The position numbers and the translations under genes are program-made. A stretch of DNA of 64,000 nt from a bacterium (GTDB lineage: Bacteria; UBA8248): positions 2,080,001-2,144,000 of the forward strand of contig CBDBBI010000010.1 of the NCBI GenBank assembly GCA_965202625.1, in the 5' to 3' direction. Positions 1 to 64,000 of this stretch are shown here, one piece after another. How positions within the stretch are numbered: the first letter of the stretch is position 1; each line of letters opens with the position of its first letter. The notes under the pieces are model-generated. The model was not told the origin of the DNA. It made no database searches and worked only from the letters and a program-made list of their open reading frames with translations.

Positions 1-199
1 TGGTGATCATCTCGTGAAAGTCCGATTTTTTTAGAAAATGGTAGTGAACACCGTCTTCCTCAAGAGCGCGCCTCGGCCGCGTCGTCGCGCTTATGGAGTG
101 CCAGACGCGCGGAAGCTCCTCACATGAGTGGGCGATCAGCGTGGACTTACCCGTCCCCGAAGGGGCGGAGATAACGAAAATATGGCCTTGTTGGCGCAT
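1..199 (-). CDS. gmk: Guanylate kinase, 5' part (runs off the window)
   Basis: Manual translation from ATG at 199: MRQQGHIFVISAPSGTGKSTL...SISATTRPRRALEEDGVHYHFL. It has the P-loop and the TTRxxR/DGxxYxF motifs. The start overlaps the yicC stop (TAATG). Not in the ORF track. Confidence 0.93.
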   Translation of the reverse strand, partial: MRQQGHIFVISAPSGTGKSTLIAHSCEELPRVWHSISATTRPRRALEEDGVHYHFLKKSDFHEMIT

Positions 200-1071
200 T
201 ATTCGACGTTTTGCACTTGCTCGCGGATTTTCTCGACCGCGCTTTTCATGTCAACCGCGCTTTGCGTGAGACGCGAATCGAAGGATTTGGATGAAATCGT
301 GTTGGCTTCCCGGTGCATCTCTTGGACGAGGAAATCGAGTTTGCGACCGACGGGGTGTTCGCTTGTCAGTATCTCGCGAAACTGGGCAATGTGGCTGTCA
401 AGACGGCTCAGCTCCTCGCTAATATCCCCGCGCTCGGCGGCGTAAACCATCTCCTGTTCCAGACGGCCTTCGTCCACCTCGACCCCCTCGGCGAATTTAA
501 GAATTCTCTCGCGCATCCGCGCGGCGAGTGATTCTCGCGCCTCGGGCAGACATTTGCGAATCTCCCCGCACCGGTTTTCTACCCCCCGGAGATGCACGGT
601 CAGGTCTTTCTCCAGCGCATCTCCCTCTTTTCTGCGCATGTGGCCGAGAGAGCCTAGCGCTTCGTCTAGGGATTCCATCAAGGGTGATTGCATGGCGTCT
701 TTTTCCGGCTCCGGCTCCGGGCTTTTGAGAAAGTCCCGAAAACCGGCGAGCGTCGAGAAGTCCACATCGCCAGGGATTCCCAATTCGCTTTTCAGGGTGT
801 TTAAGTTGGAGAGAAGGGATTTTGCCGCCTCAGCGTCAATGGGCGATACAGCGTTTGCACCCCTGTCCAGACGGATGTAGATATCGAAGCGTCCACGAGA
901 AAAGTGCTTTTTCACCGCCTCGCGCACTTCGCTCTCGAGTGGGAGCGACCAGCGCGGACCCCGAATCGAGACCTCCAAATATCGATGATTCACCGAGCGC
1001 GCCTCAACGCTGACCAAGATGTCGCCTAGCGGCCTTTCTCCCGTTCCGTAACCCGTCATGCTGTCTATCAT
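199..1071 (-). CDS. yicC: YicC/YloC family endoribonuclease
   Basis: N-terminal SMTGYG and RSVNHRYLE; C-terminal DISEELSRL...GRKLDFLVQEMHREANTISSK...IREQVQNVE; lies next to gmk. Confidence 0.95.
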   Translation of the reverse strand: MIDSMTGYGTGERPLGDILVSVEARSVNHRYLEVSIRGPRWSLPLESEVREAVKKHFSRGRFDIYIRLDRGANAVSPIDAEAAKSLLSNLNTLKSELGIPGDVDFSTLAGFRDFLKSPEPEPEKDAMQSPLMESLDEALGSLGHMRRKEGDALEKDLTVHLRGVENRCGEIRKCLPEARESLAARMRERILKFAEGVEVDEGRLEQEMVYAAERGDISEELSRLDSHIAQFREILTSEHPVGRKLDFLVQEMHREANTISSKSFDSRLTQSAVDMKSAVEKIREQVQNVE

Positions 1072-1183
1072 TATTCATCCTGGGATGTGTTGTCAGTATA
1101 TCTAAAAAGCTTACAATAATTTTCTGGTCGGGACCTGTCAATTTGCGCGCCCCGGAAAACGTATAGGGATTTAGGCCGGTTTC

Positions 1184-2959
1184 ATGGATACTTTTGTGAT
1201 TCAGGCGATCGCCCAGGAATTGAAAGAACACCTTCTGGGCGCGCGTCTCGACAGAATCTCCCAAGCGGATGCGCATACGATACTCCTTTTTTTCTCCGTT
1301 CCCCAAAGAGGGAGGCGCTGCCTTCTCATCAGCGCGGACCCCGCGCACCCGCGGATTCATCTCACTTCTGAACCTCCTCCAATCTTGCCGGAAGCACCCG
1401 CGTTTTGCCGAACTCTCCGGAAATATCTTGGCGGTTTGCGCATCGCGCGCGCCGCGGCGGGAGAATGGGAGAGAGTCCTCCAGTTCTCTTTCTCGCACAA
1501 GGGCGTTTCCCGACCAGGCGGCTCTTTCGCGTTGATGGCGGAGATGATGGGCCGATGGAGCAACCTGATACTCCTGGACGGCGGAACGGGTGAAATTCTG
1601 GACGCCAAAAGTCGGATCGCGCGAAGCCGGAACCCCTCACGGCCCTTGGAGCGGGGTGGCAGGTATCAGTTGCCGCCGGTCCAGAAGAAGGTGGATCCGA
1701 ATGGGCTCACGAGAGAATCGATGCGGAAAATGATAACGGAGTCAAACCTCCAATCCGCCACGCGGGAGGAGTTCGCGCGCTGGCTAGTGGGTTCGGTGGG
1801 CGGAGTGAGCCCGTCGCTCGCTTGGGAGATTGCGCGCGTTTCTTGGGCCGATGATGGATGGACGGGAGCGGCGGAGGCCCTGTTGCGTGTGATGGAGACC
1901 TACCGCAGAGGAGAATTTACCCCTGTCTGGGTTTTGGATGCCGACGGGCAACCTGTGGGGCTCAGCGCGGTTCAGGCACCTGTTGCGAAGGCCGATTCCT
2001 ATCGCGCGTTTGGTTCCATGAACGAGGCGGCGGATCTGTTTTACCGAAACGTCCTAAAAGACTTTCGGCTGGGCGAGCGGAAGAGAGGCGCTTCGAAAAT
2101 TCTCTGCCGTGTGCGTGAGCGCATACGAGGCGCGATTGACGCGGCGCAAAGGGATTTGGAATCCGCCGCCGAGGCGGCGTGCTTTTTGAGAAAAGGAGAG
2201 TTGCTGCTCGAGAACCTGGGCAAGGTGGACGAAAAAGCGAAGGTCCTCTCCGTTCAGGACGCGAGCGGGTTGGTCGAGATTGCCCTGGACCCGAGACTTA
2301 CCCCTTCGGAGAACGCGCAGAAATACTTTCACCGCTACAAGAAGCGCAAGAGGCGCGCGTCCTTTGCAATGGCGCGCCTTCAGGAGATGGAAAAAGAGGA
2401 AGAATTTATCAACAGCCTGACGTTTGATCTGGAAACGGCGGAGGAAATGGAAGATATCGCAAGCGTGGAGGAAGCGTTGTCCCAAGCGGGCTACTTCAGG
2501 TGGCGCGAGAAGAGAGGGCTTCGGAAGCACGGACGAGCGAAGGGCGGGAAAACCACGCGCTCCAGGAACTACAGGCGATTTCTCTCGGCTTCGGGCTGGG
2601 AGGTGATCGTGGGGAAAAACGCTTTGGGCAACGATGAGATGCTCAGGAGCGTCGGCCGTGCGAGCGATATGTGGTTTCACGCCCAAGGAGTTCCCGGGAG
2701 CCACGTTCTCCTGCGTCGCGCCGGCGCCGCGCAAGGGGCTCCCGATGAGGATGTTCTGGTGAATACGGCGGCGTTCGCAGCCTATTTCAGTCGAAGCCGG
2801 ACGGATTCGAAGCTTCCGGTCGATTATCTTCCCTTCCCTTCTCTTAGAAGGCCGAGGGGAGGGCGTCCCGGGCAGGTCTTGTTCACGGGGCACAAAACGA
2901 TTCTAGTCGATCCGGATTTGGGCAGACGTCTTTGCGGGGAGTGGGAGGAAATTTCCTGA
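1184..2959 (+). CDS. rqcH: Ribosome quality control protein RqcH (NFACT/FbpA family)
   Basis: N-terminal MDxF, EMMGRWSNLIL, IALDPRLTPSENAQKYF, and NFACT-R motifs VGKNALGND / DMWFHAQGVPGSHV. Confidence 0.9.
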   Translation: MDTFVIQAIAQELKEHLLGARLDRISQADAHTILLFFSVPQRGRRCLLISADPAHPRIHLTSEPPPILPEAPAFCRTLRKYLGGLRIARAAAGEWERVLQFSFSHKGVSRPGGSFALMAEMMGRWSNLILLDGGTGEILDAKSRIARSRNPSRPLERGGRYQLPPVQKKVDPNGLTRESMRKMITESNLQSATREEFARWLVGSVGGVSPSLAWEIARVSWADDGWTGAAEALLRVMETYRRGEFTPVWVLDADGQPVGLSAVQAPVAKADSYRAFGSMNEAADLFYRNVLKDFRLGERKRGASKILCRVRERIRGAIDAAQRDLESAAEAACFLRKGELLLENLGKVDEKAKVLSVQDASGLVEIALDPRLTPSENAQKYFHRYKKRKRRASFAMARLQEMEKEEEFINSLTFDLETAEEMEDIASVEEALSQAGYFRWREKRGLRKHGRAKGGKTTRSRNYRRFLSASGWEVIVGKNALGNDEMLRSVGRASDMWFHAQGVPGSHVLLRRAGAAQGAPDEDVLVNTAAFAAYFSRSRTDSKLPVDYLPFPSLRRPRGGRPGQVLFTGHKTILVDPDLGRRLCGEWEEIS

Positions 2960-3470
2960 AGAAGACTTGTTGGGAATGGGAGGTGAAAAACGCCTTTCAC
3001 AAGCGCAAAAAGGTTTTTCGCAGAAATTTCTCCTTCGTGCGATTCTCTCGTCTCGTGAATTTCTTGTGGAATGTCGCCCCTGCACATCCCGACGTTAAGA
3101 GTGCTGCGGACGCCCTCGCCGCCATCACGCTTGACGCCCTGGCTTTGAGCGACTTTTTCAACACCCTTTCACGGTCTTTTTACAAGCCGTTTTGCCTCGG
3201 AAAATCCGCTGTTTTTCCAGGCCATTCCCAATTATTTTTGTTTGGCTACAATAGTCATCACGGATGTTGTCCCGCCGATTTCAAAATTACGCCCCGTGAT
3301 TTTTTTACTTGGTTTCCAGGTGAAGATCTCAGATATATGCTCGATGCCGTTCGTTTATATCTGGCGAAACCGAGTTCCCGTCCCCCCTTTTTATGGGCGG
3401 TGAAGCGGAACACCCTCTCCATGGGCGTTGGTATTTTCTCGATGACGGACGGGGGCATGAATGCTCGCCC

Positions 3471-4634
3471 TTACAGGAATTTCGCCAAAACCTGGTTCGC
3501 CAGAAGTGTTCCCCTCTCTGACAGGCGAAGGCGGCCGTTTTCCTTCGCCACCAGGCCGGAACTCTCTAGGTCTGCGAGCAGTTCCTGAAAGACGTCTTCG
3601 GGGTCTGCGCCGCACTCTTGCGCGATTCGTCGCGTTGAAACACCCTTTTTCATCCGAAGTCCGAGCATGAGCGCCTCGCCCATCGCTTTTCGGGGCGTGT
3701 CCACGCGTTCGATTCCAAGGGTCGGATCGCCCGCTTTTCGGGCGTAAACGTCGGGTCTGGCGTGATTCCAAAAACGCCTCCCCTCCATCAGCGAATGCGC
3801 TCCCGCGCCAAGACCCAGGTAGTCTCCTCGCCGCCAGTAATTCAGATTGTGTCTGCACGCGAAACCCGGTTTTGCGAAATTGCTGATTTCGTAGCGTTCG
3901 AAGCCGGCGCCGGCCAGCATCGAATCCCGAAGTTCCCACATGCGCAGGGATGCTTCCTCGTCGGGAAGGCTACACAACTCTCCCCGCGCTTCTCGCGCGT
4001 GAAACGCTGTGCCCGGTTCTATGGTCAGCTCGTAGGCGGAGAGATGGTCGGGCCCGAGGCGGATAGCGCACTCAATGTCCTGGGCGGCCATGTCTATCGT
4101 CTGTTCCGGAATTCCGAACATGAGGTCGAGCGAGAGGTTGGAGAAGCCCGCCGCGCGCGCGGAATGGAATGCTTTTTGGGCGTCGTCCGCGCTGTGAACC
4201 CTGTCGATCTTTCTCAGCCCGCCATCCTCAAACGTCTGGACGCCAATGCTGATCCGGTTGACGCCGGCCTCCCGAAGCGCGCCAAAGCGTTCAGCCTCGG
4301 CCGCTCCGGGGTTCGCTTCAAGCGTGATTTCGCAATCCGGAGACACGTCGAACAATTCGGAGAGGAGGCGCAAAACGCGCCTTGTTTCCTCAGGCGGAAA
4401 CAGCGAGGGCGTGCCTCCACCAAAAAATATCGTCTTCACCTCTCCCCCTTGAAGGGAGAACTGCCTGACGCGGCCTTTCGTTTCCTTCATCAGCGCATCC
4501 GCGTAACGGCGCGCCCAGTCCGCGTCGGCGCGACCCTTTTCCATAAGGGAATCCAGGGCGTATGAGTTGAAGTCGCAATACCCGCATTTGGCGATGCAAA
4601 AAGGAACGTGTACGTAAAGCGACAGTGGTTTCAT
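3471..4634 (-). CDS. hemW: Radical SAM heme chaperone HemW (HemN-like)
   Basis: LYVHVPFCIAKCGYCDFNS (CxxxCxxC), FFGGGTPS, YEISNFA, HNLNYW. Confidence 0.9.
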   Translation of the reverse strand: MKPLSLYVHVPFCIAKCGYCDFNSYALDSLMEKGRADADWARRYADALMKETKGRVRQFSLQGGEVKTIFFGGGTPSLFPPEETRRVLRLLSELFDVSPDCEITLEANPGAAEAERFGALREAGVNRISIGVQTFEDGGLRKIDRVHSADDAQKAFHSARAAGFSNLSLDLMFGIPEQTIDMAAQDIECAIRLGPDHLSAYELTIEPGTAFHAREARGELCSLPDEEASLRMWELRDSMLAGAGFERYEISNFAKPGFACRHNLNYWRRGDYLGLGAGAHSLMEGRRFWNHARPDVYARKAGDPTLGIERVDTPRKAMGEALMLGLRMKKGVSTRRIAQECGADPEDVFQELLADLESSGLVAKENGRLRLSERGTLLANQVLAKFL

Positions 4635-4723
4635 GTCATCGTCCGTTCGTTGATGAGGCGAGGAACGCGAAAGCCTTTTTTCTATGATAGCCTGTGTCGT
4701 GATCCTTTTGCATTTCGGGAGGG

Positions 4724-6304
4724 GTGGTTTTGGTCGTTCACACGGTATCTACCGAAGAGAGATTGCGCGTCATTCAGCGGGTGGGACACGTGCTGAATTC
4801 GAGCCTGGACATGGAAGTCGTCCTGGGCCGCGTGGCGCGTGAGACGAGGGCGATATTCCCGCTGGATCATTTCGTTCTTTATTTGGTCAATCCGGATAAA
4901 AAAACCTATACCATCAGGGTGCTCGCCTCAAGCGATGAAATACTCAACGCGCCACGGGAGGACATACCGCTCAAGGGCGGCGCTCTGGGCTGGCTCATCG
5001 CGCATCGGGAAAGGCCTTATGTCATTTACAAGGACCTGGACAGTGAACGCCCTTTCGCTGAGGACGAGGCAGTTTTCAAGCGCGGAATGCGAAGCGGCAT
5101 TCGCACCCCGCTCGTCATCGGCGATGACGTTTTTGGGGAAATCGCCGTCGCCAGCAGCATGCCCAGCCAGTTTACCGAAGAGATGGGAGAGTTTCTCTGC
5201 GAGCTCACGCCGGCCATCGCCACGGCCGTGTCGAACGCGCAGGCATACGCCCAACTGGAGGCCGTGCGGGATGATTTTCATCAAGAGACGCTCCATCTTC
5301 GGGATCAGATCAAGGAGATCCACAATCCGGATGATCTCACTGGCTCAAGCCGGGCTGTGGCCGATATTCGGGAGTTGGTCGCACAGGTGGCGCCCACAGA
5401 AGCCACGGTGCTCATCTTGGGCGAGACAGGAACCGGAAAGGAGCTGGTCGCGCGTAGCATACACCACCTGAGTGCGCGGCGCAACCGCGTGCTGGTGAAG
5501 GTGAACTGCGCGGCGTTGCAGGATACGTTGCTGCTGAGCGAGTTGTTCGGCCATGAGAAGGGCGCGTTCACCGGAGCGGTGAGCAGAAAAAAAGGCAGGT
5601 TCGAGATTGCGGATAAGGGCACGATTTTTCTCGATGAAATCGGGGAGATATCCCCCGAGGCGCAGGTGAAAATTCTTCGGGTCATGCAGGAGAAAGAGTT
5701 TGAGAGAGTCGGCGGCAACCAGACGCTGAAGGTGGATACGAGGATCATCGCCGCCACGAACAGAGACCTAGAGAAAGAGGTGCGCCAGGGTCGATTTCGC
5801 GACGATCTTTACTTTCGCCTCAACGTAATACCCATTCACGTGCCACCGCTCAGGCAACGCAAGGAGGATATTTCGGAACTGGTGGATTATTTCGTGAGCA
5901 AGCATGGTCCCCGCATGAATCGGCAGATCAAATCCGTGGACCCAAAAGCCTTGGAGCGGCTCATGCGGTATGATTGGCCAGGAAACGTCCGGGAGCTGGA
6001 GAACGTGGTGGAGCGCGGGCTTGTCCTGGGGCGCGGGCAGGTTCTCAGGTTTGACGGGCAGCTTCTGGGCGAATCTCCCCCCTCGTCAAGGGAGAGTGAA
6101 TTTGCGCCCATGGAAGAATACCAAAGACGCTACATCCTGCGGGTGTTGGCGCATACGGACGGCCTGGTTTCCGGAGCGCGCGGAGCGGCCCGCATATTGA
6201 GTATGAAGCCCACGACGCTCAGGAGCCGGATGAAGAAGCTGGGCATCCAATCCCGCCGCGAGCACAAAAGGTCTCATCAAGACGCGCGCCGGGTCGGTGG
6301 ATAA
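4724..6304 (+). CDS. Sigma54-dependent enhancer-binding protein, GAF-AAA+-HTH (FhlA/NifA-like)
   Basis: N-terminal GAF-like domain, GETGTGKE Walker A, SELFGHEKGAFTGA, FLDEIGE, WPGNVRELEN, and an FhlA-type HTH (GAARILSMKPTTLRSRMKKLGI). Confidence 0.93.
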   Translation: MVLVVHTVSTEERLRVIQRVGHVLNSSLDMEVVLGRVARETRAIFPLDHFVLYLVNPDKKTYTIRVLASSDEILNAPREDIPLKGGALGWLIAHRERPYVIYKDLDSERPFAEDEAVFKRGMRSGIRTPLVIGDDVFGEIAVASSMPSQFTEEMGEFLCELTPAIATAVSNAQAYAQLEAVRDDFHQETLHLRDQIKEIHNPDDLTGSSRAVADIRELVAQVAPTEATVLILGETGTGKELVARSIHHLSARRNRVLVKVNCAALQDTLLLSELFGHEKGAFTGAVSRKKGRFEIADKGTIFLDEIGEISPEAQVKILRVMQEKEFERVGGNQTLKVDTRIIAATNRDLEKEVRQGRFRDDLYFRLNVIPIHVPPLRQRKEDISELVDYFVSKHGPRMNRQIKSVDPKALERLMRYDWPGNVRELENVVERGLVLGRGQVLRFDGQLLGESPPSSRESEFAPMEEYQRRYILRVLAHTDGLVSGARGAARILSMKPTTLRSRMKKLGIQSRREHKRSHQDARRVGG

Positions 6305-6640
6305 AGTCGTGCGCGCATGGAGGGCTGCGATGGAGGGAGTCCGTTCCGGGAATGGCACCGATGATAGAGGAGCAGAAGATTTTTCTGCCGGAGCCGTGAA
6401 CTCCTCCATTCTGAGGGAGTGCCTGCCTCTGGCGATGCGCTTGCCGATTCAGCGGCCGGGTTTCGCTACATCACCTTCTGGGTCAAGGGCATAGAAGCAG
6501 CCGTGGCGCACCTACTGAAGGTGGGCGTGGAGCTGCTGTCTGATGTATTGTCTCGCGCGCCCGAGAGGAAGACAATTTTTTTCAAGGATCCGGACGGAAA
6601 CCTGCTGAAGCTGAACTGGGTGGATCTGGTGGTTTCATAA
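6297..6640 (+). pseudogene. Degenerate, frameshifted VOC/glyoxalase gene
   Basis: The C-terminal half is VOC-like (GFRYITFWVKGIE...IFFKDPDGNLL). That frame is open only from 6368. Adding one base near 6397 joins FSAGAV to ELLH. No intact N-terminus is recognisable. Confidence 0.55.
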
Positions 6641-6705
6641 AAAACCGCATATGAATAGTGGAATTTCAGGCGAAGATGAAAGTGTGCTCAAACAAAGGAG
6701 AAGTT

Positions 6706-7536
6706 GTGAACAAACGTTATTTGGGAATATGCGCGGTCATGCTTTCTCTGGCTCTTTGCGGCACGGCTGGCGCAGCCTCACTGCAAAAAGCCATCATGTA
6801 TAACCAGCATGGCTTGAAGGAGAAAGCGAAAGGAGAGCTTATCGATCTCATTTTCAGCAGAGTCTCCCGAAGCGATAAGGCGGAGGCTTACTATTTGCTT
6901 GGAACCATCGCGTTCGACGAGAAAAAAATTTCCGTTGCCCTGGATTCCTGGAGAACGCTCGTTGCGAAATTTCCACAATCCGGAAAGGCGAAACTCGTCC
7001 AAGGAAAAATATCTGAACTGGCGGAGATAGTCGGCGAATCGACGGAAAAATCCATCAAAAACGCCGTTGCGCGCTCTTACTTGCGGCATGGGGATTTCTG
7101 GTCGAAAGGGAGAAGCCGAGTATTTTCTATAGATGGTAGTTGGATTCCGCGTGTTGAAGCGGCGAATAAATGGTATGATAAAATTATCGCTGAATTTCCG
7201 AAGACACCCGCCGCCGAACTCGCATACGAAAGCAAGCTCAAGACGCTTATTGGATGGAGGCGTTCTGGCTCATCCTTTGGTTTAAGCAAGTCTAGGAAAT
7301 ATATGCCGCAATTACTGGAAACTTTCGCTGCGTTTGAACGGGATTTTCCGGAATCTGGTGCATTGTAGGCGTTCAGATATCAGATAGCCCAGGAGTATTG
7401 GGTTGCTAATGTTGAGTATCATAATAATAATATGAAGAAATGGCTGAACAAAATAATCGCTGCAGCAGGCGAGCGAGACAGCTTTTACAAAGACTTGGCG
7501 AAAAGAACATTGCGTAACATGGGGCCGAAAAAATGA
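6706..7536 (+). pseudogene. Secreted TPR/BamD-like helical repeat protein interrupted by an in-frame TAG at 7366-7368
   Basis: RBS AAAGGAG, then GTG at 6706 and a signal peptide. TPR-like segments AEAYYLLG and xxFPxS/T repeats. The frame continues 55 codons past the TAG (AFRYQIAQEYW...WLNKII...DSFYKDLAKRTL) to TGA at 7534-7536. Confidence 0.6.
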
Positions 7537-7567
7537 GGGCACAGAACATCACGGGAGACGAGGCGAG

Positions 7568-7951
7568 ATGAAACTGACGTTTGATCACATCCATTGCGTT
7601 CACGCTGACGTGGATGCGGCGGTCGCGTTCTACACGGACGTTCTGGGAGCGACCGAGACCAACCGAATCGACCGGGGCGGCGCGCCACAAGTGTATCTGG
7701 ACGTCCACGGGGCGAGCGTCATCGTTCGTGGGCGCCGCGGCGGCGAGGAGCTCGCCCCGGCACCAGACGGCTGGCCACGCTACAGCGTTGACCACTATGC
7801 GTTTTGCGTGGAGGGAAAGCTGGGCGACGCACTTGATGCGGTTCGCGCTCGCGGCGGAAAGGTCGTGGCGGAGGGTGAGGCGGAGGAGTTGTATTTCGCC
7901 TACCTGGAAGCGCCGGACGGCGTCGTGATCGAGCTGATGGAGATGAAGTAG
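7568..7951 (+). CDS. VOC/glyoxalase family protein
   Basis: FDHIH...AVAFYTDVLG, VDHYAF, YLEAPDGVVIELME. Confidence 0.88.
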   Translation: MKLTFDHIHCVHADVDAAVAFYTDVLGATETNRIDRGGAPQVYLDVHGASVIVRGRRGGEELAPAPDGWPRYSVDHYAFCVEGKLGDALDAVRARGGKVVAEGEAEELYFAYLEAPDGVVIELMEMK

Positions 7952-7988
7952 AAGCCGGAAAATGCGTCGTGGGCCAGGAGCACCTGGA

Positions 7989-8636
7989 ATGTTTCAGCGC
8001 ATCTTTTTTGCGGCGCTCATATCGGGCGTGATCGCGGGTCTTTTCGTATCCGCCGTTCATTCGTTTCGCGTCCTCCCCTTGATGCGTCAGGCGGAAGAAT
8101 TCGAGGCACAGAGAAAAGAACCTGTCCCCCCAGCCGAGGATGCGGGCGGCGGCCTCCCGAGGTTCGCGCTCACGCTGGTTTCGAACTGCCTCGCGGCGAT
8201 TGGCTTCGCGCTGCTGCTCGTCGCCTGCTTCGCCCTTCGGGGGAACGTGGACGGGAAAAAGGGAATCCTCTGGGGGATTGGCGGATTCGCCGTCTTCAGC
8301 CTTGCGCCTTCTGTCGGCTTATCACCCGTGCCTCCTGGTGCCTTCGCCGCTGCCGTGGCGGATAGGCAGATTTGGTGGGTTCTCACCGTGGCGGGTGCGT
8401 CCTCGGGTCTGATTCTGTTGGTTTTCAAACCTGGGAGTGTTTTCAAGGCTCTGGGGGTTGTCCTCATCCTTTCGCCGCACGCTCTGGGCACCCCGCATCC
8501 TGATGTGCATGGTGGCGCGGTGCCCGATGCTCTGGCGAGAAGCTTTGTCCTGGCGGCGCTCGCCGCCTCGGCCATGTTCTGGATCGTTCTGGGTTTTTGC
8601 GCTGGCTATTTTTTCAATCGCCTGTTCAGGGAGTGA
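7989..8636 (+). CDS. cbtA: CbtA family putative cobalt transporter subunit
   Basis: Five to six TM helices; GILWGIGGFAVFSLAPSVGLxPxPPG...AVADRQIWWVLTV, PHxLGTPHP, and FWIVLG match the CbtA pattern. Alternative start at 7962. Confidence 0.85.
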   Translation: MFQRIFFAALISGVIAGLFVSAVHSFRVLPLMRQAEEFEAQRKEPVPPAEDAGGGLPRFALTLVSNCLAAIGFALLLVACFALRGNVDGKKGILWGIGGFAVFSLAPSVGLSPVPPGAFAAAVADRQIWWVLTVAGASSGLILLVFKPGSVFKALGVVLILSPHALGTPHPDVHGGAVPDALARSFVLAALAASAMFWIVLGFCAGYFFNRLFRE

Positions 8637-8774
8637 TATTCTCTTGCGATCCCCAGACGATCTGTGAAGTTTGGCGCCCGTACGTAGTCGCCCATTTACC
8701 CTGGCGGTTCCGTTCCTGCTCGGCGACAGGTACCTTTTTTGTCCATCCTCGCACAAAACCGACCGGATTACTTA

Positions 8775-8802
8775 ACGATAAATCGTAAAATATCGATATT
8801 TT
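8775..8802. promoter_or_regulatory. Tandem palindromes, candidate upstream activator sites
   Basis: ACGATAAATCGT (8775-8786) directly followed by the perfect 16-bp palindrome AAAATATCGATATTTT (8787-8802), about 100 bp upstream of a sigma54 promoter. Confidence 0.5.
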
Positions 8803-8851
8803 GTAATTTATAGGCCTCTTTTTCTTATCCCTTCATCCAGCGGGTTATTTC

Positions 8852-8879
8852 GTAAATCATTGTTTTTGTGATGATTTAC
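8852..8879. promoter_or_regulatory. Inverted repeat, candidate IHF or regulator site
   Basis: GTAAATCAT-N10-ATGATTTAC in an AT-rich segment between the candidate UAS and the -24 box. Confidence 0.45.
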
Positions 8880-8894
8880 AGAAATTTTCTATTT

Positions 8895-8910
8895 TGGCAT
8901 AAATTTTGCT
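8895..8910 (+). promoter_or_regulatory. Sigma54 (-24/-12) promoter
   Basis: TGGCATAAATTTTGCT has GG-N10-GC and matches the TGGCAC-N5-TTGCW consensus; it lies about 60 bp upstream of the 8969 ORF. Confidence 0.8.
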
Positions 8911-8968
8911 TAAAATATAATAACTATTGTTTCATGTCTCTCCTGGAGATAAGGGGAAGGAGGCGGAG

Positions 8969-9148
8969 ATGGAATTTCTCAAGGTGTATGTCATGGCGGC
9001 GTTGCCCGTTTTTATCGCTTTCGGCGCGATTTGGTGGTTTATGACCTGCAGCGTCGTCGCGCATCTTCCGAGGAGGGCCTCGCGCGCGGCTGCTCCCGAA
9101 GGCGGCCGGGCCGTCGTCAAACAGGCGAGATGGCAAAAAGCCGCGTAG
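8969..9148 (+). CDS. Small single-pass membrane protein (59 aa), unknown function
   Basis: RBS AAGGAGG; MEFLKVYVMAALPVFIAFGAIWWFM hydrophobic helix followed by a basic tail; first gene after the sigma54 promoter. Confidence 0.65.
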   Translation: MEFLKVYVMAALPVFIAFGAIWWFMTCSVVAHLPRRASRAAAPEGGRAVVKQARWQKAA

Positions 9149-9188
9149 AAAATGCGCGCAGCACATGCAAACAGCGGAGCGAAAACCC

Positions 9189-9659
9189 ATGTATCAGCGA
9201 ATTTTGATTCCCCTGGACGGTTCGGAGGAGGCGGAAGCTGCCGTGGATGAGGTGGTGCGCCTCTCGCCGAACGCGGAAGTCGTTCATCTGCAGTTGGTGG
9301 AGAACGGTGTCATGCAGTCGAGACAACTTGAGGGCTACGCGATGTATGCCGATCAGATCGAGGATGCGCGAAAGCGCGCGGGCACAGCGTATTTGCGTCC
9401 TTTGCGGGAGAAACTCGAGTCCCGGGGCTTGCGCGCGGAGGTTTCCGTGAGCACCGGCGATCCATTGAGTCAGATAGTCGAGAGGGCGGAAAAACTGGAC
9501 GCCGACCTCATCCTGCTCGGCGGCGAGGAGCCCAGGTGGTTCAGAAGACGTCTGGGGCTGGCGCGCCTCGCCCCGCGCCTGGCGAAGAAAGTGAAATCCC
9601 GTCTCTTGTTGACGCAAGATTCGGTGCAATCTCCAAAAACCCTCAAGAGAGTCGCTTAG
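9189..9659 (+). CDS. Universal stress protein (UspA family)
   Basis: MYQRILIPLDGSEEAEAA and GDPLSQIVERAEKLDADLILLG. Confidence 0.9.
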   Translation: MYQRILIPLDGSEEAEAAVDEVVRLSPNAEVVHLQLVENGVMQSRQLEGYAMYADQIEDARKRAGTAYLRPLREKLESRGLRAEVSVSTGDPLSQIVERAEKLDADLILLGGEEPRWFRRRLGLARLAPRLAKKVKSRLLLTQDSVQSPKTLKRVA

Positions 9660-9671
9660 AGAAAAACCTGC

Positions 9672-9694
9672 CGTGGCCCAATCACTGGGCCACG
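9672..9694. other. GC-rich hairpin downstream of the USP gene
   Basis: CGTGGCCCA-ATCAC-TGGGCCACG. There is no U-tract, so a terminator role is uncertain. Confidence 0.35.
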
Positions 9695-9844
9695 CCCCCA
9701 CTTGCCTCCCCCCTGGTGGTCCACGCTGTCCAGCACCGGGCCGCCGGGCGGGGAATCCTCACCTTCTGTCGATCTGGTCGCGTTCCGCTCGTATTCGCTG
9801 GATGGTAGAATCTCCTCTCGTTCGAATCGCTTGGGGAATGGCGG

Positions 9845-10741
9845 ATGCGGATTGGCGTCTTGTGTCGTGATGAGACCTTGCACGGCGTGCGGAGAATCTC
9901 AGAGAGCGCCAGGAACAGAAAGCACCAGGTGCAGGTTCTGGATCCGTATCGATTTTTGCTCAAACTGAACGAGGGGGGAATGTCGCTCGAGTTTCGAGGC
10001 TTGCCCTTTTCAGGAGCGGACGTCTTCCTGCCGCGCCTGGGGGCGAACATATCAGAGCATTCTCTCGCCCTTGTTCGGCACCTGGAAGGCAGCGGCGCTT
10101 TGTTCGTCAACGGCTCCCATGCGCTTGAGACCTCGCGGGACAAACTGCGCACCCTGCAGCTTTTGGCGCGAAACGGCTTGCCGGTGCCGAGAACGGCGTT
10201 CGCTCCTGATCCGAACTATCTGCGCGCCGCGCTCCACAGCGTGGGGGGCGCGCCCGTCGTCATCAAGTTGCCGCGCGGGACGCAGGGCAAGGGTGTAATG
10301 CGCGCCCACGGCCCGGAGGAGGCGCAGTCCATCTTGGACGTGATGTGGAGTCTCCAGCGCGACGCCCTTGTTCAGGAGTACGTGGAAGAGGCGCGGGAGA
10401 GGGATCTCCGAATCATCGTCGTCGGCGGTGAAATTGCGGCCGCCGTAAGAAGGCGCGCGTCTGCCGGCGAGTTTCGCGCGAACTTCCATCGGGGCGGCTA
10501 TGTACGAGCAGTCGTTCCGGCCGCCCGAAGCGCAGAACTCGCCAAAAGCGCCGCGAAATTATGTGGTTTGGAAATCGCCGGCGTGGATTTGCTGGAAACC
10601 AGTCGCGGCCCCTTGGTTTTGGAGGTGAACGCCGCCCCTGGTTTTGAGGGCGTGGAGCGCGCCGGCGGCCCGCCGGTGGCCTCCATGATTTTGGATTACG
10701 TTGAGCACCGCTACGAGGAATGGAAGAGGAGCAAGGCGTAA
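9845..10741 (+). CDS. rimK: RimK family ATP-grasp alpha-L-glutamate ligase
   Basis: SRDKLRTLQLL, VVIKLPRGTQGKGV, LVQEYV...DLRIIVVG, FRANFHRGG, AGVDLL...LEVNAAPGFEG. Confidence 0.85.
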   Translation: MRIGVLCRDETLHGVRRISESARNRKHQVQVLDPYRFLLKLNEGGMSLEFRGLPFSGADVFLPRLGANISEHSLALVRHLEGSGALFVNGSHALETSRDKLRTLQLLARNGLPVPRTAFAPDPNYLRAALHSVGGAPVVIKLPRGTQGKGVMRAHGPEEAQSILDVMWSLQRDALVQEYVEEARERDLRIIVVGGEIAAAVRRRASAGEFRANFHRGGYVRAVVPAARSAELAKSAAKLCGLEIAGVDLLETSRGPLVLEVNAAPGFEGVERAGGPPVASMILDYVEHRYEEWKRSKA

Positions 10742-10886
10742 TTCGTTTGCCGAGGTTTTCGCACTGCCCCTATAATCGACCGCTGACCTTAAAGAGGGTC
10801 GCCGCAAGGGTGCGCCGCCGGCGCCGCGTTTTCGGAGCGCGTGAGGATCGCTTTTTGGACGAGAATACTAAAAGGGGAGAAATTCG

Positions 10887-12212
10887 TTGATGAGCGACGT
10901 TGACGCGATATGCCATGCGGCGAGAGACGCTGCCCTCGCGCTGGCTCCCTTGAGCGATGGGGCGAGAAATCGCGCGCTGGCCGCCGTGGCCGACGCGATT
11001 GACGAGAACGCCGGGCGGATTCTGCGTGCGAACGAAGAGGACGTCGCCGGCGCGCGGCCACTCTTGGCGCGCGGAGAGATGTCCCCACCGCTGCTTCGGC
11101 GCCTTGAACTGAGCGCGCACAAGATAGCGCAGATGGCGGCTGGCGTGCGCGAGGTGGCCGGGCTGCCGGACCCGTTGGGCGTCGTGTGCATGGCGACGCT
11201 GCTTGATGAGGGACTTACGCTCAGGCGCGTCACGTGTCCTTTGGGCGTGATCGCCGCCGTATTCGAGTCAAGACCGGACGCCCTCGTGCAAATCGCCTCG
11301 CTCTGCCTCAAATCGGGAAACGCCGTCATCCTCAAAGGAGGCCGCGAGGCCGCGCATACAAACCGCCTTCTGGCCGATCTGATTCGGCGCGCTTCCTCGG
11401 CGGCGGGAGAGTTTCCGGCGGATGCCCTGCAGCTCATCGAGGCGCGAGAGGACGTGCAGACGTTGTTGTCGCGTGACGACGCGGTGGATTTGCTCATACC
11501 GCGCGGCAGCAACGAGTTCGTGCGCTACATCAAGGAGCGTTCCTCCATTCCGGTTCTGGGCCATGCGGATGGAGTTTGCCATTTATACGTGGATGAGGCG
11601 GCGGAGACAGATATGGCCGTGCGCCTCGCCCTGGACGCGAAAACGCAATACCCTGCGGTTTGCAACGCGATAGAGACGCTTTTGGTGCACGAGCGCAAAG
11701 CGGGAGAATACCTCCCTTTGGTCTCTGCGGCCTTGAGGGAAAAGGGGGTGACCATTCGGGGCTGCGATGCGACGATAGCGATTCTCGAAGATGCGGAGGC
11801 GGCCTCCGCGGATGACTGGAAAATGGAATATCTGGATTTGATCATCTCCGTCCGCGTGGTGGCCTCCCTTGCCGAGGCGGTGGATCACGTCAACCGGTAT
11901 GGTTCGCGTCACACCGAGGCGATCGTCACCTCGGACGAGGCGGCGGCGCGGACGTTCTTGTCGAGGGTGGACGCCGCCAGCGTCATGTGGAACGCGTCCA
12001 CGCGCCTGGCGGATGGTTTTCGCTACGGATTTGGCGCGGAGGTGGGAATCGCCACCGACAAAATACACGCGCGCGGCCCCGTCGGCCTGGAGGGATTGAT
12101 GACCTATAAATACCATCTCACGGGAAGGGGACACCTTGTCTCTGACTATGAAGGCGCGGGCGGGCGGGCGTTTCTTCATCAGCCAATTTCCCTGCATGAC
12201 GAGACCGACTAG
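10887..12212 (+). CDS. proA: Gamma-glutamyl phosphate reductase
   Basis: PLGVIAAVFESRP, LKSGNAVILKGGREA, IPRGS, PAVCNAIETLLVH, DGFRYGFGAEVGIATDKIHARGPVGLEGL. Confidence 0.96.
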   Translation: MMSDVDAICHAARDAALALAPLSDGARNRALAAVADAIDENAGRILRANEEDVAGARPLLARGEMSPPLLRRLELSAHKIAQMAAGVREVAGLPDPLGVVCMATLLDEGLTLRRVTCPLGVIAAVFESRPDALVQIASLCLKSGNAVILKGGREAAHTNRLLADLIRRASSAAGEFPADALQLIEAREDVQTLLSRDDAVDLLIPRGSNEFVRYIKERSSIPVLGHADGVCHLYVDEAAETDMAVRLALDAKTQYPAVCNAIETLLVHERKAGEYLPLVSAALREKGVTIRGCDATIAILEDAEAASADDWKMEYLDLIISVRVVASLAEAVDHVNRYGSRHTEAIVTSDEAAARTFLSRVDAASVMWNASTRLADGFRYGFGAEVGIATDKIHARGPVGLEGLMTYKYHLTGRGHLVSDYEGAGGRAFLHQPISLHDETD

Positions 12213-12226
12213 GGGGGCGTCCACTC

Positions 12227-12544
12227 TTGCGCAGGTGGGTCGTCGCTTCGTTTCTCGCTTTTAGCGGCGCGCTCCTCGTCTTGTTGTTCGCTTTTCAGAA
12301 CCCGAAGCGTGAAGAGATGCCCCTCGCCAAAGGAGACGGCGCGATCCTCTATCGCCAGAACTGCGCCGTCTGCCATGGCGTGCGGGGGGCGGGCGGAATC
12401 GGACGGCCTCTTCGTGGCCGCATCCTTCCCGTTGCCTTGATAAAGCAGATCGTCCAAAGGGGGCAGAACAAAATGCCCGCCCTGCCCCACCTCAAGGGCG
12501 AGGCACTGGAGGACGTGGCGAGATACGTGAATCGCCTGCGCTAA
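12227..12544 (+). CDS. Membrane-anchored monoheme class I cytochrome c
   Basis: N-terminal TM/signal helix, YRQNCAVCHG, and distal MPA methionine ligand. Confidence 0.85.
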   Translation: MRRWVVASFLAFSGALLVLLFAFQNPKREEMPLAKGDGAILYRQNCAVCHGVRGAGGIGRPLRGRILPVALIKQIVQRGQNKMPALPHLKGEALEDVARYVNRLR

Positions 12545-12576
12545 ACTTTGCATCCCTGCCTCTTTGGGCCGGTGCC

Positions 12577-13353
12577 CTAGACCTCGCTTCTCTGCGCGGT
12601 TTTCACCGCCAGAGTGAAGGAGACGAAGCCGAAGCTCAGCATGATGAGGAGGGAAAGCCCCAGCCCGGGCAGGCTGTCCACGGCACCGGGCGCGCTCATG
12701 TAGAGCGTTCGCCTCAAAGCCGCCACGCCGTATGTGAGGGGGTTGATCTCCATGACGAGCCCGATGAGGGGATGCGCGCCCGAGGTCGGAAACACCGCAC
12801 CGGAGAGCAACCAAAGAGGTATCAGCAACAGGTTCATGATGGAGTGAAAGCCTTGGGTGGATTCGATTCGCCAGGCGAAGAGAAGCCCGAGCGCGGTGAG
12901 TGCGAAGCCGATGAGGCCCATCACCGCAACCGAGGCGAACGCCGCCGCCAGTGTGAGCGGAACGCCCGCCAGAGGAGCGGCGAGGAGCAGGAGAATTCCT
13001 TGCAGTAGCGCCAGCGTGGCGCCGCCGAGCGCCTGTCCCAGTACGATGGCTGAGCGTGGGACGGGCGCTGCGAGGACGCTTTGCAAAAAATGTGCTTTTT
13101 TGTCATCCACCACGGCGAAGGTGGAGAAAATGGCCGTGAAGAGCACCACCATGACGATGATGCCCGGATAGAAGTATTCTAGGTACCCTTCTCCGCCGCC
13201 CGAATAGCGAAAACTCCGCCCAAAGCCGCTACCCAGCAGCAGCCAGAAAAGAACAGGCTGGCCGAGCGCGCCGATGACGCGGCTGCGCTGACGCAAAAAG
13301 CGGACGATCTCACGCTGCCAAATCGTTCCCATGCAGAGCAAAAAAGGAGTCAC
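12577..13353 (-). CDS. ABC-2 type exporter permease
   Basis: WQREIVRFLRQRSR, YFYPGII, LSGAVFP, INPLTYGV. The GTG start overlaps the ATPase stop; the ORF-track N-terminal extension is unlikely. Confidence 0.9.
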   Translation of the reverse strand: MTPFLLCMGTIWQREIVRFLRQRSRVIGALGQPVLFWLLLGSGFGRSFRYSGGGEGYLEYFYPGIIVMVVLFTAIFSTFAVVDDKKAHFLQSVLAAPVPRSAIVLGQALGGATLALLQGILLLLAAPLAGVPLTLAAAFASVAVMGLIGFALTALGLLFAWRIESTQGFHSIMNLLLIPLWLLSGAVFPTSGAHPLIGLVMEINPLTYGVAALRRTLYMSAPGAVDSLPGLGLSLLIMLSFGFVSFTLAVKTAQRSEV

Positions 13354-14315
13354 CGCTTCTTCGCCTTGGGGTTGGGAGGGGGGGCGTCCGCGTCGATGAA
13401 GCGTTTTCCTGTTTGTTTGATGAAAACGTCTTCGAGCGTGACTTTTCCCAGGACGATGGATTTCAGCTCGCCGGAAAACGCCTCGACGATTTTTGGAATG
13501 GCCGCGTGGGGATCGTTCATCTCCGCGCGCAAGAAGCCGTCCACGCTTTTCACGTCGCACGAAAACATGGCCTGCAACTTCGGAAGCAGGGATTCGGGGT
13601 TTCGCGCTTCGATTGTCAGCACGTCGCCGCTCACCTCCTTTTTGAGCGCGTCGGGTGCGCCGATGGCGACGAGGCTTCCCTTGTGGAGGATGCCCACTCG
13701 ATCGGCGTGGTCCGCCTCCTCGATGAAATGCGTGGTGAGCACGACCGTGGCGTCCGTTTCGTCTCTCAGCCTTCGGAGCGCGTTTCTGAAATCGATTCTG
13801 GCACCGGGGTCGAGTCCCGCACTGGGCTCATCCAGCAGCAGCATATCGGGCCGAGGCAGAAGCGCCTTGGCGAGTTCCGCTCTGCGCTGCAACCCGCCTG
13901 AGAGGGTTTCGACAAAATCCTTTTTTCGGTCCTCAAGGCCAAATCGCTCCAGAAGATTCGAGGCGGCCTCTCGCAGGGGGCGGCCAAGCATTCCGTGGAG
14001 TCTTCCGTGATGGAGCATGTTCTCCAAAACGGTGAGTTTCGGGTCCAGGCTCGGTTGCTGGAACACGACGCCGATTTTCCTGCGCACCGAATGGGGAGCT
14101 TTCCGCACCGAATGACCAAAGACGCGCGCGTCGCCGGAGGATGGGCGCATGAGGGTGGCGACGATGCGGAACAGGGTGGTTTTGCCGCCGCCGTTCGGGC
14201 CGAGAAGTGCGAATATCTCGCGCGCTGACACCTCGAAGCGCACGCTCCTGAGGGCGACGCGCTCTCCGTAGCGGTGCGATACGTCTTGAACGGCCAGGGC
14301 GGGGTTTGGCTTCAA
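13350..14315 (-). CDS. ABC exporter ATP-binding protein (DrrA/NodI-like)
   Basis: GPNGGGKTT, LSGGLQRR, LLLDEPSAGLD; TTG start inferred at 14315. Confidence 0.92.
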   Translation of the reverse strand: MKPNPALAVQDVSHRYGERVALRSVRFEVSAREIFALLGPNGGGKTTLFRIVATLMRPSSGDARVFGHSVRKAPHSVRRKIGVVFQQPSLDPKLTVLENMLHHGRLHGMLGRPLREAASNLLERFGLEDRKKDFVETLSGGLQRRAELAKALLPRPDMLLLDEPSAGLDPGARIDFRNALRRLRDETDATVVLTTHFIEEADHADRVGILHKGSLVAIGAPDALKKEVSGDVLTIEARNPESLLPKLQAMFSCDVKSVDGFLRAEMNDPHAAIPKIVEAFSGELKSIVLGKVTLEDVFIKQTGKRFIDADAPPPNPKAKKR

Positions 14316-14689
14316 TGCGATGCGTCCCCATCGTCGGCGCGTGAGAATTTCTGGCTGAGGAAATAATCCACGTTTAGCCAGATGGCCCGGGAGTAGCGAA
14401 ACGAGAATAGCGGAATCAGAATGCAAAGCCCGCCCCAGATGATGAGCTGCGTCCTCAGCCCCGGCGCGATGAGGCGCTCGGTGAGAAAATAGCCGCTCAG
14501 ACAGATGAGGATCGTGATCGCGTAGTTGACGTAGATGGCGCCGACAAAATAGCCCTGCTCACGCTCGATGAGATATCCGCAGGCGGGACATTGCCGGTGC
14601 ATGTGAAACAGGCCGGTGAAAAGAGGCTCGGGACACCTCGGGCATATCAGCGTCCCCCCGCGCCTCAGGGCGTTTAGGAACCCTCTCAT
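14312..14689 (-). CDS. DUF983-like membrane protein with zinc-ribbon motifs
   Basis: CPRC...CPACG, EREQGYFVGAIYVNY, two TM helices, RYSRAIW. Confidence 0.8.
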   Translation of the reverse strand: MRGFLNALRRGGTLICPRCPEPLFTGLFHMHRQCPACGYLIEREQGYFVGAIYVNYAITILICLSGYFLTERLIAPGLRTQLIIWGGLCILIPLFSFRYSRAIWLNVDYFLSQKFSRADDGDASH

Positions 14690-15111
14690 GGCCTTGGATA
14701 GAGCGCGTAGAGGAAGAGATAGACCAAGACGCCGGTGAAGGAGACGTAGAGCCAGATGGGGTAAGTCCAGCGGGCGATGCGGCGATGGCGCTCAAAATCG
14801 CCCCTCCAGGCGCGATAGAGGGTGATGATCGCCATGGGAGGCACCAAGGCGGCCAGAACGGAATGCGTGATGAGAATGAAGAAATATACGTAGCGAATCC
14901 AGCCCGTTCCCCTAAACCCGACCGAGCCCACCTGAAAATGATAAACGAGATAGAAAATGAGGAACAGGCAGGAGACGAGAAACGCGCTCGCCATCAAGCG
15001 CTTGTGGGCTTCCACTTTTTTGGCACGAATCCGCCTCACCCCGAGAATGAGCAAAAGCGCGCTCGTGGCGTTCAACAAGGCGTTCAGCGTGGGCAGATAG
15101 TGAAGGGGCAT
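14686..15111 (-). CDS. DUF420 (CtaM/YozB-like) oxidase assembly membrane protein
   Basis: LPTLNALLN, HKRLM, FLIFYLVYH, YFFILITHSVLA, HRRIARWTYPIWLYVSFTGVLVY. Confidence 0.9.
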   Translation of the reverse strand: MPLHYLPTLNALLNATSALLLILGVRRIRAKKVEAHKRLMASAFLVSCLFLIFYLVYHFQVGSVGFRGTGWIRYVYFFILITHSVLAALVPPMAIITLYRAWRGDFERHRRIARWTYPIWLYVSFTGVLVYLFLYALYPRP

Positions 15112-15143
15112 GGATCTTCTGAAGCGTCCCTGGGCGGCTTGGC

Positions 15144-15440
15144 CTAGAAATCCGGCAACACCATCAGGACGACGAACACGCACAAGATGAGCGGTATCAT
15201 GGCGATGAAGCCCAGCGCCGCTTTCTCGAATTTCAGGTGCATGAAGTAAAGGGCGACGAGCACCGCCTTGGCCAGGGCCATGATGACGAGGAGTGCCCCC
15301 TTCAGCAGTTGCGGATAGGCGGGGCTCGCTTGGGGAATGCCGGCGAGCACCTCGAGTATCGTGAGCGCCAGCAGCCACCAGAAGATGGCCATGTAATTCA
15401 CGTGGTGATCGTCGTGTTTCGCGTGGCCTGCGCTAACCAT
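15144..15440 (-). CDS. ctaF: Cytochrome c oxidase subunit IV (caa3-type CtaF family)
   Basis: YMAIFWWLLALTILEV and KAVLVALYFMHLKFE; position within the cox operon. Confidence 0.85.
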   Translation of the reverse strand: MVSAGHAKHDDHHVNYMAIFWWLLALTILEVLAGIPQASPAYPQLLKGALLVIMALAKAVLVALYFMHLKFEKAALGFIAMIPLILCVFVVLMVLPDF

Positions 15441-15498
15441 GATGTGCGTGTTCTCCCTCAATCGAACCAAAGCGCGCCTCGGACGGCTCTTTGGGCGG

Positions 15499-16119
15499 TC
15501 ACAATAGATAGATGAACGTGAATACCAGAATCCAGACGAGGTCAACGAAGTGCCAGTAGAGGCCCGCAATTTCGACCTCGCTCCAGTTTGTGGCGGAATA
15601 GGCACCCCTCGCGCCCCGAACCGCGATGACGGCCAGGTAGATGACGCCGCCGGTGACGTGCATTCCATGAAAACCGGTGATGATGTAGAAGGTCGTACCA
15701 AAAAGGCCGTCCCCCCACTTGTTGGCGGAAAGGCCGAGACCCTGGTGAATGAGATGGGTCCACTCATATGCCTGCAAGCCCAGAAAGATGAGCCCGCCGC
15801 CGACGGTGAGCCACAGGAATTTCACCAGCCCTGCCTGATCGCCCCTTTTGATGGCGTCTAGCCCCTTCACCATCGTCACGCTGCTGCAAATGAGCAGGAA
15901 CGTCATGAACGCCGTAAGGGAAATGCCCAAAACATCTACGGGCACCGGCCAGTTCGCGCTGTTGCCCCGTATGATGGCGTAGCCCGCCAGCAAGGTTCCG
16001 AACGACATGGCGTCGCCCGCCAGAAATACCCACATCCCCAGCTTGCCCCAACTCTCGGGGGTAAGGGGGGTTTCCGTTGGCTCCACTTCGTGGGCGTGAT
16101 CTACGGCGGCTTCACTCAC
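15499..16119 (-). CDS. ctaE: Heme-copper oxidase subunit III (copy 1)
   Basis: KLGMWVFLAGD, TFLLICSSVTM, FYIITGFHGMHV, GLYWHFVDLVW. Confidence 0.92.
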   Translation of the reverse strand: MSEAAVDHAHEVEPTETPLTPESWGKLGMWVFLAGDAMSFGTLLAGYAIIRGNSANWPVPVDVLGISLTAFMTFLLICSSVTMVKGLDAIKRGDQAGLVKFLWLTVGGGLIFLGLQAYEWTHLIHQGLGLSANKWGDGLFGTTFYIITGFHGMHVTGGVIYLAVIAVRGARGAYSATNWSEVEIAGLYWHFVDLVWILVFTFIYLL

Positions 16120-16143
16120 TGCGCCCTCTCTTTCTCATGCAGA

Positions 16144-16383
16144 TTATTCAGAAAAAATACCTTTGCTCGCCGATGCTCTGTCCTTGGCGCGTCGCGAGTT
16201 GTAGGTGAAATAACCGCCGGCGATCATGGCGATCAAAAACGGCATGCTGATCAGAAAGCCCATGCTCCAGAGAAAGCCCGGCTCGCCGTCCAGCCCGCAG
16301 ACCGCGCAAGCAAGGGCGGCTTGACCGTTGAGAACCTCAAGTCCCGCGACCGCAACGATGGGTATGTGGGCGACCCGTTTCAC
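16144..16383 (-). CDS. Small exported or membrane CxxC protein in the cox operon
   Basis: RBS AAGGAG, signal-like N-terminus ending ALA-CAVCG, then one TM helix; co-oriented between the two subunit III genes. Confidence 0.7.
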   Translation of the reverse strand: MKRVAHIPIVAVAGLEVLNGQAALACAVCGLDGEPGFLWSMGFLISMPFLIAMIAGGYFTYNSRRAKDRASASKGIFSE

Positions 16384-16455
16384 TTGAAATCTCCTTGCGT
16401 TGAATATGCCACCGCCTTGGGGAGAGTGTCAACGTTTCCGACGGTTTTCGCGGCG

Positions 16456-17190
16456 TCAGAGCAGATACACCAGAAAGAACAAAACCGGCCAGAGTCCCAC
16501 CACCAGATGCCAATACATAGCGCACGTGATGACGCCGGTGGGATTTTCGGGGGAATACTTGCCTAGGCGCGCGCGAATGAGAACCACGAGCAGCCAGCTC
16601 GCCGCGCTGAGTACGTGAAACCCGTGCGTCCCGATGATGGTGTAGAAGATCGATCCATAGACGCTCGATGACGCCGTGAGTCCGAAACCAACGAGGCGCA
16701 CCCACTCGTAGCCCTGAATGGCGAGAAAAAGGGTTCCCAGCGCTCCTGTGATGGCGAGAAATCGTGGCAGGGCGCGCGTCTCGCCTGTTTTGAGCGCGCG
16801 CAGGGCGCGCGCCATGAAGTAGCTGCTCAGGAGCAGGAACGCCGTGTTGACGGCGGTGACTTCCACGGGCAGACGCGGCTGAAAAGGAGGGGGCCAAGGC
16901 TTTCCGCTGAAGCGGAATACCAGAAAGGCCCCCACGAGGCCAGAGAAGAACATGAGCTCGCCCGCGATGAGAACCAGCATGGCGAGCTGGGCGTTTCCGA
17001 GCGCAGGTTTTCGAGCGGGGGGCGAACCTCCCGAATTTCCTCCTCCCCCCCCATCGTCGGGCGGCGTCGGCGGAGGCGCGCCTCCCCCTCGCCGCGGAGT
17101 TTCTTTTGGGGGTGCTTCCAATACGGGATGCAAGGCGACTCCCCCTAGTTTCGGATGATGGCCACGGTCCAAGCGAGACCGGCCAGGCAC
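16456..17190 (-). CDS. ctaE: Heme-copper oxidase subunit III (copy 2, Pro/Gly-rich N-terminus)
   Basis: AMLVLIAGELMFF, NTAFLLLSS, FYTIIGTHGFHV, AMYWHLVVGLW; start position uncertain. Confidence 0.88.
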   Translation of the reverse strand: MPGRSRLDRGHHPKLGGVALHPVLEAPPKETPRRGGGAPPPTPPDDGGGGGNSGGSPPARKPALGNAQLAMLVLIAGELMFFSGLVGAFLVFRFSGKPWPPPFQPRLPVEVTAVNTAFLLLSSYFMARALRALKTGETRALPRFLAITGALGTLFLAIQGYEWVRLVGFGLTASSSVYGSIFYTIIGTHGFHVLSAASWLLVVLIRARLGKYSPENPTGVITCAMYWHLVVGLWPVLFFLVYLL

Positions 17191-17263
17191 GCGATGAAGA
17201 GCAGGAGATAAGCACCGGTGCGCCGGTTCTTGTTTTTGACGCGCCTCTCCTCCATCGGCGCGG

Positions 17264-18160
17264 CTAGCCGAAAACCATCGCCAGCAGGATTGCCGGCAGA
17301 TAAATGAGAGAGCAGTAGAACAGGCGTCTCGCCGAGGCGGCGCTTTTTCTTCTCGCCATGTGGATTCCGTAGCCCAGATAGGCGGCGCCCAGAATCGTGG
17401 AGGCCGCGAAGTAGGCGAAGCCCGCCATGCCGATGAGCGCCGGAGTCATGCCTACGGGAATGAGCGCCATGCAATAGGAGACGACCTGCCTGCCCGTGCT
17501 CGCCCCGTCGGGGTCCTCAAGGGGCAGGAGCTTGATGTCCGCCTTGGCGAAATCCTCGCGATACATCACGGCGATTGCCAGCGCATGGGGGATTTGCCAG
17601 AGAAACATGATAGAGAACACCACGAACGACTCGAGCGAAAGCGCACCCGTCTCCGCCGCCCAGCCGATGAGGGGGGGCATGGCGCCTGGAACCGCGCCCA
17701 CCACGCTGTTCAGCGATGTCATGCGCTTGAGTGGCGTGTATATGAACAAATAGAGTGCGCCCGTGGCCGCGATGAGTAGAGCGGTGAAGGGGTTCACGAA
17801 AATAGCGAGATACGCCACGCCTAGGAAAGTGAGGGCGGAGCCGAAAAGGAGCGCGTCGAATTTCGAGAGGCGTCCATCGGGCAGCGGGCGTTTTCGCGTG
17901 CGCGTCATCCGCGCGTCGATGTCCTCCTCCGCCGTCTGGTTGAGCGCCAGTGCGCCGCCAGTGGCGAGCGCGGTGCCGACGAGTGTATGGACGAGCAGGA
18001 CAATTTGCAGCCCTGCGTCCGAGGCGAGACAGAAGCCGGCGGCGGTGACGGCCAGCGCCATCGGCAAAATGCGCGGTTTTGTGAGCGCGAGATAGTCCGC
18101 TGCCCTTCTCCGCGTATTCGCGCTCTCAACGCCCATCGCCTCGGCGCGGAAGTGCGTCAT
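17264..18160 (-). CDS. ctaB: Protoheme IX farnesyltransferase (heme O synthase)
   Basis: LTKPRI, DIDARMTRTRKRPLP, YTPLKR, GAVPGAMPPLIGW, WQIPH. The start overlaps the ctaA stop. Confidence 0.95.
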   Translation of the reverse strand: MTHFRAEAMGVESANTRRRAADYLALTKPRILPMALAVTAAGFCLASDAGLQIVLLVHTLVGTALATGGALALNQTAEEDIDARMTRTRKRPLPDGRLSKFDALLFGSALTFLGVAYLAIFVNPFTALLIAATGALYLFIYTPLKRMTSLNSVVGAVPGAMPPLIGWAAETGALSLESFVVFSIMFLWQIPHALAIAVMYREDFAKADIKLLPLEDPDGASTGRQVVSYCMALIPVGMTPALIGMAGFAYFAASTILGAAYLGYGIHMARRKSAASARRLFYCSLIYLPAILLAMVFG

Positions 18161-19119
18161 GCGCGCGCGCCTCCGGGCGCGATGGTGTTCTCCGGAGGCG
18201 TGAAGGCGGCGAAGGCGCCCTTGTGGAGGCGAAGGGCAAGGGTGAGAGACGTGGCGAAGAGGGCCGCCCCCCCCACGACATGCGCGGACGTGAGCGCGAC
18301 GATCAGCCCGGGGGGAAAGGCGTCGCCCATGGCGGCGTATTTTCCGAACCACGAGGCACCGCCCAGCGTGAGCTGAACGAGCAGTAAAGCCCAAAGGCGG
18401 CCGGCTTCTCTTTCGAGCGCCTTCGCCTCGGGCCGCCTTAGTATCCGGCAGGCGAGGATGATGACGCCCGCGCTGCTCAGGGCGGCGAAAAGCAGATGGG
18501 CGTCGAGACGGTTTCCGGTGTGACGCAACAGAGCGCCAAAGACGATCTGAAGGTAAATGAGAGCGACCGTGGCCCAGCCTAATTTGGCCAAACCCTTGTG
18601 TCGCACCTCTCCTGCGCCATTCCGCCAGCCGCTGGACGTGAACAGCGCCAAGCTCACCATGAGGCCAAAGAACATCTGGGCGACGCAGGCGTGGATGATG
18701 GCCAGGTTGAGCTGGATGAGCACCACCCGCATTCCGCCGAGGACTCCTTGCAGGATCACCAGGCCCACGGCGAACGCGCCCAGCCAGCGCATCCATTTGC
18801 GCTCGTCCGTCATCCAGATGGAGACGGACGTCAGGATGGTAAGAAGCCCGACCAGCGAGCCGAGCAGACGGTGCGCGTGCTCAATGAATATACCGCCCAC
18901 CATCCTCGACCACGGAAAGAAGAACATGTTGTAGCCGAACGTGGTGGGCCAGTCGGGAACCGCCAGGCCGGAATTCGTGCTTGTCACCAGACCACCGGCG
19001 AGAATGAGAACGACAGTGAAGACGCAGGTGGTTAGGGCGAAGCGGCGCGGCCAGACCTCCCTTTTCGAGGCGGGGAGGCTGGCATGGCTATTCGATGCCA
19101 TGGCGTTCTCCCGTGGCAT
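18157..19119 (-). CDS. ctaA: Heme A synthase (COX15/CtaA family)
   Basis: GGLVTSTNSGLAVPDWP, EHAHRLLG, QGVLGGMRV, AIIHACVAQ, QIVFGALLRH, SAHVVGGA. Confidence 0.9.
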   Translation of the reverse strand: MPRENAMASNSHASLPASKREVWPRRFALTTCVFTVVLILAGGLVTSTNSGLAVPDWPTTFGYNMFFFPWSRMVGGIFIEHAHRLLGSLVGLLTILTSVSIWMTDERKWMRWLGAFAVGLVILQGVLGGMRVVLIQLNLAIIHACVAQMFFGLMVSLALFTSSGWRNGAGEVRHKGLAKLGWATVALIYLQIVFGALLRHTGNRLDAHLLFAALSSAGVIILACRILRRPEAKALEREAGRLWALLLVQLTLGGASWFGKYAAMGDAFPPGLIVALTSAHVVGGAALFATSLTLALRLHKGAFAAFTPPENTIAPGGARA

Positions 19120-19131
19120 GGCGCGTTGGAG

Positions 19132-21099
19132 TTAGTGACCGGCGGCTCTGGCGAGTTCAGGGTCCATGGGATCGGTCTGCGGTGCCCAGTCCGTGCTCTC
19201 GCCGGGGACGCTGTATTCATAGGGTCCACGCCGGACGACAGGCAGCGTAGGGCCGAAGTTCCCATGAGGCGTCGGCGTGGGCGCCACCCATTCGAGCGTG
19301 CTGGCGTTCCAGGGATTTTGGGGTGCCTCCGCGCCCAGCTCGCCCATGTTCTTCTCCAGGTAGCGGTAAATCCAGGCCGCTAGGGCGATGAATACGACGG
19401 CGCCCAGCACCCGCCCGCTCATGGAGACCTCCGGTTCGGTGAAGCCCTCTATGAATACCACCACACCTCGGTAGCCGACGAAGCCGACGATGAGGGCGGA
19501 CGCCGCTTGGGCGAGGACGCGGAACCACCTCGCGTTCCAGCGGAAGATGGTGGCCAGAAAATTGAAGGCGAAGGGGATCTGCGCAAGTCCCAGCGCCAGC
19601 GCCGAGAGGGTGATCATCACGTTGAGCGGCTGCATCTCTTGCAGGAACTCATACTGCAAGGGGTTGTAGATGCGCCGCATGTGACCGCCGACGCCCAGAA
19701 TGTGCATCGGAAAGAACGTCAGGTTGAAGAAGATGAACGTGAGCCAGAAATGCACCTTGCCCAACCCCTCGTCCATGGATTTTCCGAACATTTTGGGAAA
19801 CCAGTGCTGGACGGCGCCGAAGATGGCGAAGACGCTGCCGCCGAATATGACGTAGTGGAAGTGCGCCACGATGAAGTAGGTGTCGTGAATGTAGATGTCC
19901 ACTACGTTCGAGGCCATGAAGATGCCGCTCAACCCGCCGATCACAAAGAGGATGACGAAGGCCAGAGCGTTGAGCATGGGCACGGTGAAGCGAATTGAGC
20001 CGCCCCACAGGGTTCCCAGCCAGTTGAAGGTCTTGATGGCGGATGGTATCGCGATGACGAGCGTCGTCATCATGAAGGCGGAACCCAGGGCGGGGTTCAT
20101 GCCGGACTGGAACATATGGTGTCCCCAGACGATCCAGGACAAAAAGGCGATGGAAAGCATGGAGTACACCATCGCGCGGTAGCCGAAAATCGGTTTTCTG
20201 GAGAAAACGCTCAGCAGCTCCGAGGCGATCCCCATGCCCGGAAGAATGAGGATGTACACCTCCGGATGGCCGAAATACCAGAACAGGTGTTGCCACAAGA
20301 GGGGTTCTCCACCCTTCATGGGGTTGAAGAAATTCGTCTCGAACACGCGGTCGAAAATCATCATAGCCCCCGCCGAGCCGAGAACGGGTAGGGCGAGAAG
20401 ACCGAGAATCGCGGTGATGAATAGGGACCAGACGACGAGCGGCACCCGAAACCAGGACATGCCCTCGGTGCGCATGTTGATGAGCGTGGTGATGTAGTTG
20501 ATCGACCCCATTAGGGAGGAGAAGGTCAAGACGAACAGACTCAGCGCCCACAGGGTCTGTCCCATGAATACGCCGGAGTACTCCGGCACGGTGGACAAGG
20601 GCGCGTAGCCCGTCCAGCCGGAAGCGGCGTGTCCTCCCTCGACCATGAATCCCGCAGTCATGATGACGGCGCCCAGAACGGCGACCCAGAACGAGAGCAT
20701 GTTCAGCACTGGAAACGCCATGTCCCGCGCCCCGATCATCAGGGGGATGAGAAAGTTTCCGAAACAGCCCACCAGAATCGGCATCACCACGAGAAAAACC
20801 ATGATCGTCGCGTGCATGGTGACCGCCATGTTGTAGAAATTCGGCGTGATGATACCCTCGGGCATTCCGTCGCTCTCGTCCGATATCCAGCCGAAGCCCC
20901 AGACGGGGGTCTCCGGCCAGGCGAGCTGCCAGCGGAACATCAGGGCGAGGATTCCGCCGAGGATCATCATGACGAGGCCGAGCCACAGAAACTGCCTGGC
21001 GATCATCTTGTGGTCCAGCGAGAAGACATATGTGCTCCAGAACCCGCCCTGGTGGTGGACGTGCGCGTCTGTCGTGGTTTCATTCATGGTTTCCCGCAT
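19132..21099 (-). CDS. ctaD: Cytochrome c oxidase subunit I, A1 type
   Basis: DHKMI, TMHATIM, ARDMAFP (D-channel Asp), WYFGHPEVY, VWGHHMF, HDTYFIVAHFHY, MRRI. Confidence 0.97.
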   Translation of the reverse strand: MRETMNETTTDAHVHHQGGFWSTYVFSLDHKMIARQFLWLGLVMMILGGILALMFRWQLAWPETPVWGFGWISDESDGMPEGIITPNFYNMAVTMHATIMVFLVVMPILVGCFGNFLIPLMIGARDMAFPVLNMLSFWVAVLGAVIMTAGFMVEGGHAASGWTGYAPLSTVPEYSGVFMGQTLWALSLFVLTFSSLMGSINYITTLINMRTEGMSWFRVPLVVWSLFITAILGLLALPVLGSAGAMMIFDRVFETNFFNPMKGGEPLLWQHLFWYFGHPEVYILILPGMGIASELLSVFSRKPIFGYRAMVYSMLSIAFLSWIVWGHHMFQSGMNPALGSAFMMTTLVIAIPSAIKTFNWLGTLWGGSIRFTVPMLNALAFVILFVIGGLSGIFMASNVVDIYIHDTYFIVAHFHYVIFGGSVFAIFGAVQHWFPKMFGKSMDEGLGKVHFWLTFIFFNLTFFPMHILGVGGHMRRIYNPLQYEFLQEMQPLNVMITLSALALGLAQIPFAFNFLATIFRWNARWFRVLAQAASALIVGFVGYRGVVVFIEGFTEPEVSMSGRVLGAVVFIALAAWIYRYLEKNMGELGAEAPQNPWNASTLEWVAPTPTPHGNFGPTLPVVRRGPYEYSVPGESTDWAPQTDPMDPELARAAGH

Positions 21100-21189
21100 C
21101 CCTCGTGTTTTCTCGGAAGAGGAGACGATTTCTCCGAGTTGTTTCCAGATAGAAGCGAGGACGCCCGCGCCCTCGCCGAAGTCCAGCGT

Positions 21190-21858
21190 CTATTGATCTT
21201 TTTTCGCCCACGCCTCCTTGCGCCATTTCGCATAGTCCGCCGCCGAGTGAACGACGAGCTCTCCATTCATGCCGGAGTGCCCAAAGCCGCAAAGCTCGGC
21301 GCATGGCATCTCGTAGGAGCCGACCTTGGTCGGCGTGAACCACAGCGGAATCGTCCGACCCGGAACCACGTCCTGCTTCATGCGGGTGTGGGGAATGAAG
21401 AAGCTGTGGATGACGTCCGTCCCCTTGAGTGTGATGAGCACCTGTTTGTTGACGGGAACGTTCAGCTGGTTGTCCAGCACGAGGTCGTCCTTCGTGCCGA
21501 ACTCGCCGTCGCCTCCCGGGTAGCGGACGATCCAGTTGAACTGCTTGCCCGTCACCTCCACGCGCACGTGCGGATTCTGGGGGATCGCCAGCTTGAGCTT
21601 CGCCCAGGAGGTTTGCGTCATCAGAATGAAGACGAGAAGTATGAAGGCTGGAATCACCGTCCAAAGGATTTCCAGCATATTGTTGCCGTGCGTATATTTT
21701 GCCTTCACGCCTGGCTTGGCGCGGTATTTGATGAGAAAATACACCATGGCGACGGCCACCAGAATGAAGGCGATAGCCGTCAGGTAGTAGGAAACGTAGA
21801 AAAGAAAGTCGATTTCCTCTCCTTCAAGAGAGATGTTCTCTGGGAGCCAGCTCATCAT
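21190..21858 (-). CDS. ctaC: Cytochrome c oxidase subunit II (CuA, no fused cytochrome c)
   Basis: LEILWTVIP, KQFNW, DVIHSFF, CAELCGFGHSGM. Confidence 0.95.
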   Translation of the reverse strand: MMSWLPENISLEGEEIDFLFYVSYYLTAIAFILVAVAMVYFLIKYRAKPGVKAKYTHGNNMLEILWTVIPAFILLVFILMTQTSWAKLKLAIPQNPHVRVEVTGKQFNWIVRYPGGDGEFGTKDDLVLDNQLNVPVNKQVLITLKGTDVIHSFFIPHTRMKQDVVPGRTIPLWFTPTKVGSYEMPCAELCGFGHSGMNGELVVHSAADYAKWRKEAWAKKDQ

Positions 21859-22087
21859 GATGAAGCGTATCCTCCGGGCTTGCGCCGTCTGAAGAGCGGC
21901 TCGGGACGCCGCATCCCGGAAAGCCGCAAAAAATATAGGGTTGCCACAAAAGCGAAGTCTAAAGGATAAGCGGATGCGTTTTCAAGCGACGGGCGCGAAA
22001 ATTTTTATATCCATGCGCGCGGGCGGCTTCGGGTTTTTTCTGCTTGTTTGCAAGCTGCGCGCTTAAGGGGATATAAAGAGACGAGGG

Positions 22088-22164
<77 letters not shown>

Positions 22165-22884
22165 CCGCATATACTCCGCCAATCGGCTTTTGTCTCGTCT
22201 CGTGCGATGAGGAAGCCTAGGCGGAAGGGAATCGCCCAGCGCAGAAGCGTTTGCCTGCTTGAGCCTCTCGTATGGTGAAGGTTAAGGACAATCAAGTGGG
22301 CGCCTTGGCGCACGCATCAGTAAGACCTTGTGCGGCAATCTCCCACTTTCGTCCTGCCAGATGCAAAAACCTATGGATACCCTTCGATCTTCCTTCAAAA
22401 TTTCCTCTCCCCTTCCAACGGGACGTCCCTGCGCCCCCTCATATAATCTTCGTCGTTCCGGCGTCCTTTTTGTCGGGTCTCGCTCCTTCGCTGGAAACGC
22501 TGGAAAATATGATGATACCCGACGAATTTGCTCTGAAGGCAGCAGACGGGTCGAGTTGGAGATTTCCACGAACCATAAGTGAAAGGGAAGGTTCTGTAAA
22601 TCGGGCGGTGGATCTACATCTACTTGTATTTTAGCTTATTATGTATTACATTAGGATTATAATACTATTATATTATATTTGTATATTTGCCAACACATTG
22701 GTGTGTGCGAATGAAGTTTTCGCCTTGGTGAAATTTCCACGTTTCCGTCACTAAAGGGATAAAGGGAGCGGTGTTGATCGGATAGTGCTCAACGTATGTG
22801 GTCGCAGGATGGGGTTTTGGATATCCCAGCGTCCAGTGTGTGCGGCATGATCAGGTTGGATCCCATCAATGAGGAGGCGCTTGT

Positions 22885-24858
22885 ATGAATGCGAAAATCT
22901 TCTGGCTTTTTACCTTCGTTGTGCTCTATTGGGCCTACTGCATTTTCTGGGGCATCAAGTGCGCGCGAATGGCGAGGACGGCTGGGGACTACTTCATCGC
23001 GGGTCGCCAGCTTTCAATGTGGGTGTTCGTCCTGGCGGCGACGGCGACGTCGTTTTCGGGATGGACGTTCATGGGACACCCGGGACTCGTCTATCGAGAC
23101 GGCTTCCAGTACGCCTATGCCTCTTTCTACACCATCACCATTCCCTTCACCGGAGTGATATTTCTGAAGCGCCAATGGATGTTGGGCAAGCGTTTCGGAT
23201 ACGTCACGCCCGGTGAGATGTTCGCCGACTACTTCCAGGGCGACGCCATACGCATCCTCACGGTCATCGTCGCCCTGCTGTTCTCGATTCCCTACCTCGG
23301 CGTGCAGCTGGGAGCCTCGGGCTTTTTGTTCAACGTGCTGACGGACGGACTGTTCAGCATCAACGTGGGCATGTGGCTGCTCTCGCTCGTCGTGCTGATA
23401 TACGTGGCGGCCGGAGGTCTGCGCGCCGTGGCCTACGTGGATACGCTCCAGTGCATTCTCCTCGCGCTGGGCATCGTGATTACGGGCTTCATCGCGCTGA
23501 ACATCGCCGGCGGATGGGGTGCGCTCAACGAGGGCCTCGCCAAGTTGGCGGCCTCTCCGGTGGGCAAGTGGGGAACGACGAAAGGGTATGGCGGTGGCGA
23601 TTACAACGCCTATTTCGCCATCCCCGGCGTCATCCAGTTCACGGCCGGCCTGGGCAAACAAACGCCGGTGGGCGGTCTTTGGACGGGCGTCATGTGCCTG
23701 ACCTACATGTTCGCGCTGATGGGGATTCAGTCCTCTCCGGCTTTCTCCATGTGGGCGTTCTCGAACAACAACCCGCGCCCCTTCGCCCCCCAGCAGGTTT
23801 GGGCGTCCTCTGTGGGCATCGGGTTCATCCTGTTCTTCTTCACCGCGTTTCAGGGAATGGGCGCGCACCTTCTCGGCGCGAATCCGGCGGTGACCCAGGC
23901 GGGGCTCGCGCTCTCGGACGTGCTTGCCGCGTCCATCGCGCAGAAGCCGGATTCCCTGGTGCCTCACTATTTCAACTGGATCGCGCCCGCGGCCCCCTGG
24001 CTGGTTGGTCTTCTGGCGGTGTGCGCGCTGGCCGCCATGCAGTCAACTGGCGCGGCATACATGTCCACGGCGGGCGGAATGCTCACCCGCGACCTCTACA
24101 AGAGGTATTTCAACCCTGGTGCCTCGCATGACACCCAGAAGGTTGCGGGCCGGGTCGGCGTTCTGATCATCGTGTTCTCCGCGCTCCTCGTGGCGACGTT
24201 CTCGCGGGACGCGCTCGTGTTGCTTGGAGGGCTCGCCGTCGCTTTTGGCTTTCAGATGTGGCCGGCTCTGGTGGCGGTGTGCTGGTATCCGAAAATCACA
24301 AGAGAGGGCGCCACGTGGGGGCTGGCGGCGGGTCTGCTGGCCGTCATATTCACCGAGAACTTTGGCCTCACCATTCTCAAGGGAATCGGCATCGACCTGT
24401 GGGGACGCTGGCCGTGGACGATGCACTCCGCCGGCTGGGGCATTCTCTTCAACGTGGCGGTGTGCTGGATCGTCTCTGTGAACACGCAGGACAGCGCGGC
24501 GGCGGCCCACCGCCAGAAGTATCATGAATTCCTGGCGGAGCACGCCTCGCTCTCGCCGGAGAAGCAGAGCCTCGTTCCCATGGCGTGGGGCGTCACGCTG
24601 GCGTGGATGTTCTTCGGCATCGGCCCGGGCGCCGTCATCGGCAACTGGATCTTTGGTGCTCCTGATCAGGGGCGGGCGGGCTGGACGTTCGGAATGCCCT
24701 CGATCTGGGCCTGGCAGATTCTCTTCTGGGCGCTCGGCGTGGGCATGATGTGGCTGCTTGCCTACAAGATGGAGATGTCCACGGTGCCGGAGACGGAAAT
24801 CGAGGCGCTCGTGGAGGATATTGGCGATGTGGTTCCGCAGCAGGCGGGATCGTCCTAG
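22885..24858 (+). CDS. Sodium:solute symporter (SSS) family transporter
   Basis: DYFIAGR, ATATSFSGWTFMGHPG, GGLRAVAYVDTLQ, AAMQST; many TM helices; RBS GAGGAGG. Confidence 0.93.
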   Translation: MNAKIFWLFTFVVLYWAYCIFWGIKCARMARTAGDYFIAGRQLSMWVFVLAATATSFSGWTFMGHPGLVYRDGFQYAYASFYTITIPFTGVIFLKRQWMLGKRFGYVTPGEMFADYFQGDAIRILTVIVALLFSIPYLGVQLGASGFLFNVLTDGLFSINVGMWLLSLVVLIYVAAGGLRAVAYVDTLQCILLALGIVITGFIALNIAGGWGALNEGLAKLAASPVGKWGTTKGYGGGDYNAYFAIPGVIQFTAGLGKQTPVGGLWTGVMCLTYMFALMGIQSSPAFSMWAFSNNNPRPFAPQQVWASSVGIGFILFFFTAFQGMGAHLLGANPAVTQAGLALSDVLAASIAQKPDSLVPHYFNWIAPAAPWLVGLLAVCALAAMQSTGAAYMSTAGGMLTRDLYKRYFNPGASHDTQKVAGRVGVLIIVFSALLVATFSRDALVLLGGLAVAFGFQMWPALVAVCWYPKITREGATWGLAAGLLAVIFTENFGLTILKGIGIDLWGRWPWTMHSAGWGILFNVAVCWIVSVNTQDSAAAAHRQKYHEFLAEHASLSPEKQSLVPMAWGVTLAWMFFGIGPGAVIGNWIFGAPDQGRAGWTFGMPSIWAWQILFWALGVGMMWLLAYKMEMSTVPETEIEALVEDIGDVVPQQAGSS

Positions 24859-24887
24859 ACGAGACTGCCATGACGTTAGGCATCCCC

Positions 24888-24934
24888 ATGCGGGGGAGGG
24901 ACCGCGCGCGAGTCCCTCCCCCGCATCCGTTTTT
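24888..24934 (+). terminator. Strong hairpin with short U-run after the SSS gene
   Basis: 15-bp stem ATGCGGGGGAGGGAC / GTCCCTCCCCCGCAT followed by CCGTTTTT. Confidence 0.6.
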
Positions 24935-24961
24935 CCGCCGCCTTGATGGCTGAATGATCCG

Positions 24962-25201
24962 ATGGCGCAATTCTTCACCGCTGAATACATGCTTCTCTGG
25001 GCACTCTCACTGGCCGCCGCGCTGTTCCTGCCCGTACGACGGCTCATCTGGGTGCTCTTCGTCAGGCGCGCGGAGAACGACGGCGAGCGGACCTCCGAGG
25101 AGGGGCGCCTCGCGCTCAAAAAGCGCGCAGGGGTGACAGCACTGCTGCTCTGTTTCGTGTTTTCCTATTTTTACGTGGCCCATCTCTTTCGGGTGCCGTG
25201 A
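24962..25201 (+). CDS. Small two-TM membrane protein, unknown function
   Basis: 79 aa, two hydrophobic helices flanking a charged loop; its stop overlaps the next start. Confidence 0.7.
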   Translation: MAQFFTAEYMLLWALSLAAALFLPVRRLIWVLFVRRAENDGERTSEEGRLALKKRAGVTALLLCFVFSYFYVAHLFRVP

Positions 25202-25812
25202 TGGACCCGCGCGTGTTGAGGCGCTTCGTCAAGAACATGACGATTCTCGTTGTCGTCGCGTTCTCCCTGTGGGCGCTTTGGAGAATATATTCCGACGAGC
25301 AGCCGGGGGATTACGCCACTCGCCAGGGCGACATTCGGCTGAGCGAGGGAAACTTCGAGGAGGCGATGGCGAGCTTCAACCGCGCGCTGCGAGAGCGGCC
25401 CAACCACCGAGGCGCGCTGATGGGCCGCGCGCTGGTGTTCATTCAGACGCAGCGATACGGCGAAGCGTCCGCCGAGCTCGCCTACCTGATCGACTATCTC
25501 CAGAAAAACGCGGACGCTGCCGACGCGACGGGCAACGCTCTCATGGCGGCGGCCTACGCCAACCGGGGAATCGTCCACGACCGACGGGGCCGCTACCGGA
25601 AGGCGCTCGCCGACTACGTCGAGGCGCTTCGCATCGACCAGGGAGCGGTGGATGGGCCGGGAATCATCGACAAGGTGATCTACGGAACGCCAAACCCCTC
25701 CTCGGTGCGCGATAGGGCGATATATCTCGAGAGGCAACTCGCCCTTCCACCGGAGAAACGCCTGCTGCGCGTGCCGGAAATTGACGCGGCCCAGCGGATG
25801 CACAAGCCCTGA
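25198..25812 (+). CDS. Membrane-anchored TPR protein
   Basis: N-terminal TM helix; TPR motifs FEEAMASFNRAL, ALMGRALVF, AAYANRGIVHDRRGRYRKALADYVEAL. Confidence 0.85.
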   Translation: MMDPRVLRRFVKNMTILVVVAFSLWALWRIYSDEQPGDYATRQGDIRLSEGNFEEAMASFNRALRERPNHRGALMGRALVFIQTQRYGEASAELAYLIDYLQKNADAADATGNALMAAAYANRGIVHDRRGRYRKALADYVEALRIDQGAVDGPGIIDKVIYGTPNPSSVRDRAIYLERQLALPPEKRLLRVPEIDAAQRMHKP

Positions 25813-25839
25813 CCCGCGCGTGGCCCCAGGGTTTCGTCC

Positions 25840-26040
25840 CTAAAAACGGACGATGCCGAGCACGTCCTGGAACAACACCAAAAAGAAGAACACCGCGGCG
25901 ATGCAGCCAAAGAGCAGGTGAACGAAATCCGACTTTCCGTCCGGATTGCGCGTGCGGATGGATTTGATGGCGATGAAGCCCGTGGTGAGAAGGAAGATGA
26001 GGTTCACGGCCTGCTGGTTCTCGCCTGCGAATTCGAACAT
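25840..26040 (-). CDS. Small two-TM membrane protein, unknown function
   Basis: MFEFAGENQQAVNLIFLL...FVHLLFGCIAAVFFFLVLFQDVLG; 66 aa. Confidence 0.65.
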   Translation of the reverse strand: MFEFAGENQQAVNLIFLLTTGFIAIKSIRTRNPDGKSDFVHLLFGCIAAVFFFLVLFQDVLGIVRF

Positions 26041-26120
26041 GATCGCTCTCGCGCGTGACGCCCCATCCATTCTCCGTCGAGACGAAGCAGTCCCGCCTCG
26101 CCGAAATTTCTCAAATGCTT

Positions 26121-26672
26121 TCACGAAGCGTTTCCGGGTGTCAACCTGGGGCTTTTTAGCCTGTGCTCAGGCGGCCCGGTGCGAGGGGCGTTTCCTTGAT
26201 TTTGCGTTCCTTCACCATGCTTTTCATCTCTTTTTTGGGTGAAATAAGGCGGGAGCAAGGAGGCACTCTCTCCGGCGATCAGATGGCCAAGCCATAGCGC
26301 TCCGCCCATGAGCGAGACCAGTATGGCGGCGGCGATGACAAAGCGCGAAACGTCCCTGGAGAGTTTTTCGCCATAATCCCTGTCGTATTTGTGGTAGGCG
26401 GGGTCTTCCTCGTCCAGTTCGCCCTGTCTGTCCAGCCCCAGTATGTGATGGGCGAAATGCCGCGCCCAGTAGGGCGTCTGATCGTAAAGCATATAGCGCA
26501 TGAACAGGCGATTGATGAGTTCCTCGGACATCTCCCGCCCGTGCCACTCGCTATAGGCGAGCTGGAGAAACTGAAACTCTCCGACCTGGAGCAGGTTGGC
26601 CGCCTTGGCGACTTCCGCGCGTTGGGTGTGCTCCTCCCGATCAGGTCGGATGAGCGTTTGAAGCAAGGTCAT
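26121..26672 (-). CDS. Hypothetical protein with C-terminal TM helix
   Basis: RBS GGAGG before MTLLQTLIRPD; globular-looking segment AANLLQVGEFQFLQLAYSEWHG...PYWARHFA, then one TM helix. Confidence 0.75.
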   Translation of the reverse strand: MTLLQTLIRPDREEHTQRAEVAKAANLLQVGEFQFLQLAYSEWHGREMSEELINRLFMRYMLYDQTPYWARHFAHHILGLDRQGELDEEDPAYHKYDRDYGEKLSRDVSRFVIAAAILVSLMGGALWLGHLIAGESASLLPPYFTQKRDEKHGEGTQNQGNAPRTGPPEHRLKSPRLTPGNAS

Positions 26673-26974
26673 GGCGACCTCCCGAAAGAATGGCGCATTC
26701 GGGTCGAAGCCTGAGCGCGACACACCCTAAGACCTTTGCCCCGCCGCGTCAATTTTCACCTTTTGATTGAGGGGGAGGTCCCAGAAATAAGCCTGTCCGG
26801 AAGGGGCGTTCGGGCGAGCTCTCTCGTGAAACGGAGCACCTCGCTCCCGAAATTTTCACTTGGAAACCGCATTTTCGATTTCTCCATTTATGGTAAGGTG
26901 TATGGTTCAACGCACGCAATGATTTTTTGAAGGTGCATTTTCTTTCAGCGCCTTTCTTCCCGGGAGGTAATTTG

Positions 26975-27943
26975 ATGAAACGGACATATTTCAGCATTGT
27001 CGTCTTGGTTGCGGCCGCATTCGCTTTCGCCGCCAGCGCGTCCGCGCAATCGGTCACCATTTTGGGCGGCGGTCTCAAGGGCCAGCCCTATCAGTTTGCC
27101 GTGGGGTTGAGCAAGATTCTCAAGGCCAGGGCGGGGATGAGCGCCACGCCCCAATCGGCCAAGGGTATGGTGGCGCAGGCGCGCATCATCGCGAAAGGCC
27201 AGGCGCATTTCGCGTGGGGCCTGGGCGGTCCGGTGGGCGCATGGGCGTATAAAGGGACGAGGCGCTTTCAGAAAGAAGGGCCCAAGAAAAACCTGCGCGC
27301 CGTCCTGGCGTATCCCTTCGGCCAGTTCCAGTGGCTGACTCTGGCGGATTCGGGCGTCATGAGCGTGCGGGATTTCAAGGGCAAGAAGATATCGGTGGGT
27401 TCCGCCGCCAGCACCACGCAGACTTATGCGCGCTACTTCTTCCCTGCGCATGGCCTGAAAAAGGGCGACTACAAGGAGAGCACGCCCGGCTTTCGGGGCG
27501 GATTCGGCCAGTTGCGAGACGGCAACGTCCACGCCCACCTCACCATGGGCATGGCGCCGATGGGCCTCGTCCAGGAGTTGGCGGTGCTCAAGAAAATTCG
27601 CTTGGTGGACATGGACGCTGCGGCCGTGAAGCACGTGGTGGACACCTACGGTCCCGGCCTCACGGCGACCACTCTCGCGCCGGGCGTGTACGGCAAAAAC
27701 CAAGTGAACAAAAAGTCGGTGCGCACCATCTTCATCAATTTTGGATTCTCTACCGGCACCCACGTGAGCGCGGACACCGTTTACAAGGTGACCAAAACTT
27801 TGTTCAGCAATTTGAAGGAATTCCACGGCACGGCCAAAGCGGCGAAGAACGTCACGCTCGAGGGGGCCTGTAAGGGCCTTTCCCTTCCGCTGCACGATGG
27901 CGCCAGGCGCTTCTACAAGGAAGTGGGCGCCAAGGGTTGTTAG
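26975..27943 (+). CDS. TAXI family TRAP transporter substrate-binding protein
   Basis: RBS GGAGG, signal peptide, DFKGKKISVG, VYKVTKTLF, LPLHDGARRFYKEVG. Confidence 0.92.
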   Translation: MKRTYFSIVVLVAAAFAFAASASAQSVTILGGGLKGQPYQFAVGLSKILKARAGMSATPQSAKGMVAQARIIAKGQAHFAWGLGGPVGAWAYKGTRRFQKEGPKKNLRAVLAYPFGQFQWLTLADSGVMSVRDFKGKKISVGSAASTTQTYARYFFPAHGLKKGDYKESTPGFRGGFGQLRDGNVHAHLTMGMAPMGLVQELAVLKKIRLVDMDAAAVKHVVDTYGPGLTATTLAPGVYGKNQVNKKSVRTIFINFGFSTGTHVSADTVYKVTKTLFSNLKEFHGTAKAAKNVTLEGACKGLSLPLHDGARRFYKEVGAKGC

Positions 27944-27970
27944 GGGCGTTCCCCGGGTTTTGAAAATCGA

Positions 27971-28016
27971 AGAACCTCCTCTCGTGGAGTTGAAAACTCA
28001 CGGGGGGAGGATTCTT
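27971..28016 (+). terminator. Intergenic hairpin after the TAXI gene (mRNA stabiliser or attenuator)
   Basis: CCTCCTCTCGTGGAGTT-GAA-AACTCACGGGGGGAGG imperfect stem. Confidence 0.5.
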
Positions 28017-28044
28017 TGCGTATTCCCGTGGGGTATAAATTGCG

Positions 28045-30428
28045 TTGGATGCCTATCGTAGAATCAACCCCAAAATCGTAGCGGCGCTTGCGCTGGGTTT
28101 TTCCTTGTTTGAACTCTACACCGTTGGTTTTGGGGTTCTCTCCCCGTTTGCGCAGCGCGCAACCATGCTCGCTTTTGCGAGCGTGCTGGTTTTTCTCACA
28201 AAACCCTTTCTGGATTGGGACAAACGTGAGGACATGGCGCCACTCCCCAGAGTATTCGCCATCGGGTGGGACGCGCTTTTCATCGGCCTCGCTCTGTATG
28301 CTTGCGCCTACCTCGTCATTGAGGAGGAAGCGCTGGCGGATCGAAGCGGGGCCGAGACCGGGCTTGATCTCATCATCGCGGGCATCGGACCCATCATGCT
28401 ACTGGAGATGGTTCGCCGCGCGGTGGGCATCCCTTTGTTTTTGGTGATGCTCTGTATCCTGGTCTATTCCTATTTGGGCGATGTGACGCTCATCTTTTTC
28501 TCGGGCGTTTTCGTATTCGTGGCGATGAAGCGGGCCGCGGGTCTGAAGGTCGCCTGCGGGTTCTCTCTCCTTCTCCTCTTGTTTTTCCTGTGGCCGGGAC
28601 GTGGTCTTCTGGACCCCGCCATCTATACTTTCCAGGGTGAGGAGCATAGCCGTCTGGCTGCATACCTGTGGCTCACCTCCGAAGGCACTTTTGGAACCAT
28701 TTCGGCCATCATGAGCGAGTTTATCTTCATTTTTATCTTGTTCTCCGCCCTTCTTGAAGCGACGGGGACTGGGCAGATACTCATCAACCTCGCGTTCGCG
28801 CTGACGGGCCGTTTTCGCGGCGGACCCGCGCAGGCATCCGTTGTGGCCAGTTCAATGTTCGGCATGGTCTCGGGTTCTACGATGGCCAACGTAGTGAGCA
28901 CGGGCACGTTTACGATACCTCTGATGATCCGCACGGGGTTCTCGCGGCTGTTTGCGGGCGCAGTGGAGGCGGTGGCCTCATGCGGCGGGCAGATAGTGCC
29001 GCCCATCATGGGCGCGAGTGTTTTCATCATGTCCGAGCTGATTGAAATTCCCTATGTCTTTTTGATGCTCTATGGGCTGATTCCCGCTTTTTTATATTAT
29101 TTCAGCCTTTCCACGTCGATTTATTTTGAAGCGCGCAGGCTGAACCTCAAGCGATTGGATAGTGCGGAAATACCCGGCGCATGGGAGCAGGTACAACGAG
29201 GGGGCTACCTCCTGATTCCTGTGTTGATCCTGCTGGCCAGCATCGTGAGTGGCGAGACGCCGGGTTTGGCCGGATACAAAGCGGTGGTCTCGCTTGTGGT
29301 GATGGTGGACATGGCGCGATCGCTCAGAGTGATTCGAATGAACTGCGGAGGTCTGGGCGTGTATGCCGCGGGCGGTTTGATTCTGGCGGCCATCTTCTTG
29401 TCTTTTGGGCCCATAAGCGCTCCGGCCGTCATCTCTCAAAACGTCGTGCTTCCTCTTTGGGGCGAGTTCCGCTTCACAGACTGGCGTTGTTCTTGGTTGG
29501 GGTTTGTTTTGCCTTGGTTCCACAATGGCGGAGCTTGCCAATCGCCTTCCCCATCGCGTTGGCTTTGGCGCGATGGAAGATACCGTCCGAGTTGTTGTGG
29601 ATGGGACAAATTCCCTTTGTCGGGCTTTTGTTGCCCATTGCCGTTTTCTGCATGGCGGTTTATCTCGTCGCGCTGCCCGTATTTCGGACACCGGAGACGC
29701 TGGAGGCGAAAAAGAGCGCGCGCGACCTTGGCTGCGCCATCCTCAAGAGCCTGGAAACGGGGGCGAAAAACTCCTTGGGTTTGGTCGCCGCGACGTCCGC
29801 CATTGGCCTCATCGTCGGTCTTTTGGTGCTCGCCGCGGTCGGCGTCCGCATATCGATCCTGGTGACGGAGACGGCCTCGACGTCTTTGTTCCTGGCGTTT
29901 TTCCTGGTGATGATCGCATCGCTCGTGATGGGCATGGGGTTACCGACCGTCGCCGCCTATTTGCTGTTGGTGATCGTAGTGGCGCCGTCGGTCACCAGTT
30001 TGGGAGCGCCACTGGTGGCCGCGCACTTTTTTATTTTCTACTTTGGCGTGATCAGCTCCATCACGCCGCCGGTGGCGCTGGCTGCTTATGGGGCATCCGG
30101 CATATCGGCCGCGAATCCGATGCAAACGGGCTTCACCGCCTGCAGGCTGGCCGTCACCGCGTTCATCGTGCCTTATTTGTTTGTGTACTACCCGGAGCTC
30201 TTGTTGCTCCAAGGCACGTTCTGGACGGTGAGCTACCGCCTCGCCGTGAGTTGCGCAGGCATCGCTTTTCTATCGATGGCTACAATGGGGTTTGGCCGAG
30301 CGCCCATGAACGTGTGGATGAGAACCATGATGATGGGCGCATCCTTGCTCTTGTTCCTGGGTCCGGCGTGGTTCCACGTTTTGGGATTGGCCACGGGAGG
30401 CGTGGTCTTGTTCCGGCAAAAGACATAG
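28045..30428 (+). CDS. TRAP fused permease (4TM/12TM DctQM), split by a single-base frameshift near 29460
   Basis: First frame: GRFRGGPAQ, GSTMANVVSTGTFTIPLM, EAVASCGGQIVPPIMGA. Second frame: MGMGLPTVAAY, AHFFIFYFGVISSITPPVALAAY. One extra G in the GGGG run at 29459-29462 joins them. Confidence 0.85.
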
Positions 30429-30451
30429 GCGCGGCGTTTCACTCGCCCGCG

Positions 30452-32066
30452 CTATTCGGTGGAATTCTCCATGTGAAAGCCGAGATTCCGTTCTGTGAGG
30501 CCGGCCGGGGGCCGATGCTGCCGCAAGGGCGCTACTTCATGGCCGTTTGTTTCAGCTTTTTCCAGGAGCGATTCTCCGACTCCTTTCGACGAATTTGCTA
30601 CTTCATGGCTGTTTTTTTCGGTTTCTTCCGGAAAAAGCGCCGCATGGGTTTCCTCAAAGCGATGTTTTCCCACAGCCAGCTGCATGACGGCGGGCATGAC
30701 TTCTCTGGCAAGCTGAATCATTTTCACTCGCCTTGTCTCTTATGTCCCACTGGGCGTGGGGGTCTTCCCTGAGTCTTGAAACGTGGTAGAGCTCCCGCGC
30801 ATTTACCGAGAACAGCACGCGGCGTTTGTGCGCGTTCGTGAGGACGTAGGGTGCGGCTTCGGGCGCCTGCGCGGCAATGCTCTTATACGCGGCGTTGGTA
30901 GCAGCTATGGCGACCTGGAACTCAGCCTCCGCCCCCGCTTCGATGATGGAGGGGGGCGTGGTGACGCCCAGTGCAACGTCATAGGGCTGGGCGTTGAGAG
31001 TAGCCATGCGGTGGCGCTTGAGCTGCCCGAAACAGGCGGCGGATAGCGTCAACTCAAAAACGCAGCGCACGTTCTCGAACTCGCGCAGAACGGAGTCGTG
31101 CCCGCCCATGAACCTGAACGTGGAGGCGATGAAGCGTTTGCGTTCCTCCTCATTCATGCTTTGGGCTGTTGCCTGGCAGCGGGACATGGGCTTTCCTGAG
31201 GACGAATGGATGAGGGCGGCTGTGACGAGCGCGTCCGCATTCGGCGTGTAGTCCACCAGAACAACGTCTCCGCCCGCGTCGGGGGGAGCTGCCGCCTTCT
31301 CAAGCAGCCTGGAGGTCGTCTCCCTGAGCGCGGCGCGGGTGTGGATATTGTATGGAGTGGGGGCTGTGTATTTTACCAGCGAGGGCGCAACGCCCTTGAC
31401 GGACGCATACAGACGCCGCGCGTATTCCTGAACTTCCTCGAGCGGATGAGCGGCGCAGTGGCTGATGACGTGTTCCAGGTTTCTCGCGTTGAGCGTCATG
31501 CCGATTTGCGACTGCGTGGCGAGGGAGACGACGTAGCGCGCGTCCTCTTTCGCCAGGCCCTCCAGCGTTTTGTGTGTTTTCCTGCTGACCGCGAGCTGGG
31601 GGTGCTGTTCAAATACCCAGGGCCTGAGCTTCTTGTAAAGAGCGTGGTAGCAGGCGTTCTGCATCTTTATCGTGCGGACGAATAGACTACCAAACCCCGT
31701 TTCCTTGACCTCTTTGGGCACCACGAAGTCGTCCTCAAGCAGGACGTAGCGCTGGCTTTTCTCGGTGTAGGACAAGAGCCTGAATTTTTGTATCTCCTCC
31801 ACCGCATAGCGGCTCACGCCGATGACGTCGACGTTGAAGGTAGCGTGCTCTGCAACGGAGCTGTGCCCGTAGTCGAAAATGATGGTCTGGTTGCTCCTGC
31901 GCGCTTTCTCCACGTCCAGGCGAGCGGAGGCGCGAAGCGCGTCGATGGGGCGCGGGTCTCGACTGATGCGCGCGTATGCCGCACTGATGGTCTCGGGCGT
32001 AGCGCCCTGCTTCAGCATATCAACGTCTGCGTTGTGGCCAGCAAGGATGATTTGCATGGGTCTCAT
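30452..32066 (-). CDS. thyX: Two-domain FAD-dependent thymidylate synthase, frameshift at 30721-30724 near the 3' end
   Basis: YGHSSVAEHA, SYTEKSQRY, EDARYV, NARNL in domain 1; QLKRHR, NARELYHVSRLR...HAQWDIR in domain 2. Removing one A gives KASEMIQLAREVMP. Confidence 0.85.
30531..30636. repeat. Imperfect direct repeat, about 40 bp with a 66-bp period
   Basis: GCTACTTCATGGCCGTTTGTTTCAGCTTTTTCCAGGAGCG (30531) versus GCTACTTCATGGCTGTTTTTTTCGGTTTCTTCCGGAAAAA (30597). Confidence 0.7.
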
Positions 32067-32366
32067 TGAAGAGGCGTAGTTTGCGAGCGTGTCATCAATA
32101 AACTCTGGATAGCAGAAAAGCTGATCATAAACGCACGGTCCTTATAAACCCTGGATGGCGCAAGAACAAGGGGAGAAGTGAAAGAGCGCGCGATCTCGCC
32201 GAATTCGAATCCGCGCCCCCTTCAGGCGTCCACGTTTCCTTGCGCGCCGCAAACGTCTTCCCTGCCCGGTTGCTCCATTCCTTGCCATTGGTCAGGGATT
32301 TTGGGATGATGTCGCTTGGCGTTGCCGCTTACGCGTTGCGCGCCCCTCACGAGAAAGAGGAAATAC

Positions 32367-33701
32367 GTGAGCCATCTTATCGCCCGAACCATCCTCGCCG
32401 TCCTTGTTCTCGCCTCTTTTGGCTTTGAGCTGCCCACCTCGGAAGCCGGACGGCCGCGGAGACCCCCTCCGCCTCTTGTATCCTTGTCGAAAGTGGTTGA
32501 GCGCCAGGTGAGAAACTCCCTCATCGTCGTGGGGAGCGTGGAGCCTTACCGCCGTTCCATCGTGAGCAGCGAGCTCGAGGGCCGGGTGCAGTCGGCCCCG
32601 CTCCAGGCGGGGGATTTCGCTCGCGCGAACGAAACCGTTCTCGCGACGGTGCGTCGCTCCGATCTGGAGATCGAACTGCGTATCATGCAAGCCGAGCTGG
32701 AGAAGGCGCGCCAGGACTTTTTGCGCCTCGAACGGGGAAGCCGTCCGGAACAGATAGCGGCGCTTCAGGCCAGAATGAGGGAGCGTGAAGCGCAGATGCG
32801 AAACCATGAGCTCGAGCGGGAACGCGCCCAGGATCTGTATAAGAGAAAAATCCTGGATCGGTCGAGCTACGATCGCGCCGAGGCCAACTACGAAGCCAGT
32901 CGGCAGTTGCATGAAGAAGCTTCCCTGAATCTGAAGCTTGCTAAGCTTGGTCCCAGGAAAGAGGAGAGGGCCCGCGCCAGGGCGGAGATGAGCCGAGTTC
33001 GGGCGCGGATCGCACGGATACGCGATGATTTGGCCAAGACGGAAATTCGCTCTCCGTTGACCGGCTTCATCACCCAAGAGTGGGTGGAGGTTGGCCAGTG
33101 GCTTACCAAGGGCGGCCGCGTGGCCGAAATCATCGAACTCGACAGGGTGTTGGTGCGCGCCTCGATCGCGGAGCGGCGCATTTCTTTGGTGCGCGTGGGG
33201 GATGAGGTGCGCGTCGTCATCGACGCTCTTGGGGGCCGGGCGTTTACGGGTAGGGTGCGCGGCATCATTCCAAAGGCGGACCCCAAAAGCCGGACGTTCC
33301 CCGTGGAAGTGGAGATAAGGAACACCAAATCCTATGAACTCAAGGCGGGAATGTTCGCGCGCCTGCGCCTTGAATACGGGGAGGCGGCCAGGACGCTTTT
33401 GGTGCCCAAGGACGCGCTGATTCTCAGAACGAGGGGAGCCTCCGTCTTCGTTTTCGAGAAGGGGCGCGTTCGGGAGGTTTCGTTTCAGCAGGGCAGAAGC
33501 GTGGATTCCTTCGTGGAGGTCCCGAAGGGCGCGCTGAAAGCCGGAATGCGGGTCGTGGTGAAGGGAAACGAGAACCTGAGAGCCGGTATGGCCGTTCGCC
33601 TTCAGGGTGGCGGGTTCGGTGCTGCGCGCGGCGGGAAAGCCTTCGGCAGGAAGAAGGCGCCCGCCGCAAGCTCCGCCTCGAAACGCAAAGCCGGTGGATG
33701 A
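32367..33701 (+). CDS. RND efflux periplasmic adaptor (MFP)
   Basis: Signal anchor, VSSELEGRV, long coiled coil, IRSPLTG, ADPKSRTFPV, LKAGMFAR, VPKDAL. Confidence 0.93.
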   Translation: MSHLIARTILAVLVLASFGFELPTSEAGRPRRPPPPLVSLSKVVERQVRNSLIVVGSVEPYRRSIVSSELEGRVQSAPLQAGDFARANETVLATVRRSDLEIELRIMQAELEKARQDFLRLERGSRPEQIAALQARMREREAQMRNHELERERAQDLYKRKILDRSSYDRAEANYEASRQLHEEASLNLKLAKLGPRKEERARARAEMSRVRARIARIRDDLAKTEIRSPLTGFITQEWVEVGQWLTKGGRVAEIIELDRVLVRASIAERRISLVRVGDEVRVVIDALGGRAFTGRVRGIIPKADPKSRTFPVEVEIRNTKSYELKAGMFARLRLEYGEAARTLLVPKDALILRTRGASVFVFEKGRVREVSFQQGRSVDSFVEVPKGALKAGMRVVVKGNENLRAGMAVRLQGGGFGAARGGKAFGRKKAPAASSASKRKAGG

Positions 33702-33802
33702 GGCGATGCGTCTGAGCCGACTGCCCGCGCGGAGGGTGAGTTTTCGTTTTTGACGCATGTCCGAGCGTTTGAAAAATGGGCCGCCGAGGGAGATGAGAAA
33801 GG

Positions 33803-36800
33803 ATGAATTTGCCGCGCGCGAGCGTCAAATACCCCGTCACCACGAGCGTGGGCGTCATCCTGGCGGTGCTTTTCGGCGCCATCAGCCTCTCCAGGATTCC
33901 GGTGCAGATGACGCCGACGGTGGAGCGGCCTGTTATCACGGTGGGGACCAAATATGATGGTGCGGCGCCGCTCGAGGTGGAGGAGGAAGTGTCGAAGCCC
34001 ATCGAGGAGAAGCTCACCTCGGTGGAAGGCCTCACGCGGATGACCTCTAGCAGCCAGGAGGGCAGCTCGCGCGTCTTGCTGGAGTTCGACTGGGGAACGA
34101 ACAAGGACGTGGCCCGACTCGACGTCTCGGAGAAGCTCGGCTTGGTGCGTGACCTGCCCGATGATGTGGACAAATCCACCATCAGCGCGCTGAACACCGA
34201 CGCGGAAAACCCCATCGCATGGATAGTAGTCGATACCAAGCTGCCCATCAACGAGGTGCGCGTAGAGGGTGATGCCGTCATCCGCCCCAAACTGGAGCGC
34301 GTGGAGGGCGTGGGCCGGGTATGGATGTTCGGGGGTCAGGACAGGGAGGTTCGCGTCACGCTGGATTACGCGGCCATGAGTGCGCGCGGACTTACGGTCG
34401 CCGCGCTGAGGGAGGCCCTGCGGCGCGAGAACAAAAACACCAAGGCGGGGAGGATTGACGAGGGAAAGCGCCGCTACGCGGTGCGCACCGTGGGCAATTT
34501 CACCCGGCTCGATCAGCTGCGGAACACCATCGTTGCGCAAAACGAGGGAGGCGCGGTCTATCTGCGCGACGTCGCCAAGGTTTCCTTCGACTATGGCGAC
34601 ACCGAGCGGCGGATTCGCATCAAGCGGGTCCCTACCATGGGCTTTGGGGTTTTGAGAAAAACCGGCGCCAACACCATTGAGGTGATGGCGGGTGTCAAAA
34701 GAGCGATCGCTGAAATCAACAGCATCTACGAGGGGCGTGGCATCCAGCTCAGACAGGTCTATGACGAGACCGACTACATCAACCAGTCCCGCTCCCTGGT
34801 CGTGAACAACATATTCGTGGGCGGGGCCTTGGCGATAGGCGTGTTGCTCCTGTTCTTGGGGAGCCTCTCGAGTGTGTTGGTCATCGCCGTTGCCATACCG
34901 GTCACCGTTGTTGCCACGTTCATCCTGATCTTCGCGTTGGGCCGCTCCATCAACATCATCTCTTTGGCGGGCATGGCGTTCGCCGTCGGCATGGTGGTGG
35001 ACAACTCCGTCGTGGTGTTGGAGAACATCTTCCGTCACCGTGAGATGGGAAAAACCAGATGGGACGCCGCAGTAGAGGGTGCGCAAGAGGTCTGGGGCGC
35101 GGTGCTGGCCTCGACGCTGACCACGCTCGCCGTCTTCATCCCGGTCGTGTTTGTTCAGGATGAGTCGGGCCAGTTGTTCCGGGACATCGCGATCGCCATC
35201 AGCGTGGCGGTGGCCCTCTCCCTCTTGGTGTCGATCTCCGTGGTGCCGATGCTGAGTTCTCGCATTCTGAGTGACGCGCGAAAAACCTCCCCCCTGGTTC
35301 GCCTTTTCAGCGTGTTGGGAATTTACCCGCTCGGCAGGCTCTGTCAGCGAATGTATGTGGTCTCTCTCGGTTGGCTGTTGCGAGGGGTACTTAGGCGCGT
35401 GTTCGTCGTCTCGGTGATCACGGCGGGGGCGATCCTCATGGCGGTGCAGTTTTTCCCTCCCATCGACTATTTGCCCAAGGGCAACCGCAACCTCATGTTC
35501 GTGTTTTTGCGTACCCCATCGGGCCTGAATCTCGATGAAGTGGATAAGATCGTGAAGGGGCTGGAGGCGAAATTCGCGCGCGTGGAGGAGCTCGACCGGT
35601 TTTTCGCCGTGGTGCGCGCGCAAAGGCCCATCCTCGGCCTCATCGCGAAAAAGGAACATTCCGATCTGGAGTCGATGCGGCGTCTCGTCGGCCGGTTGTT
35701 CGGCGAGCTCCAGGGCGTCCCCGGAGTACGCGTGTTCGTCACCCAGGCGTCCTTGTTCAGGCGGCGGGGTTCGGGTTTCATCGGCGGAATCAACCTGCAG
35801 GTGGACATCACCGGTAGCAGCTTGAGCGAAATTCAGCGCATCGCCGCCGATGTGGAAGACAGGACGCGCCGGCTGGAGGGCGTGCGCTTCGTGAATTCGA
35901 GCTTCGATCTGGGGAATCCGGAATTGCAGGTGCACGTGGATCGACAAAAGGCGGCCGAGTTCGGCCTGTCCGTCTCCGAGATCGGGAACATTGTGGAGAC
36001 GCTAGTGAACGGAACAAAGGCCGGGTTATTTCGGGACAGTGGAAAGGAGCTCGACATCGTTCTGCGCGGGCCGCTTTCGGATTTCACCAGAACGCAGGGA
36101 ATTTCCGACATCAGGGTGCACACGCTCGAGGGCCGGATTGCCGGGCTCGGAGACATCGCCGAGGTTCGTCCGGCTTTGGGCCCGACGAAGATCGAGCATA
36201 TCGACCGAGACCGCTCTGTGTCCTTGACGGTCAACATCGGCAACGAACTGCCGCTTCAGAAAGCCATCGAGAATATGAAGAGGGAGGTCATCGACCCGAT
36301 GCGCAGGACGCTTCCGCTGGGGTATTCGATGGACGTGAGCGGGCGGGCGAAGGATCTGGAAAGAACCTGGGGGGCGCTTAAGTGGTCGCTGCTGCTCGCG
36401 CTGTTGATTACCTACCTGTTGATGGCGTCCCTGTTCGAGGCGTGGAGCTACCCACTCATCATCATGTTCAGCGTTCCCTTCGCCGCCACGGGCGGCGTGT
36501 TGATGGTGAGCTACATGAATTCAATAGAACCGTCGGTGAAGATGGACACGCTCACGATGCTGGGCTTCATCATCCTCACGGGCATCGTGGTGAACAACGC
36601 GATTTTGCTCGTCCACCAGGCACTGAATCATTTTCGTTCCGGACTCCCCATGCGCGCGGCGATTCTCGATAGCGCGCGCGACAGGATGCGCCCCATTTTC
36701 ATGACCACGACGACAACCGTGCTCGGCATGTTGCCCCTGGTGCTCTCTTCTGGTGCCGGCAGCGAACTTTACCGGGGTTTGGGTTCGGCCGTCCTGGGTG

Positions 36801-36991
36801 GTTTGGCTACCTCCACGCTGTTCACCCTGCTCTTGGTGCCGGTGGTGTTCTCCTTGTGGGTGGATTTCCTGGGCCTCGTGCGGCCCGGCGGCGCGGCGCG
36901 GCGATTCGAGGCGACGCTCTCCGCCGCGTCCGGGGCCGGTGGAAACGGCGTGCCCGCCGAGCCCGAGCGCGATAAAGCCGTCAAAAATTAG
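33803..36991 (+). CDS. RND efflux permease (AcrB/AcrD/AcrF family)
   Basis: 1062 aa; GMVVDNSVVVLENI, ASTLTTLAVFIP, GIVVNNAILL, RMRPIFMTT. Confidence 0.96.
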   Translation: MNLPRASVKYPVTTSVGVILAVLFGAISLSRIPVQMTPTVERPVITVGTKYDGAAPLEVEEEVSKPIEEKLTSVEGLTRMTSSSQEGSSRVLLEFDWGTNKDVARLDVSEKLGLVRDLPDDVDKSTISALNTDAENPIAWIVVDTKLPINEVRVEGDAVIRPKLERVEGVGRVWMFGGQDREVRVTLDYAAMSARGLTVAALREALRRENKNTKAGRIDEGKRRYAVRTVGNFTRLDQLRNTIVAQNEGGAVYLRDVAKVSFDYGDTERRIRIKRVPTMGFGVLRKTGANTIEVMAGVKRAIAEINSIYEGRGIQLRQVYDETDYINQSRSLVVNNIFVGGALAIGVLLLFLGSLSSVLVIAVAIPVTVVATFILIFALGRSINIISLAGMAFAVGMVVDNSVVVLENIFRHREMGKTRWDAAVEGAQEVWGAVLASTLTTLAVFIPVVFVQDESGQLFRDIAIAISVAVALSLLVSISVVPMLSSRILSDARKTSPLVRLFSVLGIYPLGRLCQRMYVVSLGWLLRGVLRRVFVVSVITAGAILMAVQFFPPIDYLPKGNRNLMFVFLRTPSGLNLDEVDKIVKGLEAKFARVEELDRFFAVVRAQRPILGLIAKKEHSDLESMRRLVGRLFGELQGVPGVRVFVTQASLFRRRGSGFIGGINLQVDITGSSLSEIQRIAADVEDRTRRLEGVRFVNSSFDLGNPELQVHVDRQKAAEFGLSVSEIGNIVETLVNGTKAGLFRDSGKELDIVLRGPLSDFTRTQGISDIRVHTLEGRIAGLGDIAEVRPALGPTKIEHIDRDRSVSLTVNIGNELPLQKAIENMKREVIDPMRRTLPLGYSMDVSGRAKDLERTWGALKWSLLLALLITYLLMASLFEAWSYPLIIMFSVPFAATGGVLMVSYMNSIEPSVKMDTLTMLGFIILTGIVVNNAILLVHQALNHFRSGLPMRAAILDSARDRMRPIFMTTTTTVLGMLPLVLSSGAGSELYRGLGSAVLGGLATSTLFTLLLVPVVFSLWVDFLGLVRPGGAARRFEATLSAASGAGGNGVPAEPERDKAVKN

Positions 36992-37781
36992 CCGATTCTG
37001 CGAGAAACGCATCCACGGCCGCGTTCCATTCAGTGTGGGAGCGGCGGTAGCTGTAATGCCCCCCCTCCTCTAGTATCACGAGCCGCGCACTCGCTATGGC
37101 TTTTTGCAGATCTTGGGCGAAGTACGGCGGAGTGAGGGCATCGTCTTTCGCGGCGATGATGAGCGATGGCTTCTTGATCTGATGAATCTCGGCAGTTCTG
37201 TCGTGGGTGAGCGTCATGTCAATCCGTGCGGTGATGACGTCCACCGGCGCGATGGTGTCCTTCTGGCGCGCTTCGAGTTCAAGAAGATTGTCATACATGT
37301 TTCTGAATTGCGTCCACCCGCAAGTCCACAACGAACTGAACTTGATATATTCCTCCAGTCCGTAGGCTTCGGCGATTTGTTTGCGCGAGGTCTGAAGGCG
37401 CGTCATATAAGGGTCCGCTTTCGTCCAGGTGTTGGTGAAAACGCAGCGGTCGATTCGCTCGGGATAGTCAAGCGCGAGGTTTTGCAGCACGCAGCCGCCC
37501 GTGGAGGTGCCCGCCACGTGGGCCTTTTCGATTCCCAGTGCGTCGAGCAGACCGATGGCGTCCTGTGCGATGAGGCGGGTGGAATACGCATCCTTGGGCT
37601 TGTCGCTCTCGCCCGTTCCCCTGTGGTCGAACGTGATGCAGCGGTAGCGATCCGAGAAATGGGGAATCTGGAAATCCCAGGCGTCCAGAAGACCCATGAG
37701 ACCTGGAATGAACAAGAACGCCTCCCCCTCCCCGCGTTCGGAGTAATTCAGATGCACTTCACCGGCCTGAATTCTGGGCAT
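36981..37781 (-). CDS. Alpha/beta hydrolase (PcaD/RutD-like)
   Basis: FDHRGTGES, nucleophile elbow GTSTGG, DDALTP, GGH. Confidence 0.88.
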   Translation of the reverse strand: MPRIQAGEVHLNYSERGEGEAFLFIPGLMGLLDAWDFQIPHFSDRYRCITFDHRGTGESDKPKDAYSTRLIAQDAIGLLDALGIEKAHVAGTSTGGCVLQNLALDYPERIDRCVFTNTWTKADPYMTRLQTSRKQIAEAYGLEEYIKFSSLWTCGWTQFRNMYDNLLELEARQKDTIAPVDVITARIDMTLTHDRTAEIHQIKKPSLIIAAKDDALTPPYFAQDLQKAIASARLVILEEGGHYSYRRSHTEWNAAVDAFLAESANF

Positions 37782-37798
37782 GGACTCTCCTTTGAGGT

Positions 37799-38812
37799 TT
37801 ATTCGCTTTCATCGTTCAGTATTTCGGACACCTCCACGCGGCGGCCTTCCCGCGCCGAGCGGACGCCCGCGCGAATGACGGCGAGGGAGGATACGGCGGC
37901 GTCCCCGCCCATCTCTGGCTGTGCCCTTCCGCGAACGGCGTCCGCGAACTCCTCCAACTCCTCCACGATGGTGTTGTTCTTCTCGCAGGACACCGGCCGG
38001 GGGGCCTTCTCCCCCCGGTAGAGAACGCGCAGGCCGTCGAAGAGCGTATAATAGGCCGTGGCCGTCTTTCCATAGACGTTCATGAGATAATACTCCGAAG
38101 CCGAGGCGTAGCTTGCCGTGAGATTCGAGATGGCCTCGCATTCGTGCTCGAGAATGAGGTTCGCCACGTCGGGATTCTCTCCCGGTAGGACGAGTTGCGC
38201 CGCCTGCGCGGAGACGGCCACGATGGGCCCCATGAGGTAGGTCAGGACGTCGGTGTAGTGAATGCCGATCTGAAGCATGACCCCGCCCGGCATGGCCTCT
38301 GATTGATAGCGCCAGTGGCCGGGTTCGAACTGGCCCTCCCGGTCTCTGCTGATGTTGCACTCCGCCTGCACCAGACGACCGAATTTTCCCTCCGAGATCT
38401 CGCTCTTGATCCAGCGAAAGTGATTCTCGCGCCTCCTCTGATAGCCGATGGCGAGTACCACGCCCGCATCGGCGCACGCGCGTGTGAGAGCTTGGCCGTC
38501 GGCGATGGTGTGGGCGATGGGCTTGTCCAGAAAAACGTGCTTGCCCGCCCGGGCCGCCGCTTGGGTGGATTCGAGATGAACGTGGTTCGGGGTGGTGTTG
38601 ATGATCGCCTCGATGGACGCATCCCCCAGGATTTCCTCGTAGCTTTTCGCCGCTTCACAGCCGTACTTTTTGGCGAAGGCGACGCGCTTGCCCTCAGAAC
38701 GCGTGAAGCAGGCGACGATCTCGATTTTATCGGTCTGCTGAATCGCATCGGCGAGAACGTCCGACCACCACCCCATGCCGAGCGAAGCTACTCGCAGGGA
38801 CTTTGCACTCAT
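37799..38812 (-). CDS. Gfo/Idh/MocA family oxidoreductase
   Basis: LGMGWW, TTPNHVH, AGKHVFLDKP, IGYQRR, GGVMLQIGIH. Confidence 0.92.
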   Translation of the reverse strand: MSAKSLRVASLGMGWWSDVLADAIQQTDKIEIVACFTRSEGKRVAFAKKYGCEAAKSYEEILGDASIEAIINTTPNHVHLESTQAAARAGKHVFLDKPIAHTIADGQALTRACADAGVVLAIGYQRRRENHFRWIKSEISEGKFGRLVQAECNISRDREGQFEPGHWRYQSEAMPGGVMLQIGIHYTDVLTYLMGPIVAVSAQAAQLVLPGENPDVANLILEHECEAISNLTASYASASEYYLMNVYGKTATAYYTLFDGLRVLYRGEKAPRPVSCEKNNTIVEELEEFADAVRGRAQPEMGGDAAVSSLAVIRAGVRSAREGRRVEVSEILNDESE

Positions 38813-38945
38813 TTTGACAGACTCCTCCATTTGCCGCTGAACCAAGGGTTGTGAAGAAACGCATCTTCATCCATCGTGCGCTCTCCGGCGGGACGCTCCC
38901 GAGGGCTGATGAGGCCGAGGAGCCACGAGGCGCTCGCCATAAAAA

Positions 38946-39383
38946 TCAGAAAGCGGCGCCTACCGCCTCGACGGCGGCGCGCGCGATGGCCTTGTCTTGT
39001 TCCCAGTCGCCTCCGCTCACGCCGATGCCTCCCAGACATTCGCCGTCATATAGAATGGGAAAGCCACCCTCCATCGCCGTCCATCGCTCGGGGCCGGCGG
39101 CGAGGGCGAGGCCAAGGGCGTGAGCGGTGTCGAGGTGCTGGGCCTGTGCGCCTAGCGTTGTGGTGGGACGCTTGTTCGAAGCCGAGCAAACCGCCTTGGT
39201 GGTGGATGAATGAACGGTGTGGAAACGCCCGCCGTCCATGCGCTCGAGCAGGATGAGGTGTCCTCCGGCGTCGGCGATGGCCACGGTGACGGGGATGCCG
39301 AAGCCCTCCGCCTTGGCGATGGCGGCCGTCATCATCAGTCTGGCCCCCTTGGTGGTGAGGCGATGGGTTGGTGCGAATGGCAT
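38946..39383 (-). CDS. GlcG/HbpS family heme-binding protein
   Basis: VTVAIADAGGHLILLERMDG, KAVCS, GGFPI...GGIGVSGG...QDKAIA. Confidence 0.92.
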   Translation of the reverse strand: MPFAPTHRLTTKGARLMMTAAIAKAEGFGIPVTVAIADAGGHLILLERMDGGRFHTVHSSTTKAVCSASNKRPTTTLGAQAQHLDTAHALGLALAAGPERWTAMEGGFPILYDGECLGGIGVSGGDWEQDKAIARAAVEAVGAAF

Positions 39384-39830
39384 GGGCGCGTCTCCTATGT
39401 CTGTCGATTGTTTCCGAATCTATCCGTTTCTTTCCATTTTGATGCGACCGCACCTCGCTGCTTCTAGCGCCAGACGCAACATGGCCTCGCCCCTTCTACT
39501 CGACGGTGGCGAGTGTCTTGAGCCTCGAAAAACTTCGCGGGGCGGTTAAGCATGCTTTCATTTTTTGAGACGTAAAATCGATTGGTGAGGGTTCAGGATA
39601 CCGCCCAGTGGAGAGAATCTAGGGAAGGGACGGAGAAATGTCAACGATTCGTCCGTATCTTGCTTGTGACTCGGGGACTTGGAGCTCGCATGGAGCGACC
39701 CTCTCACGTCTTCACTCTACTCTGGGTGCGACTCTCTTTTTATAAATGACGCCCTCGTGCCTTGTCATGGAATGTGGGGTTGTCCATCATGACTCATGGT
39801 TCTTGCGAGTAGGCGAAAAGGAGAGTTCGA

Positions 39831-40604
39831 ATGCTCGACCTCATCTCGTTCATGGAAAAAACCGCGCGAGCGGCGGGTGCGCTTGCCATGCAGCTGTCTG
39901 GCCGCGTGAAGACCGAACCGAAGGGTCGAAGCATTGTCTCATACGCGGACAGGGAGGCAGAGCGTCTCATCGTCTCGAAGATTCGCTCCGCGTTTCCAGA
40001 CGATCCCTTATTGGCGGAGGAAAGTGGAGCGAGCGGGACGCGGGAGATTGCTGCCGATACCCGCTGGTGGGCGATAGACCCCATTGACGGCACTGGCCCC
40101 TATCTCAAAGGCCTTCCCTTCTGGGCGGTTTCCATCGCCTGTCTGGTGGGCGATCGCGTGGAGGCGGGGGTGGTTCACATGCCGTCGATGGGGGAGACCT
40201 TCACCGCCACGGCTTCCGGCCGCGCGATGCGCAAAGGGGCGCCCATCTCTCGCGTGGAGCAGGGCGCCCTCCAGGAGCACGACTATCTCTTCATTCCGTG
40301 TAGCGAAGTGGTGGGTCTCTCTCATGAATATCCTGGGCGCTTTCTGGCATTGGCTTCGTCCGCTTGCCATCTTTGCTTTGCGGCGGCGGGCTGTGCTTTT
40401 GGCGTTTTGATGGAGCCTTTACACGCCTATGACTTCGCCGCCGCCGCGCTCATCTACGAGCGCGCGGGCGGAGCGGTGGCTTACGTTTCGGGCAGGCGGA
40501 TCGACTACGCTGCCCTCGCCGACGGACACGCAACGCCAGAGCCCGCGGTCGCCGCCCCCAGCGGGCAAATCGACTGGCTGAGAGAAAAGATCTCCTGGGG
40601 CTAA
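39831..40604 (+). CDS. Inositol monophosphatase family protein
   Basis: ADREAE, LAEES, WAIDPIDGT, YDFAAA. Confidence 0.88.
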   Translation: MLDLISFMEKTARAAGALAMQLSGRVKTEPKGRSIVSYADREAERLIVSKIRSAFPDDPLLAEESGASGTREIAADTRWWAIDPIDGTGPYLKGLPFWAVSIACLVGDRVEAGVVHMPSMGETFTATASGRAMRKGAPISRVEQGALQEHDYLFIPCSEVVGLSHEYPGRFLALASSACHLCFAAAGCAFGVLMEPLHAYDFAAAALIYERAGGAVAYVSGRRIDYAALADGHATPEPAVAAPSGQIDWLREKISWG

Positions 40605-40745
40605 ATTCGCCAGTCCCCACGCTCGGTAGGCTTTTGCAGGGACTGGATTTCCGGAGCCGCTCATGCCTCAAAGGGTGCTTTGGCGAGGGGCCCCGCCGCT
40701 TTCAGGCTTCTGCGCTTCACCCCCAAGAGATGGCATGAGGCGCAC

Positions 40746-41549
40746 TTACATCCACATGCCCGCGCCCTGGAGCAGTTGATCGATCTGAAAGCTGACGCGT
40801 TCGGCGCTTTCGAGCGGCGTCATGTGTCCGGCCCCCTCCACCATCTCATAGACCGAATCGTTCAGCCCCTGATGAAGGGACTCCATATCGCCAACCGATA
40901 TCAGCGCATCGTTCGCTCCGCCAAACACGAGGCAGGGGACGGCGATTTCACTCAGGCGCGGCGTCATGTCCTCGCGCTGGCGGTTGGCGTCGATCAGGGA
41001 GGCGACGTGGCCGGGAATTTGGCTGGTGACGATTTTTCTCGTGGCCTCCACTGCGAGGGGATGGGTGGAAGCGTAGCCGGGAGAGAACAGTTTGGGCAGG
41101 AAGTGGGCCGAGAAGTTCTCCATTCCTTCGTCGATGACGATGCGCATCTGTTGTAGGCGCGCCCGTCTCCCCTCCTCGGAATCGCCCGTAGCCCGGGTGC
41201 TGACGAAAGCGCACGCGCGGACCATCAACGGATGGCGAATCGCCATTTGCAGCAGGACGTAGCCGCCCATGGAGAAGCCGGCCACGGCGGCGGCGTTGAT
41301 GTTTAGCGCGCCTAGGAAAGCCGCCATGTCGTCCGCCATCATCTCAATCGTGATGCCCCCGCCCGCGTGGCTCGTTTTTCCCATGCCGCGCATGTCGGGG
41401 CGCAAAACCCGGTAGCTCCCCTCCAACGCCTCGACCTGCGCCTTCCAGATGGTGTGATCCAGGGAAAAGCCGTGGAGGAGCAGGAGCGGGGGGCCGCTGC
41501 CGGATTCTTCGTAAGCGACTTCGAGTCCATGCGCGGATACGGTTTTCAT
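40746..41549 (-). CDS. Alpha/beta hydrolase (enol-lactonase-like)
   Basis: LLLHGF, PDMRGMG, GFSMGG, GANDAL, AGH. Confidence 0.9.
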   Translation of the reverse strand: MKTVSAHGLEVAYEESGSGPPLLLLHGFSLDHTIWKAQVEALEGSYRVLRPDMRGMGKTSHAGGGITIEMMADDMAAFLGALNINAAAVAGFSMGGYVLLQMAIRHPLMVRACAFVSTRATGDSEEGRRARLQQMRIVIDEGMENFSAHFLPKLFSPGYASTHPLAVEATRKIVTSQIPGHVASLIDANRQREDMTPRLSEIAVPCLVFGGANDALISVGDMESLHQGLNDSVYEMVEGAGHMTPLESAERVSFQIDQLLQGAGMWM

Positions 41550-41852
41550 CAAGTGCTCCCCTCGTGTTTGAACCGACTTAAGGTGCGAATCGTCCTTCGG
41601 AACGTCCAGTCTAGCATGACTGTGAAAGATCGCCAGATCGCTTGGGCAGGCATCAAATCTTGAGACGCATATAAATAAAAGGCTATACTGTTAGGGTCTT
41701 TGGCGCGTTTTTTCGCTTTGTCGCTTTTGGGGTTATGGATAGCGGAACCGAGCACGACCAGGAAAATTTTGCCATACCGAGAAGTGGAAGTGCCTGATTT
41801 TCAGATATCCGATACGCGAAATAAGGCTGCCGCTTAGGGCAAAAGCGGCTTT

Positions 41853-43037
41853 TTACCTTTCTGGCCCGCACATGGGAAGCGCGAACAGGGCGAATTCGCC
41901 GAGCGCGAGCTCGATTTCCTCACGAACCCAGGCGTCTTTTTCGATCTCGAGTCCACCCTCAAGAGCGAGGCGCGCGCGCCCATCCCGCACCCGCTTGCCG
42001 ATGCGGCCCAGTGCCCACGCGGCATGGCCTCGGACGAGAGGTTCTCGATGCCCAAGCGCTTTGCCGAGGGGCGCGATGCTTTCGGATCCTCCCGAGTTTC
42101 CGATAGCGACGATGACGTTTCTTAAGAAGCCTCCGTATCGCGCGCGCATGATGGGTGTGCCGCGAAACGCTTTTTGGAATTGCGCCTCATCCATCTCCAG
42201 AAAGCGACGCAACTGGGGGTTGCGCGCCGCCGCCCGAGGGGCGAACCTTGGCTCGCTCGCACGCGGGGCGTCTTCGTTCCAGGGGCAGACCTCCTGGCAG
42301 ATATCACACCCGAAGATGTGCGCGCCCATGGGGGCGCGAAGCGCTCTGGGAATTGGGCCTCTAAGTTCAATGGTGAGATAGGAGATGCAGCGCCTCGCGT
42401 CTACCACGCCGGGCGCAACAATGGCGTCCGTCGGACATTTCTCGATGCACCGAACGCATGTGCCACAATGATCCTCGGCGAAGGGCGCGTCCACCGCCAG
42501 CGCTTTGTTCAGGAGCAGTGCGCCTAAGAAAAAATAGCTGCCCAGCTGACGCGAGAGCAGCAGAGAGTTTTTCCCCTTCCAGCCCAGACCCGCCATGACG
42601 GCCAGATCGCGTTCGAGTAACGGGCCGGTGTCCACGTAGCTTCTGCCCTCTATGCTTGGATCGATCTCTCTCAAATCGCGCAAAACGCGAATCAACCTCT
42701 TTTTCATGAACTTGTGATAATCCCCGCCATGGGCGTAGCGTGCGATTCTTCCCCGCCCGCGCGCATGGGGGGTCTCCTGTTCGGGCCTGTAGCGCATGGC
42801 GACGACGAGCACCGCGCGCGTACCCGACCAAAGGCGGCGCAAGTCGCCGCGCACGTAAGGATTTCTGCGCAGATAGCTCATCTCGCCCGCGTAGCCTTTT
42901 TCGAGCCACGCGAGGTATCGCTCGTGGGCTTGACCCAAGTGGGGCGGCGCGATGGCGGCAAGGTCGAAGCCGTGTGCCAGGGCGTGTTGTTTTGCAGCCC
43001 TCGTGAGATCGGGAGTCGTGATTCGGAGCGGTTTCAT
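41853..43037 (-). CDS. queG: Epoxyqueuosine reductase
   Basis: IARYAHGGDYH, VDTGPLLER, GLGWKGKN, CGTCVRCIEKCPT, DARRCISYLTIE, FGCDICQEVCPWN, C-terminal HEAT repeats. Confidence 0.95.
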   Translation of the reverse strand: MKPLRITTPDLTRAAKQHALAHGFDLAAIAPPHLGQAHERYLAWLEKGYAGEMSYLRRNPYVRGDLRRLWSGTRAVLVVAMRYRPEQETPHARGRGRIARYAHGGDYHKFMKKRLIRVLRDLREIDPSIEGRSYVDTGPLLERDLAVMAGLGWKGKNSLLLSRQLGSYFFLGALLLNKALAVDAPFAEDHCGTCVRCIEKCPTDAIVAPGVVDARRCISYLTIELRGPIPRALRAPMGAHIFGCDICQEVCPWNEDAPRASEPRFAPRAAARNPQLRRFLEMDEAQFQKAFRGTPIMRARYGGFLRNVIVAIGNSGGSESIAPLGKALGHREPLVRGHAAWALGRIGKRVRDGRARLALEGGLEIEKDAWVREEIELALGEFALFALPMCGPER

Positions 43038-43268
43038 GAGCCTCTCCCCGCGCGGGGAGATGGATGATGCGGATTGAAGTGGGCACCCATCATGTCTTAT
43101 ATCTTTTCCGTGAGAGGGGAGTTGCGCCGGCGAATCAACAATCTTGGATGGCGGACGGTTTGATGTCAACAATTGTTTGAGAGGTAGTTTTGGATTACCC
43201 ATGTGGGAGATTTGATGCTATTTAATGGGACGTTTTGATGGGGATATTTCATCGCTCGGGAAAAGGGA

Positions 43269-44027
43269 ATGTCGTTAGTGCGCAAGGGAAGACTATTATG
43301 GGCGGCGTCACTCTGCTTGCTCGTGGCGGGGCTGCTCCTCTACCTTTTTTGGGGCGAGATAGGCGACGCTTGGGCGCATCTGGCGAACCTCCACCACAAA
43401 AAAGAGAAATTCAGGGATTGGATGTATTCGTTCGGTCCCTGGGGTCCAGTGGTGTTCGTCGGAGTGCAGGCGTTCCAGGTGGTTTTCTCCCCCATACCGG
43501 GGGAGTTGACGGGTTTTTTGGGCGGTTACTTTTATGGAGCGTTCCTGGCGACGATCTTTAGCACCATCGGTTTGACGCTGGGGAGTTTCGTCGCGTTTTA
43601 TCTCGGGCGGAGGCTGGGGCGTCCTTTCGTGGAAAAGCTCATGCCGCCGAAAATTTTGGAGAAATTCGATTTCCTCGTCACGAACAGGGGCGCTTTCCTT
43701 GCATTCATCTTCTTCTCGATCCCCGGTTTTCCCAAAGACTACATGTGCTACCTGCTGGGTTTGAGTCCGCTGGGAACCTCCTCGTTTTTGCTGGTCGCTT
43801 TTTTTGGCAGAATCCCGGGCACCATCATGCTGGGACTGCAAGGCGCCGGGCTTTATGAGGAGCAATATGGGATGGTGGGCGCTCTTCTGGTGATCGTGGT
43901 AATCGTCGCGGCGGCGGCGGTCTACTTTCAGGAGCCCTTGCGTCTTTGGTTCAGGGACAAGGTCCAGGATAGGAAGCTAGCCCACGCCCAGATACAAAAG
44001 AAGCAAGGGCGTGGTGATGAGGCTTAA
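43269..44027 (+). CDS. TVP38/TMEM64 (DedA/VTT) family membrane protein
   Basis: QVVFSPIPGE, GGYFYG, AFYLGRRLGR, IPGFPKDYMCY, GRIPG. Confidence 0.9.
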   Translation: MSLVRKGRLLWAASLCLLVAGLLLYLFWGEIGDAWAHLANLHHKKEKFRDWMYSFGPWGPVVFVGVQAFQVVFSPIPGELTGFLGGYFYGAFLATIFSTIGLTLGSFVAFYLGRRLGRPFVEKLMPPKILEKFDFLVTNRGAFLAFIFFSIPGFPKDYMCYLLGLSPLGTSSFLLVAFFGRIPGTIMLGLQGAGLYEEQYGMVGALLVIVVIVAAAAVYFQEPLRLWFRDKVQDRKLAHAQIQKKQGRGDEA

Positions 44028-44861
44028 CGCCGTGCCCGTGAATACGATGGAGGCGGCAAGGGAGCCTTCCTTCCCGTAACGCTCGGCGAACACGTAGTTC
44101 AGCACGGCGGGTGGGCTGCACGACATGAGGAAGAGCGCCGCCCGGAACGCGCCGGTGAGCGCGAAGACCTCGCAGAGTGTCCAAGCCACGAGAAATCCAA
44201 GTCCGAACCTGAGCGTCGCTACCAAGACGCTGATCCTAAAATCAGATGCCCTGATGGCGCGGAGCCGGTAGCCCAGCGAAAATAGTTCCACCGAAAACAT
44301 GCCGCTCCCCGTGAGGTGCGTGAAGCGCGTGATGAATCTAGGTACCGGAAGCGCTGCAACCGCCACGATGATGCCCGCTATTGCGGCGTAGAGAGCGGGC
44401 ATCTTGAGCGGTTCTCTGATGCTGGCGCCGCCGCCGTGGGCCATGATTCCCAACGAGAAAGTGATGAATATGTTCGGAATGGAGAGAAGCACCATGTGGC
44501 CCAGGCCCTCTTCGCCAAAGGCCAGAAGCGCGAGGGGGTAGGGTAGCGAAATGGCGTTCATGATCATTACGCTGGGTACAAAGGCGCGTTGCGTCATGCC
44601 TGCTGCGCGCTTGATGACGTAGGCGACCGCGCCTGGGATGATTTGAATCAGACAGGAGAAAACGCTCGCCCGTATCAGCTCCTCCCAGAGAATCTGTTGC
44701 CGCGCCAAGGCGTCGAACATCACGGCGGGCGCGAGCAGGAACAGGACGAGCTCGGCCAGCGCCTTGGGGTCGAGCGTCTTCCATCGCCCGTAGAAGAAGC
44801 CGATGCCGATCAGTGCCATGATTGGAAAAACGATGTTCAAAAGCGGCGGAATGGCGGACAT
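43977..44861 (-). CDS. AEC (auxin efflux carrier) family transporter
   Basis: About 10 TM helices; P-L-LLAFGEEGL, PALYA, LFSLG, PPAVLNYVFAERY. Confidence 0.85.
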   Translation of the reverse strand: MSAIPPLLNIVFPIMALIGIGFFYGRWKTLDPKALAELVLFLLAPAVMFDALARQQILWEELIRASVFSCLIQIIPGAVAYVIKRAAGMTQRAFVPSVMIMNAISLPYPLALLAFGEEGLGHMVLLSIPNIFITFSLGIMAHGGGASIREPLKMPALYAAIAGIIVAVAALPVPRFITRFTHLTGSGMFSVELFSLGYRLRAIRASDFRISVLVATLRFGLGFLVAWTLCEVFALTGAFRAALFLMSCSPPAVLNYVFAERYGKEGSLAASIVFTGTALSLITTPLLLLYLGVG

Positions 44862-45105
44862 ACGCTTCTTCTTGAGAGTCCCTTTTGAGCCGGAAAGGAG
44901 GCTGAGTATACAGACTCTTCCCTTGTATTTCCACCCGTTCGTGCGTCTTGCTGGGAGGTTCTCCTTGCGCCGAGGTTCCTCGGGTCAGAGAGAAAAACGA
45001 CCAGGCAGGGTGGGAATTTGCGCGCGGCCGAAGGCACAGGGTAGCCTGCGGGTGCGTTCTCGTTCGTTTCTTGTGCGGTTTTCGTTTTGGGAGGGGTTTT
45101 GAGAA

Positions 45106-45543
45106 ATGCCAACGGTCGATCATATTGGCTACGCCGTCAGCAATCTGGATGAGAAAAAGAGCGTGATGGAGGACTTGCTGGGCTGTCGGTTTTTGGAGAG
45201 AAAGGTCTATGAGCGTCCCGGCAACACCGCCAGGCTCGACTTCTATGAGGCGAACGGCGCGGTAATGGAGCTCGTGGAGATGAGCAGCCCCGAGGCCCCG
45301 CTCAACCAATTCATCGCCGCGCGAGGTGAGGGGCTGCACCATGTTTGTTTCGTCGTCGATGACTTAAGGGCCACAATGGCCGAATGGGAGGGCAAGGGAG
45401 TCGAATTCACGCTCCCGCCCACTTATGGCTCGCGCGGCGGCGTCATCACCTTCACGGACGCCACCACCACTGGTGGCTTCGCGATAGAACTGGTGCAGCA
45501 CCTTCCGAAAGATGCGGAAATTCCTGATTGGGCGCAAACGTAG
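45106..45543 (+). CDS. VOC family protein, methylmalonyl-CoA epimerase-like
   Basis: VDHIGYAV, MELVE, GEGLHHVCF, IELVQ supply the H/E/H/E metal ligands. Confidence 0.8.
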   Translation: MPTVDHIGYAVSNLDEKKSVMEDLLGCRFLERKVYERPGNTARLDFYEANGAVMELVEMSSPEAPLNQFIAARGEGLHHVCFVVDDLRATMAEWEGKGVEFTLPPTYGSRGGVITFTDATTTGGFAIELVQHLPKDAEIPDWAQT

Positions 45544-45576
45544 GGGATTCGTACCCCTCGTTTCGTATGGGAGATG

Positions 45577-46596
45577 TTAACTCTCAAGACGTTGTTTTGG
45601 CGTATAGTCCTTGAAAAACGAGACGATTTGGTTCAGGGACGCAGGGATGTCCACGTCCCACTGGCGGTTTGAACCGCCGCCCGTGTGGGGCGTCAGCACG
45701 ACGTTGGGCAGGCGGATGAGCGGGTTGTCCTCAGGCAGGGGCTCATGGCGGTAGACGTCGAGCCCCGCCATAGTGATATCGCCTTTTTGGAGGGCGGCGG
45801 CGAGTGCCTCCTCGTCGATCAGCGCGCCTCTGCCCACGTTGATGACGACCGCCGTGTTTCTCATGCGCGCGAGCTGCTCCGCGCCGATCATCCCCTCGCT
45901 CTCCGCGGTGTGTGGCAGGACGAGAACGAGGTAAGAGACCCGGGCGATGAGTTCATCGAAGGAGAGGTAGCTGGCCTGGTATTGGACCTCGACCTTGGGC
46001 GGGTGTCTTGTGCGCTGGTAGTAGAAGATTCTCATGCCGAAGGCCAGGCACCGCTTGGCGATCTCCATGCCGATGTCGCCCATGCCGATGACGCCGACGC
46101 TTTCGCCGAACAGCTCTCCGACCCCGTCGATTTTTGCCCAGTTGGGCCTGAAGTTCCACTGGCTGGTCTCAATCGGCTCTACTCCTATCTCCCGATAGAC
46201 GGCGGATTGGACCGCGCGGTGGCCTGAAATCGCCTTGCGCGCGCAGCAGAGCATGAGGGTGAGAGCTTGTTCGGCCACCGTGGCGTTTCTCATCAACGAC
46301 TGCGTGCCGACCGGAATCCCCCGCGCGTCGGCCGCCTCCATGTCGATGTTCTTTCGGTTCAGCCCGTGCTTCTGGATAAATTTGAGGTTCTCGGCCGCCT
46401 GGATGAGGGAGGCGGGAAGCGCCGCCTTGTAGCAGAGGATAGCGTCGGCTTGGGGTGCGAGAGCAACCAGGGCGTCTTCCTCTCCGGATCCAGGTGCTAT
46501 GATCTCGAAAGGGGCGGCCGCAGGAGACGCCTTCACTCTTTCAAGAAAACGGCCGGAAGCCCCGTCTGGGACGAGAAGGTGGATTTTATCGCGCAT
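45577..46596 (-). CDS. D-isomer-specific 2-hydroxyacid dehydrogenase
   Basis: GVIGMGDIG, INVGRGALIDE, AGLDVYRHEP, VVLTPHTG. Confidence 0.92.
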   Translation of the reverse strand: MRDKIHLLVPDGASGRFLERVKASPAAAPFEIIAPGSGEEDALVALAPQADAILCYKAALPASLIQAAENLKFIQKHGLNRKNIDMEAADARGIPVGTQSLMRNATVAEQALTLMLCCARKAISGHRAVQSAVYREIGVEPIETSQWNFRPNWAKIDGVGELFGESVGVIGMGDIGMEIAKRCLAFGMRIFYYQRTRHPPKVEVQYQASYLSFDELIARVSYLVLVLPHTAESEGMIGAEQLARMRNTAVVINVGRGALIDEEALAAALQKGDITMAGLDVYRHEPLPEDNPLIRLPNVVLTPHTGGGSNRQWDVDIPASLNQIVSFFKDYTPKQRLES

Positions 46597-46855
46597 TCTT
46601 TTCTCCTCGTGCGCAAATGAGACGAAGGACGACGGAACCCTCCCTTATCATAATCTGCGCTTGAGCGCGACCGAGGCGACGGGCGCGCGTTTTCCCCCGG
46701 TCGTTGGACTGGCAACGCATTCAAAGGGAGATATTTATAGGATATTCCATTATAATCTCTCATATTGTCCGATGAATTGACGCGGTACTCTCCGCATTCC
46801 CGACGTGGGAGGAGGAGCGGAAGGGGGTTTTTGAAGCCATAGAGGAGAGGTGGAT

Positions 46856-47335
46856 ATGTGGTTTGGGAAGTGGGTGAGCGCGGGTGTTTGTGCGATGGCT
46901 GTCGTGTTTTTTTCTCTCACGTCGTTCTCCGCCGACGAAGATGAGCAGGCGTTGCGTGGCGTTCAGAGGGTGCGCGTGCGCACGATGAAGAGCATCAGCC
47001 GCTCAATGCGCCGCATCAGGGCGTATGCCAAGAAAGGAAATTACGAGCGCGTGGCGCGGGCGGCGGAGGAAGTGGCGTTGCTCACTGCGGCGATTCCGCA
47101 CTTAAGCCCCGAGGGCAGCAATTTTGAGAAGACGCGGATGAAGGCGAGCGTATGGAGCCAGTTTGATGATTACAAAAGAATCGCCGGGCTTTCGGCTCAA
47201 ACTGCCAGAGAGCTTGCGAAAGCGGCGGTGGCGGAGGATCGAAGCGGCGTGATGCGCGCGTTCACCGTTTTGTCGAATAGTTGCGGCCAGTGCCACAAGC
47301 CGTATCGAAAGAAAAAAGAAGGGAAAAGAAAATAG
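46856..47335 (+). CDS. Cytochrome c' (class II cytochrome c)
   Basis: Signal peptide, helical body, SVWSQFDDY, C-terminal CGQCHKPYR. Confidence 0.88.
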   Translation: MWFGKWVSAGVCAMAVVFFSLTSFSADEDEQALRGVQRVRVRTMKSISRSMRRIRAYAKKGNYERVARAAEEVALLTAAIPHLSPEGSNFEKTRMKASVWSQFDDYKRIAGLSAQTARELAKAAVAEDRSGVMRAFTVLSNSCGQCHKPYRKKKEGKRK

Positions 47336-47352
47336 GCCTCATCCCTATCCCT

Positions 47353-47616
47353 ATGGGATTTTTTCCCGTGAGCCCGCCTGTGGCGCAACCTGCTTTCAGG
47401 TTGCTGCTGGGTTTGCTGGAGGGTGGAAACGCGTGGGTAAAGCTGAGCGGCGCAGATTGCATTTCGCGGCATGGAGCTCCCTGCCTCGACGCCGAAACGG
47501 AGCGGGCGGTATGGGAAACGGATTGCCCGCATACGAACGTGAAGCCCAAAATTCCCAACGACGGCGATTGGGCGGACCTCCTCAGTGGAGAACCCCTCCC
47601 TCTTGTATGGGTTTGA
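47353..47616 (+). pseudogene. C-terminal remnant of an amidohydrolase_2 (LigI-like lactonase)
   Basis: QPAFRLLLGLLEGGNAWVKLSG...RAVWETDCPHTN...PNDGDWADLL is a decayed version of WVKLSG / WGTDWPH / PNDG. The N-terminal part is missing. Confidence 0.7.
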
Positions 47617-47647
47617 CCAGTGAGGCCCCGTGGAGGCTAGGCGTCCC

Positions 47648-49105
47648 TCATGGTGCGTCTTTGAGTTTTTCCTTGAGTATTTCTTGCAAGGCTTTGGGGT
47701 TGGCCTTCCCCTGCGTCGCCCCCATCGCCTGGCCCACAAAAAAGCCCATCAGTTTCGTTTTTCCGCCCCGGTAGGCTTCCGCTTCCTCTGGGTTTGAAGC
47801 GAGCACCTCTTCTACGACGGCCTCGATCGCGCGCGCGTCCGTGATTTGCTTTAATCCCCTCTCCTCTACGATGGTCTCCGGGTCTTTTCCGTTCTCCGCC
47901 ATGGCATCGAATACGGTTTTTGCGGTTTTCCCACTGATGACGTCCTCGGCGAGGAGCGCGATCATTCTGGCCAGTCGCTCAGGAGGTATGGGACATTTGT
48001 CGATCGTTATCTTCTGTTCGTTCAAAAGACGGGAAACGTCGCCCATCACCCAGTTGCTCGCCGTTTTGGCCCGTTCTTCTCCAGCAGTCCGCACGACCTC
48101 GTCGAAATAGTCCGCCAGTTCTTTTTCCGCCGAGAGAAATTCCGCGTCGTATTGGGGAAGGCCAAGCGCATCCTGAAAACGCCTGCTTTTCGCGTCAGGC
48201 AGTTCCGGCAGTTGCGCGCGAACCTCATCAAGCCATTTCGCGTCCACTTCAAGGGGCACCAGATCGGGGTCTGGAAAGTAGCGGTAATCGTGGGCGTATT
48301 CTTTTGACCTCATCCCCCGCGTCACGCCGGCGGATTCATCCCATAGCCTGGTCTCTTGATGAATGACGCCGCCAGAATCCAGAATTTCCCGCTGGCGTTT
48401 TTCCTCGTATTCGAGTGCGCGTCTGAGATTCCGGAAAGAATTCATGTTCTTGATTTCCACCTTCGCGCCGAATTCCTCTGCCCCTCGCACTCTCAGAGAT
48501 ATGTTCGCGTCGCACCGCAAGCTGCCCTCCTGCATGTTGCCGTCGGATATTCCGAGATAGCGCACCAGGGTTCTGATCTTTCTCATGTAGGATTCCGCGT
48601 CTTCGGTGTTTCGGATGTCTGGTTCGGAGACGATTTCAAGCAATGGCACGCCGGCGCGGTTGAGGTCTGAAAAAGAATGGTTGGCGTCTCCTAACTCCTC
48701 TCCATGAATGAGCTTGCCCGCGTCTTCTTCCATGTGAATTCTGGTGAGGCGGACAGTCGCGTCTCGCCCATCCTTGGTTGTAAAATGAACGCGTCCCCCT
48801 ATGCAGATGGGTTCCTCGTATTGGCTGATCTGGTATCCCTTCGGAAGGTCTGGATAGAAGTAATGCTTTCGGGAGAAACGGCAAATCGGCGCGACCTCCG
48901 CCCCGACGGCCAGCCCAAGCCTGAGCGTGTATTCTACGACGCTTCGATTTAAAACCGGCAACACGCCAGGAAGCCCGAGATCCACCGTGCAGGTATGCGC
49001 ATTCGGCTCTCCTCCGAACGCGGAGCTCGAACCGCAAAAAATTTTGCTTTTGGTGCTTAGCTGGGCATGGACTTCGAGACCGATAACCGTTTCGTATGTC
49101 ATCAC
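47648..49105 (-). CDS. gatB: Asp/Glu-tRNA amidotransferase subunit B
   Basis: VIGLEVHAQL, YFYPDLPKGYQISQ, HMEEDAGK, DLNRAGVPLLEIVSEPD, YRYFPDPDL. Confidence 0.98.
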   Translation of the reverse strand: MMTYETVIGLEVHAQLSTKSKIFCGSSSAFGGEPNAHTCTVDLGLPGVLPVLNRSVVEYTLRLGLAVGAEVAPICRFSRKHYFYPDLPKGYQISQYEEPICIGGRVHFTTKDGRDATVRLTRIHMEEDAGKLIHGEELGDANHSFSDLNRAGVPLLEIVSEPDIRNTEDAESYMRKIRTLVRYLGISDGNMQEGSLRCDANISLRVRGAEEFGAKVEIKNMNSFRNLRRALEYEEKRQREILDSGGVIHQETRLWDESAGVTRGMRSKEYAHDYRYFPDPDLVPLEVDAKWLDEVRAQLPELPDAKSRRFQDALGLPQYDAEFLSAEKELADYFDEVVRTAGEERAKTASNWVMGDVSRLLNEQKITIDKCPIPPERLARMIALLAEDVISGKTAKTVFDAMAENGKDPETIVEERGLKQITDARAIEAVVEEVLASNPEEAEAYRGGKTKLMGFFVGQAMGATQGKANPKALQEILKEKLKDAP

Positions 49106-49257
49106 GTTCTCCCATCGAAACCCTTCGCCCCAACCCCGTCGCCGGACGTCATAAAGGCGGCGGTGCGTCGAGAAGACGAGTGAATCTTGCCCCTGCGCCT
49201 CGTCTCGCGGCGGAGCAGCGAGGCCATCCGAAATCCGTCATTGTCAAGGGACGCGCG

Positions 49258-50730
49258 TCAGAGCGGCGGAAGAGCTTCATGGTGCGTCGTCGCTCTTTCA
49301 AATGCCGCCGCCGCTTGAAAAATCGTTTCCTCGCCAAATGGCTTTCCCACCAGTTGAAGCCCGATGGGCAAGCCCGTCGAAGTCAATCCGCAAGGTTGGC
49401 TGATGCCGGGAAGACCGGCCAGATTGCAGGGGATGGTCAAGATGTCGGAGAGGTACATGCTGATGGGGTCGTCAAGGCGCTCCCCGATGCGAAAGGCGGG
49501 GGTGGGCGCCGTGGCGGACAGGATGAGGTCGACGTTCTCGAACGCGGCGCTGAAGTCCTGGCGAATGAGCGTTCTGACCTTTTGCGCTTTTGCGTAATAT
49601 GCGTCGTAGTATCCGGAGGAAAGCGCGTAGGTGCCCAGCATGATGCGGCGCTTCACCTCTTCGCCGAAGCCGTTTTCTCGACTGGCCGCATACATGCCGA
49701 ACAAGGGGCCGTATTCTGAGTCCCCCTCCTTGCGCGCGCCGAAGCGCACGGCGTCGTAGCGTGCGAGATTGCTGCTCGCCTCAGCGGGGGCGAGAATGTA
49801 ATACACGGGCAGTGCGTATTCGGTATGGGGGAGGGAGACGTCGAGAATTTCGGCGCCTTGATTCCCAAAGACGGCGATCGCCTCTCGCACTGCCGCCTCC
49901 ACGTCGGGGTCCATGCCCTTGATGAAGTATTCTTTCGGAATGCCGATTTTCAGGCCTCTCACCCCCTCCTCCAGGTTTTTCGCGTAATCGGGCACCGGTT
50001 CGTTCGCCGAGGTGGAATCGCGCGGATCGTCGCCGCTGACGGCGCCCAGCAAGATGGCCGCGTCGCGTACGTTTTTCGCAAAAGGACCGATTTGATCCAG
50101 AGAACTGGCGAAGGCGATGAGTCCGTAGCGCGAGACGCGCCCGTAGGTGGGCTTCATTCCCACGACGCCGCAGCATGCCGCCGGCTGGCGTATGGAGCCC
50201 CCCGTGTCCGATCCGAGAGAGACGGCGCAGGATCGCGCCGCAACCGCGGCGGCGGAACCACCGCTGCTGCCTCCCGGAGCGGTTTCCAGGTTCCATGGAT
50301 TATGGGTCGGGCCAAACGCGCTTTGCTCGCATGAGGAGCCCATGGCGAATTCATCCATGTTCAATTTACCGAGTATCACCGCGCCCGCCTTTTTCAATCG
50401 CGCCATGGCGGTGGCGTCGTAGGGGGCCTCGAAGTTCTCCAGAAACCGGGAGCCGCAAGTGGTCTTCGTCCCCTTCATGCAAAGGAGGTCTTTCACGGCT
50501 ACGGGGACGCCCAGAAGAGGAGAGTCGTGCTTTCCCGCCTCCATTTTGCTGTCGGCGCGGCGCGCGGCCCGTATCGCTTCGTCCTCAAGAACGCTCAGGT
50601 AAGCGTTCACTCTCCCTTCGGTTTCCGCAATGCGCTCAAGATACGCCCTGGCCAGTTCCTCCGCGCTGAACGCCTTGGTTCTGAGGCCTTCTCCGATTTG
50701 GGCGACGTCGAGAAAAAGCAGATCGTTCAT
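49258..50730 (-). CDS. gatA: Asp/Glu-tRNA amidotransferase subunit A
   Basis: [60 protein letters not shown]. Confidence 0.97.
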
Positions 50731-50801
50731 GCGTGTTCCTTTGTGGACGTGTCGGCTGCGGCCAGCCCCGGCTCCCAGGGAAGCGTCAATAGCGCGCGCC
50801 G

Positions 50802-51557
50802 TCAACCCCGGCGCCTAAGCAAAAAGGTGGCGTAGTTGAGAGCCTGTTTTCCGCCGCCGCTATGATAGAGATCGAGGTCTCGCTGCCATCCGTCCAGCGT
50901 GTCTTGCGCCTCGGGCGAATCCGCGTATTCGCGTCGGTTCTCCAGAATGGAGCGTGCCTGGGGGGCGAGGAAGCTTTCCCATGCGCGCTCCGTTTCATGC
51001 TCTACGAACTCGACGCCGTATTCCTCCTCCACGAGCCAGCCCCAGAACTCCTCCACGTCTATCGGCTCGCAGGGAAGATAATTGTCGAGCCACCTCGTCA
51101 ACCGTTCAGACGAGGCGGCTTCGTCCCCTGATTTCCAGACCAGGCCGGAATAGGCGATCCATCCCTCCGGCTTCACGATGCGCGTCAGCCTCTTCAGTTT
51201 GTCGATGGCGTTGGAAGGGTGGGCTGGTTCGCACAAAAGCGCCAAATCGAAGTAATCCTCGTCAAAGGGGAGTGCGTCGCCTGAGTGGACGAGCAAATCT
51301 ATGAGGTGGCCCATGTCCTCAAGCAGAACGCGACGCTTTCCGTCTTCCACGAACTCGGGCCGATCGCCCAGTCCGATCCCTGCGCATCCGAACGTCCGCG
51401 CGAGGGCGAGCAGGCTCCCCCCTTTGCCGCACGCGGCGTCAACGACCAGAGAGTCCGCCGACAGTCCGGCGCGGCTTCCCACCTTCTCGAGAGTGGAGAT
51501 GGAGATGGGGACGAGGAAGGGATTGTGCTTGAATCGCTCGAACGGGTCGAGTTCCAT
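50802..51557 (-). CDS. Class I SAM-dependent methyltransferase
   Basis: VVDAACGKG motif [17 protein letters not shown]. Confidence 0.82.
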
Positions 51558-51578
51558 GAAGCGGTTTTGAAGGCGCGC

Positions 51579-51689
51579 TTAAAAAATCGAGAGGCCGATT
51601 AAGTCGAGCATGAGAATAATTGTGCTCAACCCAAGGATTCCACCGATGATGAGAGCGAACAGCCCGAAAAGTTTTCCGTATACCATCAC
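51579..51689 (-). CDS. Small hydrophobic protein (35-36 aa), not in the ORF track
   Basis: RBS CAGGAG, then GTG-ATG; MVYGKLFGLFALIIGGILGLSTIILMLDLIGLSIF*. It fills the gap between dacZ and the methyltransferase in the same orientation. Confidence 0.6.
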   Translation of the reverse strand: MMVYGKLFGLFALIIGGILGLSTIILMLDLIGLSIF

Positions 51690-51717
51690 GTTTTTCTCCT
51701 GACCATGAGAGGGGCGT

Positions 51718-52644
51718 CTATTTCTTTTTCCCCTTTCTCTTCTTGATGATTCTGGCGGGCTGGGATTTGCTGATCTGCATGAAGACCTTGCCCTCCTTGA
51801 ACACGGTGACGCTTCCCGTTGATTCGCTGATGGCGAACGATATGGCGTCGCTCACCTCCGTTATGCCCGCCGCGGCCATGTGGCGCGAACCCAGGCCGGG
51901 GGGCAGAGCGCTTTCTGACGCCGCGTTCAGGTGCCTGCCGGCGGCTTCGATTATTCCGTTCCCCTGGATGACGAAAGCGCCGTCGATGCTGCTGAATTCC
52001 TTGATGGTCTCGCGAAGGGTCGTGTCCATGATGTTTCTCTGCTCTTCCGGGTATCCATGAAAGGGGTTGATGATGAGCTGGCGTGAATACTGAAGCACCA
52101 GATCGTGGTCTCCCAAAACGAAAAGCGCCCCGCGCGGTTTTCCTTCTCGTCCCTCGGCGCCAATCTCCAGGGCGAGAGACAATACCGTCTCGAAAACCTT
52201 GGGATCCACGCCTTCGACGGCGCTTCGCGTCTCCGAGGTTTGAATCATCTCGTGTTCGCGATCCAGGTGAAAGACCATCAGGGTGTCAATCTCTTCGTTT
52301 TCGGGCAGACCCGAGAGGCACACCACGGTGTCGTCCAGTGCGATGGAACCTTCGCTCAGCGCAATGACGACGCCCATCTTGATGGTGTCGATCCTGTTCA
52401 GGGACAGGGCGGGCAACCGCATCACCCTGCATCCGCGCTTCTCCAGCTCTTCATATATCTCGGGAGAGCAGGTCGTGGCGAAACGCTCCACTCCCATCGG
52501 GAGATCGGATAGGGCGTCAAGCTCCTTCATGGCGTCGGCGTGAATGAAGATCGCCTTGGCGTCCATCTCGTCGCAAATTTGCGCGGCCGCGGCGATGATG
52601 GCTTCGCTGAGTCCGACGCGCCTCTCCTCAAGCGTCTCCATCAT
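51718..52644 (-). CDS. dacZ: Diadenylate cyclase, DacZ/CdaZ-like (PK_C-like N-terminal domain plus DisA_N)
   Basis: EGREGKPRGALFVLGD, IKEFSSIDGAF (DGA motif), GLGSRHMAAAGIT (RHR-like motif), ISESTGSV; no TM helices. Confidence 0.85.
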   Translation of the reverse strand: MMETLEERRVGLSEAIIAAAAQICDEMDAKAIFIHADAMKELDALSDLPMGVERFATTCSPEIYEELEKRGCRVMRLPALSLNRIDTIKMGVVIALSEGSIALDDTVVCLSGLPENEEIDTLMVFHLDREHEMIQTSETRSAVEGVDPKVFETVLSLALEIGAEGREGKPRGALFVLGDHDLVLQYSRQLIINPFHGYPEEQRNIMDTTLRETIKEFSSIDGAFVIQGNGIIEAAGRHLNAASESALPPGLGSRHMAAAGITEVSDAISFAISESTGSVTVFKEGKVFMQISKSQPARIIKKRKGKKK

Positions 52645-54131
52645 CCCTGCCCCTTTCCCTCCAGCGCGACGTAGAACGTCGAGCCTCGCCGCTCGATGAG
52701 GAGCAGATTTCCCTCGCCCTCCCCTTTTTTGAGCGCCGCGCGCAGCCCTTCCGTGTCGGCGACCGTCTTGCGGTTCGCCTCTACGATGACGTCACCCCGG
52801 CGCAGGCCGGCCCGGTCCGCGGGCGTATCCGGCAGAACGTTGGAGATGACGACGCCCTTTTTCGTTTTCGCGCGGATTTCTTTTCTGATTTCAGGCGTGA
52901 GGTCTTGCGCCTCGATTCCCAGCCTTTTCTGAAACGCGGGCTTGAACGCCTTCGCCAGTTGCTTTGGTCCGGGCAGCTTGCCCACCTTGAGGCTGATGCT
53001 TTGCTTCTTGCCGTCGCGGATGAGGGCGATTTTCGCGGTCGCCCCCGGCGTTAAATCCGCAGCCATGAGAGAAAGTTCGCGGGGGCTTTCGATTTGTTTC
53101 TCATCAACGCTTACGATGACGTCGCCTCTTTTGATGCCCGCCTTTTTCGCCGGCCCATCCTCCGCCAGATGAGAGACCAGAGCGCCGCGCGTCTCTTTCA
53201 GCCCCAATTCCTTCGCCAGGCTTTCATTGACGGGCTGAATGGATACGCCCAGAAATCCACGGTTCACCACCCCTTTGCGAAGCTGGGGGATGAGTTTCTT
53301 CGCCATGTTGATCGGAATGGCGAAGCCGATGCCGATGTTTCCGATGCCCCTGCTGAAGATGGCGGTGTTGATGCCCACGACGTTGCCGCGCAGGTCGAAC
53401 AGGGGCCCTCCGCTGTTTCCGGGGTTGATGGAGGCGTCCGTCTGAATGAAGTTGTCGAATCGGCCCGAGCCGATGACGCGCCCCTTGGCGCTGACGATTC
53501 CGGCGGTCACCGTGTGGGACAGCCCGAAAGGGTTTCCGATGGCCATCACCCAGTCGCCGACGCGAAGTTTTTGGCTGTCCCCCAGCTTCGCCTGGATGAA
53601 CGTATCCCCCGGCTTCGTCTCCACCTGAAGCAGCGCGATGTCGGTCTGGGGGTCACGTCCCACGATCCGCGCCTCTCTTTTCCTTTTGTCCTTGAGGCGC
53701 ACCGTGATTTTTATCGCGTTCTCGACCACGTGGTTGTTCGTCATGATGAGCCCGCCGGCGTTGACGATGAAGCCGGAACCCTGCTGGGACGTCCGTCGAG
53801 GCGCGGAGTCTGGCCGCAAGCCGCCTCTGGGTCTGGAGTGGAAGGGTCCCCCGTAGAAGCGTCTGAAAAATTCTTTCCACTCGTCGGGCACTCCCGGAAT
53901 TCCGCCTCCTCGTCCTCTGCTCGTCCTCTGCGTCTCCGTTTCGGCGCGGATGTTCACCACGGAGGGGCTCAGCTTTTCCGCCAGCTCGGCCAGGGACGGC
54001 AGACCGCCCGCGCTGACTGCGGACTGCGCGTCCATCGGCGCGGAAAACAAGGCGAATCCAAGCAGTGCCGCCATGAGAGAAAAACGGGCGCACGCCCATT
54101 TGGATTTTGAAAGATAGAGATGGTCTCGCAT
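52641..54131 (-). CDS. degP: DegP/HtrA (Do) periplasmic serine protease with two PDZ domains
   Basis: Signal peptide, GSGFI, TNNHVV, DIALL, QTDASINPGNSGGPL, two PDZ domains. Confidence 0.95.
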   Translation of the reverse strand: MRDHLYLSKSKWACARFSLMAALLGFALFSAPMDAQSAVSAGGLPSLAELAEKLSPSVVNIRAETETQRTSRGRGGGIPGVPDEWKEFFRRFYGGPFHSRPRGGLRPDSAPRRTSQQGSGFIVNAGGLIMTNNHVVENAIKITVRLKDKRKREARIVGRDPQTDIALLQVETKPGDTFIQAKLGDSQKLRVGDWVMAIGNPFGLSHTVTAGIVSAKGRVIGSGRFDNFIQTDASINPGNSGGPLFDLRGNVVGINTAIFSRGIGNIGIGFAIPINMAKKLIPQLRKGVVNRGFLGVSIQPVNESLAKELGLKETRGALVSHLAEDGPAKKAGIKRGDVIVSVDEKQIESPRELSLMAADLTPGATAKIALIRDGKKQSISLKVGKLPGPKQLAKAFKPAFQKRLGIEAQDLTPEIRKEIRAKTKKGVVISNVLPDTPADRAGLRRGDVIVEANRKTVADTEGLRAALKKGEGEGNLLLIERRGSTFYVALEGKGQG

Positions 54132-54388
54132 TTTTCCTCCTCGCCCCGTTCAGTCCCATATGCCGGCGGCAATAAAGGCCACAACATTCGTTTAGATACA
54201 CCAAAGTTCCATTCGGGGGCAAACGTGCAAACGGGGAGGGGGGGCTGAGCGACGCGCAAGCGCCGCTTTGCCCGGAGGCGCGCCCCTCCGGGCATCGACC
54301 CCAAAGGGAGGGAAGGATATGATCCGCATGGGCCATAACGGAAGCCGGATGCGGGCGCGAGAAGGAGCGTTTTTGAAATGACGGGCGC

Positions 54389-55264
54389 ATGACCCTCGAA
54401 ACCCAAACCATCGTGCTGGCGATTTCTGCGGCTTTCGCCAGTGCGGTGACGAACGTCGCCTTTGCGCCCGTCTTGCGGCAGATGGGTTCGTTCGCCCTGG
54501 TCCAGTTCAACAACGTCGGCAACGCCGTGATGCTGGGGGCGATCGGGTTCTGGATGTATGCGCCAGGGAGCTTTCGCTGGGAGGCGTTCGCCTGGTTCAG
54601 CGCTCTGGGCGTGATGAACTACAGCATCAACCGCTGGGTGTTCTACACGGGAATGAAAATGGTCGGCCCCTCTCGCCACATCACCATCACGAGCATGGTT
54701 CCGCTCCCCACCCTGCTTTTGGCGGTCGTTTTTCTGGGGGAGCAGCCCGGCCGCCTGGTGCTGCTCGGAACGTTTCTCGTCGTTCTGGGCGTGGCGGCGG
54801 TGAGTTACGAGCCCTCCGGCGGAAGGTGGTTTCGGGCGGGAATCGGCTGGTCGCTCACGAGCATGCTCATGCTGGTCGCCAGCGCCTTCATGCGAAAACA
54901 GGGCATGTCCTACATGGCGGCACCCGCCCTGCTCACCGCCTGGTCGGCCCTCGTCGCCATTCCCACCTCCGAGGCGCTGCGCCGCTTTTTGCCCAGGCGT
55001 TATTTTGAATGGGGCGCAAGGCGCTACCTTCCGTTGATGGTGTTCGGAATGACGGTGAACGGGTTGATGCAAATCCTCATCAACCTCGCCCTTCAGGGCA
55101 AGCTCTCGCTGGCGGCGCCCATTCTGAGCGGCACGCCGATTTTCGCCCTGTGTCTCTCCGCGCTGTTCCTGCGGGACGTCGAACGCCTGAACGCGCGCGT
55201 GGCGGTGGGCGTGTGCATCGCCGTGGTAGGCATCGTGGCGGTGGGGGTCGGTCGGCACGGCTAG
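54389..55264 (+). CDS. DMT/EamA family transporter (copy 1)
   Basis: Ten TM helices, two EamA repeats, VGPSR, FLGEQP, PIFAL. Confidence 0.88.
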   Translation: MTLETQTIVLAISAAFASAVTNVAFAPVLRQMGSFALVQFNNVGNAVMLGAIGFWMYAPGSFRWEAFAWFSALGVMNYSINRWVFYTGMKMVGPSRHITITSMVPLPTLLLAVVFLGEQPGRLVLLGTFLVVLGVAAVSYEPSGGRWFRAGIGWSLTSMLMLVASAFMRKQGMSYMAAPALLTAWSALVAIPTSEALRRFLPRRYFEWGARRYLPLMVFGMTVNGLMQILINLALQGKLSLAAPILSGTPIFALCLSALFLRDVERLNARVAVGVCIAVVGIVAVGVGRHG

Positions 55265-55313
55265 TACCGTGCTGTTCTGTTGCTTTCTCACGCGAGAACG
55301 GGCGTATTCTGCG

Positions 55314-56183
55314 ATGGACAACACGACGGGGATTCTCTGGGGGCTGGCCGCAGCCCTTCTTGCGGCGTTCACGGGCGTTCTCGCCGCCAGGCCCTTGCGG
55401 CACATGGGGCTGATGTCCGCCACCCTGCTCACCAACGTCTTCAACATGCTCGTCCTCGCTCTTTTCGGCTGGTGGGAATATGAGCACGCCCACGTCACGC
55501 TCGAGGGCGTCCTGTGGTTCGCCCTTCTGGGCGTCACCGCCTACAGCTGCGGGCGCCTCGTCTATTACAAGGCGATTGACGCCATCGGCCCCCCGAGGCT
55601 CATGACGATCATGAGCGCCTCCCCCCTGCTCAGCCTCGCTCTGGCCGTTCTTTTTCTGGGCGAGAAGCCTGGGCCGGCCGTTCTGGGCGGCACGGCTCTC
55701 GTCGTCCTCGGCGTCGTTCTGGTGAGCTACGAACCCGGGCGGGGCCGCTGGCTGCAGACGGGAATTCTGTGGGCTTTCGCCAGTGCGATCTCTCTGGGCG
55801 TGAGCGTGTTCATTAGAAAGAAGGGTCTGGCCGCCATGCCGAACGTAGGCCTTACCGTCGCGTGGTCGAACATGGTGAGCATCCCCATCATCTACAGCCT
55901 CAGGCTCCTCGCCCCGCCCGCCCTCTTTGACTGGGGGCCGCGCTGGGCGGTGGCGACCATCATTCTGGTGGGCGTGCTGAACGCGGGCAACCAGATGCTC
56001 TACAACCTCGCCATCATCAACGCCGAGGTCAGCGTCGTCGGGCCCATCATCGCCTCCATGCCGATATTCTCCGTCATCTTCACCGCGCTCATGCTGCGCG
56101 ACATGACGCGGGTCCGCCCCCGGCTCGTCCTCGGCGTGTGCGTGACGGCGAGCGGCATGGCGGCCATCGCCCTGGGCCGCTGA
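55314..56183 (+). CDS. DMT/EamA family transporter (copy 2)
   Basis: ATGGACAACACG reads directly on the + strand at 55314 (the ORF track labels it minus); IGPPR, FLGEKPG, PIFSV; TGA at 56181-56183. Confidence 0.88.
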   Translation: MDNTTGILWGLAAALLAAFTGVLAARPLRHMGLMSATLLTNVFNMLVLALFGWWEYEHAHVTLEGVLWFALLGVTAYSCGRLVYYKAIDAIGPPRLMTIMSASPLLSLALAVLFLGEKPGPAVLGGTALVVLGVVLVSYEPGRGRWLQTGILWAFASAISLGVSVFIRKKGLAAMPNVGLTVAWSNMVSIPIIYSLRLLAPPALFDWGPRWAVATIILVGVLNAGNQMLYNLAIINAEVSVVGPIIASMPIFSVIFTALMLRDMTRVRPRLVLGVCVTASGMAAIALGR

Positions 56184-56319
56184 GGAGGTTTGTGAGCCGC
56201 GCGGCGAGTGGGGCGGAGGACGTCGCGCGCCCCCCCGTTCCTCTACAGGAGGGCGAATACTTCACCCGCACTCGCAGGCGTGTCCGCGATGCGCTTGTCT
56301 TGACTGTAGTTTGCGGCTA

Positions 56320-57219
56320 CTAAAATTTAGTCACGGGTAGGTAGGCTTCGCCAGTTTGCGAGGCGTTCCGCCTGATACGTTCGATAACGTCCTGAAAGCC
56401 GGATATTCCCCTCAATACGTGGTATAAATGGTTGTGATCCAGCAGAAGAAGAGGTGTTTTTTTGCCGGATGCCTCTTGCTTCGCGACCGGACTATATCCA
56501 CATATAGAAACGAACACGCCCATCGTATTGTCAGCCTTGGTTTCAACTTTCGAACGAAAGATATCGATATCGGGTGCTCCCGTCTGATTTGTCGTGAACT
56601 TGCACTCAACAAGGTAGGTTGTATCACCGATAGTAATTGATCCGTCGATTTCACGTCCACCCGTTTTATATGGTCGTCGAGAGGTAATCTCGCTAAAATC
56701 CATCAACTTATAAAACCATTTCTCGAAGCCTTTGCCTGCGGAGGGCGATCCTTTCTCGCTCACGAGATCGCAGAGTTTGTTCTCAAGTGATTGAAGGGTT
56801 TGCTGAGACGCTCGGGTCTGAGCTTGAGACTTGTGGAATTTTCTGCGTGCCTCCTGTTTTTGTTTTTCTGACGTAATCTGTGTGTTCTGTTTTGACAGAT
56901 AACGCCGGAGCGTATCGACTGCACTTTTTGCGGTGGCGATCTTATTTTCGCTATCCTCCCAGTTTTCGAGGTCTGGAAAGGCTGTTTGCTCTGAAAGGGA
57001 TCGAGCGAGTTCGATAATCTTCCTTCTTTGTTCGGTTTTCTGGAGCAATTCGAAAACACGCGACAGATAATCTCTCTTTGTTTCATTGGGAAGCCATTCA
57101 GGCAGATCTTGTATCTGTAATGCTCCCAAAAATAATGAAAGTTTATTTCTGCGCCAGAAGGATTTAAGTGCCGCGTCAAAGGTAAGATCGACGAGATGGG
57201 GGGTAAGTTGTGTCTTCAA
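56320..57219 (-). CDS. Restriction endonuclease with C-terminal Mrr-like PD-(D/E)xK domain
   Basis: GKGFEKW...EIDG...YLVECKF...DIDIFRSKV...GVFVSICGYS; N-terminal helical/coiled-coil region; visibly AT-richer than the host genes. Confidence 0.82.
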   Translation of the reverse strand: MKTQLTPHLVDLTFDAALKSFWRRNKLSLFLGALQIQDLPEWLPNETKRDYLSRVFELLQKTEQRRKIIELARSLSEQTAFPDLENWEDSENKIATAKSAVDTLRRYLSKQNTQITSEKQKQEARRKFHKSQAQTRASQQTLQSLENKLCDLVSEKGSPSAGKGFEKWFYKLMDFSEITSRRPYKTGGREIDGSITIGDTTYLVECKFTTNQTGAPDIDIFRSKVETKADNTMGVFVSICGYSPVAKQEASGKKTPLLLLDHNHLYHVLRGISGFQDVIERIRRNASQTGEAYLPVTKF

Positions 57220-57580
57220 TTTAAGTCCTCACCGACATGCCGTTCATAACCGACGCGAAAAAAAATTCAATATATCCCATTACAGATGAAGAACTAACAA
57301 AAGAAATATACATCATACTTCTAATTCCGCATCATCCATAATTTCATCACGCGAAACGCCTACGTTCTTTTCCTGTGCAGGACCTTGCCAGTAGTTCATT
57401 TTGCCTCGCCTCTCCCGAGGGGGCGGAATGACGGCTTTCGCCGTCCGGGCGGCCATGCGGAGTTCGCGTAGCGCACGGGACCGGAACCGGCGGAATGCGG
57501 GCGAATTGTGGAGGGTGTGCGTATGCGCTATACGTGGAAAATAGCTTTTCATGCGGTCTTGAGCGGGGAGTGTCGGCGAT

Positions 57581-60500
57581 ATGTCCGGAGATGATCGGCG
57601 CGCGACGCTCGAGACCGTCTTCGACGGCGCACTCCTCACGCGCGATTTCCTCGAGGCCGGCATCACCGGAATGGAGGAGTGGGAAGCGTTTGACGACTCC
57701 GCCCTGGACGCCCTCGAAAGCGCGCTTTGCGAGGTTTTCGGGCGTTTTCCGACGGACGGCACGCCCAACGAGAGCCAGACGGAGGACGACCTCATCTGGC
57801 CCGTCCTTGAGCGCCTCGGGTGGAGCGCGCACCTGCGCCAGCAGAATCTCTCGCCACGCGGCAGACGCGAGGTGCCCGACGGCCTCCTGTTCGAGGATGC
57901 GGCGGCGAAGGCCCGCGCCAATGGCCTTTCCTCCGAATGGCGGCGCTATGCGTTCGGCCTCGCCATGGTGGAGTGCAAACGCTGGGGGCTTCCGCTCGAC
58001 CGCCGCTCCGACAGCGAGGAAACAGCGCCCGCACCCTCCACCCAGATGTCGCTCGGCTTCTCCGCGCGCGCGAGGAGAGCCAACAGACGCCCGACCCAGG
58101 CGCCCGCACCCTCCACCCAGATGCTCCACTATCTGCGGCGCGCGGACGACCTGACGGACGGCAGCCTCCGTTGGGGCGTCCTCACCAACGGGGCGCGCTG
58201 GCGGCTCTACTACTCCGGTGCGCGTTCGGTTTCCGAGCAGTTCTTCGAGGCCGACCTCGCGCGCATCCTGCATCCGCCCGGGCGCGAGGAGGACGCATCC
58301 GCTCTCGACGAAGACGCGCGCCGCCACTGCCTCAAAGCGTTCGCGCTCATGTTTCGGTGCGAAGCCTTTCTGCCGACCGCAGAGGGTGGGCGCGCGTTTC
58401 ACCAGCGCGCGATGGAGGAGGGGCGGCGCTACGAGGAGCGCGTCGCCGACGATCTTTCCGCTCTGGTGTTCCAGAAAATTTTCCCCGATCTCGCCGCTGC
58501 CATCGCCGCCGCCGCCCCCGACGCCCCGCTGGAGGAGGCGCGCGAGGCCGCCCTGGTCGTCCTGTATCGTCTTTTGTTCATCTTCTACGCGGAGGACAGA
58601 AACCTCCTCCCCGTTCGGGACGATCGCTACGACGCCCTGAGCCTGCGCCAGAGGGTGCGCGACGACGTCGGGCACCGCATGAGCCGGAACGACCGATCCT
58701 TCTCGACGCGCGCGACCGCCTACTGGTCGGCGTTTGGCGATCTTTGTCGGCTGATTGATGCGGGCGACGCCTCCATCGGCCTGCCGCCTTATAACGGCGG
58801 GCTTTTTGATCCGGCGCGCACGCCGGTTCTCGACCGGGTACGTCTCGACGATAGCCTGATGGCGGGCATGGTGGACGCCCTCTCGTTCGAGAAAACGCAA
58901 GCCGGCCGCCGCTACATCAACTACCGGGATCTCGGCGTCCAGCAGCTGGGCTCGATTTACGAGCGCCTGCTCGAGTATGAGGTCGTCCGCCTCGGAAGCG
59001 AAGTCGATGTCCGCCTCAACGCCTTCGCGCGCAGGGGCTCAGGCAGCTACTACACGCCGGACGATCTGGTCGGCCTCATCATCGAGGAGACGGTCGGCCC
59101 GCTCGTTCGCGCGCGGATGGACGCTTTCGGGGAGGCGGCGGCAAAACGCGCGGGAAAGCGGAAAGTTACAGAAGAGGAGCGCGCGGGGCTGGAGAGGTGC
59201 GATCCGGCGGAGCGCATTCTGGAGATGAGAGTCTGCGACCCGGCGATGGGCTCGGGGCATTTCCTCGTCAACCTCGTGGACTACCTCGCCGACAGGGTCA
59301 TCGAGGCCATGGCCGGAGCGGAGGCCGCCGCGGAGGGCTACGTCTCGCCGCTGGCCGGACGAATCGAGGAAATCCGCGAGACCATCAAGGCGAACGCGGC
59401 GAAAGGCGTCTGGCGGCTGGAGGAGGCGCAGCTGGACGATCGCCGCATCGTCCGCCGCATGGTGCTCAAGGGCTGCGTTCACGGAGTGGACAAGAACTCC
59501 ATGGCGGTGGAACTCGCCAAGGTGGCGCTCTGGCTCCACACCTTCACGGTGGGCGCACCGCTCAGTTTTCTGGATCACCACCTGCGCTGCGGAGACAGCC
59601 TTTTCGGCGCATGGGTGCGGGAGGGGAGCGAGAGGGCGGAGGCGCGCGGCGGCGCGCTCTTTTTGCGCGAACCCATCCAGCGGGCGATGCGGGCGGCGGC
59701 GCCGATGCGGGAAGTCGAGCGGCTCACCGACGCGGAGATGGCCGAGGCGCGCGAATCCGCCGCGCGCTTCTCCGAGGTGGAGGAGGGAACGGCGCCGCTC
59801 TCCGACCTGCTTTCCTTAGTCCACGCCCTCGACTGGCTACGCCCGAAGGAGGAGGAAGACAAAGCCGCGCTTCAAGGCTTCTTCTCCGGCGCGTTCGGCG
59901 ATCCGCTCGATATCGTCCAGGGCACAGCGCCGAGGGACGGGCGGGGGTCGAGGCGCCTCGCCGCCATTCTTGAGCGCGCGCGGATGCTGATGGAGGAGGA
60001 GCGCTTTTTCCACTGGCAGGTGGCGTTTCCCGGCGTGTGGTCGGAGTGGGAGCGCGCGGAACGCCAAGGTGGTTTCGACGCCGTTATCGGCAATCCGCCC
60101 TGGGACAGGGTGAAGCTCCAGCAGGTGGAGTGGTTCGCCGCCCGTCGGCCGGATATCGCCATGGCCCCGCGTGCCGCCGACCGCAAGCGGATGATCGCCG
60201 CGCTGGTGGAGGAGGAAGACCCGCTCGCCGGCGCGTTCGCCAGGGCGAGTGCGCGCGCGGCGGATGCGGCCCGCATGGTGCGAACCTCCGGCGACTACCC
60301 CCTGCTCTCGGGCGGAGACGTGAACCTCTACTCCCTGTTCGTCGAGCGTGCCATGTCTCTGGTGAAGCCGGAAGGTGCAGTCGGCCTGCTCGCACCCTCC
60401 GGCATCGCCTCGGACAAGACGGCGGCGCGGTTCTTTCGGGGCGTGGCGACGGAAGGGCGTCTGCGCGCCCTCTATGACTTCGAGAACAAAAAGGTGTTCT

Positions 60501-61735
60501 TTCCCGCCGTTCACGCATCGTTCAAGTTCTGCGTTTTCGTCGCCGGCGCCTCACCGACTGAAAGGCCGGCCAGGTGCGCGTTCTATGTGCACGACGTATC
60601 GGAACTGAAAGACCCCGAGCGATGCTTCCCCCTCATGCCGGAGAATTTCGCCCGCGTGAACCCGAACACGGGCACCGCCCCCATCTTTCGCACGCGGCGG
60701 GACGCCCGGCTGACCACCGCCATCTACGACCGCCTGCCCGTTCTGGTGAATCGCTCCTCAAACGCGGCGGTGAAGACGTGGCCGGTGAAGTATTCGACCA
60801 TGTTTCACATGACCAACGACTCTGCTCTGTTTCGCACGCGCCGGGAGCTCGAGGAAAACGAGGGTGCCTGGCCGGTTGGCGGCAATCGCTACCGCAGCAG
60901 GGCGGGAGAGTGGGTTCGGCTCTATGAGGGCAAGATGGTACAGGCGTTCGACCACCGCGCGGCCCGCGTCGTCGTGAACCCCGGAAATACGCACCGTCCC
61001 GCTCAGCCCGTACCCGCCACCCTGGCACAGCATGAGGATCCGGACTGGCTGCCCGATCCGCAGTATTGGGTGTTGAAGAGCGAAATATCATTTCCAAGGG
61101 CATCATATTTGCTAACGTTCAAGGACGTGACCGCACCTACCAACGTCCGATCCATGATTGCGACGTTGATCCCAAACGGAGGTGCCGGGAATACGCTTCC
61201 TGTCGTGTTAATGGATGAAAGACAAACCGCCGGAGAAACTGCGAGCTTGCTTGCTAATTTCAATGCGATACCGTTTGACTATGTTGCGCGCCAGAAAATT
61301 CAGGGCCAGCATCTCAACTGGTATATCGTCGAACAGCTCCCCGTCGTTCCGCCCGAAACGTTTGAGACTACCCTCTTTGGCCCTAAAACTGCCGGAGAGA
61401 TTGTGCGGGAAGCCGTCCTGGAGCTCACCTACACCGCCCACGACATGGCACCCTTCGCCCGGGATATGGGCTACGTGGATGATGCGGGCGAGGTGCGCGC
61501 ACCCTTCGTCTGGAACGAGGAGCGTCGTCTGCGGCTTCGGGCGAAGCTGGACGCCGTGTTCTTTCATCTCTACGGCGTTGCGGATCGGGACGAGGCGGCC
61601 TACGTCTATTCCACCTTCCCCATCGTCGAGGCCCAGGAGAAGAAGGCTTGCGGCTGCTACCGCTCGCGCGACCTGTGCCTCGCCTGGATGAACGCCCTCG
61701 CCGCCGGCGCACCGGATGCGGACGTGTGCCTGTGA
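57581..61735 (+). CDS. Type IIG restriction-modification enzyme (Eco57I-like fused nuclease, N6-adenine methyltransferase and TRD)
   Basis: VPDGLLF...VECKRW nuclease, WGVLTNG, YNGGLF, LGSIYERLL, GSYYTP, DPAMGSGHFL (motif I), FDAVIGNPPW (motif IV). Confidence 0.92.
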   Translation: MSGDDRRATLETVFDGALLTRDFLEAGITGMEEWEAFDDSALDALESALCEVFGRFPTDGTPNESQTEDDLIWPVLERLGWSAHLRQQNLSPRGRREVPDGLLFEDAAAKARANGLSSEWRRYAFGLAMVECKRWGLPLDRRSDSEETAPAPSTQMSLGFSARARRANRRPTQAPAPSTQMLHYLRRADDLTDGSLRWGVLTNGARWRLYYSGARSVSEQFFEADLARILHPPGREEDASALDEDARRHCLKAFALMFRCEAFLPTAEGGRAFHQRAMEEGRRYEERVADDLSALVFQKIFPDLAAAIAAAAPDAPLEEAREAALVVLYRLLFIFYAEDRNLLPVRDDRYDALSLRQRVRDDVGHRMSRNDRSFSTRATAYWSAFGDLCRLIDAGDASIGLPPYNGGLFDPARTPVLDRVRLDDSLMAGMVDALSFEKTQAGRRYINYRDLGVQQLGSIYERLLEYEVVRLGSEVDVRLNAFARRGSGSYYTPDDLVGLIIEETVGPLVRARMDAFGEAAAKRAGKRKVTEEERAGLERCDPAERILEMRVCDPAMGSGHFLVNLVDYLADRVIEAMAGAEAAAEGYVSPLAGRIEEIRETIKANAAKGVWRLEEAQLDDRRIVRRMVLKGCVHGVDKNSMAVELAKVALWLHTFTVGAPLSFLDHHLRCGDSLFGAWVREGSERAEARGGALFLREPIQRAMRAAAPMREVERLTDAEMAEARESAARFSEVEEGTAPLSDLLSLVHALDWLRPKEEEDKAALQGFFSGAFGDPLDIVQGTAPRDGRGSRRLAAILERARMLMEEERFFHWQVAFPGVWSEWERAERQGGFDAVIGNPPWDRVKLQQVEWFAARRPDIAMAPRAADRKRMIAALVEEEDPLAGAFARASARAADAARMVRTSGDYPLLSGGDVNLYSLFVERAMSLVKPEGAVGLLAPSGIASDKTAARFFRGVATEGRLRALYDFENKKVFFPAVHASFKFCVFVAGASPTERPARCAFYVHDVSELKDPERCFPLMPENFARVNPNTGTAPIFRTRRDARLTTAIYDRLPVLVNRSSNAAVKTWPVKYSTMFHMTNDSALFRTRRELEENEGAWPVGGNRYRSRAGEWVRLYEGKMVQAFDHRAARVVVNPGNTHRPAQPVPATLAQHEDPDWLPDPQYWVLKSEISFPRASYLLTFKDVTAPTNVRSMIATLIPNGGAGNTLPVVLMDERQTAGETASLLANFNAIPFDYVARQKIQGQHLNWYIVEQLPVVPPETFETTLFGPKTAGEIVREAVLELTYTAHDMAPFARDMGYVDDAGEVRAPFVWNEERRLRLRAKLDAVFFHLYGVADRDEAAYVYSTFPIVEAQEKKACGCYRSRDLCLAWMNALAAGAPDADVCL
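58025..58123 (+). repeat. 24-bp direct repeat flanking an in-frame insertion (75-bp period)
   Basis: GCGCCCGCACCCTCCACCCAGATG at 58025-58048 and 58100-58123; encodes APAPSTQM twice. Confidence 0.85.
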
Positions 61736-61823
61736 TAAAATGTAGCGGGCTGTGCGTGTTGCCAGGGCATGATCAACAAATCACTTTTTGGATAAGGTGA
61801 ACGGGAATTTTGGGATATCACAT

Positions 61824-62051
61824 ATGGTCAAGGTAGCGAGAGTTTCTGGGCGTGAGGCGGCCCGAGTGTTTGAAAAAGCGGGATGGGTTTTTGGCAGACG
61901 GAAGGGTAGCCATATGATCTACGTAAAAGACGGAGCGGAAAGACACCTTTCGATCCCTGATCATAAAACCCTGAAGATCGGACTGCTCATCAAGTTGATA
62001 AAAGCCGCGGGGCTGACGCCGCAAGAGTTTGAAGAATTGGGGCGAAAATAG
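61824..62051 (+). CDS. hicA: HicA family toxin (mRNA interferase)
   Basis: SGREAARVFEKAGW...RRKGSHMIY...LSIPDHKTLKIGLLIKLIKAAGLT. Confidence 0.92.
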   Translation: MVKVARVSGREAARVFEKAGWVFGRRKGSHMIYVKDGAERHLSIPDHKTLKIGLLIKLIKAAGLTPQEFEELGRK

Positions 62052-62071
62052 GCTATAGTCGTGGAGGAGGC

Positions 62072-62188
62072 ATGATGAGTGCCGATAAAAAAGACCTGAT
62101 ATGTGTTGACAAAACTGTGTTTGACGCCAAAAGTTTGACTGACGCCAAAAGTTTGACGCCAAACGGAAAATATCTTATATTTTATTAA
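62072..62188 (+). CDS. Putative 38-aa small ORF between hicA and hicB
   Basis: GGAGGAGG RBS, then ATGATG; MMSADKKDLICVDKTVFDAKSLTDAKSLTPNGKYLIFY*. Confidence 0.4.
   Translation: MMSADKKDLICVDKTVFDAKSLTDAKSLTPNGKYLIFY
62122..62163. repeat. 18-bp tandem duplication plus a partial third copy
   Basis: TGACGCCAAAAGTTTGAC at 62122-62139 and 62140-62157; TGACGCCAAA again at 62154-62163. Confidence 0.85.
62153..62181 (+). promoter_or_regulatory. Sigma70-type promoter upstream of hicB
   Basis: TTGACG-N17-TATATT; another TTGACA at 62106-62111. Confidence 0.55.
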
Positions 62189-62280
62189 ATATCAGGTTGG
62201 TGCTGGGCCGACCTCAAGCGAACGCGAGAGAGACGATGGGGTGTAATGAAGCACACACCCTAAAGGAAGAGAGAGCCGCG

Positions 62281-62580
62281 ATGAAGCAATATATTCATGT
62301 TCTCAATAAAAGCAGTTATGGCTCGTTCCGGATCGCCCTGGAGCCAGACGAGGTGGACGGCGGATACGTCGCCGAGTGCTTGGACCTCGAAGGCTGCTTT
62401 TCAGAGGGCGATACCCAGGAAAGCGCGCTTGCCAACATTGGCGAGGCGATAGAGGGCGTATGCGAATCCATGATGGAACACCACGGGCGCGTCATGCACT
62501 CCACCGAGAGTTCTGACACGCATTCGGAATCCTCGGAAGAGATATACACCAGCACGCCTCGCACTCTCAAATACGCATAG
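62281..62580 (+). CDS. hicB: HicB family antitoxin (short, no obvious DNA-binding domain)
   Basis: LEPDEVDGGYVAECLDLEGCFSEGDTQESALANIGEAIEG; Ser/Glu-rich tail. Confidence 0.9.
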   Translation: MKQYIHVLNKSSYGSFRIALEPDEVDGGYVAECLDLEGCFSEGDTQESALANIGEAIEGVCESMMEHHGRVMHSTESSDTHSESSEEIYTSTPRTLKYA

Positions 62581-62595
62581 CCCTCACCGCTGCCG

Positions 62596-62632
62596 CCCCT
62601 GACGCAGACGTGCGTCTGTGAGGGGGTTTTGT
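62596..62632 (+). terminator. Putative intrinsic terminator after hicB
   Basis: CCCCT-GA-CGCAGAC-GTGC-GTCTGTG-AGGGG followed by GTTTTGT. Confidence 0.5.
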
Positions 62633-62725
62633 GCTACTCCTGCCTTATAATTGCCGTCGGCGGATAAGTCGCATATCATGCACGCGAAATAGAATGGAGG
62701 CGGAAAGCGCGGGAGGAGAGGCGTC

Positions 62726-63199
62726 GTGACCGAACGGCTCTTGTCGGACGACGAACGCAAGGCGTATCGTTCGCTCCCGAAGCGCGTCACCAACCCCGGG
62801 GCGCGCTGGAGCGGCAAGCCCGGCCATCGGCAACGGCGTTACGAAGCTGTTTCCGAAGATGAAGCGCGCGCGCAATTTCTGATATATCTCCGGCAAAATC
62901 TCCACGACGAGATAGATTTCTCCTGCGGTCTCGCGCTGATTCAGAATAGCGGGCAACTTTTCAGTCTCGCGCGCTACAACGGCGCGAATCATCTCCATGG
63001 CGCCATCGCGCATCGTTGCCACATCCATCGCGCCACGGCGGAGGCACTCTCCGCCGGAAAAAAACTCGATAGCCATGCGGAGGAAACGGACAGATACCGG
63101 ACTTTGGATGGCGCGCTTGCCTGCCTGATCGAAGATTGCGCCGTTCAGGGTCTGGCCGCTAAACCCGATCATCCGGAGTTGTTTGATGACGTTGGATAA
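62726..63199 (+). CDS. Uncharacterised His-rich protein (DUF6978-like)
   Basis: RBS GGAGGAG; DFSCGL...LARYNGANHLH...CHIHRAT motifs; overlaps the next gene. Confidence 0.75.
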   Translation: MTERLLSDDERKAYRSLPKRVTNPGARWSGKPGHRQRRYEAVSEDEARAQFLIYLRQNLHDEIDFSCGLALIQNSGQLFSLARYNGANHLHGAIAHRCHIHRATAEALSAGKKLDSHAEETDRYRTLDGALACLIEDCAVQGLAAKPDHPELFDDVG

Positions 63200-63968
63200 A
63201 ACGGGACTGGAAAAAACCCTGTGCGAGAGGTTATGCAGAAGCGTCCGGATACATCAGCGGGCAGACGTGGTTCTCATGCTGGACACGCCGTTCACCTTTC
63301 CAGACGGCGATCACTATCCGATCTATCTCTCCGAGGGCCGCGCCGGCGGCGTGATCTTAAGCGATCGCGGACATACGCTCATGCACGCGAGCTACGAGCA
63401 CGACGTCGATGCTTTCTACGACGGTTCGCGCGCGGTGCTGCGCGAGCAGATTGTCCGTGAGGCGGGGATTGAGGAGAACGAGGGCGTTTTTACCATTGAG
63501 GCGGTACCGGATGGCGTTGCGGACGCTCTTTTCACCTTCGGCCAGGCGTTGACGAAGATCTACGACCTCACCTTTTTGAGCCGCGCGCGGGTCGCTTCTA
63601 CTTTTTACGAAGACCTGAAAGCCTTGCTTTTCAGGATGATAGACGCGCAAAAGATAGAGAGGGACTACATACCGGCGGACGTTCCGAACGGGGCGGACTA
63701 TCCTGTAGATTACCGAATCGCGGGCAAGCACGACGTTCCGATATTCCTCTACGGCGTTCCGGGCCGGGACAAGGCGCGGCTGACGACCATCATGCTGTCC
63801 CACTTTCTGCTGAACCGCCTCTCTTTCGAGTCCGTGATCGTGTTCGCCGATCAACAGCAGATCCCCCGGCTCGACCTCGCCCGGCTGACCAACGTCGCGG
63901 GGACGGCGGTCGCATCCCTGGACGCGGAGGACGACCTGCGCCGCAAAGTCCTTCAACGGGCCGCTTGA
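63186..63968 (+). CDS. DUF1828-like protein with a C-terminal DUF1829-like domain
   Basis: LDTPFTFPDGDHYPIYL...ILSDRGHTLM, STFYEDL, YPVDYRI. Confidence 0.78.
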   Translation: MTLDKTGLEKTLCERLCRSVRIHQRADVVLMLDTPFTFPDGDHYPIYLSEGRAGGVILSDRGHTLMHASYEHDVDAFYDGSRAVLREQIVREAGIEENEGVFTIEAVPDGVADALFTFGQALTKIYDLTFLSRARVASTFYEDLKALLFRMIDAQKIERDYIPADVPNGADYPVDYRIAGKHDVPIFLYGVPGRDKARLTTIMLSHFLLNRLSFESVIVFADQQQIPRLDLARLTNVAGTAVASLDAEDDLRRKVLQRAA

Positions 63969-64000
63969 TCCTCCCGTTGACGCCGCTCCCCGCCCGTGAA

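Follow-up and report, generated by a model that had tools for sequence, protein, structure and literature searches.

A conserved DUF6978-like and DUF1828 gene pair related to the phage-defence candidate PDC-M24

Small defence modules are known from two genomic settings that matter here. In phage lambda, the exclusion system rexA-rexB lies beside cI and is expressed as part of the prophage immunity region, and RexB is a membrane protein. The anticodon nuclease PrrC is nested in the EcoprrI type I restriction-modification (R-M) operon, and the available part of one preprint describes both nesting in R-M operons and a place after cI as settings that have yielded defence systems (Payne et al., bioRxiv 10.1101/2024.01.29.577857). 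The available text of the same preprint also gives PDC-M24 as one of 145 'guilt-by-embedding' phage defence candidates, which its authors call untested. A literature search for PDC-M24 by name found nothing. The mentions of DUF1828 and DUF6978, the domains that concern us here, are incidental in the accessible portions of the papers that contain them, in keeping with the original prediction that no function is established for this pair of proteins.

The gene pair and its surroundings

The pair is located near the end of a 64,000-nucleotide window, by which we mean the whole stretch of DNA analysed. The relevant features are the following, in order of position.

56320-57219, minus strand: Mrr_cat gene, member of the defence island
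57581..61735, plus strand: DrmMI / type IIG-like methyltransferase-nuclease, 1384 aa (PADLOC DrmMI, E 1.9e-86; REase_MTase_IIG, E 7.6e-56)
61788-62051, plus strand: hicA (Pfam HicA_toxin, E 2.2e-15), context, outside the pair
62278-62580, plus strand: hicB (Pfam HicB_lk_antitox, E 2.4e-8), context, outside the pair
62595..62627, plus strand: possible terminator at the boundary between hicAB and the pair, a GC-rich hairpin with a short U run behind it (-23.8 kcal/mol, z-score -1.56)
62651..62679, plus strand: promoter-like site upstream of gene 1, TTGCCG, 17-nt spacer, TATCAT (9/12 matches, a consensus match only)
62712..62716, plus strand: GGAGG, ribosome-binding site of gene 1, 9 nt upstream of the GTG, identified by eye in the sequence
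62726..63199, plus strand: gene 1, GTG start, 157 aa, divergent DUF6978 / PDC-M24A-like protein by sequence comparison, with an invariant RYNG..HxH..(C)HIH histidine cluster
63175..63178, plus strand: GGAG, ribosome-binding site of gene 2, inside gene 1 and 7 nt upstream of the ATG, identified in the same way
63186..63968, plus strand: gene 2, ATG start, 260 aa, N-terminal DUF1828 domain (~13-134) and predicted C-terminal PD-(D/E)xK-type restriction-endonuclease-like domain (~135-260)
63909..64000, plus strand: first copy of a ~96-bp direct repeat, comprising the 3' end of gene 2 and downstream sequence
Just past the window end: AbiLi/PDC-M38A ATPase gene and DUF3226/PDC-M38B gene

The two ORFs are as originally predicted: they overlap by 14 bp (63186-63199), and each is preceded by its own ribosome-binding site. 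A TTG codon at 63183 represents an alternative start for gene 2, which would then code for 261 residues. In family alignments that span phyla, mean column identity reaches 63% in gene 1 and 72% in gene 2, and given this strong constraint neither is a chance ORF. The terminator that had been placed after hicB was recovered in part. A hairpin with a short U run is indeed present, but its z-score is modest and the terminator scanner made no call there.

The pair was also said to lie in a defence island, and the analysis of its surroundings agrees, with Mrr_cat, the DrmMI/IIG-like gene, HicAB, the pair, and AbiLi with DUF3226 found together. The second copy of the ~96-bp repeat (positions 4778-4873 of locus L084) follows the AbiLi/DUF3226 cassette beyond the window end.

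Protein families and predicted folds

The DUF1828 domain expected at the N-terminus of gene 2 was detected with Pfam PF08861 (E 4.8e-17, 62.5 bits versus a cut-off of 22), residues 34-125 aligning with positions 1-91 of the 91-position profile. Gene 2 is matched over its full length by phrog_5059 (E 7e-33), and also by the PADLOC PDC-M24B models PDLC04540 (E 3.5e-13) and PDLC04539 (E 4.4e-13), in an alignment confined to residues 18-149 (profile positions 17-146 of 255). Its predicted model has a pLDDT of 83.9. The fold matches of this model revealed the alpha-beta-beta-beta-alpha-beta core of PD-(D/E)xK nucleases in the C-terminal domain, and thus support the restriction-endonuclease-like fold that had been proposed for it. 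D143, D175, D195 and K196 are invariant in a subfamily of 30 sequences. In the wider family D175 is invariant and D143 nearly so, and D195 and K196 are variable. D175 stands in a P-V-D motif, and D195-K196 are at the start of the helix after the third strand; on that strand neither an acidic residue nor a Lys was seen. Because D195 and K196 vary in the wider family, the C-domain may be catalytically dead.

Direct scans of gene 1 against Pfam, NCBIfam and PADLOC yielded no match, with not a single Pfam or PADLOC family even at E<=1. Gene 1 thereby falls below the gathering threshold of Pfam DUF6978 (PF22398, 29.6 bits), with no match at E<=1. It is matched by phrog_27326 (E 2e-40), and at E<=1e-3 we collected 386 homologues by sequence and 1133 cluster representatives by profile search. 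Pfam DUF6978 is matched at E<=0.01 by 25 of the 49 sampled relatives from the profile search, with 10 reaching the gathering threshold, and PDC-M24A by 15 of 32 sampled gene 1 relatives (best E 5.9e-8). In hhalign, the gene 1 profile (A1) aligned over its full length with profile A3 (probability 100%, E 5.5e-58), a result that is not independent of the profile search as A3 was taken from hits of A1. The full-length alignment of gene 1 with DUF6978 shows five common motifs, K..P..W, Y.RQ, DFS.G, RYNG..H.H and CHIH. On these sequence comparisons, gene 1 is a divergent DUF6978 relative missed by the current Pfam model. Its subfamily has ~6 fewer residues between HxH and CHIH than the DUF6978 family, and a Gly where that family has an invariant Asn.

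The clustered HxH and CHIH motifs noticed in gene 1 are genuine and conserved: R83, N85, G86, H89, H91, G92, H99 and H101 are all invariant in an alignment of 25 sequences. A catalytic site had been read into them, but the histidines are found in the predicted interface with DUF1828. Based on this model, they could form a binding surface, a metal site shared between the partners or an occluded active site.

PDB searches by sequence and by profile gave nothing below E 0.2 for either protein, and Foldseek found no match at E<=1e-3 in the PDB for the gene 1 model (pLDDT 87.9). The search of this model against BFVD returned one uncharacterised siphovirus protein (E 4.6e-4). We considered HUH endonuclease, HIT triad, cupin HxH...E and HNH/beta-beta-alpha-Me assignments for gene 1 and discarded them, with no such fold in either structure search. 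A conserved Tyr or helix Asn/His is missing as well, and the 'NxxEG' part resembling cupin motif 1 is deleted in the subfamily. Longer or fused forms of gene 1 include one 320-aa protein with an SBP_bac_3 domain, which is probably a gene-calling join; no fusion of gene 1 with gene 2 was seen in the search for longer forms, which is weak evidence.

The pair had been presented as undescribed, and a PADLOC check had been proposed to exclude known systems. This check revealed that a candidate family, PDC-M24, is already catalogued there: PDC-M24B models recognise gene 2, and DUF6978/PDC-M24A proteins are homologues of gene 1. Like our pair, PDC-M24 consists of two genes on one strand, with an A gene of ~155 codons first and a B gene of ~260 codons second, embedded in R-M or defence operons. 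Its B models match gene 2 with E values down to 3.5e-13, and relatives of gene 1 that match PDC-M24A and Pfam DUF6978 align with gene 1 over the full length. In contrast, gene 1 matches no A model and has the subfamily-specific deletion and Gly described above, and the B models cover the N-terminal half of gene 2. As judged from these alignments, the pair is a divergent member of PDC-M24 rather than an uncatalogued system. Without a PDC-M24A match to gene 1, current PADLOC would not call the system, and as PDC-M24 is a candidate with no demonstrated function, membership explains no mechanism. What is new here is the 106/106 pairing, the res-mod and DrmMI/IIG settings, the slot downstream of cI and the predicted heterodimer.

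Pairing, predicted complex and genomic settings

In 80/80 genome loci the gene 1 homologue is directly followed by a gene 2 homologue; four of these loci are partial, namely L005, L065, L080 and L060, the last being cut by a contig end. The same arrangement is found in 26/26 viral loci, which are IMG/VR contigs collected with the DUF6978 profile. With the partners adjacent in all 106 loci, the two genes form the tightly linked unit that had been predicted. They are always co-oriented and usually overlap, and their divergence co-varies, with a Spearman coefficient of 0.70 between the identities of gene 1 and gene 2 to the window copies (75 loci).

A few loci deserve separate mention. L005 and L065 have an intact gene 1 and retain the DUF1828 half of gene 2 alone. 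Gene 1 of the C2 copy is frameshifted within an A-run; this site may reflect a homopolymer or assembly error, and we rejected the frameshift as evidence of toxicity. A gene upstream of a DUF1828 gene in a Latilactobacillus phage was also rejected as a pair member, the DUF6978 profile alignment being weak (probability 56%).

Modelling of the heterodimer gave a score of 0.78 versus 0.00 for the best of three controls, this score being the model's own confidence with unpaired input alignments. Among 157 solved complexes 116 attain this mark, compared with 2 of 215 mismatched pairs. Between runs at least 71% of the contacts agree, and the pLDDT of the partner is at least 77. Invariant gene 1 residues occupy 15 of the 32 interface positions compared with 13 of the 125 positions elsewhere (Fisher p 1.3e-5). 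The predicted docking face of gene 1 comprises K31, G33, Q36, Y54, R56, D64, S66, G68, R83, N85, H89, H91, G92 and H101, and that of DUF1828 comprises R25, P39-D40-G41-D42, G62, M66, S69 and Y70. The invariant gene 1 histidines thus face the invariant PDGD loop of DUF1828 in the predicted complex.

Analyses of the genetic environments in the 80 genome loci revealed R-M genes as the largest neighbour clusters, with no conserved third gene and no linked integrase or recombinase. In 10 of these loci the pair is flanked, all on one strand, by an upstream restriction endonuclease of the BPTD_3080 family (NF046055, E 0) and a downstream type III methyltransferase (PDLC03632, E 0); an eleventh type III-like locus has the reverse order. 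The res-mod gap also hosts unrelated small cassettes such as MNT-like genes. In 9 loci the three ORFs closest upstream of the pair include a member of the DrmMI/IIG-like gene cluster, whose representative locus L007 also has a downstream fragment. Because the neighbour scans were performed on cluster representatives alone, membership of these clusters rests on BLASTP. Partner systems of at least four unrelated kinds accompany the pair (type III-like, DrmMI/IIG-like, Hma and type I HsdM), and toxin-antitoxin-type neighbours found elsewhere include PIN, MNT-like, HicB-like and Rv0623-like genes. At least one neighbour matching a PADLOC model was found in 40 of the 80 loci, which is a raw count and not an enrichment. 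In the other 40, none of the scanned ORFs is a recognised defence neighbour, and some flanks are plain housekeeping genes.

In the viral loci, the pair occurs in prophage immunity regions whose scanned ORFs include no R-M genes. In 21 of the 26, an HTH+Peptidase_S24 (cI-type) repressor gene is located upstream on the same strand, and the annotated order in Pseudomonas phage 5399 is cro, cI, a gene for an 84-aa protein, and the pair. Such a slot after cI implies that the pair is expressed in the lysogen. R-M operons, DrmMI/IIG-like flanks and prophage repressor sites all carry the pair, which agrees with the defence-type contexts expected for it. Most genome copies are chromosomal and outside recognisable prophages, and no match to gene 1 was obtained by tblastn in a plasmid collection. 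The pair occurs in at least 10 phyla, as named in record titles. A close homologue is present in only 1 of 22 genomes of the same genus, at 57% identity, whereas homologues from other phyla reach 78%. The pair is an accessory, probably horizontally mobile element with a patchy distribution among close relatives.

Possible functions and comparison with known systems

Based on these analyses, the pair is a good candidate phage-defence module. We see about an even chance that it is a mobile, self-contained heteromeric module that serves in phage defence or superinfection exclusion by acting on nucleic acid. Its two genes may have the originally proposed roles of effector and of sensor or antitoxin. 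In such a module, the conserved, histidine-rich face of the DUF6978-like protein would dock on the DUF1828 domain of gene 2, as in the predicted complex, and the restriction-endonuclease-like C-domain would bind or cut nucleic acid. The DUF6978/DUF1828 unit may control the C-domain or sense infection, and the complex, once triggered by phage, would block phage replication.

A bolder version, which we regard as unlikely, is that of a two-chain enzyme. H89, H91 and H101, with H99 nearby, would form a metal centre across the interface with the invariant acidic PDGD loop and D60 of DUF1828, in a fold with no solved relative, and the nuclease-like domain would only hold DNA. As effector, this enzyme would serve a widespread system of defence or exclusion, expressed by prophages from the immunity region and riding in R-M operons.

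Rather doubtful, in our view, is the reading of the pair as an addiction module of the toxin-antitoxin type, by which mobile islands and prophages would be stabilised. One product would be toxic, by the histidine site of gene 1 or the nuclease-like domain of gene 2, and the other would neutralise it by binding, with the PDGD loop of DUF1828 covering the histidine face and any effect on phages being secondary. The overlapping genes, the predicted tight complex that buries conserved motifs of both partners and the mobile, patchy distribution are consistent with this, as is the company of toxin-antitoxin genes, HicAB in the window and the PIN, MNT-like, HicB-like and Rv0623-like genes elsewhere. 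The DUF1828 half kept beside an intact gene 1 in L005 and L065 would fit a neutralising role of that domain. Nevertheless, the two proteins differ from typical labile antitoxins in their unusual conservation and their well-folded models (pLDDT 88 and 84), and Pfam and NCBIfam scans found no antitoxin-type DNA-binding domain. Decay is also seen on both sides, gene 2 being broken in L005, L065 and L080 and gene 1 frameshifted in C2, possibly through a homopolymer error. Nesting in R-M operons and the cI slot are, moreover, settings where defence systems have turned up, according to the available part of the preprint cited above.

The same-strand placement between res and mod in 10/80 loci, together with the DrmMI/IIG-like neighbour in 9 loci and in the window, could alternatively point to a non-autonomous module with an accessory or regulatory part in the flanking R-M system. 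Its part might be the control of restriction during establishment or the alleviation of restriction, or it might provide an extra specificity or recruitment subunit. We find this very unlikely, since the pair accompanies at least four unrelated partner systems, is present in the immunity regions of prophages where the scanned ORFs include no R-M gene, and occurs between housekeeping genes, and since unrelated small cassettes of the MNT-like kind occupy the same res-mod gap. We attribute a similarly low probability to a housekeeping role in mobile elements or prophages apart from defence, for instance in controlling lysogeny, in the repair or recombination of DNA, or as a small-molecule enzyme that depends on a metal. 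Lysogeny-related genes would likewise fit the place beside cI, gene 2 has a nuclease-like fold, and gene 1 has a possible metal site, DUF6978 being termed a putative metal-binding family in the available text of one preprint. However, the majority of copies are found on chromosomes away from recognisable prophages, many of them within R-M operons, and the 80 loci have R-M genes as their largest neighbour clusters and neither a conserved third gene nor a linked integrase or recombinase.

Should the phage-defence or exclusion module prove protective, PDC-M24 would move from a database candidate to a system with a working model, in which DUF6978 and DUF1828 form an obligate heterodimer that bears a restriction-endonuclease-like domain. 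Both of these domains, now of unknown function and with more than 1000 cluster representatives, would gain a role. Its three recurrent settings, namely the BPTD_3080-type res-mod gap, the DrmMI/IIG-like flank and the rex-like slot, make the pair a well-motivated target for plaque assays, and the Pseudomonas temperate phages that carry it are a natural test system. Current PADLOC models miss this large and very conserved subfamily, which is present in at least 10 phyla.

Similarities with characterised systems concern architecture and position. Like rexA-rexB, the pair is a two-gene module, co-oriented with and immediately downstream of a cI-type repressor gene in 21/26 viral loci and in Pseudomonas phage 5399. 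There is no sequence or fold relation between them, and the models of the pair are compact and soluble-looking. With PrrC, as described in the available text of Payne et al. (10.1101/2024.01.29.577857), the pair shares its status of a non-R-M cassette in the same orientation between R-M genes, and by analogy the two may follow a common logic, that of a back-up defence that fires upon inhibition of the R-M system. The proteins are unrelated, PrrC being an ABC-ATPase fused to a nuclease, and the R-M systems that host the pair are of a type III-like or type IIG-like kind, unlike the type I system of PrrC. Can2, Card1, Cdn1 and VC1899, in which a sensor domain is joined to a PD-(D/E)xK nuclease domain, are among the closest known systems.

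Identity of the two genes

The DUF6978/PDC-M24A-like protein (gene 1) and the DUF1828/PDC-M24B protein (gene 2) are encoded by two ORFs overlapping by 14 bp, each with a GGAGG or GGAG motif upstream, which confirms the layout proposed in the original prediction.

Features of the pair and its surroundings
56320-57219, - strand: Mrr_cat gene
57581-61735: DrmMI/type IIG-like gene, 1384 aa
62595-62627: GC-rich hairpin and short U run, 3' of hicB, -23.8 kcal/mol
62651-62679: promoter-like site
9 nt 5' of the gene 1 GTG: GGAGG
62726-63199, + strand: gene 1, GTG start, 157 aa
7 nt 5' of the gene 2 ATG: GGAG
63186-63968, + strand: gene 2, ATG start, 260 aa
L084 (locus of the window's own genome) 3056-4704, directly 3' of gene 2: two-gene cassette of an AbiLi-like ATPase and DUF3226/PDC-M38B

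The terminator postulated after hicB fared less well: the hairpin and its short U run are present, but the z-score is only -1.56 and a terminator scan made no call there. Homologues at E<=1e-3 numbered 386 among 422 candidates for gene 1 and 834 among 3833 candidates for gene 2, with mean column identities of 63% and 72%, respectively, in alignments across many phyla. Both ORFs are therefore genuine genes.

As had been proposed, the N-terminus of gene 2 is of the DUF1828 type, with a Pfam DUF1828 match over residues 34-125 (E 4.8e-17). PADLOC PDC-M24B matches the N-terminal half (E 3.5e-13) and phrog_5059 the full length. Gene 1 gave no direct match in Pfam, NCBIfam or PADLOC; it matches phrog_27326, a family without assigned function, and an Atlas search provided DUF6978 as a lead. 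Searched against 1.84 billion cluster representatives, a profile built from relatives of gene 1 matched 1133 at E<=1e-3. PF22398 (DUF6978) was matched by 25 of the 49 representatives sampled, 10 of them above the gathering threshold, and PDC-M24A of PADLOC by 15 of 32. The gene 1 family also aligned over its full length with 15 DUF6978/PDC-M24A-type proteins (profile-profile probability 100%), a result not independent of the profile search because the 15 proteins came from it. The window's subfamily departs from typical DUF6978 proteins in two ways: ~6 residues are missing between 'RYNG..HxH' and 'CHIH', and Gly replaces the family's invariant Asn. The pair is thus a divergent member of the DUF6978 + DUF1828 kind, PDC-M24. 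One distant gene 1 relative, P0192 (342 aa), joins an N-terminal AAA_14/PDC-S01-like ATPase part to a DUF6978 part; the two parts may be truly fused or may have been joined by gene calling.

Linkage, spread and genetic environments

We scanned one genome per species, which yielded 207 confirmed loci, 80 of which were kept. A gene 2 homologue directly follows the gene 1 homologue in all 80, as it does in the 26 loci found in IMG/VR with a DUF6978 alignment (106/106 in total). Gene 1 and gene 2 have diverged in parallel (Spearman 0.70, 75 loci), and no conserved third gene emerged from the 585 neighbouring ORFs of the genome loci, which form 492 clusters. Partial copies are found at 4 of the 80 loci: L060 stops at a contig end, gene 2 of L080 is split over three frames, and L005 and L065 are truncated. 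In the latter two (L005 6458-6847, L065 6459-6869), gene 2 ends after ~130-137 residues, leaving the DUF1828 domain alone beside an intact gene 1.

Record titles place the homologues in Acidobacteriota, Alpha-, Gamma- and Zetaproteobacteria, Binatia, Nitrospirales, Chloroflexota, Actinomycetota, Rhodothermales, Gemmatimonadota, Thermodesulfobacteriota and Entotheonella; their gene 1 is 49-66% and their gene 2 52-78% identical to the window copy. Of 22 other genomes in the window's genus, a single one carries a close homologue of gene 2 (57% identity). Being sparse in its own genus yet spread across phyla, the pair has the distribution of an accessory module, which indicates horizontal movement.

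The defence-island setting initially proposed is real, though the island is small. The gene order is Mrr_cat, DrmMI/IIG-like, hicA, hicB and the pair; past the window end come the AbiLi/PDC-M38A ATPase (AbiLi E 3.7e-48; PDC-M38A E 1.4e-46), the DUF3226/PDC-M38B gene, a ricin-lectin-domain protein, then housekeeping genes. A direct repeat of ~96 bp, composed of the 3'-terminal ~60 bp of gene 2 and the sequence immediately downstream, lies at 63909-64000 (on to ~64005) and again after the DUF3226 gene (L084 4778-4873, ~2145777-2145872 of the same contig), so that the PDC-M38-like cassette is bracketed by copies of the gene 2 3' end. The repeat may be the scar of a cassette insertion or replacement. 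The whole region recurs at 97-98% identity on a short contig of the same genome (L085, contig C2, 22.6 kb; pair at 3548-4789), with gene 2 intact and a -1 frameshift in gene 1 near codon 112, within an A-run; a variant strain in the assembly could account for this, as could a homopolymer error. In the DrmMI/IIG-like ORF, the octapeptide APAPSTQM occurs twice, ~30 residues apart, near residue 170-200, possibly through a small internal duplication.

Elsewhere, two clusters of neighbours are larger than all others: one of ~1040-aa restriction endonucleases of the BPTD_3080 family (NF046055, E 0, two representatives), the other of ~940-aa type III methyltransferases (PDLC03632, E 0). At 10 loci (L026, L030, L035, L039, L040, L044, L053, L063, L075, L078) the endonuclease gene lies 5' and the methyltransferase gene 3' of the pair on the same strand, so the pair is nested in a restriction-modification (R-M) operon; L080 has the reverse order. 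The third cluster, a DrmMI/type IIG-like gene as in the window, is present at 9 loci. Further neighbours include HmaA, an MmeI-type IIG enzyme, HsdM, PDC-S01, PDC-S26, PDC-S37/Hhe, HEC-01A, IetA, NsnB-like genes, a type II REase and a cytosine methylase, together with toxin-antitoxin parts, transposase, resolvase, MobA, terminase and plain housekeeping genes. Among the ORFs scanned, 40/80 loci have a PADLOC-model neighbour, a descriptive figure that rests on cluster representatives only: those of >=130 aa at the two nearest positions per side (122/168 clusters) and those of further neighbour scans. A small (~100-117 aa) NTP_transf_2, MNT-like nucleotidyltransferase gene adjoins the pair at L026, L037, L053, L074 and L077, three of which (L026, L053, L074) have type III-like R-M genes. 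At L026 and L053 it shares the gap between restriction and methyltransferase genes with the pair, which suggests that this gap collects several small cassettes.

Four temperate Pseudomonas phages carry both homologues. The annotated order in Pseudomonas phage 5399 is cro, cI, an 84-aa gene and the pair, its gene 2 homologue being 39% identical to that of the window (E 6e-66). At 21/26 IMG/VR loci, the pair is preceded on the same strand, at a distance of 0.05-1.5 kb, by an HTH+Peptidase_S24 repressor gene (19 scanned; L104 and L105 have the same upstream ORF as L102). In lambda, rexAB takes this slot, and genes there are expressed in the lysogen.

Predicted complex and nuclease-like domain

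Structure prediction gave the gene 1-gene 2 complex a score of 0.78 (median of three runs) versus 0.00 for the best of 3 controls, with contact agreement of >=71% between runs and partner pLDDT of >=77. The score mark was reached by 116/157 solved complexes and 2/215 mismatched pairs, counts that are only rough because the alignments were unpaired and self-made. PDB sequence and profile searches with both proteins found no similar solved complex. The predicted interface comprises gene 2 residues 23-47 (including P39-D40-G41-D42), 61-78 and 99-101 on the DUF1828 side, and gene 1 residues 31-36, 54-70, 83-92, 101 and 112-118. Of the 28 invariant gene 1 residues, 15 fall within the 32 interface positions and 13 in the other 125 (Fisher p 1.3e-5); for the gene 2 N-domain, 9/27 interface positions are invariant versus 16/107 elsewhere (p 0.03). 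The two proteins are thus predicted to bind as a heterodimer via DUF6978 and DUF1828. With conserved gene 1 residues in the interface, the HxH cluster is predicted to face the partner's acidic PDGD loop, where it may serve as a surface for binding, contribute to a metal site shared by both proteins, or form an active site that the gene 2 protein covers.

In the C-terminal domain of gene 2, the second strand bears a P-V-D motif whose Asp, D175, is invariant everywhere; D143 is nearly so. D195-K196, at the start of the next helix, is invariant in the window's subfamily and not in the wider family. The putative nuclease site would therefore be non-canonical at best.

Possible functions and relation to known systems

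What the data show is a mobile unit of two proteins whose genes are strictly linked and lie in defence-type settings. We favour, with middling confidence, a complex acting in phage defence or exclusion, in which the nuclease-like domain of gene 2 would engage nucleic acid and the DUF6978/DUF1828 unit would serve as its regulator or sensor. A toxin-antitoxin-type addiction module is a rather unlikely explanation. The nested loci bring to mind an accessory of the flanking R-M system; however, the partner systems are varied and the pair also occurs in prophage and housekeeping contexts, and we regard this role as improbable. We would be surprised to find a mobile-element function outside defence.

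Payne et al. (bioRxiv 10.1101/2024.01.29.577857) chose the PDC systems, 145 defence candidates, for their embedding in BREX, DISARM or type I R-M; PDC-M24 does not appear by name in the text. Our literature searches found no functional study of PDC-M24, DUF1828 or DUF6978. The original prediction of an undescribed system does not hold, since the DUF6978 + DUF1828 kind is already catalogued as candidate PDC-M24, of which the pair is a new, divergent member. PADLOC in its current models does not recognise gene 1 and would therefore overlook the pair. Beyond the catalogued candidate, our analyses assign gene 1 to DUF6978, document the linkage in 106/106 loci, show the pair in type III-like res-mod and in cI-adjacent settings, predict the gene 1-gene 2 interface and assess gene 2's nuclease-like domain.
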